Shown here: in pieces, positions 1-64,000 of the stretch
Numbering within the stretch: position 1 is the first letter of the stretch
How the letters are laid out: each line of letters opens with the position of its first letter
Origin: Cytophagales bacterium
Lineage (GTDB): Bacteria; Bacteroidota; Bacteroidia; Cytophagales; JAAEPT01
DNA: 64,000 nt
Assembly (NCBI GenBank): GCA_043770215.1
Contig: JAYVIQ010000106.1
Location: forward strand, 13,729-77,728
Direction: 5' to 3'
The notes under the pieces: model-generated
Database searches by the model: none
Seen by the model: only the letters and a program-made list of their open reading frames with translations
Told to the model about the DNA's origin: nothing
Made by a program: the position numbers and the translations under genes

Positions 1-338
1 TGTCGTTTAGCTTTTAATTTTTTTGATATTAAATTTTAATAGTACTCATTTTTTTTACTTCTTTAGCATGAAGAATGTATTTCAATTATTTTAAATAGGC
101 CGTTCAATTCTTTACGATTGGTTAAATCTTAGAAATAGGTTTGGGTATTAACCATATTCAAAACGTGGAAAGTCTAAAACCAGTTTAAACAAACTAACAT
201 TAGCTATACTTTTATAAATAAGAGCGGCTTTAAATTTTTAAAATGCACAGTAGCTAAATCTCCAACAATTTAATTTTGAAGCAAGAATGTTAACCAAACC
301 CCATTTTCAATCACTACTAAATGAGGCTAATGATATTG

Positions 339-3266
339 TTATTTTATCAAAGCATCCCAAAGTATTTCTACTGGATGTAGAGACTGTTCTTGAGTTCCGT
401 CTTTTATTTGATGCCTACAGCTTGTACCAGTAGCAGCTATAATGGTGTTTTTTTCTTTATTTCTAATGGCAGGAAAAAGGATTAACTCGCCAATTTGCAT
501 ACTTAAATCATATTTTTCTGCTTCATAACCAAATGAACCAGACATACCACAGCAGCCAGTATTTAGTACCTCTACTTTATAGTTAGCAGGTATTTCTAGT
601 ATTTTTTGGCTAAACTTCACATGAGATAAAGATTTTTGAAAACAATGTCCATGAAACATTATTTTTTCGCTTTTATCTGTGAATTTGCTTCTGTCTATAT
701 TTCCTTTATCTAGTTCATTTGCCAAAAACTCATCAATCAAAAAGCAAGATTTTGCTAGTTCTTTTGCATCTTTTTGGTCTTGACCTCTAAGTAATTTAGG
801 GTACTCATCTCTAAAAGTAAGAATAGAAGATGGTTCTATACCTATCAAAGGTTCATTTGGATTTACTACATTTTTGTACAACTGCACATTGGTAAATGCA
901 ATTTTTTTGGTTCTTTTAAGCATTCCTTTAGAAATACCTGGTCTACCGCTTTCTACATTGTCTAGAAAAATTACTTCGTAACCAAGGGCATATAAAAGTT
1001 CTATACCTTTTTCGCCTATGTTTACATCTGTATAATTTACAATCTCATCCACAAAAAAATACACTCTTTTGGTAGTTTGATAAGAAGTTTTAAGCCTTTG
1101 AATATTTTTTTTGTACCATTTCCTTAGCGTATATCCATGTAATTTAGGTATATCTCTTTTAGGAGAAATACCCATAACACTTTTGAGTGAGTTTTTTATG
1201 AATGGAATATCCAAAACCGCATTGTATAAATTAGGCGCTATGCTTCCTAATTTGTTGGTGACATCTATATTGGCTATTAATCTAGCAGCTAAAGGCACAC
1301 CGTTAGATTGGTAGTAATGCTGAAGAAATTCGCTTTTCATTGCACCTACATCTACATTGCTTGGACAATCTGTTTTACACCCTTTACATCCCAAACAAAG
1401 GTCCATAACCTCTTTTATTTCTTGGTGGTCAAATGGATTTTCTTTGGTAGAATTAGTTAAAAATTCCCTTAAAATATTTGCTCTGCCTCTAGTAGAATCT
1501 TTTTCATTTCTAGTAGCCATAAAGCTAGGGCACATGGTACCTCCAGAATGGTGAGTTCTACGGCAAACGCCTGTACCGTTGCATTTTTCTGCCATACGTA
1601 TAATCCCCATGGTTTCATCAAAACTTAAAAAAGTTTCTATTTCTGGGGTAATCATATCTTCTTCATAGCGCAGACTTTCGTTCATTTTTGGAGTGTCTAC
1701 TATCTTACCTGGGTTAAAAATATTGTAAGGGTCCCAAGTCTTTTTGACTGATTGTACAAGTTTAAAGTTCTTTGAGCCAATCATTTTTTCAATAAACTGA
1801 CCTCTTACACGACCATCTCCGTGCTCGCCACTTAAAGATCCGCCATATTTTTTTACCAATGTGGCTACATCATCTGTTATATGGAAAAACAGCTTTCTAT
1901 CCTCTTTTTTCTTAAGGTCTAAAATGGGACGTAGGTGTATTTCGCCATCTCCAGCATGGGCATAATAGATGCTCTCCTTGCCATATTTTTCCATTATTAG
2001 ATCAAACTCACGTATGTATTCTGGCAAATCTGCTGGGTCTACAGCAGTATCTTCTATACATGCTACTCCCTTAGCATCGCCTGGTATGTTAGATAGTAAT
2101 CCTAAACCAGCAATACGTAAGTCCCATACTTTTTTACAATCATTGCCCCAAATTACAGGGAAAGCATAGCCAAATCCTGCATCAGTAATTTCTGCAATCA
2201 TGTCTGAGGTAAGTTTTTCTATTTCCTCTTTTGTTTCTCGTTCAAACTCCACACATAAAATTCCTGCAGGATCTCCTTCTACAAAATACCTATTTGCTTT
2301 TTGGATTGGATTATCAGCCGTACAGTCCAAGATCACTTTATCCATAAGCTCACTTGCTCCTGGTTTATACTTTAGGGCTATTACATTCGCCTTTAAAGAA
2401 TCGTATATGGTATTGCTATGTATGGCAACAATAGCAGATTCTTTTGGAGGCAGATCAACTAAATTAATTTTTATCTCTGTCATAAAGGCTAAGGTACCTT
2501 CACTACCAGCAATGAGTTTACAAAAATTAAACTTTTTGTTTGGGTCTCTAAAGGGCTCAGAATGCATCACTACATCTATAGCATATCCGGTATTTCTTCT
2601 GTTTACAGATGCTTTTGGAAATTCTTTTAAGATCTCTTCTTGGTTTTCTGTATTCTGTAGTATTTCATTTATATGTCTGTACAATGAACCTTCGAAACTC
2701 TGTAAGGCAAGTTTATTGTGGTATTCTGATAAACTTAGTGCTTTAAATTCTACTTCGCTTCCGTCAGACAATATAGCTTGGACTTCTAGCAAATGATCTC
2801 TTGTAGTGCCATAAAGAGGAGAGTGGGCACCACAAGAGTTGTTGCCTACCATACCTCCTATCATACATCTGTTTGCCGTAGAAGTTTCTGGGCCAAAAAA
2901 TAGACCAAATTGTTTTAAGTATTTATTTAAATCGTCTCTAATAACTCCTGGTTGCACGCGCACCCATTTTTCTTTTTGGTTTACTTCTATTACTTGAGTA
3001 AAATGTTTGGATACATCAACAATAATTCCACCACCAACTACTTGACCCGCAAGAGAAGTACCTGCTGTTCTTGGAACCAAAGAGGTGTTATTTTCTTTTG
3101 CAAACTGAATCAGAAGATGCAAATCTTCTTTAGTCTTAGGGATTGCTACAGCTTGAGGCAATTCTTTGTATACAGAAGCATCTGTTGCATAGACATTGCG
3201 CTGCAAAAAATCAGTAAATAAGTCTCCAGTAAGCTTTTCTTTTAGTTCAAGTAATTTTGCAAGCAT
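339..3266 (-). CDS. FAD-linked oxidase fused to Fe-S/CCG domains (GlcD-GlcF-type, D-lactate/glycolate dehydrogenase-like)
   Basis: 975-aa ORF. N-terminal FAD-binding region (PRTAGTSLAGQ), Cys clusters (CLGCKGCKTDCP) and a C-terminal CCG-type motif (CCGMSGSFG). Confidence 0.85.
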   Translation of the reverse strand: MLAKLLELKEKLTGDLFTDFLQRNVYATDASVYKELPQAVAIPKTKEDLHLLIQFAKENNTSLVPRTAGTSLAGQVVGGGIIVDVSKHFTQVIEVNQKEKWVRVQPGVIRDDLNKYLKQFGLFFGPETSTANRCMIGGMVGNNSCGAHSPLYGTTRDHLLEVQAILSDGSEVEFKALSLSEYHNKLALQSFEGSLYRHINEILQNTENQEEILKEFPKASVNRRNTGYAIDVVMHSEPFRDPNKKFNFCKLIAGSEGTLAFMTEIKINLVDLPPKESAIVAIHSNTIYDSLKANVIALKYKPGASELMDKVILDCTADNPIQKANRYFVEGDPAGILCVEFERETKEEIEKLTSDMIAEITDAGFGYAFPVIWGNDCKKVWDLRIAGLGLLSNIPGDAKGVACIEDTAVDPADLPEYIREFDLIMEKYGKESIYYAHAGDGEIHLRPILDLKKKEDRKLFFHITDDVATLVKKYGGSLSGEHGDGRVRGQFIEKMIGSKNFKLVQSVKKTWDPYNIFNPGKIVDTPKMNESLRYEEDMITPEIETFLSFDETMGIIRMAEKCNGTGVCRRTHHSGGTMCPSFMATRNEKDSTRGRANILREFLTNSTKENPFDHQEIKEVMDLCLGCKGCKTDCPSNVDVGAMKSEFLQHYYQSNGVPLAARLIANIDVTNKLGSIAPNLYNAVLDIPFIKNSLKSVMGISPKRDIPKLHGYTLRKWYKKNIQRLKTSYQTTKRVYFFVDEIVNYTDVNIGEKGIELLYALGYEVIFLDNVESGRPGISKGMLKRTKKIAFTNVQLYKNVVNPNEPLIGIEPSSILTFRDEYPKLLRGQDQKDAKELAKSCFLIDEFLANELDKGNIDRSKFTDKSEKIMFHGHCFQKSLSHVKFSQKILEIPANYKVEVLNTGCCGMSGSFGYEAEKYDLSMQIGELILFPAIRNKEKNTIIAATGTSCRHQIKDGTQEQSLHPVEILWDALIK

Positions 3267-3394
3267 AATTATTTTAATCTTATTGTTACAAAGATAAAAG
3301 ATAGAAAGGTATTATTTAGCCAAACTTTACATTATGAGTAAACTTTGAGTGTTTTTTTACACTTTGAAACCTTATTTTTGGGTGTACATCTTTA

Positions 3395-4060
3395 TCACAA
3401 AGCAGTTTCTTCTTTTTTAATCAAAAACCTCCATAAATAGAATGCAATAGACGCACCTAGAATAGGAGCCAAAACATAAATCCATAACCAAAGTATTTGT
3501 CCAGATACCAATGCCGGAGCTATAGATCTTGCAGGATTCATAGATGCTCCTGTAAACGGACCACCTATAAAAGCTAAAATAAATACCACGGAAGAAGCTA
3601 CCAAAGGAGTAAATTTTACCCATTTGCTATGTACAAAATAAAAAACAGATAAGCCAAGTATTGCAGACATAATTAACTCTAAAATAAAACAATAGCCTAT
3701 ACTTATTTGTGGCAATGTGGCACCAAGAGTAGGGTGTAAAGGGTATATTTTTTTTAAAATAAAACTTGCTAAATAAGCACCTAACAATTGATTAATTGCA
3801 TACACAGAAAATTCTTTAGTATTTAAGTCCTTTTTTAAGAAAAACATAAAGCTTATTACCGGATTCATGTGGGCGCCACTTTTTTTCCCAAACATAAAAA
3901 TACCTAGCCATACTGCTAATCCAAAACAAAGAGAAATACCAAAACCGCCTATGTTTGGATAAAAGTCATTTATAACTATAGACCCTGTACCAATAAAAAC
4001 CATAAAAAAAGTAGCTAAAAACTCTGCCTGTCCTTTTTTTAGTAAAGTATTAAAATTCAT
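3395..4060 (-). CDS. MIP-family channel, NIP-like (AqpN-type) aquaporin/metalloid channel
   Basis: 221 aa and multi-TM. First box is SGAHMNPVISF (NPV instead of NPA). Second box is GASMNPARSIAPA, the NIP-style SMNPARS signature. Confidence 0.85.
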   Translation of the reverse strand: MNFNTLLKKGQAEFLATFFMVFIGTGSIVINDFYPNIGGFGISLCFGLAVWLGIFMFGKKSGAHMNPVISFMFFLKKDLNTKEFSVYAINQLLGAYLASFILKKIYPLHPTLGATLPQISIGYCFILELIMSAILGLSVFYFVHSKWVKFTPLVASSVVFILAFIGGPFTGASMNPARSIAPALVSGQILWLWIYVLAPILGASIAFYLWRFLIKKEETAL

Positions 4061-4069
4061 ATTTAGTAT

Positions 4070-4960
4070 TTATAGTACGTTAGATTCATACAGGCTAGGC
4101 GTGTATTTGTGTTTCCATCTTCTATGAGACCATAGCCAATGAGCGGGATTTTCTTTAATGTCTTTTTCCAACAGTTCCACATACACTTTTGCTAATTCTT
4201 GTTCTGTCATTTTATGCGTTTTACTGCTTATAAGTATGGGTTTTAACTGATAATGCCCCCTACTTACTTTTACGTTGCTCACATAGTAACAAGGTAAATC
4301 AAATTTCTGAGCTAGTTTAAAAGGACCTTTAAAAAAAGCTGTTTTTCTATGTAAAAAATCTATCCAATAGGCGGTTTCTGGTGTTGGATTTTGGTCTGCT
4401 ACCAAGCAAGTAGCTGTGGGGATATTTTTTAATCTTACCATTGACCTTAGTGTTTCTTCCATCCTGGAGAGTTCTGCGCCAAACCTACTTCTTGTGGCAT
4501 GCATTAACGCATCAAATTTCTGATTGCTAAGTTGATGGTAAACAATATGCATTTTAAACGGAGTGATAGCACTTGAACCTAAACCTGCCCACTCCCAGTT
4601 GCCACAATGTCCTAAAAGTAAAAGTACACTTCTTTGCTCTCCAAAATCTTTAAAAACAAAATCAGTAGGAAAATCTATCCTACCTAAAATTTCTTTTTTA
4701 GAAATTGAAAAGCTTTTAACACTCTCAACAATAAGGTCCGCTAAATGACTATAAAAGTCCTTTTGAATCTCAGTTATCACATTCTCACTTGCTTCTGGAA
4801 AAGATAGTTTAAGATTGTAATACACTACTTTTTTTCTGTAAGAAACAATATGATACAATACTACATACAAAGCATCTGCCAATAAATACAATACTCTCAT
4901 GGGTAAAAAAGAGAGTGTCTTTAGAAAAGGATAATACAGATAGAACATAAAATCTTTCAT
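4070..4960 (-). CDS. Lipid A biosynthesis (Kdo2-lipid IVA) acyltransferase family protein, LpxL/HtrB-like
   Basis: 296 aa with an N-terminal TM segment and the acyltransferase H-x4-E motif (GHCGNWEW). Confidence 0.75.
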   Translation of the reverse strand: MKDFMFYLYYPFLKTLSFLPMRVLYLLADALYVVLYHIVSYRKKVVYYNLKLSFPEASENVITEIQKDFYSHLADLIVESVKSFSISKKEILGRIDFPTDFVFKDFGEQRSVLLLLGHCGNWEWAGLGSSAITPFKMHIVYHQLSNQKFDALMHATRSRFGAELSRMEETLRSMVRLKNIPTATCLVADQNPTPETAYWIDFLHRKTAFFKGPFKLAQKFDLPCYYVSNVKVSRGHYQLKPILISSKTHKMTEQELAKVYVELLEKDIKENPAHWLWSHRRWKHKYTPSLYESNVL

Positions 4961-5002
4961 TCATTCAAAAATAAGCCTTTATTTTTGATGCCATGATAAA
5001 TA

Positions 5003-5680
5003 ATGCCAAATTTGTTTATGACTAAGGCAGAAAAAGTACAATTTGTGGTAGATACTCTAGAGGCTAAATATCCAGAGACTCTTGTTCCTTTAGACCATAA
5101 AGACCCTTACACACTTTTGATTGCTGTGCTTTTATCTGCCCAATGTACAGATGAGCGTGTAAACAAAATAACCCCATTGCTTTTTGCTCTGGCAGATAAC
5201 CCATTTGATATGGCAAAAATACCCGTAGAAAAAATAAAAGAAATTATTAGACCTTGTGGCTTAAGCCCTATGAAGTCTCACGGAATATCTGAATTATCTA
5301 AAATTTTGATACAAAAACACAATGGAGAAGTGCCAAATGATTTGCAAGCATTAGAAAGTTTGCCTTCTGTAGGGCATAAGACAGCCTCAGTTGTGGTTTC
5401 TCAAGCCTTTGGGGTTCCTGCATTTCCAGTAGATACTCATATTCATAGGCTCATTTATAGATGGGGATTAACGAGTGGTAAAAATGTACAAGTAACAGAA
5501 AAAGATTGTATAAGGTTATTTAAGAAAAGCATTTGGAATAAACTACACCTTCAAATTATTTATTTTGGCAGAGAATTTTGTCCAGCAAGAGGTCATAAAC
5601 CAGAAACTTGTCCTATTTGTTCTAAAATAGGACGTAAAGAAATGCAAAGAAATCCTGACCTTAAGCCAGAAAAAAAATAA
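5003..5680 (+). CDS. nth: Endonuclease III
   Basis: HhH-GPD fold sequence (LLSAQCTDERVN, LPSVGHKTASVV, VDTHIHR) and a C-terminal 4Fe-4S Cys cluster (FCPARGHKPETCPICS). Confidence 0.9.
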   Translation: MPNLFMTKAEKVQFVVDTLEAKYPETLVPLDHKDPYTLLIAVLLSAQCTDERVNKITPLLFALADNPFDMAKIPVEKIKEIIRPCGLSPMKSHGISELSKILIQKHNGEVPNDLQALESLPSVGHKTASVVVSQAFGVPAFPVDTHIHRLIYRWGLTSGKNVQVTEKDCIRLFKKSIWNKLHLQIIYFGREFCPARGHKPETCPICSKIGRKEMQRNPDLKPEKK

Positions 5681-5761
5681 GAAGTGCTGAACCTTTGTTT
5701 GCTACGCTACATAAACTGAGATAATATGCATTTTTTTTAGTACTTTTGTAAAAAAAATACA

Positions 5762-6607
5762 GTGGCAGAAAAGCGATATACCAAAATAAAAGTTAGTGCT
5801 AAACCAGAAGCAGAAATTTCTAAACCCGATGCACAAGAGCCTAAAAGACTAAACAAGTACCTCTCTAATGCAGGAATTTGTTCTAGAAGAGAGGCAGATG
5901 TACATATTGCAAATGGCGAAGTAAAAGTTAATGGTAAAGTAGTTACTGAATTAGGATTTAAAGTATTGCCAAAAGATAAAGTTGTTTATAATGGTCAGCA
6001 ACTCACTGGAGAAAAGTTTAAGTACGTACTTTTAAATAAACCCAAAGACTTTATCTGTACCTTAAAAGACGAAAAAGACCGTAAAACAGTTATGGATCTT
6101 GTAAAAAATGCCTGCCAAGAACGTATTTTTCCAATTGGTAGATTAGATAGGCAGACTACAGGATTACTTTTGTTTACAAATGACGGAGAATTAGCTAATA
6201 ATTTAAGTCATCCGTCTAGTAGAGTTACTAAACTTTATCAAGCTACCTTAAATAAAGACTTAACTTTAGAAGATTTTGAGAAAATAAAAAATACGTTGGT
6301 TCTAGAAGATGGGCCAGCCCCAGTAGATGATATTGCGCTTTCTGTAGAAGGAGATTATATGGTAGGCTTAGAAATACATATTGGTAGAAATAGAATAGTA
6401 AGAAGAATTTTTGAATCCTTAGGGTATTCTGTAGAGAGGTTGGACAGATCTGTGTATGCTGGTCTAACAAAAAAAGATCTCCCTAGAGGCAAATGGAGAC
6501 ACCTTACCGAAACAGAAGTAAAAATTTTAAAAAGAAAAAAAGCATCTATTAAACCACAAGCTGTAGAAAAATCATCTAATAAAACGTTTGATGATCTAGA
6601 AGACTAG
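5762..6607 (+). CDS. rluB: RsuA/RluB-family 23S rRNA pseudouridine synthase
   Basis: GTG start. S4 domain (LNKYLSNAGICSRREAD) and catalytic motif GRLDRQTTGLLLFTNDG. Confidence 0.85.
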   Translation: MAEKRYTKIKVSAKPEAEISKPDAQEPKRLNKYLSNAGICSRREADVHIANGEVKVNGKVVTELGFKVLPKDKVVYNGQQLTGEKFKYVLLNKPKDFICTLKDEKDRKTVMDLVKNACQERIFPIGRLDRQTTGLLLFTNDGELANNLSHPSSRVTKLYQATLNKDLTLEDFEKIKNTLVLEDGPAPVDDIALSVEGDYMVGLEIHIGRNRIVRRIFESLGYSVERLDRSVYAGLTKKDLPRGKWRHLTETEVKILKRKKASIKPQAVEKSSNKTFDDLED

Positions 6608-6640
6608 TACAACAAGTAGTTTTATCTAATTGTGAGATAA

Positions 6641-7213
6641 ATGTGTATGCTCAATGCCACTAAAATGAAAAAAAAAGTTCTTTTTCTTCTCTTTTTCCAT
6701 TGTTTTTTTAACAGCATAGCCCAGGACACTTTATATAAACCTAAGTTTATTTATAGATTGGAACCTGGCTTGATTTTAGGTGGGGAGTTTGCTAACAATG
6801 CTGCAACCCTTTCTTTTATACCTTATTTAAGTTATGACATTAAACCTAATCTTTTGGCATTAGGACTTAGCCCTAATCTTACCTATATAAGAACAATAAA
6901 TGGGGGGGTTTCTGAAATTTTATATGGAGGAAGTATATTTGGGAAAGTTTTTATTTCAAAAAGTTTTTACGCCCAAATTGAAAATGAATTGCTAAGCAGA
7001 AAATTTATAAGCGCTAATAATACAAGCAAAAGAAAAGCAGTAAATCATTTTATGTTGGGTGGAGGGTATAGAAGAACAGCTAGCTTTGGCTATACATTTG
7101 TAAGCGGGTTTTATATTCTGAATTATAAAAACTACACATCTCCTTATTCTAGACCAATACTTATAAGAGCTGGTGTAAGTATTAGACTAAATTCCATTTT
7201 AATTGGAATGTAA
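6641..7213 (+). CDS. Hypothetical secreted or outer-membrane protein
   Basis: Signal-peptide-like N-terminus (MKKKVLFLLFFHCFFNSIAQ) and Gly/Tyr-rich alternating pattern. No recognisable family. Confidence 0.4.
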   Translation: MCMLNATKMKKKVLFLLFFHCFFNSIAQDTLYKPKFIYRLEPGLILGGEFANNAATLSFIPYLSYDIKPNLLALGLSPNLTYIRTINGGVSEILYGGSIFGKVFISKSFYAQIENELLSRKFISANNTSKRKAVNHFMLGGGYRRTASFGYTFVSGFYILNYKNYTSPYSRPILIRAGVSIRLNSILIGM

Positions 7214-7367
7214 AAAACCAATTTTGGTTTTAGGATACACCAAAATAAAAATTTTCTATTTAAGTAAAATAAAAGAAAATATACTAGAAGACTTTTAGGG
7301 TTTCCTTATAAATTTAAAGCCATTTGCCAGATATCTGTGCTTGTATGCTAGATTTCTAAAACATAAA

Positions 7368-7405
7368 AAAGAGCCTTATTTTCATTTCTAAAAATAAGGC
7401 TCTTT
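7368..7405. terminator. Bidirectional rho-independent terminator hairpin between the 6641 ORF (+) and rng (-)
   Basis: Perfect 15-bp stem AAAGAGCCTTATTTT / AAAATAAGGCTCTTT with an 8-nt loop, flanked by A/T runs. Confidence 0.6.
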
Positions 7406-7421
7406 ATCTGATTAAATTTTA

Positions 7422-8975
7422 CTACAACAACTCTATTTTTTCGTCGTTTTGGTCTAATATTTTAAAGTCTATTAGGCCAAGAGAAGTATCTACCACTAAT
7501 TTTATCCATCTTTTGTACATAAAAAACCAAGACAATCTTCTAGAGACCACTCCTTTAGTTAAGTATGAATGCATAAATGGATGCACTATTAATTTAATTT
7601 TTTTAGTGTTTTGCTGGTTCATAAGGTATTTAACGTTTTCTTCAATATCGTTAATTACATTTAAACTAGCTGTAATTTTTCCAGTACCATCGCAACTTGG
7701 GCAATTTTCATTAGTGATGATGTTCATTTCAGGCCTAACGCGTTGGCGTGTAATTTGCATCAGCCCAAATTTAGAAATAGGCAACACCACACTTTTTGCT
7801 TTATCGTTCAATAATTCCTGAACCATAGCATCGTTGACTGCTTTTCTATTTTCTGGATTTTTCATGTCAATAAAATCGACAACAATGATTCCACCCATAT
7901 CTCTTAGCCTAAATTGCCTTGCAAGTTCTTGCACAGCCATTAAGTTAGTTTTATAAGCAGTATCTTCTTGGTCTACTTCTTTTATTGCCTTGTTTCCAGA
8001 GTTTACATCCACTACGTGAAGTGCTTCTGTATGTTCTATAATAAGGTAACCACCTTCTTTTAGACTTACTGATTTTCCAAAAAGCATTTTAAGTTGTTTT
8101 TCTATACCTCGAGACTCAAATACCTTAGACTTTTCTTTGTGTAGCTTTACAATTTTTTCTTTGTCTGGAGCTACTTGTCTTATGTATTCGCATGCTTGAT
8201 TGTATAAGTCTAAATCGTCTATTAATATATTATCAAAAGAGGCATTTACAATATCTCTGATCAGAGCACTAGTGCGGTTTATTTCCCCAAGAAGTTTATC
8301 TCTTGGTTCAGCATTTTTAAGGTTTTTACGTGTTTCTTTCCATTTTTCTACCAATGAAGTTATGTCACGTTGAAGTTCTTCAACCTCTACATTTTCTGCT
8401 ACCGTTCTTATAATTAGACCAAAATTTGCTGGTTTAATTGGTTTTGCAATGCTTGTTAATCGCCTCCTTTCTGCATTATCAGAAATTTTTCTAGATAGAG
8501 AAATACTATCAGAAAAAGGCACAAGTACTACATACCTACCAGCCAAAGATATTTGACAGCTCAGGCGAGGTCCTTTTGATGAAATAGGTTCTTTTTCCAC
8601 TTGCACCATGATTTTTTGACCCTTAGATAGCACATCGTTGATGTTACCTAGTTTCTCAATCTCTGGTTCAAAATGAAAGTTATCCAAAAGTATTTCATTG
8701 TATTTTTTGTTCATCACTTGTTTGACAAACAGATTCAATGATTTGTTATTTGGACCTAAATCTTGATAATGTAAAAACGCATCTTTTTCGTAACCTACAT
8801 CTACGAAAGCAGCATTTAGTCCAGGCACAACTTTTCTTACCGTTCCTAGAAACAGGTCGCCAACATTAAATTTTGCTTCTTCTCCTTCTTGGTGAAACTC
8901 AACTAATTCTTTGTCCTGTAATAAGGCAATCCGAGTTCCGTCCGAACTTTTATTTATTATAAGCTCGTTACTCAC
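7422..8975 (-). CDS. rng: Ribonuclease G/E family protein
   Basis: 517 aa. S1 domain N-terminus (GDLFLGTVRKVVPGLNAAFVDVG) and RNase E/G catalytic core (VVDVNSG, IIVVDFIDM). Confidence 0.85.
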   Translation of the reverse strand: MSNELIINKSSDGTRIALLQDKELVEFHQEGEEAKFNVGDLFLGTVRKVVPGLNAAFVDVGYEKDAFLHYQDLGPNNKSLNLFVKQVMNKKYNEILLDNFHFEPEIEKLGNINDVLSKGQKIMVQVEKEPISSKGPRLSCQISLAGRYVVLVPFSDSISLSRKISDNAERRRLTSIAKPIKPANFGLIIRTVAENVEVEELQRDITSLVEKWKETRKNLKNAEPRDKLLGEINRTSALIRDIVNASFDNILIDDLDLYNQACEYIRQVAPDKEKIVKLHKEKSKVFESRGIEKQLKMLFGKSVSLKEGGYLIIEHTEALHVVDVNSGNKAIKEVDQEDTAYKTNLMAVQELARQFRLRDMGGIIVVDFIDMKNPENRKAVNDAMVQELLNDKAKSVVLPISKFGLMQITRQRVRPEMNIITNENCPSCDGTGKITASLNVINDIEENVKYLMNQQNTKKIKLIVHPFMHSYLTKGVVSRRLSWFFMYKRWIKLVVDTSLGLIDFKILDQNDEKIELL

Positions 8976-9030
8976 GGTGTATAAATTTAGAAAAGGGCAC
9001 TTCTGTTAAAGTGCCCTAAGATGAAACAAA

Positions 9031-9120
9031 CTATTTTTTCTTATGTCTGTTTTTTCTTAGTCTTTTCTTTCTTTTGTGAGTAGAGATTTTATGTCTTTTT
9101 CTTTTTTTACCGCAAGGCAT
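9031..9120 (-). CDS. Small basic peptide, bS22/mS38 (AURKAIP1/COX24)-like putative ribosomal protein
   Basis: Not in the ORF track because it is under 60 aa. My own translation gives ATG..TAG = MPCGKKRKRHKISTHKRKKRLRKNRHKKK (29 aa). It sits between the TPR gene and rng on the same strand. Confidence 0.6.
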   Translation of the reverse strand: MPCGKKRKRHKISTHKRKKRLRKNRHKKK

Positions 9121-9132
9121 AGTCTTAATTAT

Positions 9133-9978
9133 TTATTGTTGTAACTTCTTTAAACTCTTATTTACAAAATCTTCTATAAATGAATCTTTTGTGTCTTTAT
9201 TCAACTCTTGCAAAATGAGCAAATGTTTTTTTGCAGAATTGTTTTCACTTTTTTGCAGATACAAATTTACTAATTCTAAATGAGCTTGCAAATTATCTTT
9301 CTCATTTTCAATAACTTGTTTGTAACGCAAGATAGCTTCGTCTATTTTTCCAACTGTGGTATAGAACTCTGCTAATGCTATTTGACCAGAAATTAGCTTT
9401 GGATTTTTCTCTACTAAAGTTTTTAACTCGCCAACCCATTGCATAGGTGCTTGCTTGTTGTATGCTGAGGCTAAGGTTTTAAAACGCAGTTCTTCTACTT
9501 TTAAATCCAGAAAATTTGGATGCTTTTTAAATCCTTGATCAATTACATTTTGGCAAAGCGTCTGATAATATTTCTTTTTATCATCTTCCTGGCTCATTTG
9601 GAACCCAGTAAGCCCGTCTCTTACAGACATTAGATAATATTTTTTATCTAGATATGCAAAATTGTTGTACAAATTTGCAGAGCTATCTAACATAAAAGCA
9701 TTTTTGAATAACAGTCCAAGAGAGTCTATAAGGGCAAACTTTTCCGTTATATTTTTTTCTGTAGCTATTTGCTTTCTTAATTTTGCTGCTGTCTCAGCAT
9801 TGTATTTTTCTGACTGATGATTAGAATTGTCTACTACTAATTCTTGCTTTATTTGATTTTCTGTTGCTTTTATTCTTTTTTCTTTATCACTTACTACATA
9901 CTTTGGTAGCAAGCTTAATAAAAACACCAATCCTATACCCCCAATTAATATTGCTAGATGTAAAGGTTTGATATTCAT
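9133..9978 (-). CDS. Membrane-anchored TPR-like repeat protein
   Basis: N-terminal TM (LAILIGGIGLVFLLSLL) and a helical-repeat C-terminus (IALAEFYTTVGKIDEAILRYKQVIE, AHLELVNLYLQ). Confidence 0.5.
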   Translation of the reverse strand: MNIKPLHLAILIGGIGLVFLLSLLPKYVVSDKEKRIKATENQIKQELVVDNSNHQSEKYNAETAAKLRKQIATEKNITEKFALIDSLGLLFKNAFMLDSSANLYNNFAYLDKKYYLMSVRDGLTGFQMSQEDDKKKYYQTLCQNVIDQGFKKHPNFLDLKVEELRFKTLASAYNKQAPMQWVGELKTLVEKNPKLISGQIALAEFYTTVGKIDEAILRYKQVIENEKDNLQAHLELVNLYLQKSENNSAKKHLLILQELNKDTKDSFIEDFVNKSLKKLQQ

Positions 9979-9981
9979 TTT

Positions 9982-10269
9982 TTATGCTTTTACATTTTTC
10001 TTTACAAGCTCTACAAACTCTTTTGAAGGCTTAAAACTTGGAATAAAATGTTCATCTATGATTATAGCAGTGTTTTTAGATATATTACGAGCTACTTTTT
10101 TAGCTCTTTTCTTATTTACAAAACTTCCAAATCCTCTTACATAAAGACTCTCGCCTTTTGTCATAGAATCTTTAACTACACTAAAAAAAGCTTCTACAGT
10201 ATTGGCCACGTCATTTTTTTCAATACCTGTTTTGTCAATAATTTCTGAAATAATATCTGCTTTCGTCAC
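9982..10269 (-). CDS. HU/IHF-family DNA-binding protein
   Basis: 95 aa. MTKADIISEI...VEAFFSVVKDSM...VRGFGSF..K.R.AR. pattern typical of HU. Confidence 0.85.
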   Translation of the reverse strand: MTKADIISEIIDKTGIEKNDVANTVEAFFSVVKDSMTKGESLYVRGFGSFVNKKRAKKVARNISKNTAIIIDEHFIPSFKPSKEFVELVKKNVKA

Positions 10270-10401
10270 GATTCTTGTATTTATTGTTTGAACTTAAGAT
10301 TTTAAACGGGGTGCAAATTTAAGTTTGTTTTTTTTAATATAAAAACTTTTTGACCAATTTTGTTTTTATATAATTGATTAATATTCAATACATTTAGATA
10401 A

Positions 10402-11436
10402 ATGAACATATTACACCAGAAACTGTCTGTTTGGTATTCAGATAATAAGAGAGATTTGCCTTGGCGAAACACCCAAAATCCCTACTTCATTTGGCTATCT
10501 GAGATTATATTACAGCAAACTAGGGTAGTACAGGGTATGTCTTATTATTTAAGGTTTGTACAAACTTTTCCTACTGTAAGAGACCTTGCTTTAGCAGAGG
10601 AAGATGTAGTCCTTAGATTATGGCAGGGATTAGGTTATTATAGTAGAGCAAGGAATTTGCATATTGCCGCTAAATTTATTTATACCGAACTCGATGGTGT
10701 TTTCCCATCTAATTTTGCGGATATAAGAAAATTAAAAGGTGTAGGGGATTACACTGCCGCAGCTATTGCATCTTTTGCTTATGGAGAAGTTGTTCCTGTT
10801 TTAGATGGTAATGTATACCGTGTAATTTCAAGAATCTTTGGTTTACAGCATGATATTTTGCAGGCTAGTTCCCGTACTTTTTTCATACAAGTTTTAGAAC
10901 GTGAAATCTCTAAAACTAATCCAGCACTTTTTAACCAGTCTATCATGGAGTTTGGTGCGCTTCAATGTACGCCCAAAAATGCAAACTGTGAAGGGTGCAT
11001 CTTTAGCAAAGAGTGTTATGCTTTGAACAATAAATTAGTATATAATCTACCTGTAAAGACCAAAAAATCTGCTAAAAAAGTAAGGTATTTTAATTATATC
11101 GTTTACTGTTTTGAAAATAAAATTGCTTTTCAAAAAAGAGATATTAATGATATTTGGAATGGTTTGTACCAGTTTATTCTTTTAGAAGAAGATAATTATA
11201 TAACAGAGGACATCCTCTCAGATAAAATAGAGCTAGAACACGTAAAAAAAATAATTTGGTTTGAGCCAAATGCCAAACACCTTTTATCTCATCAAACTAT
11301 ATTTAGTCAAATGATTTTAGTGGAATTAAATGAAACAAATGCTTTGCCGTTCTATTCTCAAGACGAAATCCAATCTTTGCCCAAACCAATATTAATTGAA
11401 AATTTTTTAAAAAAATATATTTATAAAACGACTTAA
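10402..11436 (+). CDS. mutY: A/G-specific adenine DNA glycosylase
   Basis: LPWRNTQNPYFIWLSEIILQQTRV, HhH-GPD region (KGVGDYTAAAI), Fe-S Cys cluster (CTPKNANCEGCIFSKEC) and a C-terminal NUDIX-like domain. Confidence 0.9.
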   Translation: MNILHQKLSVWYSDNKRDLPWRNTQNPYFIWLSEIILQQTRVVQGMSYYLRFVQTFPTVRDLALAEEDVVLRLWQGLGYYSRARNLHIAAKFIYTELDGVFPSNFADIRKLKGVGDYTAAAIASFAYGEVVPVLDGNVYRVISRIFGLQHDILQASSRTFFIQVLEREISKTNPALFNQSIMEFGALQCTPKNANCEGCIFSKECYALNNKLVYNLPVKTKKSAKKVRYFNYIVYCFENKIAFQKRDINDIWNGLYQFILLEEDNYITEDILSDKIELEHVKKIIWFEPNAKHLLSHQTIFSQMILVELNETNALPFYSQDEIQSLPKPILIENFLKKYIYKTT

Positions 11437-11479
11437 GCTTACTATGTTGTATAGTGTAAACATTTAAAAAAGTATTTCT

Positions 11480-11940
11480 ATGGTTGGTGTAAATAAAGTT
11501 ATTCTTTTGGGTAGGTTAGGTAGAGACCCTGAGTTGAAAACATTTGAAAATGGCGGTAAAATAGCAATACAGCATTAGCAACATCTGATAACTATACAGA
11601 CAAAGTAGGAAATAAAGTAGAGCGTACGGAATGGCATAACATAGTTTTTAAAGATAAATTGGCAATATTGCCAATAATTTTTTGTAAAAAGGGTAGAGAA
11701 GTGTATGTAGAGGGTAAACTCAGAACTAGAAAATATGACGATGCCAACGGAGTAACAAAATATATAACAGAAATACTTGCTTTGAACTTAAACCCTATTG
11801 GTGGTAAATCAGAGTCATCACCCCAACAAAATTTAACGTCAGATAGTACTTCTTCTACTGCGTCATTGGTCAATTTTGCACCTCCTGCAGCACAAACTAA
11901 TGATTTTAACTCTGGTGCAGATGATGACTTGCTATTTTAG
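11480..11940 (+). pseudogene. ssb: Single-stranded DNA-binding protein gene interrupted by a 1-nt frameshift
   Basis: Frame A reads MVGVNKVILLGRLGRDPELKTFENGGKIAIQH and stops at TAG 11576-11578. The rest of the OB fold (NTALATSDNYTDKVGNKVERTEWHNIVF..VYVEGKLRTRKYDD) and the acidic tail DDDLLF lie in the -1 frame, open from 11560 to 11940. Confidence 0.8.
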
Positions 11941-12015
11941 TATTCTAAATTAAGTCAAATTCTTTTTATAAAATGTTTGACTATAAATCCTCTCACACAT
12001 TAATTATGAGAATAA

Positions 12016-12057
12016 ATGCAACCTATTATTACATAATAAACAATAATTAGGTTGCAT
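12016..12057. terminator. Bidirectional terminator hairpin between ssb (+) and panC (-)
   Basis: ATGCAACCTATTATT..AATAATTAGGTTGCAT. The outer 10 bp pair perfectly (ATGCAACCTA/TAGGTTGCAT) and the inner part has one bulge. Confidence 0.6.
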
Positions 12058-12095
12058 ACATGTTTTAAAGCAAGCATACGTAGTTCCAAACAGTA

Positions 12096-12953
12096 TCAGT
12101 TGATCACAAAAATCTCGTTATCTAGCAGGCGTACTGCTCCAAATGGAGTAGCTATACATACAACATAAGGTACGTTAGTATTTAAATTGTCTGGACATTG
12201 TAATGTTTCTATGTCTACCAATTCTAAATACTCTGGATAAAAACCTGTTGTTTTTTTAAAGAATTCCATGCCTTTTTTTAGACTATCTTCAATATTTTTA
12301 GTGATAGTAACCTCTAAAATAATTGATTTAAGCGTTTTATTTATAATAGCAGCCTCATCCTTTTCTTTTTCTGTGAGTCTTGCATTTCTAGAAGACAAAG
12401 CAAGTCCGTTTTTGTCTCTAATTGTTGGGCAACTAATTATTTCTAAATCAAAATGTAACGCTTTTACTAAATCTTTTATTACTGCTATTTGTTGAATGTC
12501 TTTTTGCCCAAAATAAGCAATATTAGGAGTTACAACATGAAATAGTTTGGCAACTATGGTAGCAACACCATTAAAGTGTCCAGGCCTAAATTTGCCTTCC
12601 ATTACTTGTTCCAAATGCCCAAAATCAAATTGTAAAAAGTAGCTATTGGCATATAAATCTGTGGCTTTGGGTAGAAAAACACAATCTACCCCCGTTTTTT
12701 TTAAAAATTCAATATCTTCGTTTTCTGTCCTTGGATATTTATCTAAATCTTCTTTTTTGTTAAATTGAGTTGGATTTACAAAAATAGAACATACAACTAT
12801 AGTGCATTTTTCTTTGGCTTTTTTGATTAAAGATATATGCCCTTCATGCAGTGCGCCCATTGTGGGTACAAATCCTACAACAGCATCATTATCTAATGTT
12901 TTTCTATATTTTTTAAAATCTGAAAGAGTATAAATTATTCTCATTAGCGCCAA
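12096..12953 (-). CDS. panC: Pantoate--beta-alanine ligase
   Basis: VGFVPTMGALHEGHISLI, FVNPTQF and GQKD motifs. 285 aa. Confidence 0.92.
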   Translation of the reverse strand: MALMRIIYTLSDFKKYRKTLDNDAVVGFVPTMGALHEGHISLIKKAKEKCTIVVCSIFVNPTQFNKKEDLDKYPRTENEDIEFLKKTGVDCVFLPKATDLYANSYFLQFDFGHLEQVMEGKFRPGHFNGVATIVAKLFHVVTPNIAYFGQKDIQQIAVIKDLVKALHFDLEIISCPTIRDKNGLALSSRNARLTEKEKDEAAIINKTLKSIILEVTITKNIEDSLKKGMEFFKKTTGFYPEYLELVDIETLQCPDNLNTNVPYVVCIATPFGAVRLLDNEIFVIN

Positions 12954-13025
12954 GTAAAAGGGTAAAAGGATACAATTTTAGGATATTAACGTAAAAATAC
13001 TTAGATTTGTGCTTGATTCAAAACA

Positions 13026-13853
13026 TTGACTAAAGATATGTCGGGAACAAGAATACTTTATGTAACCAGTGAAATCGAACCTTTTCTTAAAATTACGGAT
13101 GTAGCTGACTTTGTCCGAAAGTTACCTCAGGCAATGCAAGAAAAAGGGATGGAAATCAGAATTCTGATGCCAAGATTCGGTATAATTAATGAAAGAAAGA
13201 ATAGATTACATGAAGTTGTACGGCTTTCAGGAACAAACATTCCTGTAGGCACAGACGAGCATCCGTTAATCATCAAGGTGGCTTCTATACCAAGTGCAAA
13301 ACTACAGGTATATTTTATAGACAATGAAGATTATTTCAAACGCAAAACAATTTTTCATGACAAAAATGATGATTGGTGCGAAGATAATGACGAAAGGGCT
13401 ATTTTTTTCTGCAAAGGTGTAATAGAAACAATAAAGAAGCTTGGTTGGGCGCCTGATATTGTTCATTGCAATGACTGGATGACGGGATTAATACCGTTGT
13501 ATTTAAAAACTATTTATAAAGATGAGCCTATGTTTAAGGACTCCAAAATGGTTTTTTCTATTCATGACTTTGTTTTTGAAGATATGAAGGAAGTAAATCT
13601 TTCAGAAAAAGCCTTGAAAAACGATTTAGATTCTCAAAATCTAGGTTTGTTTTCTACAGGGTATAATGGATTTATAAAATTAGGTGCAATACATTCTGAT
13701 ATTGTATTAGACTCTACTAATGATAGTGTAGGATTAAATGCAGTTTTAAAAGATTGTAATGTAGCTACACAAGTTATAGCTAAAGACGATGCTGAAATAG
13801 ATAATTATTTTGACATGTATGCAGTGCTTTTGGAAAACAAAGAGCTTGTATAA
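13026..13853 (+). CDS. Short glycogen/starch-synthase-like protein (GT5 N-terminal half only)
   Basis: RILYVTSEIEPFLK..GMEIRILMPRFG..HCNDWMTGLIPLYLK matches the GlgA N-terminal domain. The ORF is only ~270 aa. The true start may be the ATG at 13038. Confidence 0.75.
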   Translation: MTKDMSGTRILYVTSEIEPFLKITDVADFVRKLPQAMQEKGMEIRILMPRFGIINERKNRLHEVVRLSGTNIPVGTDEHPLIIKVASIPSAKLQVYFIDNEDYFKRKTIFHDKNDDWCEDNDERAIFFCKGVIETIKKLGWAPDIVHCNDWMTGLIPLYLKTIYKDEPMFKDSKMVFSIHDFVFEDMKEVNLSEKALKNDLDSQNLGLFSTGYNGFIKLGAIHSDIVLDSTNDSVGLNAVLKDCNVATQVIAKDDAEIDNYFDMYAVLLENKELV

Positions 13854-13896
13854 AATAAGTAGCTAATAAATTCGTTTTGGTTGCGTAACTAAATGT

Positions 13897-15234
13897 ATGA
13901 AAAACAAACAAATAATACTTAAATACCTAGGGCTGATGATTTTTGCATCAGCTTTTTTTGTTTCTTGCAAAGACAAGGACGACCAAATTGGCATAAATAT
14001 ACAGACCAAACAGGGTTTTATAAAACACACTATTTTAGGTGATGCTATAGATTTAAAACTAAGTGGCGTTATTAAATCTGATAGTTTGCTTACCTCTGGT
14101 TCTGATCTAATTCATGTTGGCACTTACACGGATAAATATGTTGGGAAAGTCAAAAGCACAAGTTTTTTTCAAATTGATTTAGGGGCTGACCTACCAACCT
14201 CTACTGATGTTACAATCAGTTCAGTGTATTTAAAATTAGCCTTTAGTGCCATAACAACTTCTAATAGAACTTTACAAGGAGATGCATCGTTAATAAACAC
14301 GTTAGAAATTTATAGAATGACTGAGTTTTTTGAAAAGGGTGTGAGTTACAACAATGATAAAAACTTCCTTTATGGTGCGCTTCCTATTGCTTCAATAGCT
14401 TATAATCCTCAACAGCCTACAGAATACTTAGATATAAAACTTCCAAATGATTTTGGAGATTCTCTTGTGAAATTTGCAAAAGGAAAAAGCAAAGAAGAAT
14501 TTAAAAATGCTTTTGCTGGTTTTGCACTTGTTGGAAAAGACTCAGATGGTTCAATTGTGGCATTTAATCTAAATTCAGCACAATCCTTTTTACAATTAAA
14601 TTATTCTAGTCCATCGTTACCAAATCAAAATTACTTTTTTGATTTAAGCACAAGCTTAAGGCACCACATTCATTTAGAATCAGATAGGGGAAATACAATT
14701 TTTTCTTCACTGACAAAAAACGCTTTAGTAAGTTCTACCACAACAGAAGATAAGTTATTGATTCAAAATGGTGTTGGAGCCTCTATAGTTGTAAATCTAG
14801 GAGATTTAAAATCTAAACTAATTACTGCCGTAGATGATGATACCATTATAAATAGAGCTGTTTTGGTTTTGCCAATTGTGCAAGGAAGTTATAAAGTACA
14901 AGAGAATGAGCCAGTAAACGTTTTGAAAATATATGAAGCGAATGAATCTGGTGATTATATCCTTAAAGATGGGAAAAAATCTCAACTAGTTCCAGACTTT
15001 AACTTTCTTATTGGAGGTAGTAGCGGTTACTTTGTAATAAATGAAGACAAAACAGCTTATGAAATGGATTTGACATATTACATCCAAGAATATGTCTTAG
15101 GCAAAAGAAACCTTAATCATTTATTAATTACCTCAAACATTATACTTTCTAGTGCCAATTTTGCAGCCAGAAGCAATAGATCTGTTATAGACGCTAAAAA
15201 GGCAAGTTTTAAGATTTACTATAGCACTTTATAA
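13897..15234 (+). CDS. Lipoprotein, DUF4270-like (family assignment from synteny and memory, not searched)
   Basis: Lipobox (FFVSCKD). 445 aa. Lies directly downstream of the short glycogen synthase, as in many Bacteroidota. Confidence 0.45.
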   Translation: MKNKQIILKYLGLMIFASAFFVSCKDKDDQIGINIQTKQGFIKHTILGDAIDLKLSGVIKSDSLLTSGSDLIHVGTYTDKYVGKVKSTSFFQIDLGADLPTSTDVTISSVYLKLAFSAITTSNRTLQGDASLINTLEIYRMTEFFEKGVSYNNDKNFLYGALPIASIAYNPQQPTEYLDIKLPNDFGDSLVKFAKGKSKEEFKNAFAGFALVGKDSDGSIVAFNLNSAQSFLQLNYSSPSLPNQNYFFDLSTSLRHHIHLESDRGNTIFSSLTKNALVSSTTTEDKLLIQNGVGASIVVNLGDLKSKLITAVDDDTIINRAVLVLPIVQGSYKVQENEPVNVLKIYEANESGDYILKDGKKSQLVPDFNFLIGGSSGYFVINEDKTAYEMDLTYYIQEYVLGKRNLNHLLITSNIILSSANFAARSNRSVIDAKKASFKIYYSTL

Positions 15235-15239
15235 TAGCA

Positions 15240-15623
15240 ATGCCCAAAAAAATTATTTATACTCCATATGCTCCAGAACCAATAGGGCCATATAGCCAGG
15301 CGGTCCAATTCAATGGGGTTTTATATGTATCAGGTCAGATACCTGTTATCCCTGAAAAATCTGAAGTAATTTCTGGAGGCGTAGATATGCAAACTAGTCA
15401 GGTAATGAAGAATATCTCTGCAATTTTAGAAGCTGCTGGTTATTCTTTAAATGATGTAGTTAAATGTTCTATTTTTATAAAAGACATGAATGATTTTGCT
15501 AAAATAAATGAAATTTATGCACGTTTTTTTGATGCGGATAATGCTCCTTCACGTGAATGTGTAGAAGTAGCTAGACTACCAAAAGATGTTCTGGTAGAAA
15601 TTTCTTGTATTGCGGTTAAATAA
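15240..15623 (+). CDS. ridA: RidA/YjgF family reactive-intermediate deaminase
   Basis: 127 aa. PIGPYSQAV..GQIP..ECVEVARLPKDVLVEI pattern. Confidence 0.9.
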   Translation: MPKKIIYTPYAPEPIGPYSQAVQFNGVLYVSGQIPVIPEKSEVISGGVDMQTSQVMKNISAILEAAGYSLNDVVKCSIFIKDMNDFAKINEIYARFFDADNAPSRECVEVARLPKDVLVEISCIAVK

Positions 15624-15667
15624 ATATTTTCAAGTAGAAGACTTAGATATAAGATCAATTATTTATT

Positions 15668-15787
15668 TGGATATCTGCAATGATAACAGTTCCTATCATT
15701 TTTTGCGAAAAGCATAGATCCAGACCCGCTAGGGTTTCTCCCAAAATCACTAATCAATTCTACCACTGGTACAATTACGGATGTTCA
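15668..15787 (+). mobile_element. MITE-like repeat, copy 1 (internally deleted, ~120 bp)
   Basis: Aligns by eye to 25270-25438 at both ends (TTGGATATCTGCAATGATAACAG.. and ..CCCAAAATCACTAATCAATTC..ACGGATGTTCA). Lacks the central ~49 bp. Confidence 0.7.
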
Positions 15788-15993
15788 CAATAACTCATGT
15801 AATTTCAACTACTTTCAACTGAAATCAATACTTTTTTTAATTCATAAAATTTTATTATACAACTTTTTATTTGAATTTGTATATTGTACAATAAACGTAA
15901 TTGTGTTTCGTTTTAAAATAACAAATTGTTTAAGAAAGGTCTAAAACAACCATTAATAAACTTTGTAATTTCTAATAAATAGAATCCGAAAAT

Positions 15994-18285
15994 ATGAAAA
16001 ACAAAAATCCACTTCTTTTACTATTCTTTTTGATTTATGGTTATTCTTCCTATTGCCAAGGCACAGGCACTTGGAAGTCTCATTTACCTTATAAAAACGG
16101 AAAAAAAGTTTGTGAGGTTGGCAATAGAATTTTTTGTGTTTCAGAAAACGGATTGTTTTATTATGATAAAGAAGAAAATAGTACCAATGTACTTACAAAA
16201 GAAGATGGATTGAGTGATATAGAAATTTCTGCCATAGGGTACAATGAAAAAGAAGAAAAAGTAGTTATTGGCTATAATACAGGGTATATAGATATTTTAG
16301 ATAAAAACTTAAAAGTAACTCCGCTATCAGATATATTTAGATCTACTAGTATAATAGGATCTAAAGCAATAACTAAAATTTCTTTTTTAAACGAAAAGGC
16401 CTATTTATCTACTGATTTTGGAGTAGTAATTTTAGATGTAAAGCAAAAAGAGATTAAAGAAAGTTATAGAAATGTTGGTCCTAACGGAGAAGAAGTAAGT
16501 GTTAAAAACATATTCTTTAATAATACTAAAGATAGTATTTACGTACATAATCAGTTTGGATTATGTAAATCTTCTCTAAAAGGCAGGAACTTATTAAATT
16601 TTAAGAATTGGTTTTATTACAAAGATAGCTTAGGGGATGTACAAAGTTCTTTCGATTTTTATGTTCTACTTGAAAATAAATTAATAGCTGCAAAAAATAG
16701 AGACGCAATCTATGAATTTGATACAGACAAACAAGACTTTATAAAAAAGAGTTATTATGTTGCTCCTGGAGCTGATTTTGTTTCTTTTGAGAAAAATTAT
16801 AGTTCAATAGTTGTATCTTATTCACTTGGAACCATTGGAGTTATTAATCCCGCCGGAGAACTAAAATATACGGACATCAAATATAGTAGTCAGTCAGAAG
16901 TTATTTTAGATAAAGAAGGTCATTTATGGGCAGCAGGAGAAAATGCGGGCTTACATTCTAATTATAAAGAAGGGACTTGGCGTGAATTTTCGCCAACGGG
17001 CACAGTTACAAGAGCTTCTTTTGGGTTATATTCATATTTAGATAAACTAGTGTCACTTTCTGGAGGGTACAACGGTAGTTTTGTACCAAATTACAATCAA
17101 AAAGGCTTTTCTATATACTCTGGAGGTACTTGGTCAAATTATAACTCAACGTTGACTAAAGGCAAATATTCTTTTAGTGATCCATTAGATGCATTGTACG
17201 ATCCTATAAGGAGAAAATATTTCCTTGCTCACTATTTCTCTGGATTAGTCGTTTGGGATGGTTTAGATACCTATACAAGGCTTACAAAAGCAGATTCTTC
17301 TTCTATTCCTTTTTTTACAATAGGAGGTCAAGGAGGTCAAACTAGAATTACGTCTGTAACTATGGACAAGAAAAACAACATTTGGTTTACAAACAACCTT
17401 ACAGGTAGTGAACCTTCTATCCATAAATTACTTCCTGATAATACTTGGGAAAGCTTTAGTCTAAATGGAGCTTTTGGTAGTGAACCAATAGATTTAGTTA
17501 TAGACGATGTTGATCAGAAATGGATTTTATGTAAAGGACAAAACCTTATAGTTTGGGATGAAATTACAAAAGAAGAAAAGTCTCTTAATTCTACTACAGG
17601 ACAAGGAAAACTCCCAAGTACAAAAATAAACACCATAGAAAAAGATAGAGAAGGCCAAATTTGGGTAGGTACAGATAAAGGTGTAGCTGTTTTTACAGAT
17701 CCTCAATTGGCCTTGCGTTCAGACTTTTATGAAGCAAACTTACCTATCTTTGAAAGAAGGCCACTTTTGCAAGATGAGCAAGTTTTAACTATTTGTATAG
17801 ATGCTGCCAATAGGAAATGGTTTGGAACTAGCAATGGAGTCTTTCTTTTTAATGAAAATGCAACTGAGAATTTATTGAACTTTAATACAAGTAATAGTTT
17901 GCTACCCTCTAATAAAATAAAAGATATTGCTATAAATGAATTGACAGGAGAAGTGTTTTTTGCTACTGAAAAGGGTATTGTTTCTTATTGGGGAGATGCA
18001 ACTGAACCAAAGGCAGATTTTGCAAATGCAAAAATTTTCCCAAACCCTATACAGCCAGGCTTTGAAGGAGTAGTTACTATTTCTGGTTTAAAAGAAAACA
18101 CTACAGTCAAAATTACAGATATTGCAGGTAAATTGATTTATGAACAAACCTCTAATGGTGGTACAGCCACCTGGACTACTAAAAATTTAGATGGCAAGTT
18201 AGCAGAATCTGGAGTGTACTTGGTGTATAGTACGGATTCAGAGTTTAAGGATAGTTTTGTTGGTAAAATAGTAATTGTGCATTAA
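15994..18285 (+). CDS. Beta-propeller (two-component-regulator-propeller type) protein with T9SS type-A C-terminal sorting domain, PorZ-like
   Basis: 763 aa with a signal peptide and repeated propeller-like units (W-G-T..G). C-terminus KIFPNPIQPG..VTISGL..VKITDIAGKLIY...GVYLVY resembles the T9SS CTD. Confidence 0.6.
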   Translation: MKNKNPLLLLFFLIYGYSSYCQGTGTWKSHLPYKNGKKVCEVGNRIFCVSENGLFYYDKEENSTNVLTKEDGLSDIEISAIGYNEKEEKVVIGYNTGYIDILDKNLKVTPLSDIFRSTSIIGSKAITKISFLNEKAYLSTDFGVVILDVKQKEIKESYRNVGPNGEEVSVKNIFFNNTKDSIYVHNQFGLCKSSLKGRNLLNFKNWFYYKDSLGDVQSSFDFYVLLENKLIAAKNRDAIYEFDTDKQDFIKKSYYVAPGADFVSFEKNYSSIVVSYSLGTIGVINPAGELKYTDIKYSSQSEVILDKEGHLWAAGENAGLHSNYKEGTWREFSPTGTVTRASFGLYSYLDKLVSLSGGYNGSFVPNYNQKGFSIYSGGTWSNYNSTLTKGKYSFSDPLDALYDPIRRKYFLAHYFSGLVVWDGLDTYTRLTKADSSSIPFFTIGGQGGQTRITSVTMDKKNNIWFTNNLTGSEPSIHKLLPDNTWESFSLNGAFGSEPIDLVIDDVDQKWILCKGQNLIVWDEITKEEKSLNSTTGQGKLPSTKINTIEKDREGQIWVGTDKGVAVFTDPQLALRSDFYEANLPIFERRPLLQDEQVLTICIDAANRKWFGTSNGVFLFNENATENLLNFNTSNSLLPSNKIKDIAINELTGEVFFATEKGIVSYWGDATEPKADFANAKIFPNPIQPGFEGVVTISGLKENTTVKITDIAGKLIYEQTSNGGTATWTTKNLDGKLAESGVYLVYSTDSEFKDSFVGKIVIVH

Positions 18286-18977
18286 TGCTCTTTAAAACAA
18301 GGGGCTTAGTACTTAGTTACATAAAATACAAGGAAACTTCTATTGTAGTAAAAATATTTACAGATTACTTTGGTGTACAATCATATATTGTAAATGGTGT
18401 TAGAAGTAAAAAATCCCATAGTAAAATAGCTCTTTTCCAATCCCTCACATTATTGGATCTTGTTGTTTACAAAAACGACAAAAGAGATTTACAAAGGATT
18501 TCTGAGATTAAATGCTTGGCTCCGTACCAAAACATACCTTTTGATCATAACAAAAGTGCTGTTGCCATGTTTTTGGCCGAAATTTTATCTAAATCTCTTT
18601 CTACAGAAGAAAATCAGTTTGAATTATTTAATTTCCTACAAAACTCATTACTTCATTTTGACTTAGATATTAGTAATAATAGGAATAATTTTCATCTCTA
18701 CTTTTGCCTGCAACTGGCACATTTTTATGGACTATCTGCAGATACCAAAGAGATAATAAAGCAAGTAGAAAATTGGCTTAAGTGCACAAAAAGTGAGCTA
18801 GATATTTGTATAGCTGCTTTGAAAAAATTAGAAAACGGAAGTATTGGCACAGAAACAGCGCTTAGTAGTATAGAGAGAAAACTTAGTTTGTATGCTATAA
18901 CTATGTTCTTACAACGCAACATACCTGCATTGCAGCAACTAAAATCTTTAGATGTTATTAAAAGCGTATACCAATAA
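18285..18977 (+). CDS. recO: DNA repair protein RecO
   Basis: MLFKTRGLVLSYIKYKETSIVVKIFT..GVQSYIVNGVRS is an N-terminal OB fold typical of RecO. The start overlaps the upstream stop by 1 nt (TAATG). Confidence 0.85.
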   Translation: MLFKTRGLVLSYIKYKETSIVVKIFTDYFGVQSYIVNGVRSKKSHSKIALFQSLTLLDLVVYKNDKRDLQRISEIKCLAPYQNIPFDHNKSAVAMFLAEILSKSLSTEENQFELFNFLQNSLLHFDLDISNNRNNFHLYFCLQLAHFYGLSADTKEIIKQVENWLKCTKSELDICIAALKKLENGSIGTETALSSIERKLSLYAITMFLQRNIPALQQLKSLDVIKSVYQ

Positions 18978-18981
18978 TACC

Positions 18982-19317
18982 TTAAAAATTTATAGCTACG
19001 GGTATAACTTTTTCCTCACCATCTCTCTCAATAACTTTAATCATAGCTACTTTTTGCTCTGTCCATAATACACTTATATTCTCCTTTGTAAAGTCATCTA
19101 GATAGACTTCAGTAACCATGGGCTCTCTTACACTGTCTTTGTATATTGGTTCAACAACTAAGACCCAGGGATCAAACATAATTTTCCGTTCTCCATGGCA
19201 ACGAATAGTGACTGAACTATCTGCATTTACAAATAGTATGTTTGGTGTCTTTTTTGTTTCACAACCAAAAAAACAGGCTATTAAACCTATGAAAATACCT
19301 AGTTTAATTTTTCTCAT
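18982..19317 (-). CDS. Small hypothetical lipoprotein
   Basis: Lipobox (LIACFFGCETK). 111 aa. No family recognised. Confidence 0.45.
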   Translation of the reverse strand: MRKIKLGIFIGLIACFFGCETKKTPNILFVNADSSVTIRCHGERKIMFDPWVLVVEPIYKDSVREPMVTEVYLDDFTKENISVLWTEQKVAMIKVIERDGEEKVIPVAINF

Positions 19318-19621
19318 ATTTTATAGAGTTATATTTAATCTAATTTAAACTAATATATTGTAGGCTAGTAAAAACACACAATATATTTTAATAATATTTA
19401 AACGCTATTTTTTTTCCTTTATTCACTTCCAAATTAGTCTATCCTTCATTTTTTTCATTAATCACAAAATGAGAAACAAATAAAAACACATTATTATTTT
19501 CAACATATAATTATTATTTTTTATACAATTTTCAATTTAAAATTGTATTATAGTGGTCTATTAAACAGTGCTTTTCATAAATTTTAAGTATTTTAGAGCC
19601 TTTATATAAAGAATAAAACCC

Positions 19622-22600
19622 ATGCAAAGAGCAATACTATTTTTACTTTTTTCAATTTCTTTTTTTACTTCGACTTCACAGTCAGAGCATAACCATTCTT
19701 TGGATAAATCTACCAATAGATTTATAGAAAATAAAGGGCAATGGGATGAAAAAATTGTTTTCAAAAGTGAATTGGCTAACGCTACAATACTTGTCAGCAA
19801 TAGGAACTTGATTTATCAAATAAAAGAAAATGATTTGTACAACAAGTACATGGCAGATTTACATGATGGTAAATTTAAACAAGACAGTACCTACTATTAC
19901 AAAAGTGCAGATATTTTACTAGAGTTTGAAGGAGCAGACACTGCCGCTAAACCTAGAGGTAAGTTTGCCAATACAGAAAAAAGAAACTATCTGTTAGGCA
20001 ATGATAGTACAAAATGGGGTAGGAATGTGCTAAGTTATTCAGATATTGAAATCACCAATTTATATCCCAATATAGATTTTAATTTATACCATTCAGAGAA
20101 CTCCATTAAGTATGAGTTTGAAGTAGCTCCAAATGAAGATTACACTCAAATAAAACTAAAATTTACAGGTCAAGAAAGCCTAGAAATTGCTAAAAATGGC
20201 GATTTATTGATTCATAACGCAATAAGTGACATTATAGAAGATAAGCCTATTGCTTACCAATACATAAAAGGCGTATACAAAGAGGTGACGTGCAAATTTA
20301 AAAAAATAGATATACAAACCATTGGTTTTGAAATTGGTAAAAATTATAACAAAAGATACCCATTGATCATAGACCCACAGCTTATTTTCTCTACAGCTTC
20401 TGGCTCTACAGCAGACAATTGGGGAAACACTGCTTGTTTAGACAACAAAGGAAATTTATACTCTGGTGGTACTGTTTTTGGGACTGAATTTGGTGTTTCT
20501 GGAGTACCAAAAGAAAATGGATTTCCAACAACTTTTGGAGCATTTCAAAGAAAATTTCAAGGGGGTGGTACAGATATTGGCATTTTGAAATTTGATTCTT
20601 CTGGGCAGAATTTAATTTACGCTACTTACATAGGTGGGCAATTTACCGAGATACCTACAAGTATAATAACTAATGATAAACAAGAACTTTTTATCTTAGG
20701 GGTAACATCATCTAAAGATTTTCCAAAAGCTGTAAACGCATTTGCTGGCGGTAAAGCATTTGACCCAGTTGGTGGATACACTTTTGAAAATGGTACTGAT
20801 ATAATTATCATAAAGCTTAATAGTTCTGGAAGTGATGTAATAAAATCTAGGTATGTTGGTGGTCCTTTAAACGATGGAGATAACATGAAACTACCTCAAT
20901 TTAGGCGTTTCCCACAAAATTATTTAAGTGTGATTAATTACGGCGATGAGCTTAGGGGAGAAATAATTATTGATAAAGAAGAAAATATTTATGTGGCTTC
21001 TTCTACAAACAACGGTGTTTATGATTTTATTAATGAAGACCGGAATCAATCTACATTTTTCCCTACAAAAAATGCTTTTCAGCCAAATTTTGGTGGTGGG
21101 TTTCAAGATGGTGTAGTTTTCAAAGTGCATCATTCATTAGACTCTTTGGTATGGAGCAGTTATTTGGGTGGGCGCTTACCAGATGCAGCTTACGGTTTGG
21201 TACTTGGCAAAGAAAACAGTGTGTATGTAACTGGTATTTGTTCATCACCAATTTTTAATAGAAATGCAAAAACATATAAACCAGATTTTCAAGGGGTTTA
21301 TGATGGGTATGTAGCCAAAATAACTCCTGATGGCAAATCTATAAATGCCTACACGTACTTAGGAACCCCAAATAAAGATGCCTCATACTTTATTAAAAAT
21401 GATGAGGAAGAAAATATTTATGTATTAGGCCAAACTTTTGGCAACTATGGGCATTTCCCATCTACTATCTATAGTAACAAAAATGAAGGATTATTTGTCC
21501 ATAAATTAGGAGCGAAATTAGATACTTCCTACTTCTATACAACTATAGGAGATAGCTTAGGGGATTTTAGACCTAATATCTCGCCCACTGCATTTTTGGT
21601 AAATGAATGTGGCAATATTTTTATTTCTGGTTGGGGAGGCGCATCTAATTACATTGGATCCAATACAAATAGAATGGAAGTAACTAAAAATGCTTTTAAA
21701 AATACTACTGATGGCAATGATTTTTATATGGCAGTGTATCTAAAAGATATGGATTCTTTACTATACGCTACCTATTTTGGGGTTGATGGTGTAGCAGAGC
21801 ATGTAGATGGTGGCACAAGTAGATTTAGTGACCAAGGCATAGTGTACCAAAGTGTATGTGCTGGATGTGGAGATGGTGGAAAACCTTTTGTAGTTTATCC
21901 AACCAATTCTACTGGTGCTTACCCCCAACAAAACAAAAGTGCCAATTGCAACAACGGTGTTTTTAAGTATGACTTGTCTTCTTTAAACGCAAAAATAGGA
22001 GTTTCTGATGGTTGTGGACCTCTGACTCAATATTTTGTAAACCAAACTGATGGAGGGGTAGATTATTTTTGGGATTTTGGAGATGGTACAAATACACTTG
22101 TTTTTACAAAAGAAACAATAAAACATACGTATAAAAAAGCAGGGAGGTATAAAGTCTCTCTAACTACTACAGATTTAACCACATGTAAGCGCACAGATAC
22201 CGATTTTGAATTTGTAAATGTTTCTGATAGATTGTCACCTAAAATATTTGCAGATTCGGTGTGTAAAGCCGAAAAAATTGAGTGGGACAAATATGCTGAT
22301 GAAGATTTTGTTACATACGCCTGGAGCCCCAGTACAGGATTAGATAACCAGGCAATAAAAAACCCAGTTATTACAGCACCAGATAACAGTATACGTTATT
22401 TTATTACTCTTAAAGATGCTTTAGGTTGCGAGAGAAAAGATACTTTAGACGTATTTGTTCCTTTTTTCTCTTCAAATCTTTCTGCTTCTATAGTATCTAG
22501 TTGCCAGCATTTAAGTATTCCTAAAATAGAATTGTCTTCAAATTATACCAGTAATTTCATGCCCCAAAATTTAGATTGGAAAATAAATACAGAAGAGGTT

Positions 22601-22966
22601 AAAACAGAAGGGAACAAACTCGTGTACACACCGCCAACTTTTGGAGAGTTTAAAATAAACGTGAAAGCAAATTTTAAGACTTGTGAGTTTAATGATATGA
22701 GAACTGTTTTTTTACCTCAAATAAAAGTGCCAAACATTATTACACCTAATCAAGACAGCAAGAACGATGTTTTTAAAATAGAGGGGCTGGAAGCAGGTGG
22801 GAACTGGAGTCTTTTAATTGCCAACCGCTGGGGAAAAGAAGTTTTTGAAACAAATGCATATGACAACAAATGGGATGCCAACGCAGTATCTGCCGGAACG
22901 TATTTTTATGAACTCAAAGGACCAAATGGTGACAAATGCAAAGGATGGTTACAAGTTGTAAAATAA
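19622..22966 (+). CDS. Large secreted protein with PKD-like domain and T9SS type-B (gliding-motility-associated) C-terminal domain
   Basis: 1114 aa with a signal peptide. N-terminal FIENKGQWDEKIVF motif, PKD-like segment (YFWDFGDGT) and C-terminus PNIITPNQDSKNDVFKIEG...GTYFYEL. Confidence 0.8.
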   Translation: MQRAILFLLFSISFFTSTSQSEHNHSLDKSTNRFIENKGQWDEKIVFKSELANATILVSNRNLIYQIKENDLYNKYMADLHDGKFKQDSTYYYKSADILLEFEGADTAAKPRGKFANTEKRNYLLGNDSTKWGRNVLSYSDIEITNLYPNIDFNLYHSENSIKYEFEVAPNEDYTQIKLKFTGQESLEIAKNGDLLIHNAISDIIEDKPIAYQYIKGVYKEVTCKFKKIDIQTIGFEIGKNYNKRYPLIIDPQLIFSTASGSTADNWGNTACLDNKGNLYSGGTVFGTEFGVSGVPKENGFPTTFGAFQRKFQGGGTDIGILKFDSSGQNLIYATYIGGQFTEIPTSIITNDKQELFILGVTSSKDFPKAVNAFAGGKAFDPVGGYTFENGTDIIIIKLNSSGSDVIKSRYVGGPLNDGDNMKLPQFRRFPQNYLSVINYGDELRGEIIIDKEENIYVASSTNNGVYDFINEDRNQSTFFPTKNAFQPNFGGGFQDGVVFKVHHSLDSLVWSSYLGGRLPDAAYGLVLGKENSVYVTGICSSPIFNRNAKTYKPDFQGVYDGYVAKITPDGKSINAYTYLGTPNKDASYFIKNDEEENIYVLGQTFGNYGHFPSTIYSNKNEGLFVHKLGAKLDTSYFYTTIGDSLGDFRPNISPTAFLVNECGNIFISGWGGASNYIGSNTNRMEVTKNAFKNTTDGNDFYMAVYLKDMDSLLYATYFGVDGVAEHVDGGTSRFSDQGIVYQSVCAGCGDGGKPFVVYPTNSTGAYPQQNKSANCNNGVFKYDLSSLNAKIGVSDGCGPLTQYFVNQTDGGVDYFWDFGDGTNTLVFTKETIKHTYKKAGRYKVSLTTTDLTTCKRTDTDFEFVNVSDRLSPKIFADSVCKAEKIEWDKYADEDFVTYAWSPSTGLDNQAIKNPVITAPDNSIRYFITLKDALGCERKDTLDVFVPFFSSNLSASIVSSCQHLSIPKIELSSNYTSNFMPQNLDWKINTEEVKTEGNKLVYTPPTFGEFKINVKANFKTCEFNDMRTVFLPQIKVPNIITPNQDSKNDVFKIEGLEAGGNWSLLIANRWGKEVFETNAYDNKWDANAVSAGTYFYELKGPNGDKCKGWLQVVK

Positions 22967-23289
22967 CAATATGTTTGAATGTATTTTAAAGTTCAGCATC
23001 AATTTTCTTAATAGGTATTTCATAAAAGCCAATGGGTATCTAAATTAGATAAATTTTTGTAATGCAATTGATTTTAGATAAAGGGGACAAAACTAAAGTA
23101 ATTTTAGAATGTAAAACGTTAATTCCGCTAAAAGGAATCAATGTTAATAGTGTAAGTAAGGGGATAAACTTTTTTAAACGGTTTCAAAAAAAACGATTCA
23201 ATTTCATAAACTTATCCACAGAAAAAACCTTTGTTTTCTGTCTTGAATTGCTTTTAAAGCATTTTTTATGCTTTAGTGCGGCTTTAAAG

Positions 23290-23321
23290 TAGTACTATTT
23301 CCAAACAATTTTAGTACTATT
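23290..23321. promoter_or_regulatory. Candidate operator: two copies of TAGTACTATT (palindromic core TAGTACTA) spaced 22 bp apart
   Basis: Exact 10-mers at 23290-23299 and 23312-23321, 45-76 bp upstream of the ATG at 23366. Confidence 0.3.
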
Positions 23322-23365
23322 CTCGTTAATTACTCAATTTACACCATTTAAAACGGAGGACTATT

Positions 23366-23770
23366 ATGAAAGCATTTACATACTTAGACACCAAATTCAT
23401 TGCATTAAATGGCGACTTGGCAAATATAGTAAGTGGGGGGACAGCAATGTTGCAAAATAACTTATCTAAAACGGATAAAAAATATCAAATACGTGCCAAA
23501 TTACCAAGTTTTGATAACAGATTCTTAAGTGTTGAAATCATTGAAAATCAGTTGATAATTTCTGGGAGCGTGCAGACAATCAGCAAAACAGGCATTGTAT
23601 TTAATCTCCCTTTTGCTTCCAGAGCTTTTGGAATACCAGAAAATGTAGAAAAAGATAAAATAGAAGTATTTGAAAAAGAAGGTTATTTAATTGTAGAAAT
23701 GCCTGAGTCAGGTTCTAAAAAACCTAGAGACAGAAGAAATATAGATATTAATTTTGATGACGATTTTTGA
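23366..23770 (+). CDS. Divergent Hsp20/alpha-crystallin-like small heat-shock protein
   Basis: YQIRAKLPSFDNRFLSVEIIENQLIISGS ... FASRAFGIPENVEKDKIEVFEKEGYLIVEMP follows the ACD pattern. Confidence 0.55.
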   Translation: MKAFTYLDTKFIALNGDLANIVSGGTAMLQNNLSKTDKKYQIRAKLPSFDNRFLSVEIIENQLIISGSVQTISKTGIVFNLPFASRAFGIPENVEKDKIEVFEKEGYLIVEMPESGSKKPRDRRNIDINFDDDF

Positions 23771-23810
23771 TATTTTTACAAGATAAATTGCATCAAGTAC
23801 TGAAATAAAA

Positions 23811-23841
23811 AACTTTGGGAGTATGATTAGCTCTCAAAGTT
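23811..23841. terminator. Hairpin between the convergent hsp20-like and J-domain genes
   Basis: AACTTTGGGAG / CTCTCAAAGTT, an 11-bp stem with one G-T pair and a 9-nt loop, flanked by A-run and T-run. Confidence 0.4.
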
Positions 23842-23873
23842 TTGCCTCATTTATTGAAAAGGCAGTCCATTTT

Positions 23874-25061
23874 TTAGGAATAAAAATAATACAAGTCTAA
23901 CCCCAAAACTTTAAATGTTTGCATTTCTTCATTTGTCCATAAAATAGATTTTACTTTGTCTTTGTTGAAGTCTACACCAGTCAATTTTCTTAAAATTCCC
24001 CTTTGAGTTTCTTTTCTAATCATATTTTCTAACAATTCTTCTAGCATAAAAAGTTCATTTCTTTTAGTTCCATTTTTGGATAGAGCTAGATATTGAAAAA
24101 GTGCGGGGATTACAAGAACATGACCTTGGCTTGTTGCCAAAATATCTCTATACAATGGTCCATAAATGGATTGCATGCCTTCTAAAAATTTAGGGACAAT
24201 AACATAGATCAGATCTTCGGCAAGGTCATTTTTTTTATGTTTCAAAAGTACACTCATTAATCCAAATGCAACCTCAAAAGATTCTATTTTTTGTTTTTTT
24301 AGGTATGTTACTCTTTCTTTTAATTGTTTTGAATCATTATTTATGAGTAATAAACAAATTATTTTTGTGCTGTTTTCATAGCTGATCTTATACCCATATT
24401 TTTTGGAGAATAGTTCTAATTGCCTGTATGCTGTTAGGCTTTCTTTATATCTTTTCACTTCAAATAACTGCACTGCTTTTTTTTCTGTTTGTTTCAAAAG
24501 CGCGTCTTCGAGTTCTTTTATTAATGTGTAATTTCCTGAAAAAAGAGCTATGCTATCTAAGTTTTTAGAAGCTTCTACAAAGTTTTCTTTTTTGGTGTAT
24601 AGTATTGTTTTGCTTTTTAAATGCTGATTTATTTTTGCCAATTGCTCTATACTAGTTATGTTTTGGGGTTTAAAATGACTTAGGGCAAGTATGGCTATAA
24701 ACATAAGAATCATAACAAAAGAAACTTTTATGTATACTTTTTGAAATTCAGTGAATACAATTTTCACCTCTTTTTTTCTTGTCCACTGATGATTCTTTTT
24801 ATTGGGTGGTTGGTTAGGGGTGTTGTATGCGGATATTGGTTGTTGAGTACCATATTTCAGAAACGCATCATACTTTTGTTTAGCAATAGGATTATTTAAA
24901 ACTTGGTAAGCATTATTCAACTCTTTAAATGCGTTTTCAAAAAGAGCAGATCCTCCATTTTTGTCTGGATGATATTTCATAGCCAATACCCTAAATGCTT
25001 TCTGTACATCTTTTGCATCAGAAAAAATAGGTAAGCCTAATGTTTGGTAATGATTGCTCAC
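23874..25061 (-). CDS. J-domain (DnaJ-like) membrane protein
   Basis: N-terminal J domain (YQTLGLP..AFRVLAMKYHPDKNGG), one TM (VSFVMILMFIAILAL) and an uncharacterised helical C-terminus. Confidence 0.75.
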   Translation of the reverse strand: MSNHYQTLGLPIFSDAKDVQKAFRVLAMKYHPDKNGGSALFENAFKELNNAYQVLNNPIAKQKYDAFLKYGTQQPISAYNTPNQPPNKKNHQWTRKKEVKIVFTEFQKVYIKVSFVMILMFIAILALSHFKPQNITSIEQLAKINQHLKSKTILYTKKENFVEASKNLDSIALFSGNYTLIKELEDALLKQTEKKAVQLFEVKRYKESLTAYRQLELFSKKYGYKISYENSTKIICLLLINNDSKQLKERVTYLKKQKIESFEVAFGLMSVLLKHKKNDLAEDLIYVIVPKFLEGMQSIYGPLYRDILATSQGHVLVIPALFQYLALSKNGTKRNELFMLEELLENMIRKETQRGILRKLTGVDFNKDKVKSILWTNEEMQTFKVLGLDLYYFYS

Positions 25062-25269
25062 TTTGAGTAACTATTAATTATATTTTTTTCATTTATTCTA
25101 AAAATTCATTTTTTTTGAAACTATATTTCTGAATTTAGTGGTGAATTTATATAGATTCTAGAATTTTTATATATGTGTGTTCTACCAATTATAGAGTATT
25201 TTATTACCGAAGTTGGCATAGTATAAATTTAATTAAAATTTTAATAATCAATAGAATATAAAATATTTT

Positions 25270-25438
25270 GTGAATATCCGCAATGATACCAGCACCTATT
25301 ATTTTTTTGCGAAAAGGATCAAAGCGGAGCTCTTTTTTGCTTTTTCAGCAAAAAAAGCGAGAGCGTAGAGCCTGACCCGATAGGGTTTCGTCCAAAATCA
25401 CTAATCAATTCCACTACTAGTACAATAACGGATATTCA
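25270..25438 (+). mobile_element. MITE-like repeat, copy 2 (longest, intact ends)
   Basis: Starts (G)TGAATATCCG and ends CGGATATTCA, a perfect 10-bp TIR. The 11-mer TAAAATATTTT occurs on both flanks (25259-25269, 25439-25449). Central hairpin CTTTTTTGC-N7-GCAAAAAAG. Confidence 0.75.
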
Positions 25439-25865
25439 TAAAATATTTTTAACTTTTTTATTTTACAAACAAAGTGAACTTTTATATACACTTTTCTGCT
25501 AGAAGTTTTTTTTAATACCTGCGGAAGAAGTTACAAATTATAACCGAATGTACTTTTATCAAATTAAGATATACTGTTTTGTTAAAACTGTATAAAAAGT
25601 GGGTTTTCGAGCTATTTTTTTTGTAAAAATCCAACGTTGGGGCTTTAGTGATGTAGCACGCTAAACCGATAATTTTACTTTAAATTCATAACTTCTTCTA
25701 TTCATTTAGAATACAATATCCAATTGGAATCATTTTAGTATCCGGAGATCTGTTTGGGCTAACAATCTCTGTACGTATAGGAAAAAAATTCTAAAAGATT
25801 TATGTCTTTAAGTATTTGTAAAATTTGAGCTTCTATGTCTTTAGCTAGGTAAGTAAATGAGTAAA

Positions 25866-26213
25866 TTATTTTTTAACGCTCATATGAAGGACATAATTTA
25901 AAATAAGTTTTTCATCATCTGGACTAAGCTTTGGAGAAGATGCATTCACTTTTTTCACCATTCTAGGAACAATGCGTCTCCATTCAGATTCCGGTTCGCT
26001 TTCTGGGTTTTTTAGTCCATGACATGAGCCACAGTTTTGGGTATACAACAATTTCCCTTCAAGTATTTCAGTAGTTAGGGTATCTAAACTGAGTTGTTCT
26101 GCCACAACTTCTTTTTCATCTGCCGTATTTTTTTTGGCGTTTAACGTTGTTTTTTTTGCAGCGCAAGCACAACAAACAAGAGTTGCTATAATGATTGTTA
26201 TTTTTTTTAACAT
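25866..26213 (-). CDS. Small c-type cytochrome lipoprotein
   Basis: Lipobox-like N-terminus (LVCCACAAKK) and a single heme motif CGSCH. Confidence 0.7.
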   Translation of the reverse strand: MLKKITIIIATLVCCACAAKKTTLNAKKNTADEKEVVAEQLSLDTLTTEILEGKLLYTQNCGSCHGLKNPESEPESEWRRIVPRMVKKVNASSPKLSPDDEKLILNYVLHMSVKK

Positions 26214-26390
26214 TTACTTAATTTCTAGTTACAATTTCTACTCTAATAAACTTACAAAAAAATATCAAAATATCAAGTCAGAAAACGAACAAACATTTGA
26301 ACAACACAACCATAGAGCACCTTGTTTGTATTAAATACATTTAATTTATATTTCTTAAAACTAAATCAATTTATACGTCATAAAAGGTAT

Positions 26391-27926
26391 CTATTCCCCT
26401 TTTTTCAACACAATTCTAAATGTAACCCCCTTGCCTAATTGGCTTTGTTTTACAAAAATATTACCCTTATGGTACTCATTTACAATTCTTTTAACTAGTG
26501 TAAGCCCTAATCCCCAACCTCTTTTTTTAGTTGTATAGCCAGGCTTAAATATTTCTTCTTGCTTGTTTTTTGGTATGCCTTTTCCTGTGTCTGAAACATC
26601 TAACACTATCTTACCATCTATTTCTTGAATGATAAAAGTCAGTGAACCTACTCCATCCATGGCATCTACAGCATTTTTGCTTAAGTTTTCTATGACCCAT
26701 CCAAAAAGCGGTACATTTATCATTGCAAGTGGTTTTTCTACATGGCATTCAGCATGAAAAGCAACCTTTTTAGAGATTCTTTTTTTTAGATATTCTATAG
26801 ATTCTGTCACTAGTTCCAGCAAATTCTGAGAGGTCAAATCTGGTTCTGAGCCAATCTTAGAAAAACGATCTGTAATTATTTCAAGTCTAGAAATATCTCT
26901 CTGCATTTCTGCTAAAAGGGGTTCGTTTTCATAGTTCATTTTTAGTAACTCTATCCAAGCCATAAGAGAAGAGATTGGGGTACCCAACTGATGAGCCGTT
27001 TCTTTGGACATACCTACCCAAACTTGATTTTGTTCTGCTTTTCTAGAGCTTGAAAACAAATGGTAGGCAATAAAAATAAATAAACCTATGATTAAAAATT
27101 GAACAAAAGGATAATACTTTAATTGCTTTAATAGAAATGATTTTTTGTAAAAAATATAATTCACAGACCCATCTTTTAGTTCTACTTTTATAGGCTCATT
27201 CTCTGCCCTCATTGTAGAAATTTGTTCTAATAGTTCTTCTCTGGTAAAATTATTTCCGTCCTCTTTTGTGCCGCCCAACACGTTAGACTCTAAATTACTG
27301 TAATGCAATATTTTCTTTTGGGAGCTATCTGTATACACAACCGGTACCGAAGCAGAATTAAGCAATATCTCGTCTAAAAAAGAGGCTAACATTTCGTCTA
27401 AAACATACCTTAGTTGCTCAAATAATTTAGAATCTTTATAATACAAATAATTTTTAGTCCCATCATGTAAGACAATCTCTACAGCTGGGTTGGTTTTTTT
27501 CATTTCCAACAACTGTTGCTGTATATATTTTGAATTCTGTGATTTTGTAGGGTCCAAATTTCTATGCTGATACACCCCTTTTTTTAATTCTAAAATAACA
27601 GGAACGGTTTCATTGCTTTTTACTATTTCTAACAAAAAACTCACATCTCCAGAACTAGGAGCATTTACAAGATACTGAACGCTTTTAGCCCATAGTTCGC
27701 TTTTTTTTCTTTCTTCTGTACTGAATTTTGTAAATAAATCGTTTGCAAATCTTACCAACTCCGCTTTTTCTGTCACAGTTTTGGCCCAAAGAGTTATTTT
27801 TCTTTCCTCTTCTCTAGAAACTTTATCTACTAAAAAATTGGTGTATGCCATAGAAAAACCTATGATAATAAGGGCAGAAACAAACAATACAAGCTTCCAG
27901 CGCTGTTTTTTAGAATATATATTCAT
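26391..27926 (-). CDS. Sensor histidine kinase with no adjacent response regulator
   Basis: Two TMs flank a periplasmic region. H-box ETAHQLGTPISSL and HATPase boxes (ENLSKNAVDA, DTGKGIP, GWGLGL). Confidence 0.85.
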   Translation of the reverse strand: MNIYSKKQRWKLVLFVSALIIIGFSMAYTNFLVDKVSREEERKITLWAKTVTEKAELVRFANDLFTKFSTEERKKSELWAKSVQYLVNAPSSGDVSFLLEIVKSNETVPVILELKKGVYQHRNLDPTKSQNSKYIQQQLLEMKKTNPAVEIVLHDGTKNYLYYKDSKLFEQLRYVLDEMLASFLDEILLNSASVPVVYTDSSQKKILHYSNLESNVLGGTKEDGNNFTREELLEQISTMRAENEPIKVELKDGSVNYIFYKKSFLLKQLKYYPFVQFLIIGLFIFIAYHLFSSSRKAEQNQVWVGMSKETAHQLGTPISSLMAWIELLKMNYENEPLLAEMQRDISRLEIITDRFSKIGSEPDLTSQNLLELVTESIEYLKKRISKKVAFHAECHVEKPLAMINVPLFGWVIENLSKNAVDAMDGVGSLTFIIQEIDGKIVLDVSDTGKGIPKNKQEEIFKPGYTTKKRGWGLGLTLVKRIVNEYHKGNIFVKQSQLGKGVTFRIVLKKGE

Positions 27927-28033
27927 CTATTTTTTAAGTGCTTGTTATTTGTAATTTGTATAAATAAACAATACTTGACATATGTCAGTTCTAAGTTAAC
28001 GCTTTCCTTCTTATTTTTACATGCTGAATAGAA

Positions 28034-29293
28034 ATGGACATACAATTTAAGTACATCGGAGCATCATACCAAAAGGCTAATATTAGTCTTAGGGAATCTA
28101 TTTCACTTAACGAAAAAGAGTGTTTAGAACTTATGTTGAGTATAAAAGATTTTTGTAATTGTCCTGAAATACTCATCATTTCTACTTGCAATAGAACTGG
28201 TATTTATTACAACCATGAAAAAGATTTAAGTGATTCAATTCTGAAGCTTTTAGGAATTAAAAAAGGTATTTCTTCTATTTTAGACCAAAAAGATAGCTTT
28301 GTTTCTATTACTGATCATAAGCAAACTGTTCAGCAATTATTTAGAGTTAGCATGGGGCTAGAGTCTCAAGTTATTGGTGATTTGCAAATTTCTAATCAGT
28401 TTAAAAAAGCATATCAACTAAGCGCTAGTAATGATTTGTGTGGTCCCTTTGTACACAGACTTTTGCATAGTGTTTTTTTTACAAATAAAAGAGTAGCCCA
28501 AGAGACTTCTTATAGAGATGGAACAGCCTCTGTAAGTTATGCAGCAGTAGAATTAATAGAAGATTTTGCACTTAATTTTATAGACTCTAAAGTTCTAATC
28601 GTTGGATTAGGCGAAATGGGAGAAGATGTAGCCAAAAATTTAAAGGATACAAATTTATCTATCACCTTATGCAATAGAACACATTCCACAGCTGTTGAAT
28701 TAGCAAATGAGTTGGGTTTTGCTGTTTTGAACTATGATTTACTTACAGAAAATGTAGCTAATTTTGATATTATTTTAAGTGCAGCACAAGTTTCTGAACC
28801 AATCATAAACGCATCAGATTTTCAAAATTTTACATTTGGACTTAAATACTTAATAGATTTAAGCATACCTAGAAGTATAGATCCAGACATTTCTAAAATA
28901 CCTGGAACATTATTGTACAACATAGATAACATAAAAAACCAGACAGAAGAAACCATACAAAAGAGATTGGCTGCTGTACCAATTGTAGAAAAAATTATTT
29001 TGGAAGCAATAGAAGAGTTTGATAATTGGGAGCAGGAAATGGAAGTTTCTCCAACCATAAACAAATTAAAAAATGCCTTAGAGGATATTAGAAAAGAAGA
29101 AATTACAAGATATCTAAAAAACATAGACACCGCTAGTCTAGAAGTAATAGAAAACATTACTAGAGGCATGATGCAGAAAATTATAAAGTTACCTGTAATG
29201 CAACTTAAAGCAGCCTGTAAACGAGGTGAAGCAGAAACATTGATTGATGTTTTAAACGATCTTTTTAATCTCGAAAAAGATACCGTTAAATAA
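28034..29293 (+). CDS. hemA: Glutamyl-tRNA reductase
   Basis: STCNRTGIYY, GLESQVIGDLQI and the NAD(P) fold VLIVGLGEMGEDVA. Confidence 0.9.
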   Translation: MDIQFKYIGASYQKANISLRESISLNEKECLELMLSIKDFCNCPEILIISTCNRTGIYYNHEKDLSDSILKLLGIKKGISSILDQKDSFVSITDHKQTVQQLFRVSMGLESQVIGDLQISNQFKKAYQLSASNDLCGPFVHRLLHSVFFTNKRVAQETSYRDGTASVSYAAVELIEDFALNFIDSKVLIVGLGEMGEDVAKNLKDTNLSITLCNRTHSTAVELANELGFAVLNYDLLTENVANFDIILSAAQVSEPIINASDFQNFTFGLKYLIDLSIPRSIDPDISKIPGTLLYNIDNIKNQTEETIQKRLAAVPIVEKIILEAIEEFDNWEQEMEVSPTINKLKNALEDIRKEEITRYLKNIDTASLEVIENITRGMMQKIIKLPVMQLKAACKRGEAETLIDVLNDLFNLEKDTVK

Positions 29294-29793
29294 ATTTAAG
29301 CTTTATTTTTTTGAGACTTTGCCCTAAAATTTATTTGTTACATTTTATTTTTTGCATTTAATTTTCATTAAAATAAGACACGATTTTATATATTTTTTTT
29401 TAATCGCACTCTCTATTTTCTTTTGTATTCTAATTACCAAAGTGTCTTTATTAATACAATTTTTAGCTGAGCTAAGAGAACTGCATAGATAGACTCTTTA
29501 GTACTAATTACCGCTAAAGGCACCTCATTGTATTAGGAAACAGGATTTATAGAACCAAAGACCTCAACACTATTAAGAGAAAATGCTTTTGAAAATGACA
29601 GAGTATTGGGTTTTAAAAAATAAAAAATCAACCTAATTTTTTTTTATACTGAGCTATATTATTAAAAATCTCAAGTTTAGTTCTAAACTATTATTGACTA
29701 TAATATAAATTTTGCAAAAATATCTGTAACGTTTTTTAAAAGCTGTATCATCTTTGTGAATTTAAAAAACAATTAAAAACAAAACGTAAAATT

Positions 29794-30288
29794 ATGAAAA
29801 AGATCATTGTAACAATCGGCCTAGTAACATCACTTATGTTTGGATTTATAGCATGTGATAAGAGTGAACAAGTAGCACCAATTACAAAAGAAAGTCGTTT
29901 AAAAGAAGCTAAAAAATTACTTACTGCTCATAAGTGGAATCTAACCACAGTGAATTATTATGATTCGTTAGGCGTTAATAAAACTGAAAATGTACAAGAG
30001 GATACTTGCTCAAAATTTATATCTGATATTACTTTTGATGTAAATGGTAATTTAAATGGTGGTTCGAAGTGCAAAGAAAAAGTTGAATTAAATGGGATAG
30101 TTGGTACGTATAAAGTTTTTATAGATGACAAATCTAATATTATGTTGGATTGGAAGGAAGATTATGGTAAAAATGGTTTTTTATCCGATGCAACACTGAT
30201 GAAAGTTAAAGTGCTTACAGATAGCACAATACAACTTGAGGCCTATGATTCAGAGTTTGGTCCAACCATAATGAACGGTGTTAAATAA
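29794..30288 (+). CDS. Hypothetical lipoprotein
   Basis: Lipobox (GFIACDK). 164 aa. No family recognised. Confidence 0.45.
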   Translation: MKKIIVTIGLVTSLMFGFIACDKSEQVAPITKESRLKEAKKLLTAHKWNLTTVNYYDSLGVNKTENVQEDTCSKFISDITFDVNGNLNGGSKCKEKVELNGIVGTYKVFIDDKSNIMLDWKEDYGKNGFLSDATLMKVKVLTDSTIQLEAYDSEFGPTIMNGVK

Positions 30289-30412
30289 ATAGGTTCATGA
30301 TAGATTCTAGAGGCGCCTTTCAAATAAAAATTGAATAGGCGCTCCTAGTATTTAGTATTAAATGTAAAGTGTGCTTATATTTATATGCTTTTTATGAATG
30401 TTACTAAAAAAA

Positions 30413-30429
30413 TAACTTTGTTAAATTTG
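30413..30429 (+). promoter_or_regulatory. Two adjacent Bacteroidota -7-type promoter motifs (TAnnTTTG) upstream of the ECF sigma gene
   Basis: TAACTTTG (30413-30420) and TAAATTTG (30422-30429). No clear -33 TTG partner seen. Confidence 0.3.
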
Positions 30430-30443
30430 TACAAAAAGAGTAT

Positions 30444-31031
30444 TTGTTCATGACAAATGAATTAGAAATAATACAAGGGTGTAAAAATAATGATTCTTAT
30501 GCTCAGAGAGTTTTATTCGAAATGTATGGGGCACAAATGAAAGCTGTATGTGGGTTGTATGTAAAAAACGCTGATCAAAAAGAAGATTTGTTGCAAGAGT
30601 CATTTATAAAAATATTTTCTAAGATAAATGATTTTGATTCTAGAGGTGTCTTGCGTGCTTGGATTAGGAGGATTGTAGTAAACACTTGTCTAGGATATAT
30701 AACAAGAGATAAGTATGCAAAGAACATGGTTAGTTCATCAGATTCTTTGCAATACAATGAAGAAATAGAAGATGAAGAAGACGAAGATGACTCAGAATTT
30801 GATACACTAGTAGAAGCATTAGATGGGGAAACAATTCATGGATGCATTTCCTTATTAAAAGAAGATTTTAGAGTTGTATTTGTAATGTTTTGCATAGATG
30901 ATATGTCTCATAATGAAATATCAAGCGTTTTAAACATTACCGTAGGGGCATCTAGAGTCAGATTAAACAGAGCTAAAGAAGCATTAAAAAAATTATTATT
31001 GGAAGTTTCTACAAAGGAGATAAAAGTATGA
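30444..31031 (+). CDS. ECF-type RNA polymerase sigma-70 family factor
   Basis: Region 2 (LLQESFIKIF, RAWIRRIVVNTC) and region 4 HTH (MSHNEISSVLNITVGASRVRLNRAKEAL). The track start is TTG, and the ATG at 30450 is also possible. Confidence 0.85.
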   Translation: MFMTNELEIIQGCKNNDSYAQRVLFEMYGAQMKAVCGLYVKNADQKEDLLQESFIKIFSKINDFDSRGVLRAWIRRIVVNTCLGYITRDKYAKNMVSSSDSLQYNEEIEDEEDEDDSEFDTLVEALDGETIHGCISLLKEDFRVVFVMFCIDDMSHNEISSVLNITVGASRVRLNRAKEALKKLLLEVSTKEIKV

Positions 31032-31699
31032 ACAAAGAGTTGTTAAAAAGTAAACTTTCTGAAGTTTCGCATACACCATCAGCTAATTCTTGGGGTATTA
31101 TTGAAAAGAAATTTCAAGCGCATAGTGTACAAAACACTTTAATGCCTGCAACTAAAGTTGCTTCTGGATTAAACACGTTTTTTGTTGTAGGTGCAGGTGT
31201 TGTTTTTTCTGTTTTAGCTTTAGTATTATATAAAAATTATTACTCAGAATCAGAAGCCAAAGTAAACACACCAACAAGTGAAGTTAAAAATTCTTCAGAT
31301 AAAATCAGTAAAAGCGATGTAAATAAGGCTATTTCTAAATCAAATCATAGTTTTAGCGAAAATACTGGTGGTTTAAAAGGTAAAGAAGATGATTCTGAAT
31401 TTAATAAATGTTCTAATCAAAACATGAGGAATCTAAGCATCAAAGAAGACAGTTACACTAAGAAAAATAAACTTGCACCAGCAAGCGTAGCTCCTAACAT
31501 AATAAATGCAACTGAAAAAGATTTTGTGGTAGATAATAAAGTTTTAAGCGGCTCACCGGATAATAGAATGGAGTCCGAATATAAAAACGAAATTAAAGAG
31601 GTAGAAAAACCTAAACATATACCCAAAACCATAAAATATGTTACCAGACGGGATACGATAATAAAGTATGACACTTTGATAAGTAAAAATAAAAAGTGA
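31028..31699 (+). CDS. Putative anti-sigma factor (single-pass membrane protein)
   Basis: Start overlaps the sigma stop (ATGA). One TM (FFVVGAGVVFSVLALVLY). The call rests on position only. Confidence 0.45.
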   Translation: MNKELLKSKLSEVSHTPSANSWGIIEKKFQAHSVQNTLMPATKVASGLNTFFVVGAGVVFSVLALVLYKNYYSESEAKVNTPTSEVKNSSDKISKSDVNKAISKSNHSFSENTGGLKGKEDDSEFNKCSNQNMRNLSIKEDSYTKKNKLAPASVAPNIINATEKDFVVDNKVLSGSPDNRMESEYKNEIKEVEKPKHIPKTIKYVTRRDTIIKYDTLISKNKK

Positions 31700-31709
31700 T
31701 TTTTACTAG

Positions 31710-32454
31710 ATGTTAAGATCAATAACATCTATTTCTTTTTTTTTAATACATTTTATGAGTCTTGCTCAAGAAGGGCAAGACTCTATAGTTTATATAGATG
31801 AACCACCTGTGGTGGTTCATCAAAAAGTAGAAATTTTTAAAGAGAAAATTATATTGCCTCATTTTATTTTGACGGAATTCTCTTTGGCACCGTCTTTTTT
31901 TAATTACACTTATAGTCCTTCTAATACCAATATTGATAAATACTTGGATGTAAATAATTCTAAAAATTTGACTCTTCAGTTTGCCCTTAAAACGTATTTA
32001 GTATACAAAAAATGGCACTTTGGATTAGAATTTAACTATGCAAGTTTATCACAATCTAGAGAATCTACTGATTATATAATCCCATATACTAAAAAAGGAA
32101 CTTATTTAGAACATCTATAAAGTATCTATAGCTCCCAAACTCGGCTTAGGAATTGCCTATTTTTTTAGTCAAGGAGGTTTAATTCCTGTTGAAGATGATA
32201 TTTACTACGAGGTATTATATTCTAATGAAGTATCCCCAAAAATTATCACTCCAATTTTTCAAATTGAACTCCCTATTCAAGTAAGATTATCAAACAAATG
32301 GGGATTTTTTAGTTCATATTACTACCAAAGAAATATTTTGTCTTTTTCTAAGGGGTATTCGAAGCTAGACGTAGCTAGACGGCTCCATGGCATAAGACTT
32401 GGTTTTAATTATAAATTTTCTTTGCGAAAGTATTTGTTAGACACAAAAAAATAA
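31710..32454 (+). pseudogene. Outer-membrane beta-barrel-like protein gene split by a frameshift
   Basis: Frame 0 ends ..PYTKKGTYLEHL* at 32120. The +1 frame is open from 32110 (NIYKVSIAPKLGLGIAYFF...RLHGIRLGFNYKF..) to TAA 32452-32454, my own translation. Confidence 0.6.
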
Positions 32455-32707
32455 TGCTTTTAGCATCTAAAAATGGTACAACATTATTGCAGATTATTTA
32501 TAAAGATACTTTTTTATTGGTTATTGTAACAATTGCTTAGTATTCAGTATTAATGTATAAGTTTAGTTTCATTTAGCTAATTTCTAGTTCTAAGTTAAAT
32601 CTATACATACACTTTTCATTTAAAAGTAATCGATTGGTTAGTTATTGTTTGTTTTAATCCTGTTAGTATAAGGCATTGAAACAGAGGAATCAAAAACTAT
32701 TTTTACT

Positions 32708-33970
32708 TTATAACACTCGTTTAAGTATGGTTATAAACTGCCAACAATCTGTAAAACTATTGTATAGAGGCACTGGCGCCACTCTAAGAATTCCTCCCTT
32801 GGCGTGGTTTCTCCAATCGGCTATGACTCCATTACTGTGGAGTTCGTCAATAAAGCGTTTGTCCTTATTTTCTATATAAATAGATATCTGACAGCCTTTT
32901 TGTTCTAGTGGGGTAACAATTTTTAAATGTGGGAGTTCGGATTTCAAACAGGTTGCCAAAAAAGAAGAAAGTTCCTGCCCTTTATAAAAATAGTCTTTAA
33001 GTGCTATTTTATCAAAAAGCTCTAGAGAGCCAAGCAATGCAGCCAAAGACAATACAGGAGCATTAGACATTTGCCATGCTTCTGCCGTTTGGTAAGGGTC
33101 TAATGTGTGATGCATCTGAAAACGATTTTCTTCTTTGTTGCTCCACCAACCTTGTAACTTGGCTAACTCGTTGTTTTTTAAATGCTTTTGGTGCACAAAA
33201 GCACCACCAACTGCTCCTGGGCCACCATTTAAGTACTTGTAATTACACCATACGGCAAAGTCAATTTGCCAAGTATGTAATTGGAGCCCTACATTCCCTA
33301 TAGCATGTGCTAGATCTACCCCAAAAAAAGCATTTTGGGCATGTACATAACTTGCAATATTTTGTATATCAAATACTTCTCCTGTTTGGTAATTTACTCC
33401 AGAAAGCAAAACCAATGCTATTTCAGGATCCATCAAAGCATCTTTAATTTTGTCTGTGCCATAAACTCCCCAATCATCTGGCTCTATGTACAAAAGGGCA
33501 TTTTGTGCTTGTTCTTTACTTAAAACACCTTTTTTAAGATAAAAATCTATTTGAGATTGTATAGCATAATGGTCAGAAGGGAAAGCATTTCTTTCTAATA
33601 CAATTTTATACTTATTGGCTGTAGGAGTATAAAAACTCAACAAAAGCAAATGCAAATTTACAGTGAGGGCGTTCATTGCCACTACCTCGGTTGCTATAGC
33701 ACCAACAAGTTTTGCTAAAGGAGTCTCTACGTTTTTGTGATAGCTTACCCAAGGCAAAGGGTCAGTAAAATGCCCTTCTACGCCTAAATTTTGCCATTTT
33801 AAAAGTTCTTGTTGTACAATATGAGCTGTATTTTTTGGTTGTAAACCCAAAGAATTTCCGCAAAAATATAAGTAATCATCTCCAAATTCTGTTTTTGGAA
33901 AATGAAATTGCTTTCTATACGGTTGCAAAGAATCTAAAGAATCTTTTTTTTTGGCAATTTCTAAGCTCAT
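32708..33970 (-). CDS. kynU: Kynureninase
   Basis: 420 aa. Class-V aminotransferase-like PLP enzyme with a kynureninase-type N-terminus (YRKQFHFP..YFCGNSLGLQPK) and CNYKYLNGGPG. Confidence 0.9.
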   Translation of the reverse strand: MSLEIAKKKDSLDSLQPYRKQFHFPKTEFGDDYLYFCGNSLGLQPKNTAHIVQQELLKWQNLGVEGHFTDPLPWVSYHKNVETPLAKLVGAIATEVVAMNALTVNLHLLLLSFYTPTANKYKIVLERNAFPSDHYAIQSQIDFYLKKGVLSKEQAQNALLYIEPDDWGVYGTDKIKDALMDPEIALVLLSGVNYQTGEVFDIQNIASYVHAQNAFFGVDLAHAIGNVGLQLHTWQIDFAVWCNYKYLNGGPGAVGGAFVHQKHLKNNELAKLQGWWSNKEENRFQMHHTLDPYQTAEAWQMSNAPVLSLAALLGSLELFDKIALKDYFYKGQELSSFLATCLKSELPHLKIVTPLEQKGCQISIYIENKDKRFIDELHSNGVIADWRNHAKGGILRVAPVPLYNSFTDCWQFITILKRVL

Positions 33971-34489
33971 TTACATAGGTTTTTCTAGTACACTGCTACA
34001 AACTTTGCATGTTCTAAGTTCTAAAGAACCGTAAAAAGTTTCCATAACTTTGGGCAGTTGGGTGGCTATGTCTGTCAAAACAAATTTTTCTTCGTAAAGC
34101 TTGTTGCCACAGTTTTCGCAAAACCACATAAAGCCATCTTCCTCCGTTTTATTACGGTATCTTTCTATAACTAACCCTACTGTATTGGCACCTCTCTGTG
34201 GAGAATGAGGTGTTTTTGGTGGAAGCAAGAATAAATCGCCCTCTTTTACTTCTATATCTACGGGCTTGCCCTGATCTATTATTTTCACAACAATATCTCC
34301 CTCTATCTGATAAAAAAGTTCCTCTCCTTCATTATAATGATAATCTTTACGAGAGTTTGGGCCTCCAACAATCATTACTATAAAATCATCATTGTTTTTA
34401 TAAATTACTTTGTTGCCTACAGGTGGTCTGAGCAATTCTCTATGCTCTTCTATCCAGCCTTTTAGGTTTATAGATTTACTTATTGCCAT
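33971..34489 (-). CDS. 3-hydroxyanthranilate 3,4-dioxygenase
   Basis: Cupin core (DYHYNEGEELFYQIEGD, PHSPQR) and a C-terminal Cys pair region (CENCGN..CKVC). Confidence 0.9.
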   Translation of the reverse strand: MAISKSINLKGWIEEHRELLRPPVGNKVIYKNNDDFIVMIVGGPNSRKDYHYNEGEELFYQIEGDIVVKIIDQGKPVDIEVKEGDLFLLPPKTPHSPQRGANTVGLVIERYRNKTEEDGFMWFCENCGNKLYEEKFVLTDIATQLPKVMETFYGSLELRTCKVCSSVLEKPM

Positions 34490-36641
34490 TGTCCAAGAGA
34501 TTTTTTTCTATAAAGATATACATCTTTTGGTATAAATTGTAGCGGGTAGTACCTCCAAAAATGCCATGATTTTTGTTTGGGTAATAAAAATGTTCGAAAT
34601 TTTTGTTGTGTTTCAAAAGTTCATTTTGCAAAGCATAACTGTTTTGTATATGTACATTGTCATCTGCAGTGCCATGTATCAAAAGTAAATTGCCTTGTAG
34701 ATTTTGAGCATAGTTTGTGGGTGAGTTTTGGTCAAATCCCTGAGGATTATCTTTTGGCAAACCCATATAACGTTCTGTATAAATATTATCATAAAAACGC
34801 CAATTGGTTACTGGGGCTACTGCAATAGCACAAGAAAAAATATCTGGAGATTTTAGCAAACAAAGCGTAGATAGATATCCACCAAAGCTCCAGCCCCAAA
34901 TGCCTATTCTTTTTTGGTCTACATAAGATTTTGATTTTAGATAATTTGCAACCGCAGTTTGATCCTTGTGTTCTAAGTTTCCAAGTTGGCCGTAAGTACT
35001 TTTTCTGAATTCACCCCCTCTGCCATCTGTGCCTCTGCCATCTGCAAGTACCACTATGCAATTTTTTTGGGCTAAATATTGGTGGTAAAAATAATCAAAT
35101 GAATTCCATTCGTTTGTAACTACCTGATATCCTGGGCCACCATAACAATGCATAAGCACTGGATATTTTTTTGTGGAATCGAAATTTGGAGGAAGTATTT
35201 TTAGGCATTGAATGGTGTGTCCTTCTGGGGCCAACACTTTAAAAAACTCCGTTTTGCCTGTATTTACGGTTTTTAATTTCTCTGCTATGGCTATATTAGT
35301 TTCTAATGATAAAATAGGTTTTAGCCTTTTAAGCGTTACCAATGTACTTGTGTAAGGTGTTTGAAGGTTAGATTGGGTTAAAATGCCTAATTTTCCGTTT
35401 GGCGAAATGGTGATGTCAGACCACATGGCAGCACTGGACAATACTTTAAGTTTTTCATTTTTGTACATGCAAATACTTTGTGTATAGGTATTTGGGTATA
35501 AAGCGGTAAAGTAAGTTGAACCCGTTTCTTCGTTATGGCGGAGAAGGTTTTTAACATCAAATTCTACAGGCGTTAGATCTTCTATGAGCAAAGTATCATA
35601 TTGAATTTTTAGTAAGTGTTTAAATCCATTATGGTAGGAGTCTAAAATACACCCGTTAGAAATAAAGGCAATGTTGCTAGGGATTTCTACATATTTGTCA
35701 GAGCTATCTTTATAAATTATTTTTTCGGTTTTAGAGGTTGTATTAAAAACCACTAACTCTAGTTTATTTTGTAACCGATTTGTTTTAATATAGTAAAACT
35801 CATCTGGCAGATTAGATACACCTATTTTTGCTATGTATTCAAATTCTTCTCCAGTTTCAAAAATTTCTTGATCTACTTTTGTTTCTAGGTCAAATACATG
35901 TAGCGTAACTTTGGCATTAGGCATGCCTGCTTTTGGGTATTTATAGGTATAATATTCTGGATATAGGTTTTCTTTCCATAGTTCTATTTGGTAACTGGCT
36001 ACTTCACTTTCGTTATAGCGTAAGTAGGCTATTTTGTGCGTGTTTGGTATCCAATAGTAGGCTTTGCTAAATCCAAACTCTTCTTCATGCACCCAATCTG
36101 CTCTTCCATTTATTATTTCGTTCCATTTGCCGTCTTCTGTAATTTTGCTTTCTTGGTTGTTAATTAGTTCTACGGAATACATGTTGTTTTCATCAGTATA
36201 AGCAAGGTATTTAGCATCATAAGAAAAGCTTGGGTTAAATACTTTTTTTTGACTAACATACAGCAAACTGTCATTTTTAGTATTGTATACCATAGCAAGT
36301 CCTTTTTTTGAATGCCGGTATAAAGATTCTTCATTTGCCATAAAACACAACAAAGAAGAATCTTGCATGGGTTTGGTACAGTCAGAAATTGAAAATGTAT
36401 CTGGAATGGCAATATTTTTTTTAAGTTTTTGAATCCCATTTTTGTTTGCAGTATACAGTTCTACTCCGTTTTGGTAGGAAATAAGCGTACTGTCATTTAA
36501 CCATTCAAGTGTATTTTGTGAGGCATAAAAAGAATAATTAAGCCATATATCTGATAGTTTTATTTGCGCCTTGCCTATGTTTGAGAGTAGAATAAAAAAT
36601 AAAACGGTACTATTTTTGAAACGAAAGGTGAATAAATTCAT
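34476..36641 (-). CDS. Dipeptidyl-peptidase IV (S9B prolyl oligopeptidase family)
   Basis: Signal peptide, DPP-IV N-terminal propeller, nucleophile GWSFGGY, and GTADDNVH / NKNHG. Its 3-prime end overlaps the downstream gene by 14 nt. Confidence 0.88.
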   Translation of the reverse strand: MNLFTFRFKNSTVLFFILLSNIGKAQIKLSDIWLNYSFYASQNTLEWLNDSTLISYQNGVELYTANKNGIQKLKKNIAIPDTFSISDCTKPMQDSSLLCFMANEESLYRHSKKGLAMVYNTKNDSLLYVSQKKVFNPSFSYDAKYLAYTDENNMYSVELINNQESKITEDGKWNEIINGRADWVHEEEFGFSKAYYWIPNTHKIAYLRYNESEVASYQIELWKENLYPEYYTYKYPKAGMPNAKVTLHVFDLETKVDQEIFETGEEFEYIAKIGVSNLPDEFYYIKTNRLQNKLELVVFNTTSKTEKIIYKDSSDKYVEIPSNIAFISNGCILDSYHNGFKHLLKIQYDTLLIEDLTPVEFDVKNLLRHNEETGSTYFTALYPNTYTQSICMYKNEKLKVLSSAAMWSDITISPNGKLGILTQSNLQTPYTSTLVTLKRLKPILSLETNIAIAEKLKTVNTGKTEFFKVLAPEGHTIQCLKILPPNFDSTKKYPVLMHCYGGPGYQVVTNEWNSFDYFYHQYLAQKNCIVVLADGRGTDGRGGEFRKSTYGQLGNLEHKDQTAVANYLKSKSYVDQKRIGIWGWSFGGYLSTLCLLKSPDIFSCAIAVAPVTNWRFYDNIYTERYMGLPKDNPQGFDQNSPTNYAQNLQGNLLLIHGTADDNVHIQNSYALQNELLKHNKNFEHFYYPNKNHGIFGGTTRYNLYQKMYIFIEKNLLDNGNK

Positions 36642-36762
36642 TACTTGTATTTTGATTGGTTTTTAAAACTGATGTAAAATTATTAAAAGTTACAAAAAAA
36701 AGTTAATATTGTAGAGTTGAGTTGTTCAACTTTAAAAAATATTAAACTTAAAAAAACAAAAA

Positions 36763-37641
36763 ATGAAAAAATTATCATTAGTGTGGGCTGCATCATTTGC
36801 CCTAACCTCATTATTCCTTACATCTTGTAAAGATGAAGAAGTTGATCCAAAGAAACCAACAATTAACTTTGTAGGTGCTTCAACGTCTAACCAAACTGTA
36901 AAATTAGGCGAAGTTGCAACTATAAATGTTGTAACAGCTAAAGGAGACAAAAACTTAGACAAATTAACTTTTAGAATAGAAGGTAACATTGTACCTAAAG
37001 AAAGAATAAAAGTTAACGGAGAAGCTCTAACTACGGACGGAGAATACAAAATTAAAGCAACTGAAGATGCTGGTAAAACTTATGTAATTTCATTTACAGC
37101 TTCTGCAACTGCAAAAACTGAAACTCTAGTTATTGCTGTTTCTGACAATGATAATTTAACAAATGGTCTTTCTGCAATTATTACAACAAGCAACTTTGCT
37201 ATAACTTCTGCAACTGCAAAGTTATTAGGTGCTCAAAGTAACGCAGCAGGCTCATACTTTGACGCTACTGGTAGTGTAATACCAGGAAATAATGCAAAAA
37301 CAGCTTCAAACATTGTTTTCTCTTATGCATCTTTAACAGCGGGTTCTTCACTCGTATCTCCGTTAACTTCTGATAGGACTCAATTTGATTTAACAACTGG
37401 TTCTGACAACAGTGCAACCACCTATTTTGCAGCTTCTACTTTAGATTTTGCAGCTGTAACTGGTGATCAAATTGCAACTATAACAGCCTCTACGTCTAAA
37501 TCTGTACTAATTGAGAATGGTAAAACGTATTCTTTTGTACAAGGTGGTGTAAAAGGATTGGTTAAAGTTACCGGTCTTGTTACTGGTTTAAGTGGCTCTG
37601 TAACTGTTGATGTTAAATGGGTTAGCACTGCAGCAATGTAA
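36763..37641 (+). CDS. Thr/Ser/Ala-rich surface lipoprotein, hypothetical
   Basis: Lipobox (LFLTSCKDE), composition unlike the neighbouring genes, followed by a strong terminator. Confidence 0.5.
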   Translation: MKKLSLVWAASFALTSLFLTSCKDEEVDPKKPTINFVGASTSNQTVKLGEVATINVVTAKGDKNLDKLTFRIEGNIVPKERIKVNGEALTTDGEYKIKATEDAGKTYVISFTASATAKTETLVIAVSDNDNLTNGLSAIITTSNFAITSATAKLLGAQSNAAGSYFDATGSVIPGNNAKTASNIVFSYASLTAGSSLVSPLTSDRTQFDLTTGSDNSATTYFAASTLDFAAVTGDQIATITASTSKSVLIENGKTYSFVQGGVKGLVKVTGLVTGLSGSVTVDVKWVSTAAM

Positions 37642-37666
37642 ACTAGTTTTCAATAAATTTCTTAAA

Positions 37667-37702
37667 GAGGGTTGATATAACAAATATCAACCCTCTTTTT
37701 TT
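37667..37702 (+). terminator. Rho-independent terminator
   Basis: GAGGGTTGATAT-AACAA-ATATCAACCCTC, a perfect 12-bp stem, followed by a T7 run. Confidence 0.8.
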
Positions 37703-37718
37703 CATTCTAGATGTCATT

Positions 37719-38924
37719 GTGCAAAAAGTAATAATAATTTCTACCCTTTGGTGTGAACCCAGTTCTAGTGCTGCAGGCGTGCATATGCAGCAACTTTTAC
37801 AAATGTTTCTAGAGCAAGGCTACAGCCTAACGTATGCAAGCACCGCAAACAAATCAGATTTTGCTTTAGAAACAACAGATGTAAACCTAAAACAAATACA
37901 ATTAAATTGCTCTAGTTTTGATGCCTGGATTAAAGAAGAAAACCCAGACATAGTACTCTTCGATAGATTTACCGCAGAAGAACAATTTGGCTGGAGAGTG
38001 AGAGAAAATTGCCCAAATGCACTAACTATTTTAAATACAGAAGACCTACATAGTTTACGAAAATCTAGAGAAGAAGCAATAAAAACGAATTCCCTCTGGG
38101 ATATACACTTCTGGAAAAACCAAGAGATTACATATAGAGAGATTAGTTCTATACTCAAATGCGATCTAAATTTGATGGTTTCAGAAACTGAAATAAATTT
38201 TTTAATTACTTATTTCGGAGTAAAAGAAGCTCAACTAATGTATTTGCCTATATGTATAGATCTAAACAGCCTCGAGCCTAAGAAATTTGAAGAGAGAGCG
38301 CATTTTTACACCATAGGCAATTTCATGCACAGTCCAAATCTAGATAGTATTCAATGGGTAAAATCAGAAATTTGGCCATTGATAAGAAAAGAGCTTCCAA
38401 AAGCAGAATTTCATATTTTTGGTGCTTATCTAACAGGCAAAGCCAGGGCCTTGCATGCTCCAAAAGACGGTTTTTTTATAAAGGGAAAGTTAGGTGATTT
38501 AGAAAATGTATTGCCTACTTACAGAGTGTGTTTAGCTCCGCTAAGGTTTGGTGCGGGCATAAAAGGCAAGTTTTTAGAAGCTATGAAATTTGGCACTCCT
38601 TTTAGTACATCATATATTGGCACTGAGGATTTACAAGTAGCTGTAAAAACCTATGCAAAACCAGAAGATATAGCTATAGATGCCATAAAAACCTACACAG
38701 ATAAAGATGTATGGATGCAAAAGCAAAGCTTAGGTTTTGAATGCATCAAAAATAGGTATGCTAGACTAAGCTATGCTGAAAATTGTTTAGAAAAGATACA
38801 AAATATAAAAAGACAATTAGAAACACACAGAAACATACATTTTATGGGCGAGTTGTTAAAACAACAATCAAACAACAGCAGCAAGTATTTTTCTAAATGG
38901 CTAGAACTTAAAAATAAGGCATAG
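37719..38924 (+). CDS. GT-B fold glycosyltransferase (GT4-like)
   Basis: 401 aa with a GTG start. C-terminal half carries a GT-B type signature (LAPLRFGAGIKGKFLEAMKFGTP). Substrate unknown. Confidence 0.6.
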   Translation: MQKVIIISTLWCEPSSSAAGVHMQQLLQMFLEQGYSLTYASTANKSDFALETTDVNLKQIQLNCSSFDAWIKEENPDIVLFDRFTAEEQFGWRVRENCPNALTILNTEDLHSLRKSREEAIKTNSLWDIHFWKNQEITYREISSILKCDLNLMVSETEINFLITYFGVKEAQLMYLPICIDLNSLEPKKFEERAHFYTIGNFMHSPNLDSIQWVKSEIWPLIRKELPKAEFHIFGAYLTGKARALHAPKDGFFIKGKLGDLENVLPTYRVCLAPLRFGAGIKGKFLEAMKFGTPFSTSYIGTEDLQVAVKTYAKPEDIAIDAIKTYTDKDVWMQKQSLGFECIKNRYARLSYAENCLEKIQNIKRQLETHRNIHFMGELLKQQSNNSSKYFSKWLELKNKA

Positions 38925-38958
38925 CTTTTAATCTTCGTTCTCAGAAGCATTTATGTCT

Positions 38959-39996
38959 TTAAGAAACAGTAGCGCCACCACAACTAGATCCAGCTCCTGC
39001 TGTACAACCAAAACAATGTTTTTTTACTATTATATGCCTTTGTTCATGTTGTTTACAATCAAAATCTTTTACGTGATTATTGCTTTTGATTTTTAAATCC
39101 AACATTTGATTAAAATCGCAATCATACAAATATCCATCCCAAGAAACAGAAACCATTGTTCTACACATAACATTTGATACAGAACTTGGGTTAAAGGCAT
39201 CTATTAAATCCTGCACATAGCTTTGGTATTGATTATTATCTACTAAATATTCTAAAAATCTACTTACCGGTAAATTTGTTATAGCAAATAAATGATTGAA
39301 TCTGATGCCGTATTTTTCAAACAGTTTTGTTTTAAATTCTTTTTCTAGCCCTTCTTGGTCACCGGGCAAAAAAGTACCTGTAGGATTATACACCAAATTT
39401 AGCGTTAGGTTGTTTTCTATCCCATACCCAACGTTGTTTAATAGTTTTAAGGCTTCTATGCTTTGTTCAAAAACACCTTTGCCTCTTTGTGCATCTGTTC
39501 TTATGGCAGTAAAATACGGCAAAGAAGAAACTACTTCTACTTTATTGGCTTTAAAAAATTCTGGTAAATCATTGTATTTTTTATTGGCCAATAGTATCGT
39601 CAAATTGCATCTAACAATGATCTTTTTTCCTAAAGAAGACAAACGCTCTACAAACCACCTAAAATTTGGGTTCATTTCAGGAGCACCCCCAGTTAAGTCC
39701 ACTGTACTTATGGTAGAGTTTTCTAATGCAGTTAAACAAAACTGCATGGTTTCTAAGGTCATTATTTCTTTTCTGTCTGGGCCAGCATCTACATGACAAT
39801 GTTTACAAACTTGGTTGCACATTTTCCCCAAATTGATTTGCAAAACATCAATCTTAGCTGCTTTTAGCGGAAAATGATTGTGTTCTTTTAACTTTGACTC
39901 AAAAAATGGGAGTGCATCCACAGCATTTAAAAGAGCCAGTTGGTTCTCTACCTTGGACAAATTGTGCGCTCTTTTTTGTAATGAAGTCTGCACCAT
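38959..39996 (-). CDS. arsS: Arsenosugar-biosynthesis-type radical SAM protein (radical SAM/Cys-rich family)
   Basis: Radical SAM motif CNQVCKHCHVDAGP and a Cys-rich C-terminus CFGCTAGAGSSCGG, the position that is Sec or Cys in this family. Confidence 0.8.
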   Translation of the reverse strand: MVQTSLQKRAHNLSKVENQLALLNAVDALPFFESKLKEHNHFPLKAAKIDVLQINLGKMCNQVCKHCHVDAGPDRKEIMTLETMQFCLTALENSTISTVDLTGGAPEMNPNFRWFVERLSSLGKKIIVRCNLTILLANKKYNDLPEFFKANKVEVVSSLPYFTAIRTDAQRGKGVFEQSIEALKLLNNVGYGIENNLTLNLVYNPTGTFLPGDQEGLEKEFKTKLFEKYGIRFNHLFAITNLPVSRFLEYLVDNNQYQSYVQDLIDAFNPSSVSNVMCRTMVSVSWDGYLYDCDFNQMLDLKIKSNNHVKDFDCKQHEQRHIIVKKHCFGCTAGAGSSCGGATVS

Positions 39997-40325
39997 TACA
40001 TCAATAAACTTTTGGTTTTATTCATCATTTGTACTCCATGAACTAAAGTCACGCCACTTCTTATTGCAGCTGCTACATGTATGGCCTCCATCATTTGCTC
40101 TTCATCTGCTCCTTTTTTTAGGCAATCTGCCGTATATGCATCTATGCAATAAGGGCATTTTTCTGCATGAGAAACTGCCAATGCAATTAAAGCCTTTTCT
40201 CTAGCAGTGAGCGCTCCTTCTTTAAAAACAGCACCATAGTAGTCAAAATACTTATCGCCAAGTTCTTTTTGAAATTCTGTAATGTCTCCAAATTTTTTTA
40301 AATCTTCTGGATTATAATAACTCAT
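39996..40325 (-). CDS. AhpD/carboxymuconolactone-decarboxylase-like protein (arsenosugar-associated peroxidase-like family)
   Basis: 109 aa with the CPYC motif (AEKCPYCIDAY). The stop overlaps the arsS start by 1 nt. Confidence 0.75.
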   Translation of the reverse strand: MSYYNPEDLKKFGDITEFQKELGDKYFDYYGAVFKEGALTAREKALIALAVSHAEKCPYCIDAYTADCLKKGADEEQMMEAIHVAAAIRSGVTLVHGVQMMNKTKSLLM

Positions 40326-40369
40326 ACCTTTTGTTTTATGTAATTTAAAATTAGACCAATTTAGAGAAT

Positions 40370-40394
40370 ATATTTGTCTTTTTTAGACAAGTAT
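40370..40394. promoter_or_regulatory. Candidate operator palindrome upstream of the AhpD-like/arsS operon
   Basis: ATATTTGTCT-TTTTT-AGACAAGTAT, 9 of 10 positions inverted repeat, 45-70 bp upstream of the start at 40325. Confidence 0.3.
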
Positions 40395-40460
40395 ACGCAT
40401 TATTGGACACTAAAAGGGAAAGAAAAAAATGTATGTGTGTTGTAAAATAAAGAGATTACA

Positions 40461-40488
40461 GGCTAAAGGTGTACACATACCTTTAGCC
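40461..40488 (-). terminator. Hairpin downstream of aspS
   Basis: GGCTAAAGGT-GTACACAT-ACCTTTAGCC, a perfect 10-bp stem. The downstream U-tract on the minus strand is weak. Confidence 0.5.
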
Positions 40489-40566
40489 CAAATTTCACTT
40501 TTTATTTTGTACTAAAAAATAGAATTTCTCTCTCTTATATTTGGTGAGGCGAACTCATCTAGCTTA

Positions 40567-42321
40567 TTAATCTAGAATTTTTATGTCTAAACTCAACTCT
40601 TGTAGCTGATGAGCATCTATTCTAGCTGGAGCATCTATCATTACGTCTCTGCCACTATTGTTTTTTGGGAATGCTATATAATCTCTAATAGAATCTGATC
40701 CACCAAAAAGTGTACATAGCCTATCCAATCCAAAAGCCAAACCGCCGTGAGGTGGTGCACCATATTCAAAGGCATCCATTAAAAACCCAAACTGTTCTTT
40801 GGCTTGCTCATCTGTAAATCCTAGATATTTAAACATTAGCGCTTGTGTTGCTTTGTCATGTATTCTTATAGATCCTCCGCCAACTTCCACTCCATTTATA
40901 ACCAAGTCATAGGCATTTGCTCTAACAGATTTTGGGTCAGTTTCTAGCAGGTGCATATCTTCTGTTTTTGGAGATGTAAATGGGTGATGCATAGCATGGA
41001 AGCGTTTAGCATCTTCATCCCATTCCAACAAAGGAAAATCAAGTACCCAATGGCAAGAAAATACATCTTTGTCTCTAAGTCCAAGCTGATTGGCCAAATG
41101 CATTCTAAGGTCTGACAATTGTTTGCGCACAGCCTCTTGATCGCCAGATAAAACCAACATTAAGTCTCCTTTTTCTGCTTCAAATGCTTTGGTCCAAAGC
41201 GTTAAATCTTCTTCTGAATAAAATTTATCTACAGATGATTTTATAGTTCCGTCTTCATTATACTTACACCATACTAACCCTTTGGCCCCAACCTGAGGTC
41301 GTTTTACAAAATCAGTAAGCTCATCCAATTGTTTCCTAGTGTATTCTGCTTTTTGTTTTACACAGATACCCACTACCAGTTCAGCAGTATCAAAAACAAC
41401 AAAGCCTTTATTTTTTGCTACTTCATTTAGTTCTACAAACTTCATGTCGAACCGAATATCTGGCTTATCACTTCCATAATATTTCACGGCGTGTGCGTAG
41501 CTCATTCTTGGCACTTCATGAATATCAATGCCCTTTACTTGCTTAAACAAATGCTTTATCATACCCTCAAAAATAGTAAGGATGTCTTCTTGTTCTACAA
41601 AAGAAAGCTCGCAATCTATTTGTGTAAACTCTGGTTGTCTGTCTGCTCTCAGATCTTCGTCTCTAAAACATTTTACAATTTGGTAATAGCGGTCAAAACC
41701 ACTTACCATAAGCAACTGTTTAAATGTTTGTGGAGACTGAGGAAGGGCATAAAACTGACCAGGATTCATTCTAGAAGGCACTACAAAGTCTCTTGCGCCT
41801 TCTGGTGTGCTTTTTATAAGGTAGGGGGTTTCTGTTTCTATAAACCCAAGCTCATCTAAATAACTGCGGGTAGCTTTAGTAACAGCATGCCTTAATTCTA
41901 GACCTTTTCTAACAGGGTTTCTTCTCAAATCTAAATATCTGTATTGCATTCTTAGATCTTCTCCACCATCTGTCTCATCATCTATAATAAAAGGAGGGAC
42001 TTTAGATGTGTTTAGTAAGTCTATTTTTGAGGGAGAAAGTTCTATTTCTCCAGTGATTAATTTATCATTTTTTGCGGCTCTAGCTACTACTTTTGCAGTT
42101 ACTTTGATCACATATTCTCTACCTAGGGTTTTTGCAAGCTGAATAATTTCTTGATCCACTTCGCCTTCTACTAGAGTTATTTGAGTAATGCCGTAGCGGT
42201 CTCGCAAATCTATCCAAACCAAAGAGCCTTTGTCTCTTACTTTATTTACCCAACCGCAAAGAATTACTTCTTTGTCTAGGTCTGCAAGCGTTAGTTCACC
42301 ACAAGTATGCGTACGTAACAT
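40567..42321 (-). CDS. aspS: Aspartate--tRNA ligase
   Basis: 584 aa. N-terminal OB fold, class II motifs ([27 protein letters not shown]) and QSPQ.FKQLLM. Confidence 0.95.
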
Positions 42322-42685
42322 GATATTTAATATTTATATAATTTTGGGGCTATTTGCCTTCAGAACAAAGTTACCATAAGCCGGTTCATTTTCCAAAGTA
42401 CAAGGGTAAGTATCTCATTTCATTGCATTAGTTTGTCACTTGATTGAACCAAAGATTTATTAATTAACCAGTTGAAAATCAAAGTTTAAATTTCTTTTAT
42501 CAAGAAAAAAGAAACCAGAACAAAAAGGTTTATTTCCGCAAAATTACTTTATCAATTTAAAAAAGAAACTAAAAATATGTGCAAAATCAAAAAACAAAAG
42601 CGTAAATTTCAGAGCCAATAAGAATATTTTTAGAGAGTGTACGTTCTATTTGGAGGTTTTGTTGTAGAGAATAATTGAGTATAAA

Positions 42686-45610
42686 ATGAATGTTTCACCA
42701 AATGAACCATTTCAAATCATATATTCCTTGTACTTTCATGAGTATTTAGGAGATTTGTTTGAGTCCTATGTTGTACAAAAAAATGATGCTGGTAAACTAA
42801 CGTATAAGCATCAAAACATTAGCTATAAAAATGCTCAGGAATTTAAAGAAGGGTTAGATGACCTAGACTTTAAAATCATAAAACTGATGGATCAAATCCA
42901 GCAAGAAATCGTTTTTCATAAATTTAACAGCAAAAAAAATATAAAGCAGTCAGATTTTTTTCTTAAAATTTATGACAAAGAAAAAGGAGATGCTACTATA
43001 CAACGCCTTATAGATGAATACTTAGACAAAGTAAAAACAGAAATTCTGCCTTTGTTGGTAGGCAAAGAGGTTTTTATTATGGGCAATGACGGCGAACCTG
43101 CTTGGAAAAAAGTAGAGGTGAGCGAAGATCCTGCCTCTATATTGTTTCACTTTATGCGCAACGAAGATAACACACATTATTTTCCAACCATAAAGCATAG
43201 AGGAGAAAAAATTGAATTTCAATACAACAATTCACAACTAATAAGCAAACACCCAGCTTGGCTTTTGGTTGGAGAGGATAAGATAATTCAGTTTGAAAAA
43301 AACATGGATGGCAATAAAATAAAGCCATTTTTAAATAAGAAATTTATTGTTGTACCAAAATCCATAGAATTAGATTATTACTCTAAATTTATTACCCAAA
43401 TTGTGGCCAATTATGATGTACATGCTAAGGGATTTATAATAAAAGACGAGGTATTAGATGCAAAACCAGTACTTACTTTTAGAGAATTAGAAGAAGTTCA
43501 GTCTGAGTTATTTACTGCAAATGCTACAGAAGTTACAGAAGCCAAAATTGTTTTCGATTTAAGTTTTGATTATGGTGAGTTTAAGTTTCCGGCAGATGGA
43601 AATACAGCCAATAGTGTAAAAATGGAGAAAACAGAAGATAGCTTTATTTTTCATAAAGTTAGAAGAAAAGCGTCTTGGGAGTTAGAACAAATAAATAAGC
43701 TAGACAAAACAGGTTTGTCTATTAAATTTGGTAAAGCACTATTGCCAATAAACAGAGCTTTTGGTTGGATCTCTAGTTATAGAGATGAATTTGAAAAACA
43801 AGGGTTTATTATAAAGCAGCGCAGTACTGGGCAAAGAAGGTATTTTATAGGTACTAGCAGCATAAATATAGAAGTCAAAGAAAACAATGACTGGTTTGAT
43901 GTATATGCGATAGTTAAATTTGGAAACTATGAAATTCCTTTTTTAAAACTACGGAATTTAATCATTAAAAATAAAAGAGAATTTGAGCTTCCAAATGGAG
44001 AAATTGCTGTAATACCAGAAGAGTGGCTTGTAAAATACAATGAGCTTTTGGCACTTTCAGAAGAAAGTGATGGAGAACTAGGGTTGAAATTAAAAAAACA
44101 TCATTTAGCCCTTATTCATGAATTACACCAAGACGGCATCTCTAAAGTATCTTTTGATAAAAAACTCCAAAAGCTAAACGAGTTTGAAACAATAGACAAT
44201 TATGATTTGCCTGTAGGGTTTAAAGGAGATTTGAGAAATTACCAAAAAGCGGGCTACAATTGGATGCGATTCCTAAACGAATACAATTTTGGTGGGTGTC
44301 TAGCAGACGATATGGGTCTTGGTAAAACAGTGCAAACTTTAGCGTTGTTGCAACACAGAAAAGAATTAGGTTTACACACAACATCTCTTTTGGTAATGCC
44401 CACTTCTCTGGTATATAACTGGGAAAAAGAAGCAGCAAAGTTTACACCAGAACTTAAGATTTTGGTTTATACGGGAACGTATAGAGATAAAAACATAGAG
44501 GAGTTTGAGCATTATGATTTAGTACTTACTTCTTATGGAATTGTACGGTTAGATTTTGAATTGCTTAAAAATTTCTATTTCGATTATATAATTTTAGATG
44601 AGAGCCAGTCTATAAAAAACCCAGACTCACATATCTCTCATGCTGTGAAAGAATTAAAATCCAGGCATAAATTGATTCTTACGGGTACACCTATAGAAAA
44701 TTCTACCATGGATTTGTGGTCTCAAATGTCTTTTATAAATGAAGGATTGTTAGGGACGTATAAATTTTTTAAGAAAAACTTCTTAAAACCCATAGAGAAA
44801 TCTAAGGATGTTGCCAAAGTTAAAAAGCTGTATGCCATTATAAAACCATTTATTTTAAGAAGGAATAAAGGGCAGGTACTTACAGAGCTGCCTCCAAAAA
44901 TAGAGCAGATTTTGTATTGCGACATGACAGCAGAACAGGAAAAAAGATACGAAGAGGTAAAATCTTTTTATAGAAATAAAATTCTTGAAGAAATAGACTC
45001 CGAAGGTCCAAAAAACTCACAATTTACACTTTTACAAGGACTTACCAAGCTTAGGTTAATTGCTAATCACCCATCTATGGAAGATGAAACCTATGAATTT
45101 AAGTCTGGAAAAATGAAAGAAGTAATAGATACGTTAGAAAATGCATTGGCTGACCATCATAAAGTACTTATCTTTTCTCAATTTGTAAAACACCTAACTC
45201 TTTTCAAAAAAAGGCTAGACAAAAAGGGGATAAAGTACACGTATTTAGACGGATCTACCAAAGACAGACAAGCAGAGGTAGAAGAGTTTCAGAATAATGA
45301 AGAAATAAGGGTGTTTTTAATTTCTTTGAAAGCAGGTGGATTAGGTTTAAACCTTACAAAAGCAGATTATGTATTTATTTTAGATCCTTGGTGGAATCCA
45401 GCTATAGAATCTCAAGCTATTGATAGAGCCCATAGAATGGGACAGCAAAATGTAGTACACACATATAAGTTTATTACTAAAAATACTGTAGAAGAAAAAA
45501 TTATAAAAATGCAAGATGCCAAAAAGCAACTTGCACAAGATTTAATTTTTACAGAAGATAGTATTATGAAAAGTTTGTCTAAAGAAGATATTAGAGAGTT
45601 GTTAAGCTAA
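42686..45610 (+). CDS. SNF2-family helicase/ATPase with a long uncharacterised N-terminal region
   Basis: Motif I DDMGLGKT, motif II DESQSIKN, C-terminal helicase domain (QAIDRAHRMGQ). About 500 aa precede motif I. Confidence 0.85.
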   Translation: MNVSPNEPFQIIYSLYFHEYLGDLFESYVVQKNDAGKLTYKHQNISYKNAQEFKEGLDDLDFKIIKLMDQIQQEIVFHKFNSKKNIKQSDFFLKIYDKEKGDATIQRLIDEYLDKVKTEILPLLVGKEVFIMGNDGEPAWKKVEVSEDPASILFHFMRNEDNTHYFPTIKHRGEKIEFQYNNSQLISKHPAWLLVGEDKIIQFEKNMDGNKIKPFLNKKFIVVPKSIELDYYSKFITQIVANYDVHAKGFIIKDEVLDAKPVLTFRELEEVQSELFTANATEVTEAKIVFDLSFDYGEFKFPADGNTANSVKMEKTEDSFIFHKVRRKASWELEQINKLDKTGLSIKFGKALLPINRAFGWISSYRDEFEKQGFIIKQRSTGQRRYFIGTSSINIEVKENNDWFDVYAIVKFGNYEIPFLKLRNLIIKNKREFELPNGEIAVIPEEWLVKYNELLALSEESDGELGLKLKKHHLALIHELHQDGISKVSFDKKLQKLNEFETIDNYDLPVGFKGDLRNYQKAGYNWMRFLNEYNFGGCLADDMGLGKTVQTLALLQHRKELGLHTTSLLVMPTSLVYNWEKEAAKFTPELKILVYTGTYRDKNIEEFEHYDLVLTSYGIVRLDFELLKNFYFDYIILDESQSIKNPDSHISHAVKELKSRHKLILTGTPIENSTMDLWSQMSFINEGLLGTYKFFKKNFLKPIEKSKDVAKVKKLYAIIKPFILRRNKGQVLTELPPKIEQILYCDMTAEQEKRYEEVKSFYRNKILEEIDSEGPKNSQFTLLQGLTKLRLIANHPSMEDETYEFKSGKMKEVIDTLENALADHHKVLIFSQFVKHLTLFKKRLDKKGIKYTYLDGSTKDRQAEVEEFQNNEEIRVFLISLKAGGLGLNLTKADYVFILDPWWNPAIESQAIDRAHRMGQQNVVHTYKFITKNTVEEKIIKMQDAKKQLAQDLIFTEDSIMKSLSKEDIRELLS

Positions 45611-45674
45611 GTAAGAATATTTGTAATCACTCATTTGTTTTTCTTCTTACAATCAAATAGTCAGTCTTTAAGGT

Positions 45675-45715
45675 TTTATACAACATAATTTTTACAAAAA
45701 ATCATGTTGTATAAA
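45675..45715. terminator. Bidirectional terminator hairpin between the SNF2 gene (+) and prfA (-)
   Basis: TTTATACAACAT ... ATGTTGTATAAA, a perfect 12-bp stem with a 17-nt A/T loop. Confidence 0.55.
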
Positions 45716-45753
45716 CAAAGAGTAATTTTCAATACTTTGAATCAAAACAGATT

Positions 45754-46824
45754 TTATTCTTCCTCCTCAAGCATTTTTTCTGCATTGTCAGCAATTCTTA
45801 ATGCTTCAATAAAGTCTCCAACGTCTCCGTTAATAATATTTTCTAAATTGTAGACTGTTTTATTTATTCTATGGTCAGTAACTCTACCTTGAGGATAATT
45901 GTAGGTTCTTATTTTGTCAGATCTGTCTCCACTGCCTATCAATGATTTTCTGTGAGCACTAACTTCAGCTTGTTGCTTATTCATTTCAGTTTGATACAAT
46001 CTAGAACGTAACTCAGTGAGGGCAGAGGCGTAATTTTGATGTTGAGATCTACCATCTTGGCACTCTACTACTACTCCTGAAGGAAAGTGAGTTAATCGAA
46101 CCGCTGACTCAGTTTTATTTATATGTTGTCCGCCGGCTCCAGATGCTCTGTAGGTATCTTTTCTAATGTCAGACATATTTATCTGAAAATCAAATTCTTC
46201 TGCTTCAGGCAAAACAGCAATACTTGCAGCAGAGGTGTGAATTCTTCCTTGAGATTCTGTTGCGGGTACTCTTTGTACTCGGTGTACACCACTTTCGTAT
46301 TTAAGTCTACCGTAAGCATCTTCTCCTACAATACTTGCTACTATTTTACTATATCCTCCTGCTGTACCTTCTACGGCATCTGTTAGCGTAAATTTCAGAT
46401 TTGTTTTCTCGCAGTATCTTTGGTACATTCTTATTAAATCACCGGCAAAAATTGCGCTTTCATCTCCTCCAGCACCAGCTCTAATTTCTAAGATGACATT
46501 TTTATCATCCATTGGGTCCTTGGGAACCAATAGGACTTTGATTTCGTTTTCTACCTCTAAAATCTTCGGTTCTAATTCGTCAATTTCCATTTTGGCCATT
46601 TCTCTAAACTCTGGGTCTTTTTCTTTGCCAAGCATTTCTTTGGCATTGTTTAAGTTCCCAACCAAAAGGGAGTATTCATTGTACTTATCTACAATTTGTT
46701 TTAAGTCTTTAAACTCTTTGTTTAGTTTTGTGAATCTCTTAACGTCAGACACAACATCTGGCAGTGTAAGTGAATCTTGTACCTCCTCAAATCTTCTTTT
46801 TAATCCTTCTAACTTATCTAACAT
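45754..46824 (-). CDS. prfA: Peptide chain release factor 1
   Basis: RF1-type tripeptide PAT (RVPATESQGR) and the GGQ motif (SGAGGQHINKT). Confidence 0.95.
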   Translation of the reverse strand: MLDKLEGLKRRFEEVQDSLTLPDVVSDVKRFTKLNKEFKDLKQIVDKYNEYSLLVGNLNNAKEMLGKEKDPEFREMAKMEIDELEPKILEVENEIKVLLVPKDPMDDKNVILEIRAGAGGDESAIFAGDLIRMYQRYCEKTNLKFTLTDAVEGTAGGYSKIVASIVGEDAYGRLKYESGVHRVQRVPATESQGRIHTSAASIAVLPEAEEFDFQINMSDIRKDTYRASGAGGQHINKTESAVRLTHFPSGVVVECQDGRSQHQNYASALTELRSRLYQTEMNKQQAEVSAHRKSLIGSGDRSDKIRTYNYPQGRVTDHRINKTVYNLENIINGDVGDFIEALRIADNAEKMLEEEE

Positions 46825-47031
46825 ATCCTAAATTGCAATGAACTTACAAATATACTAAAGATAACCTAGTTTAGAAACTTGAGGGAAATAAACTAAATGT
46901 AAGAAATTGAGTTTAGCTTGGTTTTACAAACGTTAAAGAAAAGAAATTCCAAAATTGGTTTAGTTTAAAAGATTAAATTTTAGCCCTTGTCTAAAGCCAA
47001 ATAGAAATCGTGTGGTTTGTATCTTCTGGAA

Positions 47032-48087
47032 TTAAAACCATTTTTTTCGTCTAAAATACCAAACCATAAGCAAAGAAATAACTATAAATACGCCTATCAG
47101 AATAAAATATCCATATTTCCAATGTAGCTCTGGCATATTATCAAAATTCATACCGTACACACCAGCTAGAAAAGTGAGCGGAATAAATATGGTAGAAATG
47201 GTGGTTAAAATTTTCATTACTTGGTTCATTTTATAGCTTACATTGCTCATAAGTAAATCATGTAAACCATTTAATGTATCTCTGTAATTCTCAGAGGTAT
47301 CTAATACTTGAGATACGTGGTCTTGGACATCTCTAAGGTATACTCTTGTGCCTTCATTTATAAATGCGCTTTCTGATTTAGTGAATCTATTAATCAGCTC
47401 ACGCACAGGTACTACCATAGCTCTAAAGCTCAAAACCTCTCGTCTAATTCTGTGTATAGCCAGTTTTAATTTTGTGTCTTCATTGTTTATGAGTTTAGAT
47501 TCTAATTCCTGAATATGAACGTCCAAAGATTCTATGGTTTCGAAATAATTGTCTACCAATACATCTATAATTGCAAATGCTAAATAATCTGTGCCTTTAG
47601 CCCTTAGTTTGCCTTTAGAGTTTTCTATTCTGGCTTGTATGGTATGCAATAAATCAGTTTCGTACTCTTGAAATGAAATAAGTGTATTGGCATTAAAAAA
47701 AATAGAGACCTGTTGGCTGGTAATTCTTTTGCTTATTTTATTGAATTCAAGGGCTTTAAAAGTAAGGAAAATACCATTTTCAAAATCTTCAAATTTAGGC
47801 CTCTGAAACACTTCTACAATATCTTCTAATATAAGATTATGAATACTAAAAGAATTGCCTATTTTTTTTATAAATTCAACATCGTGTAAGCCCCTAACAT
47901 CATACCATTGCACATAACCCTCTTCTACAGATGTTAAATTTCTATTGTCCGAACTCTTAAAAGTTTCTTTTTTTATGGAGTTTAGGTTGTAAGCTAAGGC
48001 ATGAATTTCTACCGTTTGCCCTTTGTTAGAACCTGTGTAAATAACAGAGCCTGGTGGCAGTCCTTTTTTAAGTTTATTTCTAGCCAT
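47032..48087 (-). CDS. corA: Magnesium/cobalt transporter CorA
   Basis: C-terminal two TMs with the GMN motif (GVYGMNF). Confidence 0.9.
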   Translation of the reverse strand: MARNKLKKGLPPGSVIYTGSNKGQTVEIHALAYNLNSIKKETFKSSDNRNLTSVEEGYVQWYDVRGLHDVEFIKKIGNSFSIHNLILEDIVEVFQRPKFEDFENGIFLTFKALEFNKISKRITSQQVSIFFNANTLISFQEYETDLLHTIQARIENSKGKLRAKGTDYLAFAIIDVLVDNYFETIESLDVHIQELESKLINNEDTKLKLAIHRIRREVLSFRAMVVPVRELINRFTKSESAFINEGTRVYLRDVQDHVSQVLDTSENYRDTLNGLHDLLMSNVSYKMNQVMKILTTISTIFIPLTFLAGVYGMNFDNMPELHWKYGYFILIGVFIVISLLMVWYFRRKKWF

Positions 48088-48135
48088 GGTACAAAAAGTT
48101 AACGAATAATCTGTTTAGAATTACAAAATCAGTTG

Positions 48136-48888
48136 TTAGTTCAATTGTTCTTTTAGTTTATTTTCTATTATTTTTTCGTCTAGCAAAGAATCTGATGTTA
48201 AAACAGTTAAAAATTCTTGGGCAGCTTTGGCAAAAATTGTTTTAGCGTATTGTTCGTTAGCCATAAATTGAACTAAAGCTTCTTCTTTTTGCTTTGGGTC
48301 TGTTTTAGAAATAATGTTGTTGTATATTTGAGCGGTTTCAATGGCTATTGGATCATTGGCTATGGCGTTTTCTCCTTTTATATAGCCGGTGCTTCTTTTG
48401 TTTTTAGTAATATACGCGTGAAAATCACCAATTTTTTCGTTTTTGATAACGATAAGCTCGCCTAGATCAAAACTTTTTTCTGTAATTGTCAATGGATCTG
48501 GTGCAGCATAGGTACTTACTTTGTTAGTTACTACCCAAACTTGCGAATTTTCTGATACTTTATTGGCACTTACCCAACCTGTTTCTCCCTCGGCAATTTT
48601 GGCTTGGTAGTATTTTTTGTTGTTTATGGTAGTGTCTGCAAGGTAGTGTAGTTCACGTCCATAGCTGAGTGTTTTTAGCCATTTTGCTTTGGCATTTGGG
48701 TTGTCTAGCAATGATACTTTTTCAAAAAGACAAATGAGGTTTTTAGAGACAGCAACGCTGTCTTGGCTAGAAAGTGAGTCTAAAGAAGTGTTTCCGCCAT
48801 CTTTAGGCATTAAATCTTCTCCTGTTTTGGTGTCAGAACACGTATAAAATACAGATGATAAGATTAAAATAAGGCTTATATTTTTCAT
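48136..48888 (-). CDS. Hypothetical lipoprotein
   Basis: Lipobox (SSVFYTCSD). 250 aa. The upstream gene's stop overlaps its start by 4 nt. Confidence 0.45.
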   Translation of the reverse strand: MKNISLILILSSVFYTCSDTKTGEDLMPKDGGNTSLDSLSSQDSVAVSKNLICLFEKVSLLDNPNAKAKWLKTLSYGRELHYLADTTINNKKYYQAKIAEGETGWVSANKVSENSQVWVVTNKVSTYAAPDPLTITEKSFDLGELIVIKNEKIGDFHAYITKNKRSTGYIKGENAIANDPIAIETAQIYNNIISKTDPKQKEEALVQFMANEQYAKTIFAKAAQEFLTVLTSDSLLDEKIIENKLKEQLN

Positions 48889-49736
48889 TTCTTAATTAGG
48901 GTAAATTGTTTTTCTACTGCATTATATGGGCCTGCAATAAGTTTATGGGCATTATTCATAAGTTGTATTTCTATTTTATTGTCTCCCAAAGGCAATCCTT
49001 TGATTAAGTAAGGTGCCCACTTTTCTATTTTAAATTCTACTGTGTCATTTATGGTAACTTGCACATAATTTCCACCTTTAGCTATTGTTGTGTTTACCAA
49101 ATAAAAATCTAGCATTACATTTTCTGTATCTGCTCCTTTATATTCTCCTTTTGGTCTTGAGTAAAATAAATGAGGCGCATTTAAATCTATTTTGTCCATA
49201 TCCTCATCGCCAACAGTAAACTGGGTAAGTGCATAGGCATTTTTATGTTTTATACTTTCATGGTAAGACCTAGATAAAAAAGCTAAAGCAACATGATTTC
49301 CTTTTTGAAGCTGGTCTTTTAGCGTGTAGTTTGTATCATAAGATGCTTCGTATGGATGATTATCTACAATAACATGTATATGTTGGCCTTTGTCTGAATT
49401 GGCACACATTTTGGTTTTAGAATCAGAAGAATTAGCTCCTAAAACATAGTTGCTACTTTTTACTGAGAACTCAAATTTTGTAGCCCCCTGTTCAAAATAC
49501 TCATCTAGTTTAGGGCTTTTCAATAAAAGTTTGCTGTCTAAAAATGCAGGCGAGTTTACAACTTCCGTTAGTTTCAATCCTTTGTTTTCTAACACTATAG
49601 CTTGCGCTACTTCTAAAGAATCTACTTTTGTTACATCGTTCAAAATTGCATCATTTGGGTCTTTAGTTGTATTGCATGAATAGAACAAAGAACCATAAAA
49701 GGCACATACAAAAATAGGTTTTATAATTCTTTTCAT
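48885..49736 (-). CDS. Hypothetical lipoprotein
   Basis: Lipobox (GSLFYSCNT). 283 aa. His-rich patch (KGQHIHVIVDNHPY). Confidence 0.45.
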   Translation of the reverse strand: MKRIIKPIFVCAFYGSLFYSCNTTKDPNDAILNDVTKVDSLEVAQAIVLENKGLKLTEVVNSPAFLDSKLLLKSPKLDEYFEQGATKFEFSVKSSNYVLGANSSDSKTKMCANSDKGQHIHVIVDNHPYEASYDTNYTLKDQLQKGNHVALAFLSRSYHESIKHKNAYALTQFTVGDEDMDKIDLNAPHLFYSRPKGEYKGADTENVMLDFYLVNTTIAKGGNYVQVTINDTVEFKIEKWAPYLIKGLPLGDNKIEIQLMNNAHKLIAGPYNAVEKQFTLIKK

Positions 49737-49808
49737 CTTTTTATTTGTTTGCTTAATTATCTGTGCGAAATTTAGGCATTACAATTACCTAAAACAAGTA
49801 TTATTAGT

Positions 49809-50768
49809 ATGTTATATAATGAAATACCATCATTAGACTTAAATGATTTTTTGAGCGATGACCCACTTTTAAAAAAAACATTTGTACAAAACCTAGGCAA
49901 AGCCTTTGAGGAAATTGGATTTGTAGCAATAAAAAATTATGGACTAAGCAATGATTTGGTAGAAAACCTGTATTCTATTTTCCAATCGTTTTTTAGTTTG
50001 CCAGATTCTACAAAGCAAAAATATACTATACCAAATTTACACGGGCAAAGGGGATATGTAGGTAAAGAAAAAGAACATGCCAAAGGCAGAGATATTGGAG
50101 ATTTAAAAGAGTTTTACCACATTGGACAAATTGTACAAGACAATGACCCTATAATAAATGAATATCCAGACAATGCTTGGGTAAGTGAGGTGAAGGAGTT
50201 TGAAAAATACGCTACACTTGGGTTTAAAACACTAGAGAAAACAGGCGAATACATGTTGCGAGCAATAGCGCTGTACCTAGGACTAAACGAATTTTATTTT
50301 GAAGAAAAAGTGCATAATGGCAATGGCATTTTAAGGGCAATCCATTATTACCCACTGGATCCAGAAACCACTAACCCAGATGCTGTAAGAGCAGCAGAAC
50401 ATGGAGATATAAATTTGATAACGCTACTTATGGGGGCAAGTGCAGACGGATTACAAGTATTGCGTAAAGATGGTAAGTGGATACCCATAACAGCACTTCC
50501 AGAGCAAATTGTTGTAAACGTTGGCGATATGCTTGAAAGATTGACAAACGATAAACTTAAATCTACCATACACAGAGTGGTAAACCCTCCTAAGGAGTTG
50601 ATGAATACCTCTAGGTATAGTATTCCTTTTTTTATGCACCCACGCATGAGTATGGATTTGAGCTGCTTGCCAGAATGCATAGATGCTGTAAATCCTAAAA
50701 AGCATACAGATATCTCTGCCGGTGAGTTTTTAATGCAGCGTTTGCAAGAAATAGGATTGAAAAAATAA
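49809..50768 (+). CDS. 2-oxoglutarate/Fe(II)-dependent oxygenase (isopenicillin-N-synthase family)
   Basis: H-x-D...H facial triad candidates (EHGDINLIT, STIHRV) and the RYSIPFF motif. Confidence 0.8.
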   Translation: MLYNEIPSLDLNDFLSDDPLLKKTFVQNLGKAFEEIGFVAIKNYGLSNDLVENLYSIFQSFFSLPDSTKQKYTIPNLHGQRGYVGKEKEHAKGRDIGDLKEFYHIGQIVQDNDPIINEYPDNAWVSEVKEFEKYATLGFKTLEKTGEYMLRAIALYLGLNEFYFEEKVHNGNGILRAIHYYPLDPETTNPDAVRAAEHGDINLITLLMGASADGLQVLRKDGKWIPITALPEQIVVNVGDMLERLTNDKLKSTIHRVVNPPKELMNTSRYSIPFFMHPRMSMDLSCLPECIDAVNPKKHTDISAGEFLMQRLQEIGLKK

Positions 50769-50771
50769 TTA

Positions 50772-51254
50772 ATGGACAAAATATACAATGCTGGTAAAAT
50801 CTTTTTGGATTACATAGTGAATTGCGCTGTTAACGATGATTTTTGGAAAACCACTAAGTTAGATCATATTTGTTACAGAGCGGAAAGCGTACGGGAGTAC
50901 ACTAATTTAAAAAATCAGTTCTCTATTTTGGGTTTACTGTTTGCTGAAAACGTAGTTAATGGCAGGCAAATTTCTATTTTTAAACTGAGTGCTCCTATAC
51001 AAAATGAAGTTTTAAGCACGCAATGGCTTGAGCTAGCTGCACCCAAAGAAAGAAGTAATCATGGAGTAGGCTTTGAACATATAGAACTTATAACCCCCCT
51101 AAATTTGAGAGCGTTAGTAGAAGATAACCCCCATTTAAATTTTAATATCAAAAACATAGATGGCAATGTACCAGAAATACGATTGAATTTTTCAAAGGGT
51201 GTAATAAAATTTAGAAACAAAGGAATAGAAAATATTATTTTAGATTCGGTTTAG
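50772..51254 (+). CDS. Hypothetical protein, possibly VOC/YecM-like
   Basis: 160 aa. The DHICYRAES..GFEHIEL pattern is reminiscent of YecM-type VOC folds. Weak call. Confidence 0.35.
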   Translation: MDKIYNAGKIFLDYIVNCAVNDDFWKTTKLDHICYRAESVREYTNLKNQFSILGLLFAENVVNGRQISIFKLSAPIQNEVLSTQWLELAAPKERSNHGVGFEHIELITPLNLRALVEDNPHLNFNIKNIDGNVPEIRLNFSKGVIKFRNKGIENIILDSV

Positions 51255-51513
51255 ACGCAAAGCGAAGTAACATTTTTAAATCACCCTTTTGCAAAAATAC
51301 AAAGAGAATTGTTAAATAAAGAAGCTAAGGATAATTAGAGCTTTACTAATCTTTTACATCTTTTGATAAATGATTATTTGTAATTAGAATTTAAATTAAA
51401 GAGTTTTTATTGACAATTTTAAATACAAAAACTACGTTTAATTCATTAGATTTGTACCATTAAATAATAAAAATCGAGCTACTTACATCATTTTTCTCTT
51501 ATCTTTACATTAT

Positions 51514-52059
51514 ATGTTTACAGATTTATCTACATATAAAAATACTGATTATAAGCCAGGCTCTATACTAAAGATTGCTTTTTGGTATTTTATAAATAGG
51601 CTTTTTTTAAATACCGTTATCCCTTATCCATCAGGTATTAAGGTTAGATTATTGAGAATTTTTGGCGCTAAAATAGGATTAAACTGTGTCATAAAACCAA
51701 AAGTATCTGTTAAGTACCCTTGGTTTTTAGAGATAGGAGACAACACTTGGTTAGGCGAGCAAGTTTGGATAGATAATTTGGCTTTGGTAGTTATAGGAAA
51801 AAATGTTTGTATATCTCAGGCAGCTATGCTTTTGAGCGGAAATCATGACTATAAAAAAACGTCATTTGATTTGATTACAAAAGAAATTCATATTCAAGAT
51901 GGTGTATGGATAGGAGCAAAAGCAGTTGTTTGTTGTGGAGTTATTTGTGCAAGTCATTCTATCTTAACCGTAGGCTCTATAGCCAATAAAAATCTAAACG
52001 CTTATGGCATCTACCAAGGAAATCCTGCGGTAGAAATAAGGAAAAGAACAATAAACTAA
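51514..52059 (+). CDS. Hexapeptide-repeat O-acetyltransferase, WcaF-like
   Basis: N-terminus YKPGSILKIAFWYFINRLF..RLLRIFGAKIG and left-handed beta-helix repeats. Confidence 0.8.
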   Translation: MFTDLSTYKNTDYKPGSILKIAFWYFINRLFLNTVIPYPSGIKVRLLRIFGAKIGLNCVIKPKVSVKYPWFLEIGDNTWLGEQVWIDNLALVVIGKNVCISQAAMLLSGNHDYKKTSFDLITKEIHIQDGVWIGAKAVVCCGVICASHSILTVGSIANKNLNAYGIYQGNPAVEIRKRTIN

Positions 52060-52060
52060 T

Positions 52061-52804
52061 ATGAAAATCTCTATTATCACCGTTTGTTATAACAGTGCTG
52101 CTACCATAGCCAAAACCTTTAAATCGGTTTCTGAGCAGACATATACAAACATAGAGTATATTGTTGTAGACGGAGGTTCTAAAGATGATACCTTAGGCAT
52201 AATAAAAAAAAATGAAAAAATAATTTCTAAATGGATTTCTGAGCCAGACAAAGGATTGTATGACGCAATGAATAAGGGTATATCCTTAGCATCAGGAGAT
52301 TATATAGGTATTTTAAATTCTGATGACACATTTTTTTCTGATGATGTTGTAGAAAATGTAGTTTTATTTTTAGAGAAAAATTCTGTAGATGCCTCTATAG
52401 GAGATATTGTACAACACAATACAATAGACGAATTAAAACGAACATACAGCTCCAGAAATTGGCAACCAAAGAAGCTTAAAATTGGATTTATGCCACCGCA
52501 CCCTTCTATTTTTTTTAGAAAATCTCTTTTTAAACAATATGGTAACTATCATTTAGATTTTGATATAGCCGCTGATTATGAACTAATTATTCGGTTTTTC
52601 TTAGCAAAAAATATTACTTGGAAATATTCGGGGATAACTACTACAGCAATGCTCATTGGGGGATTAAGTAGCTCTGGAATAAATAGTTACAAAAAAGTCA
52701 CTAAAGAAATAAATATTGGGTTACAACGCAATGGTATAGAATATTCTGCTTGGAAAGTGAGCTTGAGAGGAGTCTGGAAAGTATTTGGTTTATTGAATGT
52801 ATAA
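52061..52804 (+). CDS. Family 2 glycosyltransferase
   Basis: ISIITVCYNSA...YIVVDGGSKDDT...LNSDD motifs. Confidence 0.85.
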   Translation: MKISIITVCYNSAATIAKTFKSVSEQTYTNIEYIVVDGGSKDDTLGIIKKNEKIISKWISEPDKGLYDAMNKGISLASGDYIGILNSDDTFFSDDVVENVVLFLEKNSVDASIGDIVQHNTIDELKRTYSSRNWQPKKLKIGFMPPHPSIFFRKSLFKQYGNYHLDFDIAADYELIIRFFLAKNITWKYSGITTTAMLIGGLSSSGINSYKKVTKEINIGLQRNGIEYSAWKVSLRGVWKVFGLLNV

Positions 52805-52807
52805 AAT

Positions 52808-53734
52808 ATGAGAATTTTAATTGTAGGCTCATCTGGTTTTGTAGGTCAAAATTTCCTAGACTATTTATTTAATAAAAGAGAAATAGAAATACATACACTA
52901 GATAGGGTACAGAACGAACAAGATGGGCTAATAGCTCATACCTGGGATGAATTTCAAAACTTAGATTTAGCTACAATAGCTAAGGTTTTTTATTTCACTG
53001 GAAAAGCACACGACATTAAAAAAAATACCTCCGATCAAGAATATTTTGATGTGAATGTAGGGCTCTTAAAAATATTTTTACAAAGAGCGCAACAGTCTGA
53101 TTTTAGTGGTCAGATAGTCTATTTAAGTTCTGTAAAAGCAGTGGCAGATTCTGTAGAAGGAATCCTTACAGAAGAACAGATACCCCTTCCCAAAACAAGC
53201 TACGGAAAATCTAAACTTGCCGCAGAGGAGTTGTTGAAATCTTCTGTCTTTGCCTCTCAAACATTTATCCTACGCCCTTGTATGATTCACGGAAAAGGAA
53301 ACAAAGGAAATCTAAATCAACTTTTCGGTTTTGTAAAAAAAGGGATTCCAAATCTACTGGCGGCGTACACAAATGAAAGATCCTTATTGTCTATAGATAA
53401 TTTAGTGCACGTTTTTGATGAAATAATACACAACAGGTTGCCAATAGATACCTATCATGTAGCGGATGAAGGTTATATTTCTACCCATGAAATTATGGAC
53501 GTAATTGGAAATACAATTGGCAAAAAAGTGTTTCATATAAAACTCCCCCCTTTTCTGGTACTTGCTTTGGCAAAAGTAGGCGATTATTTACCATTGCCTT
53601 TAAATAGCGAACGCTTGCAAAAACTTACGGAAAATTACAGAGTAAGCAATGATAAGCTGCAAAAAAAAATGACAACAATGCTACCATTGCCTTTAAAAAA
53701 AGGCTTGAAAAACACAATACAAACATTTGAATAA
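52808..53734 (+). CDS. NAD-dependent epimerase/dehydratase family protein
   Basis: Rossmann motif ILIVGSSGFVG and the SDR catalytic Y-x3-K (YGKSK). Confidence 0.8.
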   Translation: MRILIVGSSGFVGQNFLDYLFNKREIEIHTLDRVQNEQDGLIAHTWDEFQNLDLATIAKVFYFTGKAHDIKKNTSDQEYFDVNVGLLKIFLQRAQQSDFSGQIVYLSSVKAVADSVEGILTEEQIPLPKTSYGKSKLAAEELLKSSVFASQTFILRPCMIHGKGNKGNLNQLFGFVKKGIPNLLAAYTNERSLLSIDNLVHVFDEIIHNRLPIDTYHVADEGYISTHEIMDVIGNTIGKKVFHIKLPPFLVLALAKVGDYLPLPLNSERLQKLTENYRVSNDKLQKKMTTMLPLPLKKGLKNTIQTFE

Positions 53735-54700
53735 ATGATTTATTACATCACGGCAGCTACATTATTTATACTTATACTAATCTATTTTGAGGTAGCAGAT
53801 TATTTTAATATTATAGACAAACCCAATGCACGCTCTTCTCATAAAGGTAACGTAATAAGAGGAGGAGGGGTAATCTTTGTTTTTGCAGTTTGGATGGCTA
53901 TGTTTTATTTAAAAAGAATACCTGCGTTTTTTTTAGGAGGATTTTCATTACTGGCCATCATTAGTTTTGTAGATGATAAGTTAAATATTGGGACAAGAGT
54001 AAGAATGTCAAGTCAGTTTGTAGCTGTATTTTTATTGCTTTTTGAGTTTAGATATTTTGAAATTCCTTTGTTGGCAATTCCTTTAATTTCGGTGTTTTGC
54101 GTAGCGGCTATAAACGCATACAATTTTATGGATGGTATAAATGGACTAAATGGCATGTACTCTTTAAGTGTTTTAATTAGTCTTTTTTGGATAAATTTAC
54201 ATGAGTCTTTTGTAGAATCTCTGCTACTGAAGTTTTTGATTATTGCCATTTTTGTATTTGGGTATTTTAATTTCAGAAAAAAAGCAGTCTGCTTTTCTGG
54301 AGATGTAGGAAGTATAACTATGGCATTTGTACTTTTATTTTTGATTGGGACTCTAATTTTTAAAACACAAAACTACTCTTTTATTTTGTTGCTCTTGTTG
54401 TATGGGGTAGATGCTTTTTGGACAGTTGTACAACGGGTACTTAGAAAAGAGAAAATTACAGAAGCGCATCGTCTACATTTGTATCAGCTTTTGGCCAATG
54501 AACTTAAAGTACCACATCTTATGGTTTCCTTTATGTACCTGTGTATGCAACTTATTATTTCTTTTCTAGTTATAGAAAACCATTTGTCTGCTTTTATTTC
54601 GCCGTTGTTGCTAGCTATTTACATTACTATTTTCATTAGTATTTTGTATGTTTATTTAAAAATAAGAATAATGAGTTCTACATATGGCAATAAAGTATAG
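53735..54700 (+). CDS. Polytopic phosphoglycosyl transferase, MraY/WecA/WbpL family (GT4 of the MraY type)
   Basis: About 10 TMs, with NAYNFMDGINGL and GDVGS motifs. Confidence 0.85.
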   Translation: MIYYITAATLFILILIYFEVADYFNIIDKPNARSSHKGNVIRGGGVIFVFAVWMAMFYLKRIPAFFLGGFSLLAIISFVDDKLNIGTRVRMSSQFVAVFLLLFEFRYFEIPLLAIPLISVFCVAAINAYNFMDGINGLNGMYSLSVLISLFWINLHESFVESLLLKFLIIAIFVFGYFNFRKKAVCFSGDVGSITMAFVLLFLIGTLIFKTQNYSFILLLLLYGVDAFWTVVQRVLRKEKITEAHRLHLYQLLANELKVPHLMVSFMYLCMQLIISFLVIENHLSAFISPLLLAIYITIFISILYVYLKIRIMSSTYGNKV

Positions 54701-55247
54701 CATTATAAAACGATTTTTTGATTTGTTTTTTTCCGTTTTACTATTTTTTAGTTTGTTTTTTTTTATGGCTATATTTTTTTTTGTGCTTAGCTACACATTA
54801 CGCCAAAATCCTATTTTTGTTCAGCAAAGAATTGGCAAAAACAACACACCTTTTCTAATCTATAAATTCAAAACAATGGTTGGAGATGCAGTACCCAATA
54901 AACTTTGTTTGGTTATGAGAAAATTAGCCATAGATGAGTTGCCACAATTATTGAATATCATACTTGGAGATATGAGTTTTGTAGGCCCTAGACCTCTTTT
55001 GCCAGAATACTTACCCTTGTATTCAGTACATCAGCAGCAAAGGCATTTGGTTATGCCAGGGCTTACTGGTTTGGCTCAAATAAAAGGTGGCAATATGCTT
55101 AGTTGGGAAAAACGATTAGCTTTAGATGTAAAATATGTGCAAAACCAGAGCTTTAAGCTAGATCTAAGTATTTTGTTAGCTACCATTCTTGTATTTACAT
55201 CCAAGAAATCCTCTCATTTTTCAGAACCATTTACAGGTAATAATTAG
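54684..55247 (+). CDS. Small monotopic sugar transferase (PglC/WbaP C-terminal type phosphoglycosyl transferase)
   Basis: Re-entrant N-terminal helix, RIGKNNTPFLIYKFKTM and DELPQLLNIILGDMSFVGPRP. Overlaps the upstream gene by 17 nt. Confidence 0.85.
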   Translation: MAIKYSIIKRFFDLFFSVLLFFSLFFFMAIFFFVLSYTLRQNPIFVQQRIGKNNTPFLIYKFKTMVGDAVPNKLCLVMRKLAIDELPQLLNIILGDMSFVGPRPLLPEYLPLYSVHQQQRHLVMPGLTGLAQIKGGNMLSWEKRLALDVKYVQNQSFKLDLSILLATILVFTSKKSSHFSEPFTGNN

Positions 55248-55448
55248 TTGTCCATTATATAATTCATACTTCAAAACATAAACTAAGAAATTCTTTCATT
55301 TACAATTGGTTAGGTTATAATTCCTATTAAAATAGTTGATTTTTTTAGTATAAATTCTCTAAAAATTCCAGTTGATAAATGATACTTTTTAATAATTGGA
55401 ACCTAAGATAAAATATAGTTTATGCTATGATATCGTTAATTAATAGTT

Positions 55449-55769
55449 ATGGGCATACTGAATGATGTTGTTACACTTTTGCCATCATATAATGCTGGAT
55501 TCCAAGCAGGCATTGAATAGAAAGTTTTTTCAATACATGCAACATCTATGGTTATCGATTGTGAAATTACAGTTATTGGAACATTTAATCTAGACCCAAG
55601 AAGTGCTAATTTAAACACAGAGTGCTTTGCAATAATATATTCAACACCAATAAGCAAGGGAGTTTTAGAAGGCATAGAGACAGAGTTTTTACCAAGCAAC
55701 TCTTGGAAAATAACCAAAACATTTAACCCAGACTCTAAAGTAGCAAATCTAAAAAGAATAAACCCTTAA
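55449..55769 (+). pseudogene. Relic of a phospholipase D / cardiolipin-synthase-like gene (C-terminal HKD region only)
   Basis: One frame reads MGILNDVVTLLPSYNAGFQAGIE-TAG(55518)-KVFSIHATSMVIDCEITVIGTFNLDPRSANLNTE... The HKD motif reads HATSMVID (Lys replaced by Thr). The upstream ~300 codons are absent. Confidence 0.65.
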
Positions 55770-55832
55770 ACAAGAAAAGTGCTGCCTAAGGCTATTTTGT
55801 AATTAGATCTTTATTCTTTAACAGCAACCCAA

Positions 55833-56468
55833 CTAACCTTCGCCAGATTCTGCACTGCGGGCTTCTTCTTTAGACTCAATATTTTTTACCTCCTCTGGAA
55901 AAAACTTTTTATTGCAGATAAGTATGGCTATCACAGAACAAAATATAGATGCATCTGCAACATTAAATACTGGCCACAAATCTAGCTCTCCAATAATTGG
56001 TATGTTTCTACCATGATAAATATCAAAATAAAACATATCTATAACCATACCATGCATAGCTGGAAAAAGTGGAGTTGTGCTTCTAATTAATAATTCTGCA
56101 TCTAAAATCCCATAGATTAAACTATCTATTAAATTACCTACAGCACCGGCAAAGATAAAAGCTCCGCAAAGAATTAAGCCTCTATGCGCGCCATCTCTAT
56201 ACAATTTCAAAATATAAAACGGTATTAATGAAGCTACTACAACTCTAAAAGAAGTTAAAGCTACTTTATGGTAGTCTCCCAAAAACTCTAGCTTATTGCC
56301 CCAAGCCATGCCTTCGTTGGTTTGGTAATTAAGGCTAAACCAATCTCCAAAAACAGGAATAGAATTGCCTTCATACATGTAAATATGTACCAAATATTTA
56401 ACCAATTGGTCTAATGCAATTACAGCAATAGAAATGGCAAAAAAGTAAATAGGTTTCCAGTTTTTCAT
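55833..56468 (-). CDS. lspA: Lipoprotein signal peptidase (signal peptidase II)
   Basis: ALDQLVK, NEGMAWG and FNVADASI motifs, with 4 TMs and a C-terminal acidic tail. Confidence 0.9.
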   Translation of the reverse strand: MKNWKPIYFFAISIAVIALDQLVKYLVHIYMYEGNSIPVFGDWFSLNYQTNEGMAWGNKLEFLGDYHKVALTSFRVVVASLIPFYILKLYRDGAHRGLILCGAFIFAGAVGNLIDSLIYGILDAELLIRSTTPLFPAMHGMVIDMFYFDIYHGRNIPIIGELDLWPVFNVADASIFCSVIAILICNKKFFPEEVKNIESKEEARSAESGEG

Positions 56469-56530
56469 TTTGTTTTTTTAGAGACAATTATATTTGCCTA
56501 TTTGTTTAGTAATTATGTAATGTTTGTATA

Positions 56531-59500
56531 CTATGCTTTTGTCATTGTCATTTCTAAGATAAACTCGTCCATTTCTAATTTAGACGCATTTTCTAAGTCA
56601 GCAAAGAACTCTAAGCTTAAAGCCTGTGTTTCTAGACAAATATATTCTGAGTTTAATTTCAATGCCTCAGAAACAATATCTGCAGAATCTAAAACGCTAA
56701 TGTTTATTTTATCTTGCACCTCTAGACCTGTTTCTTTTCTCATGTTTTGTATGCGGTTTACAAAATCACGTGCTATCCCTTCTTTTTTTAATTCGTCTGT
56801 GATAGTAATATCTAAAGCAACAGTAATGCTTGTATCATTTGCTACCAACCAACCTGGTATATCTTGAAATGCCAGCTCTACATCTTCTAAAGTAAGGATG
56901 TATTTTTTACCTTCTAATTCAAAACCAAAAGCATTTGATATTTCTAGTTCTGAGATATTTTCTTGCGACATTTGATTGATTATTGCCGCAACCTCTTTCA
57001 TATCTTTGCCATAAACAGCTCCCAACTTTTTAAAATTAGGTTTTATTTTTTTGACTAGAACACTATCAGAAGTGTTTTCTATAAACTCTATTTCTTTAAT
57101 GTTTACCTCTGTTTTGATCAAATCTGCTACCGCCAAAATATATTCTTTTTCCTCAGTTTTAAGAATAGGAATCATAATTTTTAGCAAAGGCTGGCGCACT
57201 TTTATGCTTTCGCCTTTACGCAATGAATGTACTAATGATGAGATTCGTTGCGCATAATCCATTTTTATTTCCAAAACTTTGTTTATAGCCTGCCGATCTA
57301 CAGCTGGATACAAAGTATGGTGTATAGACGTGTACTCAGAATCTTTTATTACTGCATTTAAGTCTTGATATACTTTTTCAAAATAGAATGGAGCAATAGG
57401 ACAAGAGATTTTAGAAATCTTTAGCAAACATTCGCACAAAGTTTGATACGCAGCTTCTTTCCCTTGGTCGTACTCGCCTTTCCAAAATCTTTTTCTGTTC
57501 AAGCGTACATACCAGTTGCTTAGCTCATCTGAAACAAATGTTTGAATTGCTCTGGCTGCGTTGGTAAGGTCATATTGCTCATAACATTCGTCTACTTGTT
57601 GCAATAAGCTATTTAGTCTAGAAAGTATCCATTGGTCACTTTCTGTTCTTTGGTTTAAAGGAATATATGCTTGGCTAAAATCAAAGGCATCTAAGTTGGC
57701 ATACAAGGCAAAAAAGTTATAGGTGTTATGAAAAGTAGAAAAGAATTTTCTAGATGTTTCTAACAATAAATCTGTATTAAATTTTAAATTCTCATACGGC
57801 TGAGCATTAGAAATCATGTACCAACGCGTAGGATCTGGACCAAACTTTTCTATTGTTTCAAACGGGTCTACGGCATTTCCTTTGCTTTTAGACATTTTGT
57901 TTCCATTCTTATCTTGAACAAGTCCGTTTGCAATTACATTTTTAAATGCAATACCGCCTTCTTCTTCAAACAACATAGTAGCTATGGCATGTAAAGTAAA
58001 GAACCAACCTCTAGTTTGATCAACGCCTTCAGCAATAAAATCTGCTGGGAATTGGTTTTTTAAAACAGATTTATTTCCTAAATAATGCCATTGGGCATAA
58101 GGCATGGCTCCAGAATCAAACCAAACATCTACCAAATCTGACTCTCTGTACATAGGCTCTCCATTGTCAGAAACCAGTATAAGCCAATCTGCGTATGGTC
58201 TGTGCAAATCTTCTAGCTCTGATAAGTTATGGATTCTAGTGTTTAACTCTACTTCTTTTTGGCTTAAAGTAGAAGCATTTATTCCTAAAACATCATTTGC
58301 TTTTGCTATTTCTGTTTTTAGTTCTGCTATTGTACCAATACAAATTTCTTGACTTCCGTCTTTTGTACGCCAAATAGGTAAAGGTGTACCCCAAAAACGA
58401 GATCTTGAAAGATTCCAATCTACCAAATTCTCTAACCAGTTGCCAAATCTACCTTCGCCTGTAGCTCTTGGTATCCAATTTATTTTTTTGTTATTGGCAA
58501 CCAATTTATCTTTTACTGCTGTTGTTTTGATAAACCAAGACTCCATTGGGTAATACAAGATTGGTTTATCTGTTCGCCAACAATGCGGATAAGTATGCTC
58601 GTATTTTTTAACGTCAAATGCTTTGTTCTCTTCCTTAAGCTTTATGGCTATTTGAACATCTACATTTTTATATCCTTCAGGTATAGTATCTAAATAGTCT
58701 TCTTTTACTGGCTCACCTGCAAAGTCTGTTACCTGTGCAACAAAGCACCCTTGTTTGTTTACTAGCGGCACATCGTTGCCCAATACGTCTTTAACAGTAA
58801 CGGCAGGTATTCCCGCAAGGTCTGCCACACGTTTGTCATCAGCACCAAAAGTAGGAGCTATATGCACTATGCCTGTACCGTCAGATGTGGTTACATAATC
58901 GCCTGCAATAACTCTAAATGCATTATCTGGAGTTACATAAGGCATCAATTGCTCATATTCTGCACCTATTAAATCTGCTCCTTTGTATTCTGCAATTATT
59001 TTAAAAGGAATAAGTTTATCGCCGGCTTTGTAGTCTTCTAAAGTTAAGTCCTGAGCTTTTTCATTGAAATACTTGGCTACTAGGTCTTTGGCTAAGATTA
59101 CTTTTACTGGCTCAAATGTATATTGATTAAAAGTGGCAACTTTTACATAGTCTATTTTTTCACCTACAGCTAGTGCAGAGTTAGAGGGCAGTGTCCAAGG
59201 TGTGGTAGTCCATGCCAAAAAATACTCGTTTTCACTTCCTTTTATTTTAAACTGGGCGGTAACAGTAGTGTCCTTTACGTCTTTGTAACACCCTGGTTGG
59301 TTTAGTTCATGAGAACTTAGTCCAGTACCGGCAGCCGGCGAGTAAGGCTGTATGGTATAGCCTTTGTAGAGCATACCTTTTTTGTACAATTCTGACAGTA
59401 GGTACCAAAGAGACTCTATGTATTCGTTTGTAAAAGTAATGTATGGATCATCTAAGTCTACCCAATAGCCCATATCTAGAGTAAGTTTATCCCAATGAGA

Positions 59501-59884
59501 TTTAAACTCCATTACAGATTCTCGGCAAGCTTTATTATAGTCTTCTACAGATATTTTTACACCAATATCTTCTTTTTTGATGCCTAGTTTTTTTTCTACT
59601 TGCAATTCTACTGGCAAACCGTGCGTATCCCAACCACCTTTTCTGTTGACTTGAAAGCCTTTTAGTGTTTTGTATCTACAAACAATGTCTTTGACTGTTC
59701 TTGCCATAACGTGGTGAATGCCTGGCATTCCATTGGCAGATGGAGGGCCTTCATAAAAAGTAAAGGAAGGCATGCCTTTGCGTACTTCGATGCTTTGCTC
59801 AAAAGTTTTGTCTGACTGCCAAGTGGCTAAAATGTCTTTGCCTATTTGGGCAAAATTTACTTGTTTGTATTCTTTGAACTTCAC
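56531..59884 (-). CDS. ileS: Isoleucine--tRNA ligase (long, type-2-like form)
   Basis: 1117 aa. HIGH-type motif (PGIHHVMAR), KMSKS, and a CP1 editing domain. Confidence 0.95.
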   Translation of the reverse strand: MKFKEYKQVNFAQIGKDILATWQSDKTFEQSIEVRKGMPSFTFYEGPPSANGMPGIHHVMARTVKDIVCRYKTLKGFQVNRKGGWDTHGLPVELQVEKKLGIKKEDIGVKISVEDYNKACRESVMEFKSHWDKLTLDMGYWVDLDDPYITFTNEYIESLWYLLSELYKKGMLYKGYTIQPYSPAAGTGLSSHELNQPGCYKDVKDTTVTAQFKIKGSENEYFLAWTTTPWTLPSNSALAVGEKIDYVKVATFNQYTFEPVKVILAKDLVAKYFNEKAQDLTLEDYKAGDKLIPFKIIAEYKGADLIGAEYEQLMPYVTPDNAFRVIAGDYVTTSDGTGIVHIAPTFGADDKRVADLAGIPAVTVKDVLGNDVPLVNKQGCFVAQVTDFAGEPVKEDYLDTIPEGYKNVDVQIAIKLKEENKAFDVKKYEHTYPHCWRTDKPILYYPMESWFIKTTAVKDKLVANNKKINWIPRATGEGRFGNWLENLVDWNLSRSRFWGTPLPIWRTKDGSQEICIGTIAELKTEIAKANDVLGINASTLSQKEVELNTRIHNLSELEDLHRPYADWLILVSDNGEPMYRESDLVDVWFDSGAMPYAQWHYLGNKSVLKNQFPADFIAEGVDQTRGWFFTLHAIATMLFEEEGGIAFKNVIANGLVQDKNGNKMSKSKGNAVDPFETIEKFGPDPTRWYMISNAQPYENLKFNTDLLLETSRKFFSTFHNTYNFFALYANLDAFDFSQAYIPLNQRTESDQWILSRLNSLLQQVDECYEQYDLTNAARAIQTFVSDELSNWYVRLNRKRFWKGEYDQGKEAAYQTLCECLLKISKISCPIAPFYFEKVYQDLNAVIKDSEYTSIHHTLYPAVDRQAINKVLEIKMDYAQRISSLVHSLRKGESIKVRQPLLKIMIPILKTEEKEYILAVADLIKTEVNIKEIEFIENTSDSVLVKKIKPNFKKLGAVYGKDMKEVAAIINQMSQENISELEISNAFGFELEGKKYILTLEDVELAFQDIPGWLVANDTSITVALDITITDELKKEGIARDFVNRIQNMRKETGLEVQDKINISVLDSADIVSEALKLNSEYICLETQALSLEFFADLENASKLEMDEFILEMTMTKA

Positions 59885-60107
59885 TTTGTAGAAAATGCTT
59901 TTTTATAACAATTTGTAAAGATAGGGATTGTGTTGGAGTTGCGAAATTATTTGAATAGGTAATTTCAAAACAGATTTGGAGGTATATCATTAAGATCTAG
60001 CCCTTTTATTTGATTTTAAAAAACGCAGGTAATTTAATATTGGCATATTTCATTTTACTGCATTATTTTAATATTGTACAATATCCATTTCCTTTTAAAA
60101 AAAATTG

Positions 60108-60272
60108 TGAATATCTGGTCTTTTAAAACTAGCGGAATTCATTAGTGATTTTGGGCGAAACCCTATCGGGTCAGGCTCTATGTCTTGCATTCTTTACTGA
60201 AAAAGCAAAAAAGAGTTCCGCTTAGATCCTTTTCACAAAAAAATAGGCGCTGGTATCATTGCGAATATCCAC
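60108..60272 (-). mobile_element. MITE-like repeat, copy 3 (inverted orientation, ~165 bp)
   Basis: The reverse complement aligns along its length to 25270-25438 (GTGGATATTCGCAATGATACCAGCGCCTA...GAGCCTGACCCGATAGGGTTTCGCCCAAAATCACTAAT...CCAGATATTCA). Confidence 0.7.
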
Positions 60273-60346
60273 TTTTTTTTGGTTAAAGAACTTTCAGAAT
60301 TAATTCTAATTGCAAATGTAAAATTGTAAAAATTAAATTTAATACT

Positions 60347-61612
60347 ATGCAAAATAAAACTAACGCCAATAAATCTATTTTAACATATTGGAAAAGAGAT
60401 GCCATTGCTGGGAGTATTACCGGAATGATGGCTATACCGCTTTCTATTGGTATTTGTATGATGAGTGAATTTCCCATTCAAACTGGTTTGATTACTGTTG
60501 TGGCCGCTTGTTTAATAGGGTTTGTAACGTATTTATTTAAGCCTGGAAATCATGTTGGAGTGCCTGGTGTTGCCGCTGGTTTGGCTCCAGCTTTAGCTTT
60601 TGGTGTGCATACATTTGGAATGGAAAATATGCCTTTTATTATATTTATTACATCTATTATTCAAGCTTTAGTTTGGCAATACAATTGGCAAAAATACATT
60701 TTGAAATTAGTGCCTAATTATTTAGTAGAAGGTTTACTTGCAGGAATTGGGCTCAAAATAGCGCTGAAATTTTTACCCTTCACTTATTTAACATTTAGTG
60801 ACCATCAGCATGCTTCATTTATTCTAGATTCTGATCATGAAATTGTGATGGCCTTGTCCTTAGTTTCATTTATAGGCTTTGTATGGTTGTACAAACGTTT
60901 TCAAAAAACATCGCCAGGATTGCCTTACATTATTATTATTGCTTTTGGAATAGTTTGTACGCTTGTTTTAAAACTGCCCATGTTAGAGATACCAAGCGCA
61001 CCTTTCTTATTACAATTGCCAATTCCAAAATTTAGTATGTTTACACCAATGCTATGCTTTCAAATGTTAGGTTTTTGTCTAATGCTTGCTACAATTGATG
61101 TAATAGAACAAGTAATGAGTAATGCAGCTATAGAAAAACTTGATCCGCTTGAAAGAAAATGCAATACAAACAACAGTCTTTTGGCCATATGGATGGCTAA
61201 CTTGGCTGCTAGTTTTTTTGGAGGAATGACAAACTTAGATGGATTGGCAAAAAGTTCTACTAATGCAGTAGCCGGTGCTGTCACAAAGCTATCTAATTTG
61301 TTTACAGCAGCTGTAATTTGCATTGTAATATTTTTCCCCGTATTACTATCCTACTTACCAGAATATTCTTTAGGAGTAATAATGATTTTTAGTGGTTGGA
61401 AGATGATTGCCGGACTAAGCCATGTAATCCATTTAGGAAAATATCAATTTGTTTTAGCCGTGTTTTGTGGAGTATTGGTTTTTAAGCTTGGTATATTTGA
61501 AGGTCTTCTATTGGCCATATTGCTACACTTTATAATATCATTTTTCTCTTTAAGAAACCAAGAGATTACTTTATCAGAGATTTGGAAAGTATTCAAAAAG
61601 AAAATTGCGTAG
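60347..61612 (+). CDS. SulP-family anion transporter, core domain only (no STAS)
   Basis: 421 aa, ~10-12 TMs, N-terminal DAIAGSITGMMAIPLSIG signature. Confidence 0.8.
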   Translation: MQNKTNANKSILTYWKRDAIAGSITGMMAIPLSIGICMMSEFPIQTGLITVVAACLIGFVTYLFKPGNHVGVPGVAAGLAPALAFGVHTFGMENMPFIIFITSIIQALVWQYNWQKYILKLVPNYLVEGLLAGIGLKIALKFLPFTYLTFSDHQHASFILDSDHEIVMALSLVSFIGFVWLYKRFQKTSPGLPYIIIIAFGIVCTLVLKLPMLEIPSAPFLLQLPIPKFSMFTPMLCFQMLGFCLMLATIDVIEQVMSNAAIEKLDPLERKCNTNNSLLAIWMANLAASFFGGMTNLDGLAKSSTNAVAGAVTKLSNLFTAAVICIVIFFPVLLSYLPEYSLGVIMIFSGWKMIAGLSHVIHLGKYQFVLAVFCGVLVFKLGIFEGLLLAILLHFIISFFSLRNQEITLSEIWKVFKKKIA

Positions 61613-61654
61613 CAATTCATAGACTTATTTTTTTGTGAGAACAAAAAAATGTAA

Positions 61655-61691
61655 AATAATATCCTCAATTAGTAATATTGAGGACATTATT
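61655..61691. terminator. Bidirectional terminator hairpin between the convergent SulP genes
   Basis: AATAATATCCTCAAT-TAGTAAT-ATTGAGGACATTATT, 14 of 15 bp stem. A second A/T-only hairpin lies at 61628-61649. Confidence 0.6.
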
Positions 61692-61805
61692 TTATGTAAT
61701 TCATTTTTATAGTAGTAAAAAAGGAGTGATTGTAACTTCTTAGCAAACTAAACGCCAATTATTTTATGAAAGCAGATATACAGAAGCAAAAATAAAGCAC
61801 TTATT

Positions 61806-64000
61806 TTAGAAACTAGTTTTATCCGTTATCAGTTTAGCTAAATTATTGGTAAAATCCATCAATTTTTTTAGGTCTGCGCTGTTTAGTAAATCAAAATCTT
61901 TATGAATCATTATAGAACCTCTTCTAGACTCTATAGAATAGTTGTTTTTATGCAACACCTCTTTGAATTCCTTTGAAAAGAATGTAGATAAATCTTCTTT
62001 ATTTTTGCCAAAAACATCATACTGGCTCATGCCTTCAATAGAAAATTTTTCAAAACCATACATTGAACTTGTGTTGGTGATCATAGAATCTCTTTCTAAG
62101 AAAAATTCTGGAAGGTATAAAACGTCTAAATTATTTATAATACAAATAGATGCAATTTCTATTTCCTTTGTAAAATCGCCTATTTTATTAAATTCGATGT
62201 CAGATAATAATACATTAAATTTAGGGTAAGTGCAGACCACTAATTTACGAGAGCTTCTAAATTTGTTGGCGATAGAAAAAGGGCTTAAATAAGGCCTAAT
62301 TACAGAAGGTCTTACAGCTATTTCAAATTCACATCCGTAAGAGTCTGCAAGATTTTTGTACTTTAATTGTCTTTTGGTCAACATACTATCTTTTCCAAAA
62401 TAAGGATTTGTCATTTTTTTACGTGCAGCCATAATGTGTTTAGACATAAAATGATGATTCTCAAATCCTAGCAAAGTAATGTTACCTCCCTGTTGCACAA
62501 AATCTAATTGCTGATGGTATATATTTTCTATAAAAGTATGATCTACTAATTTTACTTTGGAGAAATTAACTGTTACCCTTTCTTTTTTTGAAATTGATTC
62601 TAAAAAGTTTTTAAACTTTAAAAAGTTTATAAAATTAGCTACACCTATCAATTCTATTCTTTCCCCATCGCTGTCTTTTACCTTTATCATTCTAAGTCCA
62701 AAAAGCTCTTTAAAACCAATGCCGTGTGACATTTGAATCAGTACTTTTACCAAAATACCTGCTGCTACACCTACCAATAAATCTGTTAATAAAGTAACTA
62801 CCAATGTTACCAAAAACAAAAGCAATTGATCAAATCCTATTTCCTTTGCTTTTTTAAATTCTTTTGGAGAGGCCAACCTAAACCCTGTATAAATAAGCAT
62901 TGCTGATAAAGCCGCCACAGGAATTTTTTGAATTAAAACAGCCGCAAAAAAAGCAAATAAAAACAAAAATAAACCATGATAAAAGTTGCTCATTCTAGAT
63001 TTAGCACCATTATTTATATTTGCAGAACTTCTTACAATTTCAGAGATCATTGGCAAACCGCCAATAAAACCAGCAATAGTATTTCCTACACCAACGGCAA
63101 TTAAATCTCTATCCATATTGGTTTTGCGGTGTTCTGGGTCTAGAGTATCTATGGCTTTGGTACTTAATAAAGATTCTATGCTACCAATTAGAGCAAACAT
63201 AATGATGTATTTTATAGATACTGGGCTAAATATCTCTGAAAAATCTGGGAAGGTAATACCACTAAAAAAGTCACTTGGCAATGCTACTAAAAGTTGTCTA
63301 GGATCTATATGAAAATGTAAAGAAGCCAAATCATAATCATGTATTTGACCCAGATCGAAAACAAAGCCCAAGGGTATAGCTACGCCCAAAACTATTAGTG
63401 GTGCTGGAAATCTTTTGATGGTGGTTTGTTTGATTAAAGGATGCAGGAACAAAATTAAAATGCTTATCAATCCTATAAGTGCAACTTCTGGATTCCAGTT
63501 GGCCATGCTATTAGGGATTTCTTTTATAAGCTCAAAAGGTTCTTTGCTTTGCGGTACTACACCCATAGCAAAATGTATTTGTTTGCTCATAATAATGACT
63601 CCTATGGCAGCCAACATACCGTGTACTATAGATGCTGGGAAAAAATCACTGAGTTTACCAGACTTCACAAAACCTAACAGCACTTGAATTAGACCAGAAA
63701 CTACTATTACAGCTAGAGTAAGTACATATCCTTTGTGATGATTACCACCGCCTAACTCTTCAACTGAAGCAGCAGCTATGGCTATTAACCCTGCAGCAGG
63801 GCCTTTTATTGTAAGGGCACTTGTGGAAATGAAAGTAACTATTAGACCACCAATAACTGCTGTATAAATACCTGCAATAGGAGGGAATCCGCTTGCTTTA
63901 GCAATGCCCAAACATAATGGTAGAGCAATTAAAAATACTAAAAAACCAGATATTACATCTGATTTGTTGTGCTGAAGTAAAGCGTCTTTTTTGAAAAACA
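61806..64000 (-). CDS. SulP-family anion transporter with STAS-like region and an extra ~200-aa C-terminal domain (5-prime partial)
   Basis: The frame stays open upstream of the track's TTG start to the window edge (..DVISGFLVFLIALPLCLGIAKASG is the SulP N-terminal signature). The C-terminal 202 aa match nothing I recognise. Confidence 0.8.
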   Translation of the reverse strand, partial: FFKKDALLQHNKSDVISGFLVFLIALPLCLGIAKASGFPPIAGIYTAVIGGLIVTFISTSALTIKGPAAGLIAIAAASVEELGGGNHHKGYVLTLAVIVVSGLIQVLLGFVKSGKLSDFFPASIVHGMLAAIGVIIMSKQIHFAMGVVPQSKEPFELIKEIPNSMANWNPEVALIGLISILILFLHPLIKQTTIKRFPAPLIVLGVAIPLGFVFDLGQIHDYDLASLHFHIDPRQLLVALPSDFFSGITFPDFSEIFSPVSIKYIIMFALIGSIESLLSTKAIDTLDPEHRKTNMDRDLIAVGVGNTIAGFIGGLPMISEIVRSSANINNGAKSRMSNFYHGLFLFLFAFFAAVLIQKIPVAALSAMLIYTGFRLASPKEFKKAKEIGFDQLLLFLVTLVVTLLTDLLVGVAAGILVKVLIQMSHGIGFKELFGLRMIKVKDSDGERIELIGVANFINFLKFKNFLESISKKERVTVNFSKVKLVDHTFIENIYHQQLDFVQQGGNITLLGFENHHFMSKHIMAARKKMTNPYFGKDSMLTKRQLKYKNLADSYGCEFEIAVRPSVIRPYLSPFSIANKFRSSRKLVVCTYPKFNVLLSDIEFNKIGDFTKEIEIASICIINNLDVLYLPEFFLERDSMITNTSSMYGFEKFSIEGMSQYDVFGKNKEDLSTFFSKEFKEVLHKNNYSIESRRGSIMIHKDFDLLNSADLKKLMDFTNNLAKLITDKTSF

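Follow-up and report, generated by a model that had tools for sequence, protein, structure and literature searches.

A short GC-rich segment, lying in a spacer of 804 bp between two minus-strand genes, raises the question of whether it is a piece of mobile DNA or a gene for a structured RNA. The spacer belongs to a 64-kb stretch of DNA (the whole of which is called the window here), whose closest named PorZ and SulP homologues are 35-62% identical and come from Cytophagales-type genera. The evidence below indicates that the segment, copy B in Table 1, is very probably a MITE, namely a 172-bp non-coding DNA transposon with imperfect inverted repeats of about 24 bp, which has been mobile recently and carries a Flavo-1 unit as cargo.

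Ends, copies and empty sites of the element

The first-pass annotation of the spacer had pointed to a perfect 10-bp inverted repeat, an 11-mer just outside both ends, a central hairpin and a GC-rich interior, and each of these was found in copy B: the inverted repeat TGAATATCCG/CGGATATTCA at 25271-25280 and 25429-25438, the 11-mer TAAAATATTTT at 25259-25269 and 25439-25449, the T6/A6-rich hairpin CTTTTTTGC-N7-GCAAAAAAG at 25332-25356, and a GC content of 39% in the element versus 23.7% in the remainder of the spacer. It had also warned that a single copy could be due to chance, and the shuffle counts bear this out. Perfect 10-bp inverted repeats 100-260 bp apart were observed 35 times in the window versus 42 times expected from Markov shuffles, and 100 shuffled windows yielded only 3 cases in which such a repeat was also flanked by an 8-bp direct repeat. 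Copy B on its own is thus weak evidence, and what carries the weight for a MITE is the presence of other copies and of empty sites.

Alignment of seven sequences from five loci gave consensus termini TGTG...CACA, with a T before GTG in four of the five loci and an A after the terminal CAC (CAT in copy B) in all five. The 12-bp consensus ends, TGTGAATATCCG/CGGATATTCACA, run on into imperfect inverted repeats of ~24 bp whose complementarity has two 2-nt interruptions; when the right arm is reverse-complemented, it agrees with the left arm at 17 of 24 positions in copy B and at 20 of 24 in copy A. Within the window, the element ends are the sole sites of the left-arm 12-mer when up to 2 mismatches are allowed. 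These arms are longer than the 13-bp inverted repeat that had been considered earlier together with a 6-bp duplication, and the duplication itself is best read as 8 bp. The direct repeat underlying the 11-bp duplication favoured at first does exist, but its length was revised to 8 bp, since GTG...CAC is preceded by T and followed by A in nearly all copies and the net length of copy E fits 7-8 bp. Lengths of 11, 8 or 6 bp had all seemed possible because the flank of copy B, AAAATATTTT, is its own reverse complement; the best reading is a perfect duplication of 8 bp, in a palindromic target that allows 6 to 11 bp.

Table 1. Coordinates of the element copies, of the parts of copy B and of the neighbouring features (window positions unless a contig is given)
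Feature	Position	Strand	Details
Element copy A	15666-15789	+	124 bp; old deletion derivative without the Flavo-1 P2 hairpin
Unoccupied copy D site	19436-19463		AGTCTATCCTT / CATTTTTTTCATTAATC; related strain carries copy D there
DnaJ-domain gene	23874-25061	-	One border of the copy B spacer
Left target-site duplication of copy B (putative)	25261-25268		AAATATTT; identical 8-mer at 25441-25448
Element copy B	25269-25440	+	172 bp, full length; ends TGT...ATA; window's strain only
Left terminal inverted repeat, copy B	25269-25292	+	TGTGAATATCCGCAATGATACCAG; conserved at left end of all copies
Rfam Flavo-1 (RF01705) match	25304-25381	+	49.8 bits versus gathering score of 42; E = 9e-8, whole window
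Predicted full Flavo-1 three-way-junction unit	25309-25394	+	Layout as in 26 distinct viral-contig units
Predicted closing stem P1	25309-25314 with 25386-25391		GCGAAA with TTTCGT
Predicted P2, long irregular hairpin	25315-25373		Apical stem-loop 25332-25356
Predicted P3, small hairpin	25376-25385		CCC-GATA-GGG
CCA tail	25392-25394
Right terminal inverted repeat, copy B	25417-25440	+	CTAGTACAATAACGGATATTCATA
Right target-site duplication of copy B (putative)	25441-25448		AAATATTT
Small cytochrome-c-like gene	25866-26213	-	Other border of the copy B spacer
Element copy C	60106-60273	-	168 bp; old, decayed; inner right arm degraded
Element copy D	L059:13449-13589		141 bp; window without copy at 19446/19447
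Element copy E	L060:20467-20638	-	172 bp, full length; window's strain (L063) without it
Element copy F	End of contig L063		Partial sixth copy; contig stops inside

Exact-protein look-ups retrieved contigs of the same strain (L001, L004 and L063) and of a second strain (L059, L060 and L098), the latter including the NCBI MAG GCA_043777955.1 and showing 96-97% nucleotide identity over ~50 kb. An empty-site check had been proposed beforehand, and L059 (from this MAG, 96% identical to the window), which aligns through the whole copy B spacer, lacks exactly 180 bp (172 + 8) and keeps one copy of the target. A single, diverged ATAAGATTTTTTT in L059 (site sequence AATCAATAGAATATAAGATTTTTTTAAC) stands in place of AAATATTT-element-AAATATTT in the window (...ATAAAATATTT-(TGTGAATATCC...GGATATTCATA)-AAATATTTTTAAC, with the element in inner parentheses). 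Copies D and E are reciprocal cases, being present in the related strain and missing from the window's strain. For copy E the net difference is 179 bp (172 + 7), and the base missing from an expected 180 is explained by a 1-nt difference in the adjacent A run; its flanks TTATTTTA and TTTAGTTA are matched by a single TTAAGTTA at the empty site, and its duplication is degenerate (5 of 8 positions agree between its two copies), consistent with 7-8 bp. At the copy D site the window lacks 144 bp (141 + 3), the junction being blurred by T runs, and the gain of 3 rather than 8 bp would reflect either T-run slippage or a small footprint. The unoccupied allele of this site reads CCTTCATTTTTTTC, and the occupied allele (L059:13430-13610) has plain T runs on both sides. 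A clean duplication is found in copy B only: in copy A the flanks ATTATTTA and ATAACTCA agree at 5 of 8 positions (6 of 8 in L059), that of copy E is degenerate, that of copy D ambiguous, and copy C has none.

With three strain-specific copies (B, D and E), the family has been active since the two 96-97% identical strains split. This evidence for movement comes from ~100 kb of the two strains, in which the polarity of B, D and E (insertion or precise loss) has no outgroup to root it; in the next-closest relatives (~60% PorZ identity) the spacer differs and contains no copies. The empty site for copy B and the reciprocal copies D and E support the MITE reading that the first-pass annotation had put forward.

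The two further copies in the window that had been reported earlier were located as A and C (Table 1), giving six loci in ~85 kb from the two strains: A, B and C in the window, D in L059, E in L060 and a partial F in L063, whose contig ends inside the copy, as happens with dispersed repeats. Profile searches found no fourth copy in the 64-kb window and no copy in a 6.9-kb leftward extension of the related strain. All copies (124-172 bp) are intergenic and occur in either orientation, which is arbitrary with respect to the neighbouring genes. Copies A and C each occupy one and the same site in the two strains, and these fixed copies diverge faster than the genome, with identities between the strains of 87.1% for A (versus ~96% for the genome) and 92.9% for C (versus 96-97%). 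The strain-specific copies are closest to each other (B-E 91.8%, B-D 88.5% and D-E 87.1%), whereas the fixed copies are 72-83% identical to the remaining copies, as expected from an active source lineage. A selfish element that is still fed by an active source would leave just this combination of fast-decaying fixed copies and strain-specific copies that resemble each other. In copies A and D the Flavo-1 hairpin was lost through different deletions, the one in D lying between two AAAGCG repeats, and the arms were kept.

Copy C has no duplication; in place of a direct repeat its flanks are an A7 run at one end and a T8 run at the other (60090-60105 and 60274-60290), an arrangement that would be compatible with insertion into an A/T palindrome or with two inverted copies having rearranged with each other. 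Separately, the palindrome ATTGTACAAT occurs twice in the window (15883-15892 and 60073-60082) versus 0.28 occurrences expected, one of them near copy A and the other near copy C, at distances of up to about 100 bp, and a similar palindrome, TTATACAATTTTCAATTTAAAATTGTATAA, lies near the copy D site; it may be an operator-like intergenic motif or a hint on target choice. The DnaJ/cytochrome spacer also holds a block, TTGGGGCTTTAGTGATGTAGCACGCTAAACCGA (window 25636-25672), which is identical in both strains within otherwise diverging sequence and matched no Rfam family.

The longest ORF in the element has 32 aa, and this absence of coding capacity supports its earlier description as non-autonomous; no autonomous partner was found in the sampled loci. 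The window was said to contain no transposase, and indeed its ORFs of at least 110 aa gave no transposase-family match, nor did the called genes of the overlapping loci. Neither the window and the fetched loci nor viral contigs contained a longer element bounded by these ends. Hits with the conserved stretch GGGTTT..CAAAATCACTAAT, 4 in a 185,579-species genome collection and 45 in JGI metagenomes, were all chance matches by BLAST. A BLAST search of the element against plasmids and phages returned nothing, and neither did a degenerate 24-mer of the arms against viral contigs.

Flavo-1 inside the element and elsewhere

Flavo-1 was defined computationally in 2010 without an assigned function (Weinberg et al. 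2010, PMC2864571) and is counted among the most abundant Rfam sRNA families; in F. psychrophilum transcriptomics, Flavo-1 hits are sense, antisense or outside transcribed regions (PMC9723704). Among five loci of the element only copy B passes the Rfam cutoff (Table 1), with copy C scoring 24.1 bits, copy E below the cutoff, and A and D devoid of the hairpin. Even with relaxed settings, Rfam detected no other Flavo-1 in the window, and four related loci gave no match at the cutoff.

Comparison of the flanked alignment in the 2010 supplement with 26 distinct viral-contig units uncovered conserved features beyond the Rfam model, namely a closing stem, a small hairpin and a CCA-like tail. The closing stem, GCGUK/MACGC, has 5 bp, and its K-M pair is U/A in 17 units, G/C in 9 and discordant in none; the small hairpin, variable in sequence, comes after AGCCCG, and the tail is CCA in 18 of the 26 viral units. 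Judged from these alignments, Flavo-1 extends beyond the Rfam model and appears to form a three-way junction, an architecture not described in the papers searched. Adding the covarying closing stem, which the Rfam model omits, should improve Flavo-1 detection.

The same architecture was recognised in the element (Table 1). In a joint alignment of 14 viral Flavo-1 units with copies B, C and E (alignment A6), P1 was paired in 97.6% and the base of P2 in 100%. The window-lineage copies show double changes at four pairs (7-95, 8-94, 10-72 and 15-67): pair 10-72 is GC in 14 sequences and AU in 3, the AU coming from the window-lineage copies, and pair 15-67 is UA in 11, AU in 3 and CG in 3, the CG again coming from these copies. 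Covariation in this alignment was 0.272 versus 0.112 in shuffled alignments, with 0 of 500 shuffles as high. Because of this pairing, these double changes and this covariation, the interior of the MITE can be taken, on comparative grounds, as a genuine and complete Flavo-1 unit. A tRNA or tmRNA origin of the CCA-tailed unit was considered and dropped, given that ARAGORN finds none. Promoter and terminator scans of the spacer gave nothing above shuffles, the sigma-70 model used being ill-suited to Bacteroidota.

Flavo-1 units are also found in other Bacteroidota chromosomes, in conjugative plasmids, in ssDNA microviruses and in tailed-phage contigs, in either orientation. The viral units are without arms of the kind described here, and some lie so close to a stop codon (4-28 nt) that arms would not fit. 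In six IMG/VR phage contigs (L070, L071, L082, L083, L092 and L093) Flavo-1 is carried beside a gene for a protein of ~550 aa, 4-28 nt past its stop codon and on the opposite strand. These proteins are 23-41% identical to each other, and two of the six show a weak similarity to the terminase large subunit (PHROG 2, E = 8e-8 and 7e-6). That the position is kept across such divergence suggests a function tied to the end of this gene.

In Microviridae-like ssDNA phage contigs of 4-6 kb (L066, L077, L081, L085 and L095), Flavo-1 accompanies a Phage_F capsid protein gene in L066 and L095 and a DNA-ejection pilot protein gene in L077, while L081 and L085 were grouped with L077 by near-identical units and flanks alone. 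With respect to the capsid gene, the unit lies in sense orientation in L095 and in antisense orientation in L066; in L077 it is antisense to the pilot gene. The idea that Flavo-1 is a complementary-strand origin of ssDNA replicons was set aside as speculative, its orientation to genes varying among the microvirus contigs. Two Bacteroides plasmid copies from the 2010 alignment are on conjugative plasmids (L100, pBF9343 733-806, and L101, p5482 18657-18733), one of them between a recombinase gene and a gene for an ArdC-like ssDNA-binding antirestriction protein, the other directly after traO and a DUF4425 gene. Finally, in two contigs of 9-10 kb from isolate genomes (L064:342-600 and L088:323-600), Flavo-1 lies ~330 nt from the contig start and is followed by an A-rich iteron-like stretch (AAAACTAAAATCAAAACTAAAACTAAAC...), which could be a replication origin.

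It is conceivable, although we consider it rather doubtful, that Flavo-1 as a whole is a structured three-way-junction module of Bacteroidota mobile DNA and not a conventional small-RNA gene family, its carriers being MITEs, conjugative plasmids, ssDNA microviruses and tailed phages. Such a module might act on its carriers, for instance by marking gene ends with a strand-specific signal in DNA or RNA, and the element in the window would then be the first case in which Flavo-1 movement is directly visible. The location of Flavo-1 beside a conserved phage gene, on plasmids and in microviruses offers concrete settings for function tests.

Transposition and competing explanations

To account for the MITE, we propose that a transposase encoded elsewhere in the genome would bind both arms and either cut the element out or copy it; insertion into AT-rich intergenic DNA would proceed by staggered cuts ~8 bp apart, whose repair would leave the flanking duplication. 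The MITE most likely picked up a Flavo-1 unit and may now be spreading it. Viral Flavo-1 units are without arms. In the simplest history, a Flavo-1 unit became enclosed by IS-type ends in this lineage.

An improbable alternative is that Flavo-1 itself is mobile by a non-DDE route (single-strand or RNA-mediated), the arms being a lineage-specific extension. It would agree with the occurrence of units in either orientation on chromosomes, conjugative plasmids, ssDNA microviruses and tailed-phage contigs, with F. psychrophilum hits that are sense, antisense or untranscribed (PMC9723704), and with the failure to find a transposase for the window element. However, inverted repeats and a duplication of fixed length are the signature of staggered-cut DDE transposition, the viral units have no arms even where they lie 4-28 nt from a stop codon, and the shared position of the unit beside the divergent ~550-aa proteins of six phages looks like conserved function and unlike random insertion.

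A very improbable alternative is that the copies represent a multi-copy gene for a structured small RNA, closed by the long terminal stem, with the differences between strains arising by deletion. The core does belong to an Rfam sRNA family, and the 185-nt region is more stably folded than its shuffles on either strand (z = -4.3 and -5.8). A hand count of transitions in the outer 12-bp stem found that 7 of 8 produce G-T and not A-C on the sense strand; a few sites also seem compensated when orthologues are compared, and one wobble has returned to C-G in an ortholog. Nevertheless, templated mutation in quasi-palindromes can mimic such compensation, and copy F would add two A-C mismatches if its unsequenced right arm equals the consensus. 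Formal counts over 47 pairs in seven sequences gave pairing of the arms in 86.0% of cells versus 86.1% in shuffles, and a covariation of 0.064 versus 0.063; the terminal inverted repeats, with 85.7% of cells paired over the 7 sequences, are conserved as sequence and show no covariation. Compensatory changes at orthologous sites, which the first-pass annotation had named as the sign of a conserved structured RNA, were looked for and not seen in the arms. The arms thus behave as transposon ends and not as a selected RNA stem, their pairing being no better than that of shuffles. RNA-level selection had been entertained as the source of a left-arm hairpin (AATGATA/TATYATT) and of the surplus of wobbles in the outer stem; both readings were dropped when formal counts equalled shuffles. 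In addition, the deletions would have to remove the element and exactly one flanking repeat copy, the orthologous copies diverge faster than the genome average, two copies without the Flavo-1 hairpin still keep their arms, and orientation to neighbouring genes is arbitrary.

It is barely credible that a full-length IS at each site independently left a copy behind by internal deletion, with no mobilisation in short form, for although MITEs do originate in this way and the ends resemble IS ends, all copies share their interior (the Flavo-1 unit and the same spacers), which points to a single short progenitor that was multiplied later, and no copy keeps a transposase fragment.

The MITE reading implies, from three strain-specific copies in ~85 kb, that the element is still moving in an uncultured Bacteroidota population, where it could be used as a strain marker and is a possible source of regulatory change. 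At least one lineage very probably spreads Flavo-1 by transposition, which calls for caution before every Rfam hit is called an sRNA gene.

Comparison with known systems

Like REP/BIME sequences and the palindrome-associated derivatives of IS200/IS605, the element is short, structured, multi-copy and intergenic, with strong hairpins. To our knowledge, those sequences have no terminal inverted repeats and no target duplication and go in beside a short fixed motif, and a REP or IS200/IS605-derived palindromic element was rejected here since inverted repeats and a flanking duplication are present.

The TGT...ACA termini recall insertion sequences of the IS481, IS3 and IS21 type, whose transposases have the integrase-fold DDE architecture. 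TG...CA termini are a property of these three families, and the duplications of IS21 measure 4-8 bp. In the IS481 family duplications are 2-15 bp, mostly 6 bp, with TGT...ACA ends in related elements, and IS3 members have duplications of 3-5 bp (PMC10045372). The ~8-bp duplication of the element falls inside the IS481 range and outside the IS3 range. An IS481-like, IS21-like or other integrase-fold DDE transposase is a lead only, drawn from the TG...CA-type ends and the duplication length alone; other candidates for the parent are families that duplicate 8 bp, for example the IS1016 group of IS1595.

With Flavo-1 (RF01705) the element shares the GGAU..AAGCGG / AGCG.A.AGCC internal loops, a variable apical hairpin and a Bacteroidota host; unlike Flavo-1 elsewhere, the motif in the window sits inside a transposon with inverted-repeat arms.

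The closest parallel is with bacterial MITEs, to which the Correia elements of Neisseria belong: like them, the element is a short intergenic sequence with no coding capacity, smaller than 300 bp in a class that spans about 50-500 bp; it ends in inverted repeats, is bordered by a duplication, and is multi-copy with a presence that varies between close strains. Other examples are MITECca01 of Cardinium, an IS982-derived MITE (PMC9769881), and the catalogued MITEs of Bacteroidota (PMC11602168). It differs from known bacterial MITEs in that its sequence family is new, with no match in the collections searched, and in that its interior is a separately conserved structured motif instead of IS-derived filler. 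The element is thus a new MITE family, found in one lineage only among the collections scanned, which is ordinary in kind and unusual in its cargo.
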